Shown piece after piece: positions 1 through 32,000 of a DNA stretch of 32,000 nucleotides. This stretch comes from Geminocystis sp. M7585_C2015_104. Lineage in GTDB: Bacteria > Cyanobacteriota > Cyanobacteriia > Cyanobacteriales > Cyanobacteriaceae. Below the pieces are notes generated by a model that saw nothing but the letters and a program-made list of their open reading frames with translations, had not been told where the DNA came from and did no database searches. Location: the NCBI GenBank assembly GCA_015295805.1, contig DVEF01000053.1, forward strand, positions 15,007 through 47,006, written 5' to 3'. Within the stretch, counting starts at the first letter, position 1. Each line of letters starts with the position of its first letter. A program made the position numbers and the translations under genes.

Positions 1-238
1 CTTCTCGGAGGGATTGTTTGTCTAAAATAGTACCCACTCCCACCCGACAGGAGGGGAATTCTGTCCTAAGATATTCTATCAGTTTTAGCGGCTGGTCACT
101 GTTCCAGGTGACCTCAATTAGTTTCACCCCAGCCTGTGCCACAGCTTGTGCCTTTTTTTTTCCTTCCTGCCAGTCCCCTGCCCGAATTACCGCGATAATA
201 CGGCTGGTTTTTAGTAGGGTAAGCCACTGTTGTAACAT
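1..238 (-). CDS. eda: KDPG / 4-hydroxy-2-oxoglutarate aldolase, N-terminal part (gene runs off the left edge)
   Basis: Minus-strand frame is open from the ATG (238-236) to position 2. Translation is MLQQWLTLLKTSRIIAVIRAGDWQEGKKKAQAVAQAGVKLIEVTWNSDQPLKLIEYLRTEFPSCRVGVGTILDKQSLRE. The pattern IAVIR...IEVTWNS...GVGTIL is typical of Eda-type class I aldolases. It is not in the supplied ORF track because its stop lies outside the window. Confidence 0.8.
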   Translation of the reverse strand, partial: MLQQWLTLLKTSRIIAVIRAGDWQEGKKKAQAVAQAGVKLIEVTWNSDQPLKLIEYLRTEFPSCRVGVGTILDKQSLRE

Positions 239-329
239 TGTAGTATAGGAGAAGAAATGGAAATTGATTATTCTTCATGGATAACTAATAATTGTTCAAT
301 AGTAGTTATTGGTGTAGGGGCACAAAGAC

Positions 330-1526
330 GTGAGAATTCTGGTTCTGTCATGGGAGTTTCCGCCAAGGATTGTGGGAGGCATAGCGCGCCATGTGTCAGA
401 GTTGTATCCGGAAATAGTAAAGTTGGGGGATCAAGTACATCTAATCACCGTAAAACCGGACGGTGTAACAGCGGCGGCGGAAGAAGAAGTAGAAGGGATT
501 AGGGTATATAGAGTGTCTGTTAACCCTAATGATAACTTTTTTTCCTGGGTAGCGCAAATGAACCAGTCCATGTTAGCCGCTGCCGAGGAGCTGATTCGTA
601 ATACTGGTAGTTTTGATATTATTCATGCCCATGACTGGCTGGTGGCGGATAGTGCCATTACTCTGAAACATCGTTATAAAATACCTCTGATTGCAACTAT
701 TCATGCTACAGAGTATGGTCGTCACAACGGGATACACAATCAGACTCAGGCCTATGTGGCTTCTAAGGAGGGTTCATTGGTGTATGAAGCTTGGCGGGTA
801 ATTGTCTGTAGCGAGTATATGCGGTGGGAGGTGAATCGTGCCCTAGGGTGCCCCAGGGATAAGATAGATGTGATTTATAATGGCATTCGGCCGGAAAAAA
901 AGCAACACCCCCCCGATTTTAACAAAGTAGAATTCCGTCGTCGTTTTGCCCAGGAGCATGAGAAAATCATATACTATGTGGGGCGGATGACCTATGAGAA
1001 GGGGATACATGTTTTACTGAAGGCAGCCGGTAAAGTGTTGCAGGAGTTACATGGCAATGCCAAATTTGTGATTATTGGTGGGGGTGATACCAGTTTTTAT
1101 AAACAACTGGCCCACAGTCTAGGCATTGCCCATCACTGTTTGTTTACCGGGTTTATGTCGGAGGAGGATTTGCATCGTTTCACCACTGTGGCCGACTGTG
1201 CCGTTTTTCCCAGTTTATATGAGCCCTTTGGTATTGTAGTGTTGGAGAGTTTTGCCTCTAGGGTGCCGGTAGTGGTTTCTGATGCTGGGGGACTTCCCGA
1301 AGTAGTACGACATACTCAGACCGGGATAGTCACCCAAGCCAACAATCCCCATTCTCTTGCCTGGGGGATTTTAGAGGTTTTAAAAAATCCCGAATATGCC
1401 CGATACATGGTGGAAAACGCCTATAAGGACCTAGCAGTTCGTTTTCACTGGCCCTCTTTAGCTAGACAAACCCAAAACACCTATCAACTGGTTGTCAGCC
1501 AGAGGAAGGCCACTAGCTGGTTATGA
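330..1526 (+). CDS. Glycosyltransferase, GT4 / group 1 family
   Basis: 398-aa ORF with a GTG start. The N-terminus MRILVLSWEFPPRIVGGIARHV and the C-terminal PSLYEPFGIVVLESFA...PVVVSDAGGLPEVV (E-x7-E-like region) are typical of retaining GT-B group 1 glycosyltransferases. Confidence 0.85.
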   Translation: MRILVLSWEFPPRIVGGIARHVSELYPEIVKLGDQVHLITVKPDGVTAAAEEEVEGIRVYRVSVNPNDNFFSWVAQMNQSMLAAAEELIRNTGSFDIIHAHDWLVADSAITLKHRYKIPLIATIHATEYGRHNGIHNQTQAYVASKEGSLVYEAWRVIVCSEYMRWEVNRALGCPRDKIDVIYNGIRPEKKQHPPDFNKVEFRRRFAQEHEKIIYYVGRMTYEKGIHVLLKAAGKVLQELHGNAKFVIIGGGDTSFYKQLAHSLGIAHHCLFTGFMSEEDLHRFTTVADCAVFPSLYEPFGIVVLESFASRVPVVVSDAGGLPEVVRHTQTGIVTQANNPHSLAWGILEVLKNPEYARYMVENAYKDLAVRFHWPSLARQTQNTYQLVVSQRKATSWL

Positions 1527-1772
1527 ATTTTCCTCCCCGTCCATTCCTAGGGAGTAATAGCCCCTTTCTAATCCTTCCCATAGAAGGTTCAGACGTTCAA
1601 GGGCTTGGGAGGTGGAGATTTTCCCTGCTGTGTGTAGGGCCTCTACCATGGACACTTTTTGGGCGAATTCTTGGAGATTGCAGTTAAACAACCAGTTTTC
1701 CGGAGTGAACACCCCTCCATAATGCCAGCAGGGAAATAACATTTCTCTCATTACCATTTTTGCTTCCCTCAT
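1521..1772 (-). CDS. Small hypothetical protein (83 aa)
   Basis: The ORF is preceded by a strong SD: the minus strand reads GGAGGtgtgctATG. It converges on the glycosyltransferase gene with a 6-nt overlap at the stops. I recognise no family. Confidence 0.5.
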   Translation of the reverse strand: MREAKMVMREMLFPCWHYGGVFTPENWLFNCNLQEFAQKVSMVEALHTAGKISTSQALERLNLLWEGLERGYYSLGMDGEENS

Positions 1773-2215
1773 AGCACACCTCCTTCCTCAGTGGGGCTAG
1801 GTATTTTATTTGTTGTTAGAATTGAATCAGTTTGCCGAAAAAGGGATAAGAAGGAAAAAAGCAAGTACAAACCAGTCCTTTTTGGCTTTTGGACGGACAC
1901 ACGCCTTAACCGCCGCGGAGGAAGGAGTCTATTCCTCCCCTTCCCTTTCCCGGTTTTTATATCGGTCTTTGGCCTTTCTGCCGTTTCAACCTTTTTTAAC
2001 TTTTTAACTTTCTCGGGTCTAACTTTCTTGGGTCAATGGCGAAGGGCGAACCCACCCGTATTGCCCACTTCCATTTTCAGCTTAACATCTTCACCTTAAA
2101 TTGTCAAGGGCTTCTCTTTTTAAAGTTGTCGTAATTTCCTGAAATTTTGTTCGGTAAACTCCCCATCTCTGCTAGGTATTTTCACACAAAAATAAGACGA
2201 TAATTACCTAGGTAT

Positions 2216-4033
2216 TTATGGAGCAATTAACTGGTTTTTATCTGTAATTATTGGGGGTTTTTTTTCTCGGGTATAGTCGCGATATTTTACTGTAATTTTT
2301 CTCAAGTCTACTGACATTTTTGCGGCCACGGCGGGAGTCTCTTCAACGTCGAAGTTGGGTACAAACAAATAACTAATACGGGGGAGATGGAAATGGAGTT
2401 TCACAAGATTTGCCCCCTCCATTCTGCCCACTGTCATACTGGCACAACCCTCATATAATCGTAACAGTGTGGGAAGAGAGTCAAGACTGTTAATATGGAC
2501 TAAAAGGCCGTTTTCAGATAGTTTCCCAAAGGGGGTTTGCAGGCATATTTGTTCAATTAACTGCAGGTTGCCGACTTTTAGTAGTAATTCGTCGGCGATG
2601 AGACAGGCGGCTTGATAACTGCCAAATAGGGCTTTTATGTCTGCTTTTAGTTGGGGTGACAAGTGACGCAGGCTGGGGCGTTTGCGAAAGTTACTGAGGG
2701 CCAGATACACCAGTATGTCCTGACGACGTCTGATGACTATTTGTTCCCATTCTTGTTCATCAGTGGCTTGTAGAATTACTTTGAATGCCCTTTTGTAGCC
2801 GCCGAATTCTTTTTTGATTTCCGCCTCCTGAGGTAATTCGCCTTTTTCTGGCAGTCTTCCCCTTTCACTGTAAAATGCCATTAATGGTTTCAACAATTCC
2901 CCGTAGTCAGCAAATTTCTTGGAGGGGGATAATACCCGTGGAGATTTAAGACGGGAGTGGAAGCGAGATGCCCTAAATTCTTCCGCTTTTTGGGGATTTC
3001 TAAATACTAAAAAAATCCCCAAATCCATGGGCAATGCCTCTCGTTTTAATACCTGTTCTATGTAGGATTTCAGTTCCTCTTGTTCATAGTATTTCTGAAA
3101 GGTATTTTTCTCTGTAATTATACCGTCTCCGTAGGCAAATTCTCCCTTCCGCTGGTATATTAAAACTTGGGCAGACACGATTAAAATTTGCCTGGCCAAA
3201 GACCAAGCTTTTAGAAGTGCTTCTCGTCTTTCAGTGACATTTTCGATGACATTTATGACATAGCCAAGATTGACAATGTCTGCTTCCTTTAGGGGATTAT
3301 CTGGGAAATAATAGGGATCCCAACCAGCACTTTCATATCCCTTTTCCGCCATTATTTTAACATCAACCCCATGGCCACAACCATAGTCAAAAAAGGTCAT
3401 TCCCGGCTGAAACAAACCGGCTTCTAACACTAGTCTAACTGGGCGGGAAAGGGTATTCCTGCGAATAGCGGCACGATGTCTTTCTATCTGGAAAAACTGT
3501 CGGGGGTTGTTGTGCAGACTACACACCAGATTGTGGGCCACAAAACAAATATTGTTGTCTAATAGTAGTCTTTGCCATTGTCGGAGATGGCCGATATGAC
3601 TGGGGTTGTCTAGAAGTCCAAGTTTTTCTTCTATTTGAGTGAGATGGGCGAATTCTTCATACTGGGGATGTTGTGGGGGCAAAAAGGTTTCTTTTCTGTG
3701 GAGAATGGGGGGATTTTCTGATTGGGTATAGTCGACTATATTGTAACTTTTGTCTTGGATATTTACGACAATACTCCTGGCGAGAATAGGGTGAGGATTT
3801 TCCCAGAAATCGGGGTAGAAGAGATAAGAAATTTTGGGCTCGTCCAGGGCAAATTTGATAACATTAAAATCAGAGATGTTGGGAAGGATTTTTCTGGCTT
3901 TTAACTCGTACTGTTGTAGGGTCCAATCTAGGAGTTGGAGGGCGCAGACGTGAATGTATAGGCTGTCGGGTAGCAGTTTCCCAACTCTACTTCTCCGCAA
4001 CAATAGGGAGATTTGCTGGAAGTTATCCACCAT
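2216..4033 (-). CDS. Large class I SAM-dependent methyltransferase, resembles the DNA phosphorothioation-associated putative methyltransferase family
   Basis: 605-aa ORF. SAM-binding motif I, DYGCGHG (residues 216-222, nt 3368-3388), is followed by DIVNLGYVINVIE (post-I/II region). Long N- and C-terminal extensions have no motif I recognise. The family assignment (dnd_rel_methyl type) is from memory of similar cyanobacterial annotations and has not been searched. Confidence 0.6.
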   Translation of the reverse strand: MVDNFQQISLLLRRSRVGKLLPDSLYIHVCALQLLDWTLQQYELKARKILPNISDFNVIKFALDEPKISYLFYPDFWENPHPILARSIVVNIQDKSYNIVDYTQSENPPILHRKETFLPPQHPQYEEFAHLTQIEEKLGLLDNPSHIGHLRQWQRLLLDNNICFVAHNLVCSLHNNPRQFFQIERHRAAIRRNTLSRPVRLVLEAGLFQPGMTFFDYGCGHGVDVKIMAEKGYESAGWDPYYFPDNPLKEADIVNLGYVINVIENVTERREALLKAWSLARQILIVSAQVLIYQRKGEFAYGDGIITEKNTFQKYYEQEELKSYIEQVLKREALPMDLGIFLVFRNPQKAEEFRASRFHSRLKSPRVLSPSKKFADYGELLKPLMAFYSERGRLPEKGELPQEAEIKKEFGGYKRAFKVILQATDEQEWEQIVIRRRQDILVYLALSNFRKRPSLRHLSPQLKADIKALFGSYQAACLIADELLLKVGNLQLIEQICLQTPFGKLSENGLLVHINSLDSLPTLLRLYEGCASMTVGRMEGANLVKLHFHLPRISYLFVPNFDVEETPAVAAKMSVDLRKITVKYRDYTREKKPPIITDKNQLIAP

Positions 4034-4177
4034 ATCTGGCAGGGGGACAATCTTGTTTTTTATTGTAGAGCAAGTAGGACAATTTGCCCACTTTTGCGCA
4101 CATTTTGGGTTAGAATAGAGGATCGGTCATTTAAAAAACTAGGCTTATTGTTAAGTATTGTTGAGAGCCGTTAAGAT

Positions 4178-5071
4178 ATGCCCTATGCCAGAACAATAAG
4201 CGCCCTAATTGCCATAGGAATAGCAGTGGGGATAACTGTGTTGGGGGGGTTGTATTTCACGATTTTTTTTGGGATTATAGTATTTTTGGCGCAGTTGGAG
4301 TACTTCCGTCTGGTAAAAGCCAAGGGAATCGAACCAGCGGGCAAGACTACGATAGTGGTGTCGCAGTTGTTATTGTTGACGGCTACCTATTATCCTAACC
4401 TAACAGATGCCACTTTTGCTCTGGCAGGGGCGTTGATTTGTTTTTATCTGTTGTTTCAACCCAAGTTGGCGACAATTGCAGATATTTCTACTTCCATTTT
4501 GGGGTTATTTTATGTGGGGTATTTGCCCAGTTATTGGATTCGTTTACGGGTAAGTTTAGATCAGAATAGTGCCTATGCCCAGGTGGTAGCCAATAGGTCA
4601 AATTTGCCCTTGGGAGGATATTTTCCGGAAAATTTTTGGGATTTTAATAGTTTTCCCGACGCCCTGAAGATTACCCTGGTGGCAATGGCTTGTATTTGGG
4701 CAGCGGATATTGGGGCTTATTTAGTAGGGAAGAATTTTGGGAAAATGAAACTATCGCAAATCAGTCCAAAAAAGACGGTGGAGGGTTCGATTTTTGGGAT
4801 AATAGCCAGTATCATTATAGGAATAATTGGAGCCTGGTTTTTGAAATGGCATGCCTGGGTGTTAACCGGTTTTTGTTTGGGATTGCTGATTGGGGTAGTA
4901 AGTCTACTGGGGGATTTGACAGAGTCTTTGATGAAGAGGGATGCGGGGGTTAAAGACTCCGGGCAGTTAATACCAGGACATGGTGGCATTTTAGACCGAA
5001 CCGACAGTTATGTGTTTACTGCTCCACTTGTGTACTATTTTGTGACTTTATTCCTGCCCTTGTTTTCCTAA
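4178..5071 (+). CDS. cdsA: Phosphatidate cytidylyltransferase (CDP-diglyceride synthase)
   Basis: 297-aa polytopic membrane protein with the CdsA signature SLMKRDAGVKDSGQLIPGHGGILDRTDS near the C-terminus. Confidence 0.9.
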   Translation: MPYARTISALIAIGIAVGITVLGGLYFTIFFGIIVFLAQLEYFRLVKAKGIEPAGKTTIVVSQLLLLTATYYPNLTDATFALAGALICFYLLFQPKLATIADISTSILGLFYVGYLPSYWIRLRVSLDQNSAYAQVVANRSNLPLGGYFPENFWDFNSFPDALKITLVAMACIWAADIGAYLVGKNFGKMKLSQISPKKTVEGSIFGIIASIIIGIIGAWFLKWHAWVLTGFCLGLLIGVVSLLGDLTESLMKRDAGVKDSGQLIPGHGGILDRTDSYVFTAPLVYYFVTLFLPLFS

Positions 5072-5126
5072 AGAAAGGGAGTATGAAGTTATTTTGAGTG
5101 GTTGGTTTGTCCCTCCCGGGGCTAAC

Positions 5127-5132
5127 TATAAT
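5127..5132 (+). promoter_or_regulatory. Possible -10 box (TATAAT) for hoxH
   Basis: A perfect TATAAT lies 36 nt upstream of the hoxH ATG, in the 96-nt cdsA-hoxH spacer. GGAGGA at 5148-5153 could serve as the SD. No convincing -35 is present. Confidence 0.25.
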
Positions 5133-5167
5133 CAAGATGTAACACTTGGAGGAAAAGGGGGGAAAAG

Positions 5168-6598
5168 ATGACAAGGACTATTATAATCGACCCGGTGACT
5201 CGCATTGAAGGACATGCCAAAATTTCTATTCACCTCAACGACAAGGGAGAGGTGGAGACAGCCAGATTTCATGTGGTGGAGTTTAGGGGGTTTGAGAAAT
5301 TCTGTGAAGGCCGTCCTCTGTTTGAAATGGCGGGCATTACAGCAAGAATATGTGGGATTTGTCCCGTGAGTCACCTGTTAGCCTCTTCCAAGGCGGGGGA
5401 TAAGATACTGGGGGTTAAGATTCCACCGGCGGCAGAGAAGTTACGTCGTTTGATGAATTTGGCGCAAATAGTCCAGTCTCATGCCTTGTCCTTTTTCCAT
5501 TTGAGTAGCCCGGATTTTCTCCTGGGATGGGATTGTAACCCGGCCACCCGCAATGTATTTGGTTTAATTAGGGAGAATCCGGACTTAGCCAGGGCAGGGA
5601 TTCGTCTAAGGGGTTTTGGCCAGAGGATTATTGAACTGTTGGGTGCGAGGAAAATCCACGCGGCTTGGACAGTGCCGGGCGGGGTGAGGTCGCCCTTGTC
5701 GACAACGGGCAGGGATTGGATCATGGAGAATCTGCCGGAGGCAAAACAGACTGTTAATAGGGCCTTAGATTTGTTTAAACGCCTGTTGGACACCCAGCTA
5801 CACACCGAGGTGGAGGTATTTGGCAAATTTGATTCCCTGTTTATGGGGTTGGTGGCGCCCAACGGCAACTGGGAACATTATGGGGGGCATATTCGTTTTG
5901 TAGACAGTCAAGGGAATATTGTGGCCGACGGGCTTTCAGAGGATGACTATCAAAGCTTTTTAGGGGAGGCGGTGGAGAATTGGTCCTATTTGAAGTTCCC
6001 CTATTACAAGCCCCACGGCTATCCAGATGGAATTTATCGGGTGGGGCCTTTAGCGCGTCTAAATATTTGTGAGAGAATGGGCACCCTAGGTGGGGATAGA
6101 GAGTTGATAGAATTCCGCCAACGGGCCGGGGGTAGGGTGGCTACTTCCTCCTTCTTCTACCATTATGCCCGTCTAGTAGAGATTCTTACGGCTCTGGAAT
6201 ACATTGAGCAAATGATGGAGGACCCAGACTTGTTATCCCCTAGAGTAAGGGCGGAGGCTGGCATTAACTATCTGGAGGGAGTAGGGGTAAGTGAGGCGCC
6301 AAGGGGCACTCTTTTCCATCACTATCAGGTAGACGAAAACGGCTTAGTCAAGAAGGTTAACCTGATTATTGCCACTGGCCAAAATAATTTAGCCATGAAT
6401 AGGACTATCACTCAGATCGCTAAGCACTACATACATGGCACAGAGATACCAGAAGAAATGTTAAACCGAGTAGAGGCGGGAATTAGAGCCTTTGATCCTT
6501 GTTTGAGTTGTTCCACCCATGCCCTGGGGCAGATGCCCTTATATATCGAACTGGTGTCTGCCGATGGGGAAATTTTGGACCTTTGCCGCCGGGACTAA
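5168..6598 (+). CDS. hoxH: Bidirectional [NiFe] hydrogenase large subunit
   Basis: 476 aa. The N-terminus is [14 protein letters not shown], with [10 protein letters not shown] as the N-terminal Ni-binding CxxC. The C-terminal DPCLSCSTH is followed by a 25-aa tail ([25 protein letters not shown]), as expected for a protease-cleaved extension. Confidence 0.92.
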
Positions 6599-6698
6599 TA
6601 AGGGGTTAGTATGTGGGGGCTTATGAACCATGGCCCTCACCCCACCCCAGGCCCAAAAAAATTAAACAATGGGAATAACAATCAATTAGTGGTGAAAA

Positions 6699-6962
6699 AT
6701 GTCTAGGGAGAATTTATATTTATGTATGGGATCGGCCTGTCATCAGTTGGGGGTTTATGAGGTTTTGCCCAAGTTACAAAGACTAATTAAGGAATACGAA
6801 ATTGAGGAAATTGTAGAGCTAAAGGGGTGTTTTTGTCTAGAAACCTGCAGTTCTGGGATTGTAATGAAATATAAGGACCGTCTTTTTATTAATATCAGCC
6901 CACAAAATTTGGAGGAAAAATTCATAAGAGAAATTCTGCCCTGCGTGCGTGGGGGTATGTAG
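6699..6962 (+). CDS. Thioredoxin-like [2Fe-2S] ferredoxin family protein
   Basis: 87 aa with Cys9-x4-Cys14...Cys46-x3-Cys50. This is the C-x4-C-x(about 30)-C-x3-C pattern of NuoE/HoxE-type thioredoxin-like 2Fe-2S ferredoxins. It sits 100 nt downstream of hoxH. Confidence 0.7.
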   Translation: MSRENLYLCMGSACHQLGVYEVLPKLQRLIKEYEIEEIVELKGCFCLETCSSGIVMKYKDRLFINISPQNLEEKFIREILPCVRGGM

Positions 6963-7045
6963 GAGTGGAACTTGTCTATACCAGGGGGGTGGGGCTCTAC
7001 CCCTAAGGGGCGTATAATGGTACTGTTGTGTGCCAGGGGAGTATT

Positions 7046-7924
7046 ATGGGGAAAATTTGGGAGTTAGATTTCTACTCACGTCCCATTTTAGATGAGAACA
7101 AGAAGAAGTTATGGGAAGTATTAATCTGTGAAAGTCCGACTACGGTGGATACAGACTTGAACAGTTTGTTTCGTTATTCCCAATTTTGTGGCAATCAGGA
7201 GGTAAATTCCATCACCTTAGCTAAGGCTATAGATAGGGCAATAAAGGAGTCGGGGGAGGCACCCAGTAAAATTCGCTTTTTCCGGAAACAGATGAATAAC
7301 ATGATAAAAAAAGGATGTGAGGCAGTGGGAATTCCCGCTGTAGCTTCTCGTAGAACCTACTTTCTGCAGCAGTGGTTGGCAGAGAGGATGGCGAATTTTT
7401 ATCCCCAACAGGCGGGGTATGATGAGACGGCATCTACCAGTGGGGGGATTCAGTATTTGCCTACGACTCCTATTGCTTTGCCGGATGCCCTAAGGGGGGA
7501 TAGGAATGACAAATGGGCCTTGGTAACGCTACAGGCAGGGGAATTGAGGGAGATGGGGGAGTGGGATATTGCCTTTGGGGAGGCTTTCCCCCTAGAAATG
7601 GCATCTATCTCTGATGAGACAAAGATTCCAGGATTGCTGGTTTTCTCCTCTCGAGCTTTGCCCCTGGCTGCTTGGATGTCAGGGTTGGAATTGGCCCATT
7701 TACGTCTAGAAAGGGAGAAGACTAATCCCCCTTGTCTCTGTTTGGAAACGGGGGCCAGTGATAGCTGGATTCTGGCCAGTATAACAGATAACAATACCCT
7801 GGAGGAGGCCTTGGGGTTTGAAAGGGTAAAAAAGAAGGCTAATGGGGTTCATTTTCTGGCTATCCAGTCTTCCCCCTCCTCTCAGTCTTTTGCAGCCTTT
7901 TGGTTGCTTTTGGAGCAGGGATAA
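7046..7924 (+). CDS. Tab2-family RNA-binding protein (DUF1092)
   Basis: The N-terminus MGKIWELDFYSRPILDENKKKLWEVLICESP is the hallmark start of Tab2/ATAB2 homologues. I prefer the ATG at 7046 over the GTG at 7028. Confidence 0.8.
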   Translation: MGKIWELDFYSRPILDENKKKLWEVLICESPTTVDTDLNSLFRYSQFCGNQEVNSITLAKAIDRAIKESGEAPSKIRFFRKQMNNMIKKGCEAVGIPAVASRRTYFLQQWLAERMANFYPQQAGYDETASTSGGIQYLPTTPIALPDALRGDRNDKWALVTLQAGELREMGEWDIAFGEAFPLEMASISDETKIPGLLVFSSRALPLAAWMSGLELAHLRLEREKTNPPCLCLETGASDSWILASITDNNTLEEALGFERVKKKANGVHFLAIQSSPSSQSFAAFWLLLEQG

Positions 7925-7967
7925 ATGATAATGGTTGACGTTGATTAGGGATGTGGAAGAAGCTAGC

Positions 7968-8555
7968 ATGAGTGAAAGGGTTGTGATTACGGGGAAAGGT
8001 ATTCCTCTGGTGGGGAATGATATTGACACTGATAGGATTATCCCAGCTCGTTTTCTAAGATGTGTGACGTTTGAGGGATTAGAAGAACACGTATTCGAGG
8101 ATGACAGGAAGGCTTTGAATGGGAAACACCCCTTTGACATGCCACAGTATCAGGGGGCGAAGATACTAGTAGTAAATGCGAACTTCGGGTGTGGTTCAAG
8201 TAGGGAACATGCGCCGCAAGCCATTGCCCGTTGGGGTATAGAGGCGATAGTGGGGGAGAGTTTTGCGGAGATTTTCTTTGGCAACTGTTTAGCTATGGGT
8301 ATCCCCTGTGTCACTTCTACCCCGGAAAACATCAAGAGTATTCAGAATCTGTTACAGGAAAACCCAGATATTACCATGACTCTGGATTTGGAAACTATGA
8401 AAGTAAGATGTGGTCATTATAGTTGTAGCGTAAGGATGCCCTCAGGGGCAAGGAATATGTTAATAACAGGACAGTGGGACACTTGTGGCCTATTGTTGAA
8501 GAATAAGAATCAGATTCATGAGACTGCCAAAAGGTTACCCTATCTTTCCTGGTAA
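7968..8555 (+). CDS. leuD: 3-isopropylmalate dehydratase small subunit
   Basis: MSERVVITGKGIPLVGNDIDTDRIIPARFLRCVTFEGL...NFGCGSSREHAPQA is a typical LeuD. I prefer the ATG at 7968 over the upstream TTG at 7935. Confidence 0.9.
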   Translation: MSERVVITGKGIPLVGNDIDTDRIIPARFLRCVTFEGLEEHVFEDDRKALNGKHPFDMPQYQGAKILVVNANFGCGSSREHAPQAIARWGIEAIVGESFAEIFFGNCLAMGIPCVTSTPENIKSIQNLLQENPDITMTLDLETMKVRCGHYSCSVRMPSGARNMLITGQWDTCGLLLKNKNQIHETAKRLPYLSW

Positions 8556-8574
8556 AGGGAAAACAGGGATTAAT

Positions 8575-9132
8575 ATGAAGGGATTGCTGCTGACAGGGTT
8601 TATGGTGTTGACGACATTATTCCCTGTAAGAGGGGAAAGAGGCTTAGTTTCGCCGGAAAGTGGTGTTAATTATGAGAAACTGGCTAGGTATTTGGAGGGG
8701 GGGGATTGGCGACGGGCCAATGAGGAGACAAGGGATTTATTATTGGCGGCTACTGGGAGGAAAATGGTGGGATGGATGAGGCTAGAGGACATTAGAAATA
8801 TCCCCTGTTGGGACTTGAAAACAATAGATCGGTTGTGGTATGAGTCTTCCGGAGGCCTCTTTGGATTAAGGACACAGTTGAAGGTTTTCTTGGAGACGGG
8901 AAATCGCCCCGGAAAACTCACTAACGATGAGAATTATAATCGTTTTGGGGAAAAAGTAGGCTGGCGTAGGAACAACGATTGGATTATTTTCATTGAGAAT
9001 CTGGACTACAGTCTAAATGCCCCTAGGGGACATTTGCCCAACATCCGCTCAGAATATTCTATTGGTGGGGGGAGACTGTATTATACCACCCTGGCGGAGA
9101 GACTGGTGCAGTGTAATATGGGGAAAAACTAG
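8575..9132 (+). CDS. GUN4-domain protein with a hydrophobic N-terminus
   Basis: GDWRRANEETRDLLL...IPCWDLKTIDRLWYESSGGLFGLRTQLKVF...GWRRNNDWI...LNAPRGHLP matches the GUN4 porphyrin-binding core. The ATG at 8575 gives the start MKGLLLTGFMVLTTLFPV, which looks like a signal peptide or membrane anchor. Confidence 0.8.
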   Translation: MKGLLLTGFMVLTTLFPVRGERGLVSPESGVNYEKLARYLEGGDWRRANEETRDLLLAATGRKMVGWMRLEDIRNIPCWDLKTIDRLWYESSGGLFGLRTQLKVFLETGNRPGKLTNDENYNRFGEKVGWRRNNDWIIFIENLDYSLNAPRGHLPNIRSEYSIGGGRLYYTTLAERLVQCNMGKN

Positions 9133-9542
9133 CCTTAAAATACTATTGAAACTTTTAGTAATTCAAGATAGTGAGAGGCGGGGGTAAGACAAGCCCATTT
9201 GAAACCGCCAGGGAATTGCGGGGAGTCAGTCTTCTTAACGGGGGCCGTTAACAGGGAGGTTGGGGTTAATTGATTATCGAGTTGACCAAATTGAGTTGAC
9301 CAAGATGCGACTAATTCCCAATAAGTGTAGATTCGGCGATACAATGACTGCGGCCTTTTGATTGTAAGAGCTTTATCGTTTGATGACAAAAAACCTTGAT
9401 CTTTTGCCGGTAAGTCCAGTTTAATTTAGTTGACGGCCTATGTGGGAGGTCTAACTCACTTTTGAAAATCTTCTGCCACCGACTGGGGGGGGAAAATTTC
9501 CCCTTGATGGCGGCGGACTTTTTGTCATGAATCCGAGGATGG

Positions 9543-10778
9543 ATGACTATGGATGAGCAAAAGTATTTACAGCTATTTGGACTGGAGGCAAAACAGGGGA
9601 GATGGTTACTGATTCCCATGGGAATGACAGTTTTACTCTGTTTGGGAACTGTTTATTCCTGGAGTATTTTTAGGAAACCGCTGGAAAATCAGTTAAATAT
9701 CACCGCCACGGAGAGTTTATTACCTTATACTGTTGGTTTGTTGTTCTATTCGATTTTTATGCCCATTGCCGGCTTTTTAATTCCCAAAATCGGTCCACGG
9801 GTGATGACTGCCTTGGGGGGATTGCTCGTCGGGGTGGGTTATATTTTGGCTAGTTTTGCTCCTAATATTGCCTTGATTACTCTTAGTTATGGCGTTATCG
9901 CTGGTGCCGGAGTTGGTATTGCCTATGGTGTACCCATGGCTGTGGTGGCCCGATGGTTTCCCGACAAAAAGGGTTTAGCCGTGGGGTTGACAATTGTTGG
10001 TTTTGGCCTCTCTCCCCTAATTACTGCCCCTTTGGCAAATCAGTTGATTGTATCCCATGGTGTGAATAATTCTCTGAGAATTTTAGGGATTGCTTTTATT
10101 CTCATCATCTCGGCAATAGCAATGGCCCTTAGGTTTCCCCCCCCTCATTGGAAGGATTCCATGAGTCTCACCGCAGAAAAGTCCAACCCTAGGGTTATCA
10201 ATTATACCCCCATGTTAAAAAGCCCCTCTTTCTACGGGCTTTGGTTTTGTTACGCCATTGGGGCCTTGGTGGGGCTGACGGCCATCGGCATTTCTGGCCC
10301 TGTGGGATTGGAAATTATCCGGATTGACTCTAATTTAGCTGCTAGGAGTGTTTCTTTATTTGCCCTGTTTAACGGTATTAGTCGTCCTTTATTCGGGTGG
10401 TTGACGGATCGTTTTCCTCCCCGGCTTGTGGCTATAGCCTCCTACACAATTATCTTGGCAGCCTGTATTTTAATGATTTCAGCCAAGGAGGGGCAAATTG
10501 TGGTTTATTTAATAGCCTTCTCTCTATTCTGGTTTTGTTTGGGGGGATGGCTAGCCATGGCACCTACTATGACACTTAGATTTTTCAATCCTGACAATTA
10601 TGCCCAAAACTACGGTATTGTATTTACGGCCTATGGGGTGGGCGCGTTGGTGGGCACTATTTTTGTGGGGCAAATAAGAGATTTATTTGGTAGCTACATC
10701 TATGGTTTTTACCTTATGGGCCTCCTAGCGATTATTGGTATTTTTATCGCCCAATTTACCCTGAAAAACCCCCACTAG
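9543..10778 (+). CDS. MFS transporter, oxalate/formate antiporter (OFA)-like
   Basis: 411 aa with about 12 predicted hydrophobic spans. The N-terminal RWLLIPMGMTVLLCLGTVYSWSIF and the PDKKGLAVGL loop are typical of OFA-family MFS proteins. Confidence 0.8.
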   Translation: MTMDEQKYLQLFGLEAKQGRWLLIPMGMTVLLCLGTVYSWSIFRKPLENQLNITATESLLPYTVGLLFYSIFMPIAGFLIPKIGPRVMTALGGLLVGVGYILASFAPNIALITLSYGVIAGAGVGIAYGVPMAVVARWFPDKKGLAVGLTIVGFGLSPLITAPLANQLIVSHGVNNSLRILGIAFILIISAIAMALRFPPPHWKDSMSLTAEKSNPRVINYTPMLKSPSFYGLWFCYAIGALVGLTAIGISGPVGLEIIRIDSNLAARSVSLFALFNGISRPLFGWLTDRFPPRLVAIASYTIILAACILMISAKEGQIVVYLIAFSLFWFCLGGWLAMAPTMTLRFFNPDNYAQNYGIVFTAYGVGALVGTIFVGQIRDLFGSYIYGFYLMGLLAIIGIFIAQFTLKNPH

Positions 10779-10866
10779 TGGGAGACACTTGCCCAACATC
10801 CCCTCTGGTGAGGGGAGACTGTACTACACTACCCCAGCAAAGAGACTGATGCTAGTATCGCCAAGT
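10771..10866 (+). pseudogene. Relic copy of the 3' end of a GUN4-domain gene
   Basis: 10786-10852 aligns to 9031-9109 at 56 of 67 positions, with one 12-nt deletion. It translates to ...GRHLPNIPSGEGRLYYTTPAKRLM..., compared with the intact gene's RGHLPNIRSEYSIGGGRLYYTTLAERLV. There is no start codon and an in-frame stop lies at 10762-10764. Confidence 0.65.
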
Positions 10867-10870
10867 AATA

Positions 10871-11689
10871 CTAGCCAAACACACGGTGTTGGAGAGAAGG
10901 CATTTGTTGTCTGACTTGTTGTAGGCGTTGAGGGTTGATTTCTGCTAGGGCGATGCCTTCTTTGGCGCCGGTGTTAGCTAGGACAGTGCCCCAGGGGTCT
11001 ACAATCATAGCATGTCCATGAGTAAAACGACGACCATAGTGGTTGCCAGTTTGAGCCGGTGCAATGACATAACAGGTATTTTCAATGGCTCTGGCCCGTA
11101 TTAGAATTTCCCAGTGATCCTTTCCAGTATAGGCAGTAAAGGCGGCAGGGACAAAAATTACTTCCGCGCCTTGACGGGAAAGATGACGAAAAACCTCGGG
11201 GAAACGGACATCATAACAGATGGAAATGCCCAATTTGCCCAAATCGCCGGCATCACACACTGGCGGCAGACAACTACCGGCCATTACTGTTTTAGATTCC
11301 CGATAATAGTTGCCATCCGGTAGATTGACGTCGAACAGATGTATTTTGTGGTAGCGACACAACTCTAGACCGTTGGGGGCAATCAATACGGCGGTATTAT
11401 GGACTTTTGAGGAGTCATCGGCAATGGGTGTAGGGAAACCACCTCCCAGGATGGTAACTTGGAAGCGTTGTGCCATGCGGATGAGGAATTTCTCGCTTTT
11501 GGTAGCAATTTCGTGTCTTTTGGCTACTTTCTCTTCTTCTTCCCCCAGAAAAGCGAAATTCTCGGGCAAAGCGACTAATTTAGCCCCCTGATTCACTGCC
11601 AGTTCTATGTATTCTTCTGCTTGTTGCAAGTTTTTATCAACGTCTGGGGTACTGGTCATGCAAACAGATGCCGCAAGGTATGACTTCAT
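10871..11689 (-). CDS. Carbon-nitrogen hydrolase family protein (Nit / omega-amidase-like)
   Basis: MKSYLAASVCMTS...LVALPENFAFLG...ISICYDVRFPEVF...AFTAYTGKDHWEILIRARAIEN carries the Glu-Lys-Cys catalytic-triad context of nitrilase-superfamily enzymes. I prefer the ATG at 11689 over the GTG at 11707. Confidence 0.85.
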   Translation of the reverse strand: MKSYLAASVCMTSTPDVDKNLQQAEEYIELAVNQGAKLVALPENFAFLGEEEEKVAKRHEIATKSEKFLIRMAQRFQVTILGGGFPTPIADDSSKVHNTAVLIAPNGLELCRYHKIHLFDVNLPDGNYYRESKTVMAGSCLPPVCDAGDLGKLGISICYDVRFPEVFRHLSRQGAEVIFVPAAFTAYTGKDHWEILIRARAIENTCYVIAPAQTGNHYGRRFTHGHAMIVDPWGTVLANTGAKEGIALAEINPQRLQQVRQQMPSLQHRVFG

Positions 11690-11708
11690 GTGTTGTCTGT
11701 TGAACACC

Positions 11709-12452
11709 TTAACTGCTAATGAATTCCCGATAACTTGCCGTTAACTCCCTCACTGCTATTTCATAGAATTGTTTACCATGTGTTGGAGTGGCCAAGGCCG
11801 GGTTAGATCCCATTCTACCATCCGGGTAACACTGACGGAAATTCTTTGCCCCGTAAATTGGGTGGCCCTTTGCCACTTCTTTTGTCAGGGGGAAATTTTT
11901 GATAGCCTCGGGATAGAAGTATTGGGTGACTGCCACTTCTGAGGGGGTGGCATGACTGCCTTCTTCTTCGCCATAGAGTTTTTTGGCCAATTCTACCACT
12001 TTGGGGCACATATACCAATTAGCCAATTTGCATTTTACCTGTTCACTTCCCGGTATGTTGAGGGCTTCTAGGTGTTCATATACCTGAGAAAAGGCTGCTT
12101 TCAGGGTGGCTATATTGCCTCCATGGCCGTTTATAAAGAAAAATTTTCTAAATCCTGCCTTGGCCAAGGATGTTAGGAAATCTTGAATGTATAAGATTAG
12201 GGTTGTAGGTCTTAGACTTATTGTACCCGGGAAGGCTGTATGATGCAGTGCCATCCCCACATTTATTGTTGGTGTTACCAGTGCCCCTGCCTCTTTTCCC
12301 ACTCCTTTTGCTATTTCTTCCGCACATATTGCGTCTGTTCCTATTAATCCTGTTGGCCCGTGTTGTTCCGTCGAGCCTATTGGTATTATTATCCCATTAC
12401 TCCTTTTCAGGTATTCTTCTACCTCTGGCCAGCTGCACAGTTTTAGTTCCAT
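11709..12452 (-). CDS. Creatininase-family amidohydrolase
   Basis: IIIPIGSTEQHGPTGLIGTD...FFINGHGGN are creatinine-amidohydrolase family motifs. It lies directly upstream of the C-N hydrolase gene on the same strand. Confidence 0.85.
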   Translation of the reverse strand: MELKLCSWPEVEEYLKRSNGIIIPIGSTEQHGPTGLIGTDAICAEEIAKGVGKEAGALVTPTINVGMALHHTAFPGTISLRPTTLILYIQDFLTSLAKAGFRKFFFINGHGGNIATLKAAFSQVYEHLEALNIPGSEQVKCKLANWYMCPKVVELAKKLYGEEEGSHATPSEVAVTQYFYPEAIKNFPLTKEVAKGHPIYGAKNFRQCYPDGRMGSNPALATPTHGKQFYEIAVRELTASYREFISS

Positions 12453-12662
12453 CTTTTCCTCTTTTTGCTGTTTATTCCATTTATCTTTCTCACTTTTTGC
12501 AATAAATTCTTATTTAAAATGTTCGCAGGCACCGCCCTGGCAGTCACTTCTCCTGCCGCCCCTCTCGCTATTCTAGCTCGCCCGCCCCCCCTTTGTCAAG
12601 GGTTACTGATGGAAATTTCCAGTTCATCTTGTCTCCACCAGAAAGGGGTGTGGGGAGGAAAG

Positions 12663-12671
12663 TGTTATAAT
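12663..12671 (+). promoter_or_regulatory. Possible extended -10 promoter (TGtTATAAT) for dnaN
   Basis: TGTTATAAT lies 45 nt upstream of the dnaN GTG, and a GGAGGA SD sits about 8 nt before the start. Confidence 0.3.
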
Positions 12672-12715
12672 GGTAGTCTGTGTGAATTGACGAGGGATGA
12701 GGGGAGGAATTAAAA

Positions 12716-13864
12716 GTGAAGATAATTTGTTCTCAGGAGCAATTAAAGAATAATTTATCGCTAGTGAGTAGAGTGGTGCCCTCTCGCCCAACCCATCCTA
12801 TTCTAGGAAATGTGTTGTTGGTGGCAGATAAGAGAAAAAACGAGGTAACAGTGACTGGGTTTGATTTGACGGTGGGAATTCAAAGTAGTTTCCCGGCGGG
12901 GGTGGAAGAAGGAGGGGTAATAACACTGCCGGCAAAGTTGCTAAATGATGTGGTAAGCCGTCTCCCAGACGGGGAGATTATTATCACCTACGAGGAAAGA
13001 GAGGAGGAAGAAAACCCGCTGGTGGGGATTCACTGCCTGGGGGGAAGATTTCAGTTGCGGGGAATGAGGGGGGATGAGTATCCTCCTCTGCCTTTAGTAA
13101 GGGAGAATGGGTTTCACTTGCCAGGGGAGGCTTTGACGGAGGGATTAAAGGGATGTTTGTTTGCGGCAAGCAATGATGAGACTAAACAGATTTTAACTGG
13201 AGTACATCTAAAATGTAATGATAATACCATAGAGTTTGCGGCAACAGATGGACATCGTTTGGCGGTGGTGAGGGAGAAAGTAGAAGAAGAGGAAGTAGAA
13301 GGTTATAGCGGCGCTGTAGGATTTGAAATTACAATACCGGCGCGGGGATTAAGAGAATTGGAGAGAATACTGTCTGGGGCTAAGGAAGGAGAAAAGGTAG
13401 AATTGTGTATAGCCTCTAAGGATGTCGCATTTCGACTGAGGGATGTGATACTGACTAGTAGAAGGTTGGAAGGGGCATATCCGGATTATAGCCGATTAAT
13501 CCCCAACAGTTTTCAAAAGACAATGGCAGTGGAAAGAAAAAGGCTGATAGATAGTTTAGAACGTCTTTCGGTTTTTAGTGACCAGAAAAACAGTTTAGTT
13601 AGGTTTAGACTTAATCCTACTAGCAGGGAGTTGACTGTGGCGATAGAGGCGGGGGAGATAGGCAGTGGAAAAGAATCAATGACGGCAGAAATCAGCGGGG
13701 AGGGGTTTGAGATTGGGTTTAACATCAAATACCTGCTGGAGGGTTTAAAGGCTTTCTCCTCTCATGAAGTGAAGTTCCATTTTAACGGCCCAGTGCAACC
13801 AGTGGTGGTAACCCCCCTGGATGGTACCTCTATGACTTATCTTATCATGCCTGTTCAAATATAA
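12716..13864 (+). CDS. dnaN: DNA polymerase III beta sliding clamp
   Basis: MKIICSQEQLKNNLSLVSRVVPSRPTHPILGNVLLVAD and the C-terminal MTYLIMPVQI are typical of DnaN. It uses a GTG start. Two acidic insertions (EEREEEENP, VEEEEVEG) are present. Confidence 0.92.
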   Translation: MKIICSQEQLKNNLSLVSRVVPSRPTHPILGNVLLVADKRKNEVTVTGFDLTVGIQSSFPAGVEEGGVITLPAKLLNDVVSRLPDGEIIITYEEREEEENPLVGIHCLGGRFQLRGMRGDEYPPLPLVRENGFHLPGEALTEGLKGCLFAASNDETKQILTGVHLKCNDNTIEFAATDGHRLAVVREKVEEEEVEGYSGAVGFEITIPARGLRELERILSGAKEGEKVELCIASKDVAFRLRDVILTSRRLEGAYPDYSRLIPNSFQKTMAVERKRLIDSLERLSVFSDQKNSLVRFRLNPTSRELTVAIEAGEIGSGKESMTAEISGEGFEIGFNIKYLLEGLKAFSSHEVKFHFNGPVQPVVVTPLDGTSMTYLIMPVQI

Positions 13865-13872
13865 TAGTGGGT

Positions 13873-16800
13873 TTAGGAACTACCAAAGCCACCACCACCA
13901 GGAGTTTCAATGACAAAAATGTCGTCTTGGTGAAGGTTAACAGTGGCAGTGGGGGGAAGTATTTGTTTTCCACCGTTAGCAAAGAGGATATAATTAACTC
14001 CAGGTTTCCCCTCGCCGCCTCCTTGTAAACCCTGGGGGGGAATAACTCTCCTGGAGGAGAGGATGGAGGCCGTCATGGGTTGAAGGAAACGAATCTTCCT
14101 CACCACGCCATCACCTCCCCTATATTTGCCTTTGCCACCACTGTTTTTCCTAATGCTGAATTCTTCCACCCTCACTGGATAACGGGTTTCCAATACCTCC
14201 ACATCTGTCAGACGGGAGTTGGTCATATGTACATGTACTGCTGATGTACCATCATGGTTATATCCTGCCCCTGAGCCACCACAAATTGTCTCATAGTATT
14301 GATACTGATTGTTACCAAAGGTAAAGTTATTCATAGTACCTTGGGAGTTGGCCATAATACCGAGGGCGCCATAGAGACAGTCGGCGAGGAGTTGAGAGGT
14401 TTCCACATTGCCGGCGACGACAGGGGAGGGATAGGAGGGGTTGAGAAGACAGCCGGAGGGTATTATGAGGTGAAGGGGTTTAAGACAGCCGGCGTTGAGG
14501 GGAATATCGTCTTCTACCAGAGTGCGAAAAACATACAATACTACTGCTTTGGTTACGGCAATGGGGGCATTGAAGTTACTTTCTGGTAGACTAGATGTGC
14601 CCGTAAAGTCGATGGTAGCACTACAGTCTTGGGGATTGATGATAATTTTAACTTGGATGGTGGCGCCATTATCTAATTGAATACTATAACTGCCGTCTTT
14701 GAGGCATTTTATAGCTTCTCTGACACATTTTTCAGCGTTTTCTTGTATGAATTGCATATATTTTTTGACGGTTTTAAGGCCATATTTGGCAACAATTTTG
14801 CGTAGTTCGTTGGCCCCCCTTTCGTTAGCAGCTATTTGGGCTTGTAAATCGGCAAGATTTTGTTGATAATATCTGACGGGGTAAGGATGATTAAGAAGTA
14901 ATTCTGCCAGTTGTTTTTCTTGTAAAATTCCCTCCCTTACCAGACAAAAATTATCGATTAATACTCCTTCTTCGTGAATATCTTTGCTGTGGGGGGGCAT
15001 AGAAGCGGGGGTAATGCCGCCAACGTCAGCATGATGTCCACGGGAAGCGACAAAGAAATCTGGTTTCGAGGAAGATTCTATAAAAACAGGAGTGATGGCA
15101 GTGATATCCGGAAGGTGAGTGCCTCCATTGTAGGGGTTGTTAGTGATGTATACATCCCCCGGTTTTAGGGTTATTTTGCTATCATTAATTAGGGCCTTAA
15201 CACTCTCACTCATTGACCCCAAATGTACAGGTATGTGGGGGGCATTTGCCACTAATTCTCCTTGAGAGTCGAATATGGCACAAGAAAAATCAAGTCTTTC
15301 CTTAATGTTAACAGAATGGCTAGTTTTCTGGAGGGTTATGCCCATTTCTTCGGCAATGAATCGAAAGAGATTGTTAAAAATTTCTAGCAAAATTGGGTCA
15401 GGTTTATCCAGGGAATATTGTTGAACAGGTAGGGCTCTTTCTTTATTTATTTGAGTTAAAACAAGGTGTCCAGATTCGATGATTTCAGCCTGCCAACCTG
15501 GCTCAACTACATTGGTGCCTATGGATTCAACTATTATTGCAGGACCTATAATTTTTTGATGCAACTTAAGGTCACTTCTTTGGTAGACAGGGGTATCATG
15601 CCATTGATTTTTAGTATACATTTTGACAGTGGCTATTGGCTTGGCTGGAAACTTATTTAGGGAGTTTTGTCTGGAGAGAGAGGGAAGGTTATTTTCGTCG
15701 TAGGTGGGAGAAATTAACTCCAGGGAAATCTGTTCAATTACTAGATTCTCATCTTCTAGTATGAAGCCATATCTTTGGCGGTGAAGCTGGAGGAATTCTT
15801 GTTGTAACAGACGGGTGTTGGTGGAAAATTTAACGGGAATGCTAAAGTCACTGCCTTGGTATTTGAGATAAATGGTCTTTATTATGGTAATATCATCTGA
15901 CGAGCCAGGATGTTGTTTTTGTAATTCCTGCCTAGCGATAATTTCTAGTAGGGAATATTCGTGTTCGACTTGAGATATAATATCGGGGACAAGGGGGTAA
16001 TTGAGAGTTTTTTCTTTGATAATTCTGATTTCAGCCAAGCCGATGCCGTAGGCAGATAAAACCCCTGCAAGGGGGTGAATAAGGATGGTTTTTATGCCCA
16101 AATTTTCGGCAATAAGACATGCATGTTGCCCACCAGCGCCGCCAAAACAACAGAGGGCATATTCAGTTAGATCATAGCCCTTTTGAAGGGAGATTTTTTT
16201 GATGGCATTGGCCATAGTTTCGACGGCGATGGAGATAAAACCTTGGGCTATTTCCTCTAGTGATATATCTTGTTTTAGTTGTTGTTTAATTTGTTGTTGT
16301 AGACGTTGAAATTCTGTCTCTACAAGCCGTAAGTTTAAAGGCTGATTGGCATCCTTGCCGAAGAGGAAGGGGAAGAAACGGGGTTGAATTTTGCCCAACA
16401 GGAGATTACAGTCGGTTATGGTGAGTCTATCGCCCCCCCTATCGTAACATACAGGACCGGGATTGGCACCGGCAGATTCTGGGCCGACTCTGTATCTTTG
16501 ACCGTCAAAGTAGCAAATTGAACCTCCTCCGGCAGCTACGGTGTGAATTGCTAGCTGTGGCACGCACAATCTCACTCCGGCTATTTCCGTCTCTTGATTT
16601 CGCTCGTATTCGCCGGCGTAATGGGCAACATCAGTAGAAGTGCCCCCCATGTCAAAAGTGATAATCTTGTGAAAGCCAGCCTGAAGGGAAGTTTTAACAG
16701 CACCGACAATGCCGCCGGCAGGGCCTGATAAAATACTATCCTTGCCCTGAAAGTATCTACTATCGGCTAAACCCCCGTTAGACTGCATAAACATCAACCG

Positions 16801-17511
16801 GGGGGGATTGGGGGAGAGACTCTCTTCCACCTGTTGGATATAACGACGTAAGACGGGGGATAGGTAGGCATCAACCACGGTGGTGTCGCCTCTGCTTACC
16901 AGTTTGATGAGACTGGTGACTTTGTGGGAGACGGAGACTTGGGGGAAACCGATTTTCTTGGCGAGAGCCTCTACTTGCAGTTCATGTTTGTTACACTTAT
17001 AACTATGAAGAAGAACGATAGCACAACTGCGGAAGCCTTCTGCATATGCCTGGCGTAAGTCAGTTTCTAGTAGGGGAAGGTTAAGGGGTTGAATTTCATT
17101 CCCGTTGGCATCCAAACGCCCTTCCACTTCAATCACCTTCTGGTATAACATCTCTGGTAAGGTGATGTGTCTAGCGAAAATATTTGGGCGTTGCTGATAG
17201 CCGATTCTTAAGGCGTCTTTGAAACCTTTGTTAATTACTAATACTACAGGAGTCCCCTTTCTTTCCAGGAGGGCGTTAGTAGCCACAGTTGTGCCCATTT
17301 TAATTACTTCAATATTTTCGAGGGGGAGGGGTTTGTTGGGGGGAATGCCGAGGATTTGTCTAATACCCTCGATGGCGGCGGAGGAGTAGTGTTGGGGGTT
17401 TTCTGAGAGGAGTTTATGGGTGATAATGTCTCCCTGGGGGGTTATGGCAACAATGTCAGTAAAGGTGCCACCCCTGTCAATCCAAAATTGCCATTTACCA
17501 CTGGTTGCCAT
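13873..17511 (-). CDS. Fused hydantoinase A/B family protein, ATP-dependent 5-oxoprolinase type
   Basis: About 1212 aa from the ATG at 17511 (MATSGKWQFWIDRGGTFTDIVA). The HyuA-like N-terminal half is followed by a HyuB-like C-terminal half (PHIPVHLGSM...ITNNPYNGGTHLPD), the same architecture as eukaryote-type oxoprolinase. Confidence 0.9.
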   Translation of the reverse strand: MATSGKWQFWIDRGGTFTDIVAITPQGDIITHKLLSENPQHYSSAAIEGIRQILGIPPNKPLPLENIEVIKMGTTVATNALLERKGTPVVLVINKGFKDALRIGYQQRPNIFARHITLPEMLYQKVIEVEGRLDANGNEIQPLNLPLLETDLRQAYAEGFRSCAIVLLHSYKCNKHELQVEALAKKIGFPQVSVSHKVTSLIKLVSRGDTTVVDAYLSPVLRRYIQQVEESLSPNPPRLMFMQSNGGLADSRYFQGKDSILSGPAGGIVGAVKTSLQAGFHKIITFDMGGTSTDVAHYAGEYERNQETEIAGVRLCVPQLAIHTVAAGGGSICYFDGQRYRVGPESAGANPGPVCYDRGGDRLTITDCNLLLGKIQPRFFPFLFGKDANQPLNLRLVETEFQRLQQQIKQQLKQDISLEEIAQGFISIAVETMANAIKKISLQKGYDLTEYALCCFGGAGGQHACLIAENLGIKTILIHPLAGVLSAYGIGLAEIRIIKEKTLNYPLVPDIISQVEHEYSLLEIIARQELQKQHPGSSDDITIIKTIYLKYQGSDFSIPVKFSTNTRLLQQEFLQLHRQRYGFILEDENLVIEQISLELISPTYDENNLPSLSRQNSLNKFPAKPIATVKMYTKNQWHDTPVYQRSDLKLHQKIIGPAIIVESIGTNVVEPGWQAEIIESGHLVLTQINKERALPVQQYSLDKPDPILLEIFNNLFRFIAEEMGITLQKTSHSVNIKERLDFSCAIFDSQGELVANAPHIPVHLGSMSESVKALINDSKITLKPGDVYITNNPYNGGTHLPDITAITPVFIESSSKPDFFVASRGHHADVGGITPASMPPHSKDIHEEGVLIDNFCLVREGILQEKQLAELLLNHPYPVRYYQQNLADLQAQIAANERGANELRKIVAKYGLKTVKKYMQFIQENAEKCVREAIKCLKDGSYSIQLDNGATIQVKIIINPQDCSATIDFTGTSSLPESNFNAPIAVTKAVVLYVFRTLVEDDIPLNAGCLKPLHLIIPSGCLLNPSYPSPVVAGNVETSQLLADCLYGALGIMANSQGTMNNFTFGNNQYQYYETICGGSGAGYNHDGTSAVHVHMTNSRLTDVEVLETRYPVRVEEFSIRKNSGGKGKYRGGDGVVRKIRFLQPMTASILSSRRVIPPQGLQGGGEGKPGVNYILFANGGKQILPPTATVNLHQDDIFVIETPGGGGFGSS

Positions 17512-17586
17512 AGGCGTAGGGAAGTGAATAATCCTACAAGATACCATTAAAATGGGGGATGGAGGAAAACGAAAAGAGAGGAAGTC

Positions 17587-18555
17587 ATGGAAAAAAGACA
17601 ATTGGGCAAGTCAGGGATTGAGATAACGCCTATAATAATGGGCACCTGGCAGGCTGGCAAGAAGATGTGGGTGGGGATAGAGGATTCAGAGAGTATTAAG
17701 GCCATAAGAAGGGCAGTGGAATTGGGTATTAATACCATTGACACAGCGGAAGTGTATGGAGATGGGCATTCAGAGAGGATTGTAGGGGAGGCTATAAAGG
17801 ATGTGCGGGATAAGGTAGTCATAGCCACTAAGGTATTTGCCAACCACCTCAAGTATCATCAGGTGATAGAGGCTTGTAACAATTCTTTAAAAAACCTACA
17901 GACAGATTATATTGACTTGTATCAGATTCATTGGCCTTCTGGAAGTTGGGGTACGGAAGTAGTACCGATAGAGGAAACCATGAGGGCGATGAATAAGTTG
18001 AAGGAGGAGGGGAAGATAAGGGCGATTGGGGTATCTAATTTTTCCCTATCACAGTTACAACAGGCGTGTGAATATGGACAGATAGACAGTATCCAGCCGC
18101 CCTATTCGTTATTTTGGCGGTTTGTGGAAAAACAGATCCAGCCGTGGTGTGTAGAGAGGGGGATTTCCATTCTAGCATATTCGCCATTGGCACAGGGGAT
18201 TTTGACAGGGAAATTTGGGGATAATCCCACCTTTGCTGAAGGAGATCATCGCAAAGACAATCGTCTTTTTCAACCCCCCCATTGGGAAAGGGTGAAGAAA
18301 GCCTTGTCTCAACTGAGGCCCTATGCTGAGAAGTACAATTGCACCTTAGGGCAGTTAGCCATTGCCTGGGTAATCCATCAACCCCAAACCAGTGCGATAG
18401 TTGGTGCTAGGAATGCCCAACAGGTAGAGGAGAATGCCCATGCGGTGGATATAAAGATAACTCCAGAGGATTTAAAGGCTATTAGTGATATTGGTGAAGA
18501 GGTAACCAGGCATTTAGACGACAATCCGGTTATGTGGGATTTCAAAAGGGGATAG
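17587..18555 (+). CDS. Aldo/keto reductase
   Basis: LGKSGIEITPIIMGTWQAG...INTIDTAEVYGDGHSE...DLYQIHWP...IGVSNF are canonical AKR motifs. Confidence 0.9.
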   Translation: MEKRQLGKSGIEITPIIMGTWQAGKKMWVGIEDSESIKAIRRAVELGINTIDTAEVYGDGHSERIVGEAIKDVRDKVVIATKVFANHLKYHQVIEACNNSLKNLQTDYIDLYQIHWPSGSWGTEVVPIEETMRAMNKLKEEGKIRAIGVSNFSLSQLQQACEYGQIDSIQPPYSLFWRFVEKQIQPWCVERGISILAYSPLAQGILTGKFGDNPTFAEGDHRKDNRLFQPPHWERVKKALSQLRPYAEKYNCTLGQLAIAWVIHQPQTSAIVGARNAQQVEENAHAVDIKITPEDLKAISDIGEEVTRHLDDNPVMWDFKRG

Positions 18556-18591
18556 GATGTAGGTGGTAGATGTAGAGTAAGGGGGATTGTA

Positions 18592-18613
18592 GGGGCATAT
18601 AGCAATATGCCCC
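18592..18613 (+). terminator. Perfect 9-bp stem / 4-nt loop hairpin downstream of the AKR gene
   Basis: GGGGCATAT-agca-ATATGCCCC lies 37 nt after the AKR stop. No U-tract follows, so it may be a stabilising or processing hairpin rather than an intrinsic terminator. Confidence 0.35.
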
Positions 18614-19191
18614 GTGGGTGGGGTAGCCAACCACGCAACAAGGATAATCATGTTATTGGGTTCAAGAATTATTTGAGAAAAAGTGGCAATAGAAGGGGTA
18701 ATGCCGGAATGTATAGAAAAACCATGAGAAAAAATATCAATAATCCGTGAGACTATTGCAAAAAGAGGGATGAAGTTGAAAAAGGGAAAAAGGCGGCGAT
18801 GACCCACAGACGAATATAATCATTCTTCAGCAGGGGATTGGGAAGAGTGGCCAATGTGGATAGGAATAACAATCATTTTTGTTGTCAGGCATTCATATTC
18901 ATGATGAGTATTAAAGCAAACCGTAGACTAGTTTTGGGTGTTGGGAGAAAAAGAGGGGAAGACTTGGGGTTTTCGGAAGAGGGGAGAAAAACCAACTTCT
19001 ATCTGCATTTGAAAAGTTAAAGGGGGGAGAGTGAGAATAATAACCCCTTCCTAGAAAGGAGAGTAAATCAGCAGGGGATGGGGAGGCAGACACAAGCAGC
19101 GGGGTGGAGTGGCTAGTGGGGATAAGACTACTAATCCCCTGCCTACCAAGCCAAGATTTATCCCGAGGAGATGGTAAAACAAATATAGACG

Positions 19192-19204
19192 AATGATAAT
19201 CATT
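19192..19204. promoter_or_regulatory. Perfect 6-1-6 palindrome AATGAT-A-ATCATT (Fur-box core)
   Basis: The sequence is identical to the central 13 nt of the classical Fur consensus GATAATGATAATCATTATC. Its context is tagacgAATGATAATCATTgtc. Confidence 0.4.
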
Positions 19205-19697
19205 GTCCCAATTTCAAGGCAGAGGGGATATCAGTCATAATGCCTTGTAGGAAAAAGGGGTGGTTGAATACAGACGAATGATAAAGGTGGGGATTGAGAA
19301 TCCCAAACAACCCTAGTCTAGAGACAACAGGGAATTTCCGGAAAGGTGGTAACAGTGGGATGGCAATAACAATTCTCCTTTTACTGTCAATATCCTTCTA
19401 GGATAGTCGGAAGGATACCAGTAGTAAGAGATAACCAGTCTACTTTCATAGTGGGGAGAATAGGCGGAATAATGATTTCTTACTGTAGGTTATCCGGCGA
19501 AGGGCAACTGAATACAGACAATTATTCTGGGTTTGAAAAGTTATATTAGGGTAGGTGAGAATATTAACTCTCCCCTAGGGGCTTTAAACTGAAATAGAGG
19601 AAATAACGACAAAAAAATTGTGATAGTCTGCATGGATACTACCATAAGGCAGTTTATACTTCCAAAACATCCCCTGGGGGGGTAACTAACCGGTTAT

Positions 19698-19718
19698 GGA
19701 TAATAATATTTATTATCC
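19698..19718. promoter_or_regulatory. Perfect 9-3-9 inverted repeat GGATAATAA-TAT-TTATTATCC
   Basis: Both arms are exact reverse complements. The inner 19 nt, GATAATAATATTTATTATC, match the 19-nt Fur consensus at 16 of 19 positions. Confidence 0.4.
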
Positions 19719-19977
19719 CCGTGTTACAAGCCAGTCTCCCCTTCCAAAAGGGGGTAACCAGTCTAGAGAAGGAAATGATATTGGCAACAAAAATCCCCCC
19801 TTGGAAGTTATCTAGGGAGAAAATAAAGTAGCCAAGCCTGCCAATAACAATTATCCCCTGCTATTGGGGCAACCAGTCTGCCGCCGACAAAAAGAAGATG
19901 GCGATGCCAATAATGATTCTTTCCTGGAAACCACTTAATATGCCAAGGGCCAACGAGTGGTAATTATCTTACTCCTT

Positions 19978-20091
19978 AGGGATATACCAGTCATAGTATC
20001 TTGTGGGAAATCCCTGGTAGGGATTAGCTAAATGTAAGGGAGATACCAGTCATAGTGTCTTGTGGGGAATGGTAAGGATTAGCTAAATGTA
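19978..20091 (+). repeat. Tandem duplication (59 nt + 55 nt)
   Basis: Unit 1 (19978-20036) is agggatataccagtcatagtatcttgtgggaaatccctggtagggattagctaaatgta. Unit 2 (20037-20091) is agggagataccagtcatagtgtcttgtggggaatggtaaggattagctaaatgta. They are about 90 percent identical with two small indels. Confidence 0.85.
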
Positions 20092-20237
20092 GACGAATGA
20101 TAATTATTGGCACGGTATGGATTGGCATGGTATGGAGGCAAGGAGGGGTTGCAATTATAAACCCTCACGGGGAAGGGGTTGTATGAGAAGGGTTTTTATG
20201 GTATTGTAGGCGATGGTACCTTAGGAAGGGGGAGAAG

Positions 20238-20942
20238 GTGTTTATTCTCACCAATGACGATGGGATTGAGGCGGAGGGTATTAGGGTTTTAAAGGAGATT
20301 GTTGAGGGGGAAAAGATAATAGTTGCCCCAGCAGGGCATATTTCCGGTTGTAGTCACCAAGTTACTACCCGTTATCCCCTAACCCTGGAAGAGGTAAAAC
20401 CCGGGGAATATGCGGTAAATGGGACTCCGGTAGACTGTGTGCGTCTAGCGGTGTCTTGTTTGGCGCCCTCTTCTACCTGGGTATTATCTGGTATTAACGC
20501 TGGCGGTAATCTGGGAGTAGACATTTATGTTTCGGGAACGGTGGCAGCGGTAAGAGAGGCGGCGATTTTGGGGTTGAAGGGAATCGCCTTTTCTCACCTG
20601 CGGAAACGCCCAAGAGAAATTAATTGGCAGCTGGCAAAAAAACTGGCGACAAGGGTGTTGGCAGAGTTATTGCCAAAAAGACTGCCCAGGGGGTGTTTTT
20701 GGAATGTCAATTTGCCCCATCTTGATGAGGATTGTAGCCCAGAAATTGTGTTTTGCAAACCCAGTATTGATCCCCTCCCCATTGAGTTTAGAAAAGAAGG
20801 AAACAGTTACTGGTATAAGGGGGAGTATTTGCAGAGGAAAAGGACTGAAAAAACCGATGTAGATGTGTGTTTTTCTGGTAAAATTGCTGTAAGTCTGATT
20901 AGCATTAGCAACCATCCCCATCCTGACGAATATCCCCAATAA
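20238..20942 (+). CDS. surE: 5'/3'-nucleotidase SurE
   Basis: MFILTNDDGIEAEGI...NGTPVDCV...SGINAGGNLGVDIYVSGTVAAVREA are SurE hallmarks. It uses a GTG start. Confidence 0.9.
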   Translation: MFILTNDDGIEAEGIRVLKEIVEGEKIIVAPAGHISGCSHQVTTRYPLTLEEVKPGEYAVNGTPVDCVRLAVSCLAPSSTWVLSGINAGGNLGVDIYVSGTVAAVREAAILGLKGIAFSHLRKRPREINWQLAKKLATRVLAELLPKRLPRGCFWNVNLPHLDEDCSPEIVFCKPSIDPLPIEFRKEGNSYWYKGEYLQRKRTEKTDVDVCFSGKIAVSLISISNHPHPDEYPQ

Positions 20943-20960
20943 ACCCCATAAAGAGGTGTG

Positions 20961-22010
20961 ATGACTGTGGAAACCCAGAAAAGAAAGGATGAACATATAC
21001 GCATTTGTTTAGATGAAAAAGTGCAAGCTTCCCAGGTTAAAAATGGTTTAGAAAAGTACGAGTTTATCCACTGCTGTTTGCCGGAGTTAGATTATCAAGA
21101 AATCGATATCTCCACTACTTTTTTGGGGCATAAACTGAAGACGCCACTGTTGATTTCTTCTATGACGGGTGGGACGGACAATGGAGAATTAATCAATAAG
21201 AGACTGGCAATAATTGCGCAAAAGTACGGTTTGGTCATGGGGATTGGTTCGGGACGTGTTATAATCGAAAAACCAGAAGTGGCTCATACTTTCAAAGTGC
21301 GCTCCATAGCCCCTGATATACTATTGTTTGCCAATCTAGGGGCAGTGCAACTGAATTATGGTTATTCTTGGCGGGAATGTTTATCCCTAGTGGAAATCCT
21401 GGAGGCAGATGCTTTAATTCTCCACTTAAATCCTTTGCAGGAGTGTATTCAGCAGGAGGGGGATACTAATTTCAAACACCTGTTGTCGAAGATTGAAAAG
21501 GTGTGTGAGAAACTGCCAATACCTGTTATCGTTAAGGAGGTGGGGAATGGGATTAGTGTGGAGATGGCGGAGAAACTATTGAGTGTGGGGGTGGCAGCAA
21601 TAGATGTAGCCGGTGCCGGTGGCACGTCTTGGGCTATGGTGGAAAGTAAAAGGGCTACTAATCCCCTACAAAAAGCCTTAGGAGAAACCTTTGCTAATTG
21701 GGGTATTCCTACCGCTGATTGTGTGGTAGCCATCGCCAGGAGGTATCCGGATATCCCTTTGATTGCCTCTGGTGGCATTCGCAATGGCTTGGAGGCGGCA
21801 AAACTGTTGGCATTGGGCGCGGATTTAGTGGGATTTGCCTATCCTTTTCTCAAAGCAGCAATGACTTCTATGGAAGCCTTGGAGGGTTTAGTAGAATTGT
21901 TGTTAGCAGAAATCAAGACGGTATTATTTTGTACTGGCAATAGGGACATTTCCAGTTTACAAAACTCTTCTTCCCTTCGCCTAGTTTCTCCCTCTCCTCC
22001 CCATGGGTAA
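20961..22010 (+). CDS. fni: Type 2 isopentenyl-diphosphate delta-isomerase
   Basis: [11 protein letters not shown]...[11 protein letters not shown]...[11 protein letters not shown]...[13 protein letters not shown] is the FMN-dependent IDI-2 pattern. I prefer the ATG at 20961, with an AAGAGG SD, over the GTG at 20958. Confidence 0.9.
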
Positions 22011-22550
22011 TACATTGTTGTCATTTATCCGCCAGAATCCCACCATGTCTTTCTACTACCATCCCAGTCACTGTTATTCTGCTTTCTCTTTTCAACTAGA
22101 TGTGTTTGCCATCCTAGCCAATATCATTATGCCCCTTGGCGACTACTGCTGGTGGGGTATATGTCTTGCCGTTATCCTTTGATTTTTCTGGGGTGGACTT
22201 GTTTTTCTAGTCTTCTTCTGAAATGAAAGACACTGGAAGTATTGGGCGTCTGCTGGTGGGGAGGGGTTGTCACCACAGCCAATGGCGGGGGGGGATGTTG
22301 TTTTTTTATTCCTAATAGCCACTAGTATTGGATTCTCATTACGGCTTGTTTGTTTTGTCGGCAAATAGGCATCAAGGAGGGTTATCAAGTAACTGTCATG
22401 TCTGACAGGAGTTTATTTTTGCCGTTGCTAGGATTATTAATTGTTTTTGTCATTGCCGATGGGGCAAGAATTGTTAGTGTATGGGTTATTGTTGTCTGGC
22501 ATCTATTTTACTAGTAGTAAGGGAATTATTATAGCCGTCATTCATGCCAG

Positions 22551-22592
22551 CAGTCAGTGGCAACAAGAGTATCCCTTTTTCTCATCAGATGG
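22551..22592 (+). repeat. Direct repeat, copy A
   Basis: cagtcagtggcaacaagagtatccctttttctcatcagatgg matches copy B at about 34 of 42 positions with one gap. Confidence 0.6.
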
Positions 22593-22693
22593 GAGTTGTC
22601 TTTCGTTTCTCTTGCCTGACACCAGCTGTTTTCGTTATTTACTGGTCATTATTGGCTGTCATTGACGATAATAACTGGCAACCAGCAACATAG

Positions 22694-22734
22694 CAATCAG
22701 TGGTAACAAGAGTATTCCTCTTTCTTTCCGATGG
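22694..22734 (+). repeat. Direct repeat, copy B
   Basis: caatcagtggtaacaagagtattcctctttctttccgatgg lies 143 nt downstream of copy A. The two copies fall in different frames of the local small ORFs, so the similarity is at the nucleotide level, not in protein coding. Confidence 0.6.
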
Positions 22735-23088
22735 CTTGGGTGGGATTTGTATTTCTTTTTTTTTTACTTTTATCTTTTATCCGACACACACCCTCTACCA
22801 GTAATTACTAACAGACTATTGTGACAGATTGTTACAGGGGACTATCTCTACTTTTCCCCTTCTGATATCCACCCCCTCTTTAACAGACACTCCTGTTGTT
22901 TCTTTTACTGCCAAGGTTGAGGAGTTATTTTGTTTGTCGTCTGTCTGATTGTCTAACAGTAACTATCTCCCAGTAACACCCTGCTGATGGTTGGCAACTG
23001 AGAGTATGTTATTGTGGGACATAGGGTCAAGCTATGTTAAATTATATTAAGTTATTTTATCAATGGTAAAGAGAGGGTAAAGGAAAAG

Positions 23089-23559
23089 ATGAATATAGCA
23101 ATACCTGAATCTGTAAAAATTTGGTCACAATTTGCTCATCCCATTCTAATGTGGATTTTGTTTGCCACGGCGATTTATGCCCTGTATTTGGGGATAATGG
23201 CGAAGAAGACTCGTCTGGCAGACAAGGAGGAGAGAAAAGAGTTAATCAAGGGCAATTATGCCACAAGACATCATCAGGTGGGCGCGATTTTCATGGCATT
23301 GGTGGTATTAGGCACAGTGGGTGGTATGGCCGTCACCTATATCAACAATGGTAAATTATTTATAGGCCCCCATCTAATTGCTGGCCTGACTATGATGTCT
23401 ATGGTAGCAGTCTCTGCCTCTTTAGTGCCCTTTATGCAGAAGGGTAATGAGCTTGCCAGAGCTACTCATGTAGCCTTGAATATGACGATTCTTTTGATTT
23501 TTGGTTGGCAGGCGATAACTGGTATGCAGATTCTAAACAAGATTATTAGTAGGTTGTAA
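23089..23559 (+). CDS. DUF4079-family membrane protein
   Basis: 156 aa with four hydrophobic spans and conserved His residues (AHPILMW, TRHHQVGA, GPHLIAG, ATHVALN), as I recall for the cyanobacterial/plastid DUF4079 family. Confidence 0.7.
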   Translation: MNIAIPESVKIWSQFAHPILMWILFATAIYALYLGIMAKKTRLADKEERKELIKGNYATRHHQVGAIFMALVVLGTVGGMAVTYINNGKLFIGPHLIAGLTMMSMVAVSASLVPFMQKGNELARATHVALNMTILLIFGWQAITGMQILNKIISRL

Positions 23560-23587
23560 AGATAAGGAAAATTGGGGAATAGGAGGA

Positions 23588-23620
23588 GGGGGAGGGATTT
23601 GGGGGATGGGGGAGATGGGG
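23588..23620 (+). other. G-quadruplex-forming motif (five G3-5 tracts)
   Basis: GGGGGaGGGatttGGGGGatGGGGGagatGGGG has loops of 1-4 nt, and a further GGGG sits at 23574-77. It lies in the spacer between the convergent DUF4079 and rsmD genes. Confidence 0.5.
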
Positions 23621-23688
23621 TTTAAAAAGGGCTTATTTTGGAAAGTTGCAATGCGCTTGTTTACGAGTATCTCAACAATAATCACCCA

Positions 23689-24243
23689 TTATTTCCTGAC
23701 ACCAGTAGAGTAGAAGTTGATGGCGGTATCTCCATAGATTCTGGTATCTAGGAGTAAGAGGGGGGAGTCGGAATTGAGGAGTGATTCCTTGGGGGGGTAT
23801 TCCACTGCCAACTCCCCCGATTCCGGATTTAACAATTCATAATCGCTAATGGCTTTCATAACGGGATTATATAGGTTAAGGTTATAGGGGGGATCAAAGT
23901 AAATTAGGTCGAATTTTTCCCCCCTTAGACTTTTTAATCTTTTTAAAACATCCCCTCTGAGGATGCGAAATCTTTGATTGGGGGCCGCTATCTTCTGCCA
24001 ATTTTCTCTGATAATATCACAGGCCAAAGGAGATTTTTCGATGGCTACTACTTCCCTGGCTCCACGACACAAGGCCTCGGCGCCCATTGTACCATTTCCT
24101 GCACATAAATCCAACCATTTTGCTCCTATAATTTTCTCCCTCCAGATGGAAAATATAGCCTCTCTTACCTTGGCCGTGGTAGGACGAGTTTCTTTTCCCG
24201 CCAGGGTTTTTATTTCTCTATTACCATAGATACGTATTCCCAT
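23689..24243 (-). CDS. rsmD: 16S rRNA (guanine966-N2)-methyltransferase
   Basis: TRPTTAKVREAIFSIW...LDLCAGNGTMGAEALCRGA...DLIYFDPPY is the RsmD family pattern, including the DPPY motif. Confidence 0.85.
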   Translation of the reverse strand: MGIRIYGNREIKTLAGKETRPTTAKVREAIFSIWREKIIGAKWLDLCAGNGTMGAEALCRGAREVVAIEKSPLACDIIRENWQKIAAPNQRFRILRGDVLKRLKSLRGEKFDLIYFDPPYNLNLYNPVMKAISDYELLNPESGELAVEYPPKESLLNSDSPLLLLDTRIYGDTAINFYSTGVRK

Positions 24244-24256
24244 CCTTTCTGTGCTT

Positions 24257-25024
24257 TTACAATCTGATTGTTGCCCAGTCTTTTTCCCTTATATAGTTGG
24301 TCATATCGGTGAATTTTCTCAATTCCCACTGTTTAAGCCGGAAGGGGGGCAGTCTTTTTTCTGCTAACTCGTCATTTATTTTTACTATTTTCTTTTCAAC
24401 TTCTTCTATATTCAAATCTTTACCACTTTTTCCGAAGTACCCGAGGGTAATATGAGCCGCAAATTCGTACTGTTGTTCTATTCCCAGTCTTATTATTTGT
24501 TCATTTTGGTATATCATTTTTCTGAGCTCGATAATATAATTGTAGCTATTCTCCGTGGGAGCTAGACATACAGCAATTGCCCTTGGAAATATTGAGATGC
24601 CTAGCAATTCTAATTCTAGGGAATCGGGCTGATGTAACTTTTGGTATTCTTCAAATATTTTGCCTATTTCTGTGATAAGCAACCTGTCGAAATTCTCTTT
24701 CTCTTTAGTGGCGGATATGTAGTCTTTATCCCAGATTAAATCTGCTAGGGTTAGATGGAAACTCTCAGGGGGTACGGTTAGAAATAAACCCTCTGGCAGA
24801 CTGTCTTTTAATTGTTTTTGTACCTCTTCCAGGTGTTGATAAAACTCATCGTTAAACTCATCATCTTTCCAGGGAGGTGTGATAATGCTATAACCGGGAA
24901 ACTCCACTGCTACGCCGTTATTAAACTTGGGGGATGGTTGAATATTTGCCAACTGTTGCTTATAGTTGGCTGGCATAGTCATTTGCACCACCCGGTTGAT
25001 ATATTCTTGATAATTTCCGTCCAT
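24257..25024 (-). CDS. 2H-phosphoesterase-fold protein (DUF1868 type)
   Basis: 255 aa with two H-x-T-x motifs, FH90LTL and AH191ITL. This pair defines the 2H phosphoesterase superfamily. The gene lies 13 nt upstream of rsmD on the same strand. Confidence 0.7.
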   Translation of the reverse strand: MDGNYQEYINRVVQMTMPANYKQQLANIQPSPKFNNGVAVEFPGYSIITPPWKDDEFNDEFYQHLEEVQKQLKDSLPEGLFLTVPPESFHLTLADLIWDKDYISATKEKENFDRLLITEIGKIFEEYQKLHQPDSLELELLGISIFPRAIAVCLAPTENSYNYIIELRKMIYQNEQIIRLGIEQQYEFAAHITLGYFGKSGKDLNIEEVEKKIVKINDELAEKRLPPFRLKQWELRKFTDMTNYIREKDWATIRL

Positions 25025-25144
25025 TCTTTCTCTTTTTTTTGTCTTTTCGATTTCAAGATATTGTTTATATTATAATTTCAAATATTTTTTCTGTCAATGA
25101 TTAGGTAATATTTTAGGGGGAATTTTGATAACAACGAGGGAGAG

Positions 25145-25651
25145 TCAGCCGTAGGTAAAACTCTCAATTAATTGCCGGTGTTGTGGATAGATTTGGAGTA
25201 ATTCTTGTCTTGAAGCCAACCGAAAATCTCGAAAATCAAAACCGGGGGCCACAGTACAACCGATTAGACTGTAAGAATTAGGGGTGTTTACGGAGAGACT
25301 CAACCAGGTATGATGGGGGACAACTACTTGTGGCTCCTCGTCATTTTCGGGGTTATTTCCCAATTTTTTCTGGCGATAGTTGCCCTGTTTATCCAACAGG
25401 TGTATTGTCATAGGGGCGCCGCAATAGTAGTGTAAAATTTCGTCACTTTCCAGTATATGAAAAGCGGAAAATTGTTCACTTGTGAGGAGGTAATAAATAG
25501 CGGTACATGCGTTTCTTTCTCCCTGGTGTCTGGGGAGAGTGTTTTCCTTATTAACTATGTCTAAACTGCGGTAGGTTTCCCTATAAAATCCCCCTTCAGG
25601 GTGAGGTTGTAATTGTAGTTTCTCAATCCAATAATTGGCATCAATCTTCAT
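25145..25651 (-). CDS. Cupin-fold protein, DUF985 (cupin_5) family
   Basis: WIEKLQLQPHPEGGFYRETYRS...IYYLL...FHILESDEILHYY matches the DUF985 signature. Confidence 0.8.
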   Translation of the reverse strand: MKIDANYWIEKLQLQPHPEGGFYRETYRSLDIVNKENTLPRHQGERNACTAIYYLLTSEQFSAFHILESDEILHYYCGAPMTIHLLDKQGNYRQKKLGNNPENDEEPQVVVPHHTWLSLSVNTPNSYSLIGCTVAPGFDFRDFRLASRQELLQIYPQHRQLIESFTYG

Positions 25652-25758
25652 GGAATTCTATCATTTTATATTGCCTAGTAGTGGACTATCATATATAGGA
25701 GTGTGTTCCCATTGACGGTTACCTAGAATTATAACCGGTCAGGCATATAGGAGGGCAA

Positions 25759-26736
25759 ATGCCGATTTACTACTTTTGGGGTGACGATGATTTTGCCATA
25801 CAACAGGAAATAATGTCTTTAAAGGAAACCTACTTAGATAGTGAATGGTTACAATTCAACTGGGGGAGGTTTCCTGGCGACAAAAGAGAGTCTTTATTAG
25901 AGGGGATATATTTAGCCATGACTCCTCCCTTTGGGGGTAGCCATCGCCTGGTTTGGATATACAACACGACACTGTTTCAGGAAAATGCAGAGGAAGAGTT
26001 GGTGGCAAAGATGCAGAAGTATTTGAAGCAGATTCCAGAAACCACGCACTTAATCTTCACTGCCACAAAAAAGCCTGATAGTAGACTCAAAATTGGCAAA
26101 CTTATAACTCAAAATGCCCAGGTGAAAGAGTTTAGTATTATTCCCCCTTGGCAGACAGAAAAATTAGTGAAAAGAGTAGAAGAATTAGCGGCGAAAAAGG
26201 GAATAAAACTTAGTAAGGAAGCGATTAATATTCTCGCCAACTCGGTGGGGAATGACACCCGAAGTTTATGGCAAGAATTGGAAAAGTTGTCCATATATCA
26301 AGGAGATGACTGCCAGACTATGGGGGAGGGAGTAGTAGAATCTTTGGTGAATATTAGTGGCCAGAATAGTATACAATTAGCTCAAGCAACTCTAAGAGGG
26401 GACAATCATTCCGCCCTGTTAAAGGTGGAAGATTTAATCAATAACCAGAATGAAAATCCTTTGAAGATAGTGGCTACAATGGTAGGACAATTCCGCACCT
26501 GGTGTATAGTGAAGGCCATGACAGAGTCGGGGGAAGATGAGAATACCATAGCAGAATATGGGGAGATAGGCAATCCGAAAAGGGTTTATTTCCTTCGACA
26601 AGAGGTGAAAAACATTAGCCTTTTTAGGCTGAAAGAGTGCCTGGAAATTTTGCTAGAGGTGGAATACGATTTAAAGATAGGAAAAGATCCGGTTGATACC
26701 TTAAAAACAGCAGTAATAAAAATGTGCAATTTGTGA
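25759..26736 (+). CDS. holA: DNA polymerase III delta subunit
   Basis: MPIYYFWGDDDFAIQQEI, the length (325 aa) and the LSKEAINILANSVGNDTRSLWQELEKLSIY region are typical of HolA. Confidence 0.8.
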   Translation: MPIYYFWGDDDFAIQQEIMSLKETYLDSEWLQFNWGRFPGDKRESLLEGIYLAMTPPFGGSHRLVWIYNTTLFQENAEEELVAKMQKYLKQIPETTHLIFTATKKPDSRLKIGKLITQNAQVKEFSIIPPWQTEKLVKRVEELAAKKGIKLSKEAINILANSVGNDTRSLWQELEKLSIYQGDDCQTMGEGVVESLVNISGQNSIQLAQATLRGDNHSALLKVEDLINNQNENPLKIVATMVGQFRTWCIVKAMTESGEDENTIAEYGEIGNPKRVYFLRQEVKNISLFRLKECLEILLEVEYDLKIGKDPVDTLKTAVIKMCNL

Positions 26737-27896
26737 TGTTCAGGAGGATAATAAATATTCTAATATTGAGCTTGGCATTAAAATCTATCTCCCTGGTAAG
26801 CGTAAAAACAATACCGGCAAGAGAGACTATAGGGGGGACTATTTTTTTGCCGGCTGAGACAGCAAGAATGGTAGAAAAATATAAGCCCTATAATCCCCCT
26901 CGGGAAGATGTAAGAATATTGGTAATTAGTGATCTAAATAGTAGCTATGGTTCGACAGAATACGAAAATCAGGTGCATCTTGCCATAAAAATGATCCCCT
27001 TTTGGCAACCGGATATTGTTATCTGTGGGGGGGATATGATTGCTTCTCAAAAAGCTAGCCTAACGGAGGCACAAATCAAAGCCATGTGGGAGGCTTTTGA
27101 CAGTCAAATAGCCAAACCCATAAGGGATTTAAGGATTCCCTTTGCCTTTACTCTAGGTAATCATGATGCCTCTAGTGTGATGGTTGGGGGAAAGTTTTTG
27201 TTTGCTAAAGACAGGAAACTTGCAAAACAATACTGGCAAAACCCCAAACACAAACCGAAGTTAAATTATATAGACACCACCCACTATCCCTTCTATTACA
27301 CCTTTGAGGAGAAAGGGATTTTTTTCTTGGTGTGGGATGCCTCGTCTAATAGGATACCAGAAGATAAACTCAGATGGGTGGAAAAAAGCCTAGCCTCTAA
27401 AAGGGCGCAAAGGGCTAAAATGAGAATTGTTATCGGCCATTTGCCGTTATACGGGGTGGCGGCGAGGAAGAATCATCCCGGCGAAGTATTGGCGAATGGG
27501 GATGGATTACGTCGGTTACTAGAAAAGTACAATGTCCATACTTACATTAGTGGACACCACCATGCCTATTATCCGGCAAAAAGGGGCACAATACAATTAT
27601 TGCATGCGGGGGCATTGGGTCAGGGACCCCGTCATCTAATTGGGGAGGATGACAAGTTGCCGCCGAAAAAGACTCTCACAGTGGTAGACATAGATTTTAA
27701 CAGCGGGGATTTGACTAAATACACCACTTATGATATGGAAGATTTTTCCCTGATTAACTATCAACAATTACCCCGTTTGATAATGGGAGAAAATGGGATG
27801 ATTATTCGCAGAGATTTACGAGCAACAGATGTAAGTAAATTAGAGCTCGATGCCTGTCTAGCTATATATTCCCAAAGGGAAAAATGTCGTATTTAG
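26736..27896 (+). CDS. Metallophosphoesterase with an N-terminal signal/anchor
   Basis: The calcineurin-like motifs are VISDLN, GGDMIA, LGNHD, GHLPLY and SGHHHAYY. The ATG at 26736 overlaps the holA TGA (tgATG), which suggests translational coupling. The N-terminus is MFRRIINILILSLALKSISLV. Confidence 0.8.
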   Translation: MFRRIINILILSLALKSISLVSVKTIPARETIGGTIFLPAETARMVEKYKPYNPPREDVRILVISDLNSSYGSTEYENQVHLAIKMIPFWQPDIVICGGDMIASQKASLTEAQIKAMWEAFDSQIAKPIRDLRIPFAFTLGNHDASSVMVGGKFLFAKDRKLAKQYWQNPKHKPKLNYIDTTHYPFYYTFEEKGIFFLVWDASSNRIPEDKLRWVEKSLASKRAQRAKMRIVIGHLPLYGVAARKNHPGEVLANGDGLRRLLEKYNVHTYISGHHHAYYPAKRGTIQLLHAGALGQGPRHLIGEDDKLPPKKTLTVVDIDFNSGDLTKYTTYDMEDFSLINYQQLPRLIMGENGMIIRRDLRATDVSKLELDACLAIYSQREKCRI

Positions 27897-27927
27897 AGGA
27901 GCATTATTTTAAGAAAGGTAACAAAGT

Positions 27928-27948
27928 TTGACAAACTGTCATTTGACA
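27928..27948. promoter_or_regulatory. Overlapping dyads TGACA-aac-TGTCA-tt-TGACA containing two TTGACA hexamers, upstream of petJ
   Basis: The sequence tTTGACAAACTGTCATTTGACAa lies 63-83 nt upstream of the petJ ATG. It contains a 5-3-5 dyad (27929-41) and a 5-2-5 dyad (27937-48). Confidence 0.4.
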
Positions 27949-28010
27949 AGGGGAGACAAAATATTGAAGATAAAAAAGGACAATATGGAAAACAGGTTTT
28001 CAAGACAGAG

Positions 28011-28352
28011 ATGAGAAGAGTTGTTAGCTTGATAGTACTGTTGGCAAGCATTTGTAGCATTTCTTTGGCAAACATCAATCCCGCCTGGGCGGCGAATTTG
28101 GCCAACGGCGCGGCGGTGTTTAGTGCCAATTGTGCCGCTTGTCACATGGGCGGGAAGAATGTGGTAAATGCAGCTAAAACCCTCCAAAAGGAAGACTTAC
28201 AGAAGTATGACATGTACGACATAGATAAAATTAAATACCAAATAATACACGGGAAAGCCGCCATGCCAGCATTTGGTGGCCGTCTGACGGCTGAACAAAT
28301 CGAAGACGTGGCAGCCTATGTGTTAGCCCAGGCAGACAAAGGCTGGAAATAA
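28011..28352 (+). CDS. petJ: Cytochrome c6 (c553) precursor
   Basis: The signal peptide ends at AWA. The mature part, [25 protein letters not shown]...[12 protein letters not shown]...[16 protein letters not shown], carries the CxxCH heme site and the Met ligand. Confidence 0.9.
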
Positions 28353-28379
28353 GGGGATACACCCCGAGGGGGAGGGCTT

Positions 28380-29675
28380 TTAAATCCCTAGTCTCTCGTA
28401 TACTACTTCCAGGTGCTTGAGGTGTTGTTGGGGGTCAAAACAAGTGGCAATCTCTTCTGGAGACAAAAATCTTTTCACCTCTGGATGGTTTTCCACTAGC
28501 TGACGGAAGTTCCCCCCCCTCTTATTCCACGCCTGATGGGCACATCCCTGTACAATCCTATAGGCTTGCTCCCTACTCATGCCCTTTTCTACTAGGGCTA
28601 ACAAGACCCTTTGACTAAATATAACCCCTCCATATACATTCATGTTTTCGAGCATATTTTCAGGGTAAACTAGGAGGTGTTGGATCAGGTCGGTCATCTC
28701 TTTAAGCATGAAGTGGATGAGAATGCAGGAGTCTGGGAGGATGACTCTTTCGACGGAACTGTGGGAAATATCCCGCTCATGCCACAGGGCGACGTTTTCT
28801 AAGGCGGCAACGGCATAGCCCCTGATAATCCTGGCCATCCCTGTAATCCTCTCACTGCGGACGGGGTTGCGTTTATGGGGCATGGCAGATGAGCCTTTTT
28901 GGCCTTCAGAGAAGTACTCCTCCACCTCCAGCACGTCCGTGCGTTGTAGGTTTCTGATTTCTACGGCAAAACGCTCAAGGGAGGCGGCTAGTAGGGCCAA
29001 TTGTTGCACAAAATGGGCATGACGGTCCCTTGAAATTACCTGGGTGGAGGCGGTGTCCGGTTGTAGTCCCAGTTTAGCACAGGCTATGGCTTCTACTCTG
29101 GGGTCTATATTGGCATAGGTGCCTACGGCCCCGGAGATTTTTCCCACTGCCACCTCTTCTCTCAGTTTTACCAGACGTTCCCGGTGACGGCGCATTTCTG
29201 CCAGCCACCCAGCCAGTTTAAAGCCAAAGGTAATCGGTTCGGCATGGATGCCGTGGGTCCTACCCACCATTATGGTGTAGCGGTGTTTTTGTGCCTGGTA
29301 GCGGATAGCCTGAATAGTTTCCTCTAGGCAGGCTAGGATGAGGTCTAAACTTGCTACTAACTGTAGTGCTAAAGCAGTATCTAAAACATCAGAACTGGTG
29401 AGGCCGAGGTGGATATACCTGCCGGCATCCCCTACATATTCGTTAACATTGGTGAGGAAAGCGATAACATCGTGGCGGACTTCTGCTTCTATCTCAGCGA
29501 TGCGTTTTGGGTCAAAATTGGCCTTCTTTTTAATCTCCTCCACTGCCTCTTGGGGGATTAGTCCCAATGAAGCCTGAGCTTCACAGACAGCTATTTCCAC
29601 CTGCAACCAAGTGCGAAAACGATACTCGTCAGTCCAGATTACCCCCATTTCGGGCAAGGTGTAACGCTCAATCAC
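28380..29675 (-). CDS. purB: Adenylosuccinate lyase
   Basis: MIERYTLPEMGVIW...HLGLTSSDVLDT...GSSAMPHKRNPVRSE is the fumarate-lyase signature, and the length (431 aa) fits. Confidence 0.93.
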   Translation of the reverse strand: MIERYTLPEMGVIWTDEYRFRTWLQVEIAVCEAQASLGLIPQEAVEEIKKKANFDPKRIAEIEAEVRHDVIAFLTNVNEYVGDAGRYIHLGLTSSDVLDTALALQLVASLDLILACLEETIQAIRYQAQKHRYTIMVGRTHGIHAEPITFGFKLAGWLAEMRRHRERLVKLREEVAVGKISGAVGTYANIDPRVEAIACAKLGLQPDTASTQVISRDRHAHFVQQLALLAASLERFAVEIRNLQRTDVLEVEEYFSEGQKGSSAMPHKRNPVRSERITGMARIIRGYAVAALENVALWHERDISHSSVERVILPDSCILIHFMLKEMTDLIQHLLVYPENMLENMNVYGGVIFSQRVLLALVEKGMSREQAYRIVQGCAHQAWNKRGGNFRQLVENHPEVKRFLSPEEIATCFDPQQHLKHLEVVYERLGI

Positions 29676-29731
29676 TGCTAGAAGTCAAGGTCTGCATGTG
29701 AGTACAACCCTTCCATTGTAGCCCAAGAGGG

Positions 29732-30118
29732 TTATAAAGTCCGCAGATAACTCAACAAATCTGCCATGTCTTCTGCAGAGGGTTGAAATTTAGGCATGGG
29801 GGGAGTCTTACCACTAATCACCTGTTGGATAAGCTGGGAGTCTGATTTATGTTTGCTTATGCCCTGTAAACTGGGTCCTACATTGCCGCCTCCATTCAAG
29901 CCATGACAACCGGCACAATTCACGCGGAAAATAGCTTCCCCTCTAGCTACATTCCCCTGAAAGGACAATACTTTTTGGGTATAGGGATCATTTTTGGCTA
30001 GCAATCCCCCCAGCAACAGGGAAATAACTACCAATCCCATCGCCACAGACAACAAGCCAGGGGCGTGTTTTTTGGTTTTCTCCTCTTCTATTTGCCTTTC
30101 CAGTAGTTGGTTGCCCAC
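29732..30118 (-). CDS. Membrane-anchored class I c-type cytochrome (possibly CytM-like)
   Basis: 128 aa with an N-terminal hydrophobic anchor (LLSVAMGLVVISLLLGGLLA), the heme site CAGCH and the distal PPMP Met ligand. The CytM assignment is tentative. Confidence 0.7.
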   Translation of the reverse strand: MGNQLLERQIEEEKTKKHAPGLLSVAMGLVVISLLLGGLLAKNDPYTQKVLSFQGNVARGEAIFRVNCAGCHGLNGGGNVGPSLQGISKHKSDSQLIQQVISGKTPPMPKFQPSAEDMADLLSYLRTL

Positions 30119-30279
30119 GGTTCCATTGTTAACTTTCAGTTTACTTAATTAACATTCTGCAATATTTTGGCTCCTCCTGACCACTATTTTCGGTTTTATT
30201 TATATTTCCCCTTTCTCATGGTTTACGGATAGTTTAAGGGGGTGATAAGCTAAAAAACGCAGTGAATTCTGGAACAACC

Positions 30280-31317
30280 ATGTCTGAATTGCCTTTGTTG
30301 TTGAGAGTAGCGAGAGGGGAAAAAGGGGAACGTCCACCAGTGTGGATGATGCGTCAGGCGGGAAGATACATGAAGGCATACAGAGACTTGAGGGAGAAAT
30401 ACCCCAGTTTCCGGGAAAGGTCAGAAAATCCAGACCTAGCCATTGAAATTTCCCTACAACCCTGGCATGCCTTTCAGCCGGATGGGGTGATTATGTTTTC
30501 TGACATTTTAACCCCTTTACCAGGAATAGGCATTTCTTTTGACATTGTAGAAAGCAGGGGCCCCATTATAGCCCCTCCTATTCGGAGGAGAGCACAAATT
30601 GAGCAGTTACGTCCTTTAGAACCAGAGGAATCCTTGCCCTTTATCAAAACCATTCTCACCAGTTTGCGCAAAGAGGTGGGTAATAAGTCCACGGTGCTGG
30701 GGTTTGTGGGTGCGCCTTGGACATTAGCTGCCTATGTAGTGGAGGGCAAGGGCTCTAAGGACTATACTGTTATCAAGAGTATGGCCTTTTCTGAGCCAGA
30801 TTTGCTACATAAACTGTTGGATAAGATTGCCACTGCCGTTGCCACTTACATCCGTTATCAGATTGACTGTGGAGCTCAAGTAGTACAGATGTTTGACTCC
30901 TGGGCCGGTCACCTAAGTCCACAGGATTATGACACCTTTGCCTTACCCTACCAGAAGAAAGTGGTTGAGCTAGTCAAGGCTACTCATCCTGACACCCCCC
31001 TTATTTTGTACATCAGCGGTAGTGCAGGCATATTAGAACGAATGGCACAATCCGGGGTGGACATCGTCAGTTTGGATTGGATGGTGGACATGGCGGAAGC
31101 TAGACAAAGACTGGGAGAACATGTTAAAGTACAGGGTAATATAGACCCGGCTGTATTGTTTGGCACTCAAGAATTCATCAAACAGAGGATTTACGATACT
31201 GTGGCCAAGGCTGGCAATACCGGGCATATTCTGAATTTGGGGCATGGTGTGTTGGTGGGCACCCCCGAAGACAACGTGAGATTCTTCTTCGAGACTGCTA
31301 AGCAAATACGTTACTAG
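30280..31317 (+). CDS. hemE: Uroporphyrinogen decarboxylase
   Basis: [30 protein letters not shown]...FSDILTPL...[10 protein letters not shown] are HemE hallmarks. I prefer the ATG at 30280 over the GTG at 30262. Confidence 0.92.
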
Positions 31318-31327
31318 TACACTCCCG

Positions 31328-31389
31328 CCATACAGTCTTGCCTACCGTAGTCCACAAGGGCGATTTGACTGTATTATGGTGTTTTTTTT
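31328..31389 (+). terminator. Candidate intrinsic terminator of hemE
   Basis: CCATACAGTC (31328-37) pairs with GACTGTAttaTGG (31367-79) with a bulge, and T8 follows at 31382-89. The loop is long (29 nt), so confidence is moderate. Confidence 0.45.
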
Positions 31390-31494
31390 CTACATTTGCC
31401 TTACAAATAGTAAGGGGGGTTGCTTTAAAAACCGGAATAACCTAAACTTGTTAACCACCAGTTAAAAACAAGGGGTTTTAGAGGTTTAATTTTT

Positions 31495-32000
31495 ATGAAC
31501 AATATTCCCAGCAGCCCCCTCATAATAAACCTTTCAATGTTGCTAACAAAACCCACAGGAATAGCTAATTATACCAACAACCTCCTGAGGCATTTTCCTT
31601 TACAGTATACCAGTGTTTTAGCCCAAAAATACTATCAGCCCCAAATTCACAAAAATCCCTACTTCATCGCGGAAAAACTTAGTCCAGACTACGGCACTAA
31701 AGGACATGTTTCCCGTATACTTTGGACCCAAACGGAATTGCCCAATATTTTTCGCCAACTTAAGGGAAATTTGTTATTCTCTCCTTGTGGAGAAATGCCT
31801 CTTTTTGCCAACATAAGAACTATAGTAGTTGTCCACGATTTAATTCCTCTTCGTTTCCCCAGAATCCAATCCCTCCTCACCCACTACTGCCGTTATATCT
31901 TGCCGTTGGTGTGTCAACAGGCAGTGCATATTATTTGTAACTCCAAGGCTACTGCTGACGATTTGATTGAAATTTTGGGGGTAAAAGCTGGTAAAATAAC
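31495..32000 (+). CDS. Glycosyltransferase (GT4-like), N-terminal part, runs off the right edge
   Basis: The frame is open from the ATG at 31495 to the window end (168 codons). Translation is MNNIPSSPLIINLSMLLTKPTGIANYTNNLLRHF...VVVHDLIPLRFP...ICNSKATADDLIEILGV. The HDLIPLxFP and NSxxTxxDL motifs are typical of group 1 glycosyltransferases. It is absent from the ORF track because there is no in-window stop. Confidence 0.7.
   Translation, partial: MNNIPSSPLIINLSMLLTKPTGIANYTNNLLRHFPLQYTSVLAQKYYQPQIHKNPYFIAEKLSPDYGTKGHVSRILWTQTELPNIFRQLKGNLLFSPCGEMPLFANIRTIVVVHDLIPLRFPRIQSLLTHYCRYILPLVCQQAVHIICNSKATADDLIEILGVKAGKI

Follow-up and report, generated by a model that had tools for sequence, protein, structure and literature searches.

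On balance, we read the spacer that separates an aldo/keto reductase (AKR) gene from surE in a hot-spring-type cyanobacterium as a non-coding array of local duplications, specific to one clade and evolving by birth and death, that is, as a minisatellite-like "repeat graveyard". The spacer (1682 nt) lies within a stretch of 32,000 nt that was analysed as a whole and is referred to here as the window. Most of its Fur-like AT-rich cores are decaying paralogues of each other rather than maintained operators, and since the AT-rich pieces resemble Fur sites mostly by mutual descent, the spacer is more a curiosity than a novel system of regulation. Its main value is as a caution that an excess of Fur-box-like words can come from copying alone: one AT-rich segment copied many times yields a local excess of such words, so that motif density by itself does not demonstrate a regulatory array. 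In these two related cyanobacteria of hot-spring type, the locus moreover illustrates cleanly how a bacterial intergenic region turns over through continuing duplication and decay, and the spacer could be used as a fast-evolving marker for the clade.

The AKR-surE spacer was the longest of the 24 spacers in the window, followed by spacers of 1078 and 689 nt, and the remainder were ≤ 429 nt. These lengths agree with a preliminary description of the same DNA, in which most other spacers were placed below 450 nt, with the 1078- and 689-nt spacers as two further exceptions. Purines made up 61% of the + strand of the spacer. None of three public assemblies from the same species has a gene call inside it and, as described previously, 1.1 kb of it (19094-20237) was free of open reading frames (ORFs) of ≥ 60 aa. 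The flanking genes were described earlier as having no obvious link to metals, and no metal-related gene was found within 10 kb of the spacer. A homologous spacer of 1533 nt was present at the same place in a sister species. The coordinates of the features discussed below are collected in Table 1.

Table 1. Features of the AKR-surE spacer, in window coordinates. E1 and E2 denote copies of module E.
Feature	Position	Strand	Details
Whole AKR-surE spacer	18556-20237	unstranded	Non-coding array of degenerate direct repeats in the same orientation
Hairpin after AKR	18592-18613	+	Perfect 9-bp stem, GGGGCATAT-AGCA-ATATGCCCC, 37 nt past the AKR stop
Old ~300-nt duplication, left copy	18786-19054	+	Cores at 18812 and 18865; module E1 at 19002-19054; families D3, D11, D16
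Conserved island 1	19168-19208	unstranded	GAGATGGTAAAACAAATA, then Fur-type palindrome 19189-19207
Module family A (AGACGAATGATAAT...), reference copy	19181-19205	+	Family D4
Module family A, other copies	19266-19290, 20085-20109; weaker at 18808	+	
Module B (ATACCAGTCATAGTRTCTTGTGGG), degenerate third copy	19222-19255	+	Listed with the 59-nt duplication
Old ~300-nt duplication, right copy	19280-19578	+	Cores at 19365, 19468 and 19514; module E2 at 19526-19578
Unit D (GATGGCAATAACAATT...TTACTGTCAATATCC...)	19353-19415	+	Single in window; nhmmer E 2.6e-18
Conserved island 2	19696-19729	-	Palindrome GGATAATAATATTTATTATCC at 19698-19718, 16/19 Fur-type
59-nt tandem duplication, recent	19978-20091	+	2 copies, 86% matches; module B in each; family D2
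Conserved island 3 (module B)	20035-20074	unstranded	Top internal conservation, 28/31 nt identical in sister species
Fur-type core	20093-20111	unstranded	13/19; missing from the orthologous position of either relative
Candidate surE promoter	20179-20207	+	TTGTAT, 17 nt (ending TG then G), TATTGT

The repeat content of the spacer was compared with that of shuffled sequences. Direct matches of 13/16 nt numbered 33 in the window spacer versus 8.5 ± 3.3 in shuffles and 35 in the sister spacer versus 5.9 ± 2.4, a 4–6-fold enrichment in the spacers of both species that was absent from coding controls, and this excess upholds the earlier statement that the sequence is not random. Repeated 7–9-mers were all direct, consistent with the single prevailing orientation reported before, with no reverse-complement copies in the spacer and almost no copies elsewhere in the window. 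Tandem duplications of 15 nt (×2) and 59 nt (×2) were present, and self-BLAST aligned the left copy of the older duplication to 19280-19578 over 302 columns with 60% identity (E 6e-8). Tiling of the repeats with a unit D profile was tried and rejected, as true orthologues alone scored and the other modules remained at noise level.

Comparison with the sister species indicated that this array is turning over. The right half of the spacer aligned to its counterpart with a score of 1164 (shuffles, 378 ± 32) and the left half was only weakly similar. The neighbouring genes shared ~84% nucleotide identity. Percent identity in a global alignment tolerant of gaps was dropped because shuffled sequences also reached 70%, and conservation was instead assessed with a stricter alignment, BLAST blocks and alignment scores. 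The 59-nt (×2) and ~300-nt duplications were private to the window, whereas the sister species alone had unit D amplified, into five tandem 64-nt copies with 89% identity, three of which read AATGACACCCC with the AT-rich core gone. The recent tandem copies were far more alike than 4-fold sites are between the species (identity 0.57–0.68) and thus postdate the species split. Between the sister locus, L006, and its close relative L005, a 12–14-nt indel creates or abolishes a perfect AATGATAATCATT. No copy-number variation was observed among four loci of the window's own species relative to the window, and outgroup genomes contained neither the spacer nor the AKR-surE adjacency.

Short direct repeats would have served as substrates for replication slippage or unequal recombination, generating head-to-tail copies of 15 to ~300 nt, and these copies would then have decayed through substitutions and small indels. 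Duplication followed by decay would account for repeats that are all direct and all local, and for several subfamilies that overlap and have an AT-rich core in common. Among the three readings proposed in the preliminary description, a lineage-specific repeat graveyard fits best, given repeats that are local, direct, clade-restricted and turning over. Minisatellite or VNTR-type intergenic repeats of bacteria include the mycobacterial MIRU loci and the cyanobacterial STRR and LTRR repeats. The spacer resembles these in being non-coding, with direct repeats, tens of bases long and arranged head to tail, that exceed chance and lack inverted copies, in a copy number and arrangement that differ between related genomes and, presumably, in an origin by slippage or unequal recombination. 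Unlike them, it is mostly old and degenerate, contains nested units of 15 to ~300 nt and occupies a single locus rather than being dispersed.

This confinement to one locus was seen at several scales. Outside the spacer, module words were missing from 30 kb of the window and from 6.5 kb of flanking sister sequence. At the genome level, where module B was the sole probe, its pattern occurred once in the sister genome, at the syntenic locus only, among 185,579 species genomes. Searches of JGI metagenomes (with islands 1 and 3), plasmids and phages gave no match. A dispersed MITE-like family, named earlier as an alternative, is not supported by these searches, of which the genome-wide count covered module B.

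The AT-rich core AATRAYRATYATT was present in three exact copies. At ≤ 1 mismatch, 8 of the 9 matches in the window lay in the spacer (0.93 expected for the whole window), and at ≤ 2 mismatches 11 of 23 plus-strand matches lay inside the spacer, which is 5% of the window. The core does recur, but the previously reported figure of ~16 copies requires ≤ 3 mismatches (21 overlapping of 97), where the background is high. A prefix rich in G and a TTACTGT/TTGTTGTC suffix, described earlier as usual for the cores, apply to only one subfamily of ~4–5 copies. Matches at ≥ 13/19 to GATAATGATAATCATTATC, the classical 19-bp Fur box of the E. coli type, which may not be the host's motif, numbered 7 in the spacer out of 13 in the window, whereas 0.32 were expected from local-composition shuffles (~20-fold over local expectation), and the only two matches in the window to a TGATAATNATTATCA-type 7-1-7 dyad (12/14) were both in the spacer. 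The cyanobacterial (Anabaena) FurA consensus, AAATAAATTCTCAATAAAT (PMC4788461), was not enriched in the spacer, which held 1 of 22 matches at ≥ 13/19.

These matches are what would favour reading the whole array as a functional group of operator sites recognised by a regulator of the Fur family (FurA, Zur or PerR), which might serve to titrate that protein as a decoy or to nucleate its assembly. Two to three sites in the spacer and its sister are palindromic and good matches, one of them overlapping a promoter-like site in the manner of real Fur boxes; the palindrome of island 1 matched the E. coli consensus at 15/19 positions in the window and 17/19 in the sister species, and the Fur motif of Synechocystis is reported to be similar to other bacterial Fur boxes (PMC8634477). 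However, we regard such an operator array, which the preliminary description had raised as a titration array, as very improbable. The cores as a class were conserved below their surroundings (51% identity to the sister versus 63% for non-core bases), with no sign of selection on them, in tests that are weak because two or three related genomes were compared. Two of the seven right-half cores were essentially absent in the sister species (one entirely in a gap, one with 3/13 bases kept), cores at ≤ 2 mismatches numbered 5 there compared to 11 in the window, and the amplified sister unit mostly lacked its AT-rich half. Within the species, a G/A polymorphism at 20099 converts TGATAAT to TAATAAT and weakens the core at 20093-20111, and most cores were half-sites or degenerate and unconserved. 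To our knowledge, a decoy array of Fur operators is without precedent. Real Fur boxes lie within about -100 to +50 of where transcription of iron-regulated genes begins (PMC8634477), but no gene of this kind adjoins the spacer.

A narrower role is conceivable for the conserved islands. Of the Fur-type sites, those at 19189 and 19699 alone fall in them. Island 1 was 88% identical over 41 nt to L006 1597-1637, and the 18 nt adjoining its palindrome were identical in both species. The palindrome of island 2 is overlapped by a minus-strand promoter-like sequence, GTAACA-16-TATTAT (19727->19700), with an ortholog in the sister species (CTTACA-16-TATTAT with a TG extension, L006 734-761), and the palindrome of island 1 in the window by another, TTGGGA-18-TATATT (19211->19182). 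The spacer might thus carry a few non-coding transcription units, mainly minus-strand RNAs, with promoters under AT-rich palindromic operators (19168-19211 and 19696-19729) bound by a Fur-family or other dimeric repressor, with ends near the E modules ~150 nt downstream and with the other cores as dead copies. Both putative units in the window share a layout in which ~145–150 nt separate the palindrome from a G-rich hairpin that has a TTATTATTCTCAC-type tail behind it, and cyanobacterial repeat arrays that express sRNAs are known (PMC6596454). We nevertheless consider such units unlikely. The island 1 promoter was not recovered in the sister species, where its -10 reads TGTATT, conservation was poor downstream of both putative starts, near 19176 and 19693, terminator-like hairpins were weak and not enriched in the spacer (4 vs 2.7), and the predicted RNAs folded like shuffles (z 0.05 to -1.2). 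Rfam gave nothing at gathering score and chance-level matches at E ≤ 10, covariation analysis yielded 0 and 1 compensatory pairs, and no stable fold was common to both species. The more specific proposal of at least two paralogous minus-strand ncRNAs with Fur-family-repressed promoters, duplicated and lost with the repeats as a lineage-specific, metal-responsive sRNA cluster, is improbable; if the islands did drive metal-regulated transcripts, the locus would show the birth of small regulatory units from repeats.

A tandem sRNA array, the remaining reading proposed earlier, finds no support in these data, which lack a recurring promoter-plus-terminator unit, an Rfam match, covariation or a conserved fold; at 59 and 64 nt, the tandem units fall short of the length needed and contain no consistent promoter-terminator pair. 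In the NsiR1 array, each repeat is its own transcription unit. NsiR1 of heterocystous cyanobacteria (Ionescu et al. 2010) is transcribed from a direct-repeat array under NtcA and HetR control, according to a review (PMC6596454), and the AKR-surE spacer differs from it in having no such recurring unit, highly diverged units and no Rfam family. In Trichodesmium, the same review describes an array of > 6 kb with abundant sRNAs (Pfreundt et al. 2014), made up of 7 repeats of 736–973 bp whose ~250-nt transcribed parts are almost identical (PMC6596454). The spacer is likewise a long non-coding cyanobacterial repeat array without an assigned function; in contrast, its short repeats are degenerate and subject to turnover, which disfavours selection on each copy.

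The spacer could instead descend from a decayed gene or mobile element of the common ancestor of both species, with the repeats being secondary. The restriction of the spacer and the AKR-surE adjacency to the clade would fit this origin, as would the high purine content (65%) of the left half, which is like that of the sense strands of neighbouring genes. We judge it improbable. Each frame of the spacer contained 20–46 stops, the longest ORFs of either species had no Pfam match, a composite of all six-frame fragments of ≥ 24 aa matched nothing among 5.8 billion protein clusters, and translated similarity between the species extended over several frames and across stops; no protein signal pointed to the recognisable frameshifted gene that the preliminary description had allowed for. 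Neither plasmid nor phage searches returned a match, and the excess of direct repeats would be left unexplained. The presence of dnaN 5 kb away (12716-13864), together with oriented, iteron-like repeats, raised the idea that the spacer serves replication or segregation, for instance as an oriC-like cluster of DnaA boxes or a centromere-like iteron array, but this is scarcely credible: GC skew was positive throughout the window without a sign change, the spacer held 4 of 35 DnaA boxes (TTWTCCACA, ≤ 1 mismatch) and no exact one, and the repeats were too degenerate and too weakly conserved for iterons.

Certain observations do count against the repeat graveyard that we favour. About 1.5 kb has been retained in both species since their divergence, which is unexpected for useless bacterial DNA. 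The AT-rich core class occurs in the same orientation in both spacers, in addition to the excess of Fur matches, and the two best Fur-type palindromes both fall in the few conserved islands. Sigma70-like promoter matches, scattered over both strands of the spacer, were enriched in the window (11 vs 4.2 ± 1.8) and in the sister species (7 vs 3.1 ± 1.6). Most of the array is presumably near-neutral, and function probably sits in the AKR hairpin, the two palindrome islands, the 26-nt module B and the surE promoter. The AKR hairpin is probably the 3' end or a stabiliser of the AKR mRNA, and another hairpin, different in sequence, takes the corresponding position in the sister species. By inspection, the candidate surE promoter is likely to be the promoter of surE; it was absent from the output of the consensus promoter scan, lies ~30 nt before the GTG start, and has its sequence conserved across the window, L006 and L005.

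Several further candidates for coding or structured elements were examined and rejected. In a minus-strand array of small proteins, in which the cores would read ATGATTATCATT (MIII...), a few differences looked synonymous, but frames were not kept between species, module B was read in different frames, no Shine-Dalgarno sequence was found, and matches fell in several frames and across stops. A + strand ORF at 19696-19815 appeared to be conserved, but the shared frame extended over 18 codons before a 1-nt indel, with 3 synonymous vs 7 non-synonymous changes. At unit D, a hairpin found only in the window (19378-19430) was significant (z -2.8 and -3.2), but the sister units folded differently and insignificantly (z +0.8 to -1.1), with ≤ 1 compensatory pair, and a structured RNA was therefore rejected. 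The GGGGAT/ATCCCC hairpins pointed out previously were present at 19118-19139 and 19290-19304, but their stability was ordinary (z -0.4 and -0.7), and GGGGAT was in excess over the whole window (75 vs 36.5 expected).

The AKR-surE spacer (window 18556-20237), which separates an aldo/keto reductase (AKR) gene from surE, is with 1682 nt the longest in the window; the next two measure 1078 and 689 nt, and the remainder at most 429 nt. Genes of the window include a psbV-type cytochrome and DUF4079, and the closest named homologues were from Cyanobacterium aponinum, Cyanobacterium sp. Dongsha4 and Geminocystis, which together place the host among cyanobacteria close to Cyanobacterium and Geminocystis. 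Four assemblies of this species in public databases were at least 99.67% identical over the covered part of the locus, and no gene was called in the spacer in any of the three annotated across its full length. On the far side of the AKR gene, the longest minus-strand hydantoinase/oxoprolinase-like ORF starts at a TTG (17601) and shares 15 nt (17587-17601) with the 5' end of the AKR gene. In public calls this gene (1212 aa) starts 90 nt more internally, so that 75 nt remain as a divergent promoter region.

The preliminary description of this spacer, as packed with AT-rich cores resembling the boxes of the metal-responsive regulators Fur and Zur, proved real as a whole, with qualifications regarding core count, flanks, hairpins and the FurA consensus. 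The core AATRAYRATYATT occurred in three exact copies; at ≤1 mismatch, 8 of 9 window matches fell inside the region (whole-window expectation 0.93), as did 11 of 23 plus-strand matches at ≤2 mismatches, in a region that makes up 5% of the window. The proposed figure of about 16 cores was reached only at 3 mismatches, where background is high. The classical Fur box (≥13/19) gave 7 of its 13 window matches inside the region, compared to 0.32 expected from local-composition shuffles, and the Anabaena FurA consensus (PMC4788461) was not enriched. Repeated 7-9-mers in the region were all direct, with zero reverse-complement copies in the region and nearly none elsewhere in the window. Direct 13-of-16 matches numbered 33 (8.5 ± 3.3 in dinucleotide shuffles), an excess absent from two coding controls in the same test. 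The G-rich prefix and pyrimidine suffix ascribed to the cores in general characterised one subfamily but not the others. GGGGAT/ATCCCC, described as forming frequent hairpins here, is an over-represented word, but window-wide (75 vs. 36.5 expected) and in genes and spacers alike, and the two hairpins cited were not unusually stable; the excess of this word may be specific to the lineage.

A degenerate pattern for module B, an element of a 59-nt tandem duplication, had a single match among 185,579 species genomes, namely the syntenic locus (L006) of a cyanobacterial MAG whose bin-name prefix, SRBZ, is also found in a paper on hot-spring MAGs. Outgroup genomes had neither the spacer nor AKR-surE adjacency. 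Neighbouring genes of the window and this sister species shared 80-89% nucleotide identity, and their 4-fold degenerate sites were 57-68% identical, which served as the neutral yardstick. The sister spacer measures 1533 nt. The right halves of the two spacers were clearly homologous (alignment score 1164 vs. 378 ± 32 for shuffles), and the left halves showed weak similarity. Since percent identity from gap-tolerant alignment is meaningless here (shuffles also reach 70%), the comparison was based on BLAST blocks and on a stricter alignment (69% identity vs. 58% for shuffles). In the stricter alignment, identity was 51% at core positions and 63% at non-core positions; of the seven cores covered, one was deleted and one more nearly lost in the sister, whose spacer contains five cores at ≤2 mismatches.

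Both spacers carried traces of duplication. The window spacer contained two tandem duplications, the 59-nt one (19978-20091) and a 15-nt one, as well as an old internal duplication (18786-19054 vs. 19280-19578; 302 columns, 60% identity, E 6e-8), which may be one reason that little of its left half is matched in the sister. The unit orthologous to unit D (window 19353-19415) was amplified in the sister into five clean tandem 64-nt copies (L006 1002-1324; 89% identity, higher-order period 132 nt), which shows ongoing expansion of the locus in the sister lineage; three of the five copies read AATGACACCCC and have therefore lost the AT-rich core. A third genome fragment (L005), close to the sister, differed from it by a 12-14-nt indel (L005 100-125 vs. 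L006 about 395-420) that creates a perfect palindromic AATGATAATCATT, absent in the sister, and may represent conversion from another array module. Within the species, SNPs were few, with three or four in the spacer (20099, 20117, 18948, 18951), one of which turns the core TGATAAT into TAATAAT, weakening its Fur likeness; repeat copy-number variation was not seen. In direct-repeat excess and in differences between relatives, the two testable features, the region behaves like a minisatellite or VNTR-type locus.

Features of the AKR-surE spacer and its flanking genes (window positions)
Feature	Position	Strand	Description
AKR gene	17587-18555	+	5' neighbour of spacer
Hairpin	18592-18613		Perfect; 3' of AKR gene
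Island 1	19168-19208		88% identity to sister; 18 invariant bases, then Fur-type palindrome
Island 2	19696-19729		Palindrome GGATAATAATATTTATTATCC, 16/19 Fur-type
Module B	20035-20074		Best-conserved internal element
Candidate surE promoter	20179-20207		TTGTAT-17-TATTGT with TG extension; kept in all three genomes
surE	20238-20942	+	3' neighbour of spacer

The above-neutral conservation of the pieces tabulated within the spacer is only suggestive, because the windows are short and there were many places to look. The palindrome of island 1 matched the Fur box at 15/19 positions in the window and 17/19 in the sister; a minus-strand promoter-like site that overlaps this island in the window was not recovered in the sister. 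At island 2, a minus-strand promoter-like site overlaps the palindrome, and the scanner found the orthologous site in both species. The assignment of 20179-20207 to surE is our reading of its promoter-like motifs.

Coding searches were negative. Stops numbered 20-46 per frame, the ten longest ORFs of each species' spacer had no Pfam match, and the 54 six-frame fragments of at least 24 aa, combined into a single composite, matched none of 5.8 billion protein clusters. Comparison with plasmids and phages revealed no similarity to the spacer; its origin as a gene or mobile-element relic appears improbable. Rfam searches of both spacers gave no match at gathering thresholds, and the matches obtained at E up to 10 were all at chance level; no tRNA was found in the region. 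Consensus folding of unit D copies showed essentially no covariation on either strand (0 and 1 compensatory pairs). Where the window copy forms a long hairpin (z -2.8 and -3.2), the sister units had a different, non-significant fold. Terminator-like sites were not enriched in the spacer. Promoter-like sites were enriched in both species' spacers, as expected because the words are AT-rich and palindromic.

On balance, we favour reading the spacer as a clade-specific array that would gain length by local duplication and lose it by decay, in which the Fur likeness of most cores would be a legacy of the segment that was copied and would not have been maintained. This is the simplest account of all the evidence, since local duplication and decay would explain why the repeat subfamilies are exclusively direct, exclusively local and overlapping, why recent amplifications are lineage-specific, why individual cores are poorly conserved, and why coding or RNA signatures are lacking. 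It corresponds to the lineage-specific repeat graveyard, one of three readings offered initially; the other two fared worse. A true operator or titration array for a Fur-family regulator, to which the clustered Fur-box matches would point, is quite improbable, as the cores are less conserved than their surroundings and lack metal-gene context. An sRNA array like NsiR1 would differ from this region, which has no unit equipped with a promoter and terminator of its own, nor a conserved RNA structure; moreover, the repeats of the sRNA-expressing cyanobacterial arrays, NsiR1 and the 7-repeat array of Trichodesmium (PMC6596454), are well kept, unlike those of the spacer.

A few operator-controlled non-coding transcripts could instead be embedded in the array. 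The retention of about 1.5 kb in both lineages, the location of the two best palindromes in conserved islands and the one promoter-like site common to both species are the main reservations about the favoured reading and are consistent with this, but putative minus-strand transcripts from islands 1 and 2 folded no better than shuffles, and we consider such transcripts unlikely. Operator array, relic, and a replication or segregation site, the last very improbable indeed, are all less likely than embedded transcripts. Overall, the feature is real and for the most part explained.

The second-longest spacer (22011-23088, 1078 nt) separates the genes for an FMN-dependent dehydrogenase and DUF4079 and has no repeat words in common with the AKR-surE spacer. 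Two small ORFs in it (59 and 74 aa, without Pfam match) are annotated as genes in one public assembly. Short tandem repeats were present at 22754-22781 and 23029-23059, and direct repeats were mildly enriched (11 vs. 3.4 ± 2.1). The cyanobacterial HIP1 palindrome GCGATCGC had zero occurrences in the whole 32 kb. There was no origin-type skew switch in the window, although dnaN is present. GC skew was positive in 15 of 16 two-kb bins regardless of gene orientation (last bin -0.017), so that the plus strand looks like the leading strand, with a skew unusually strong for a cyanobacterium.
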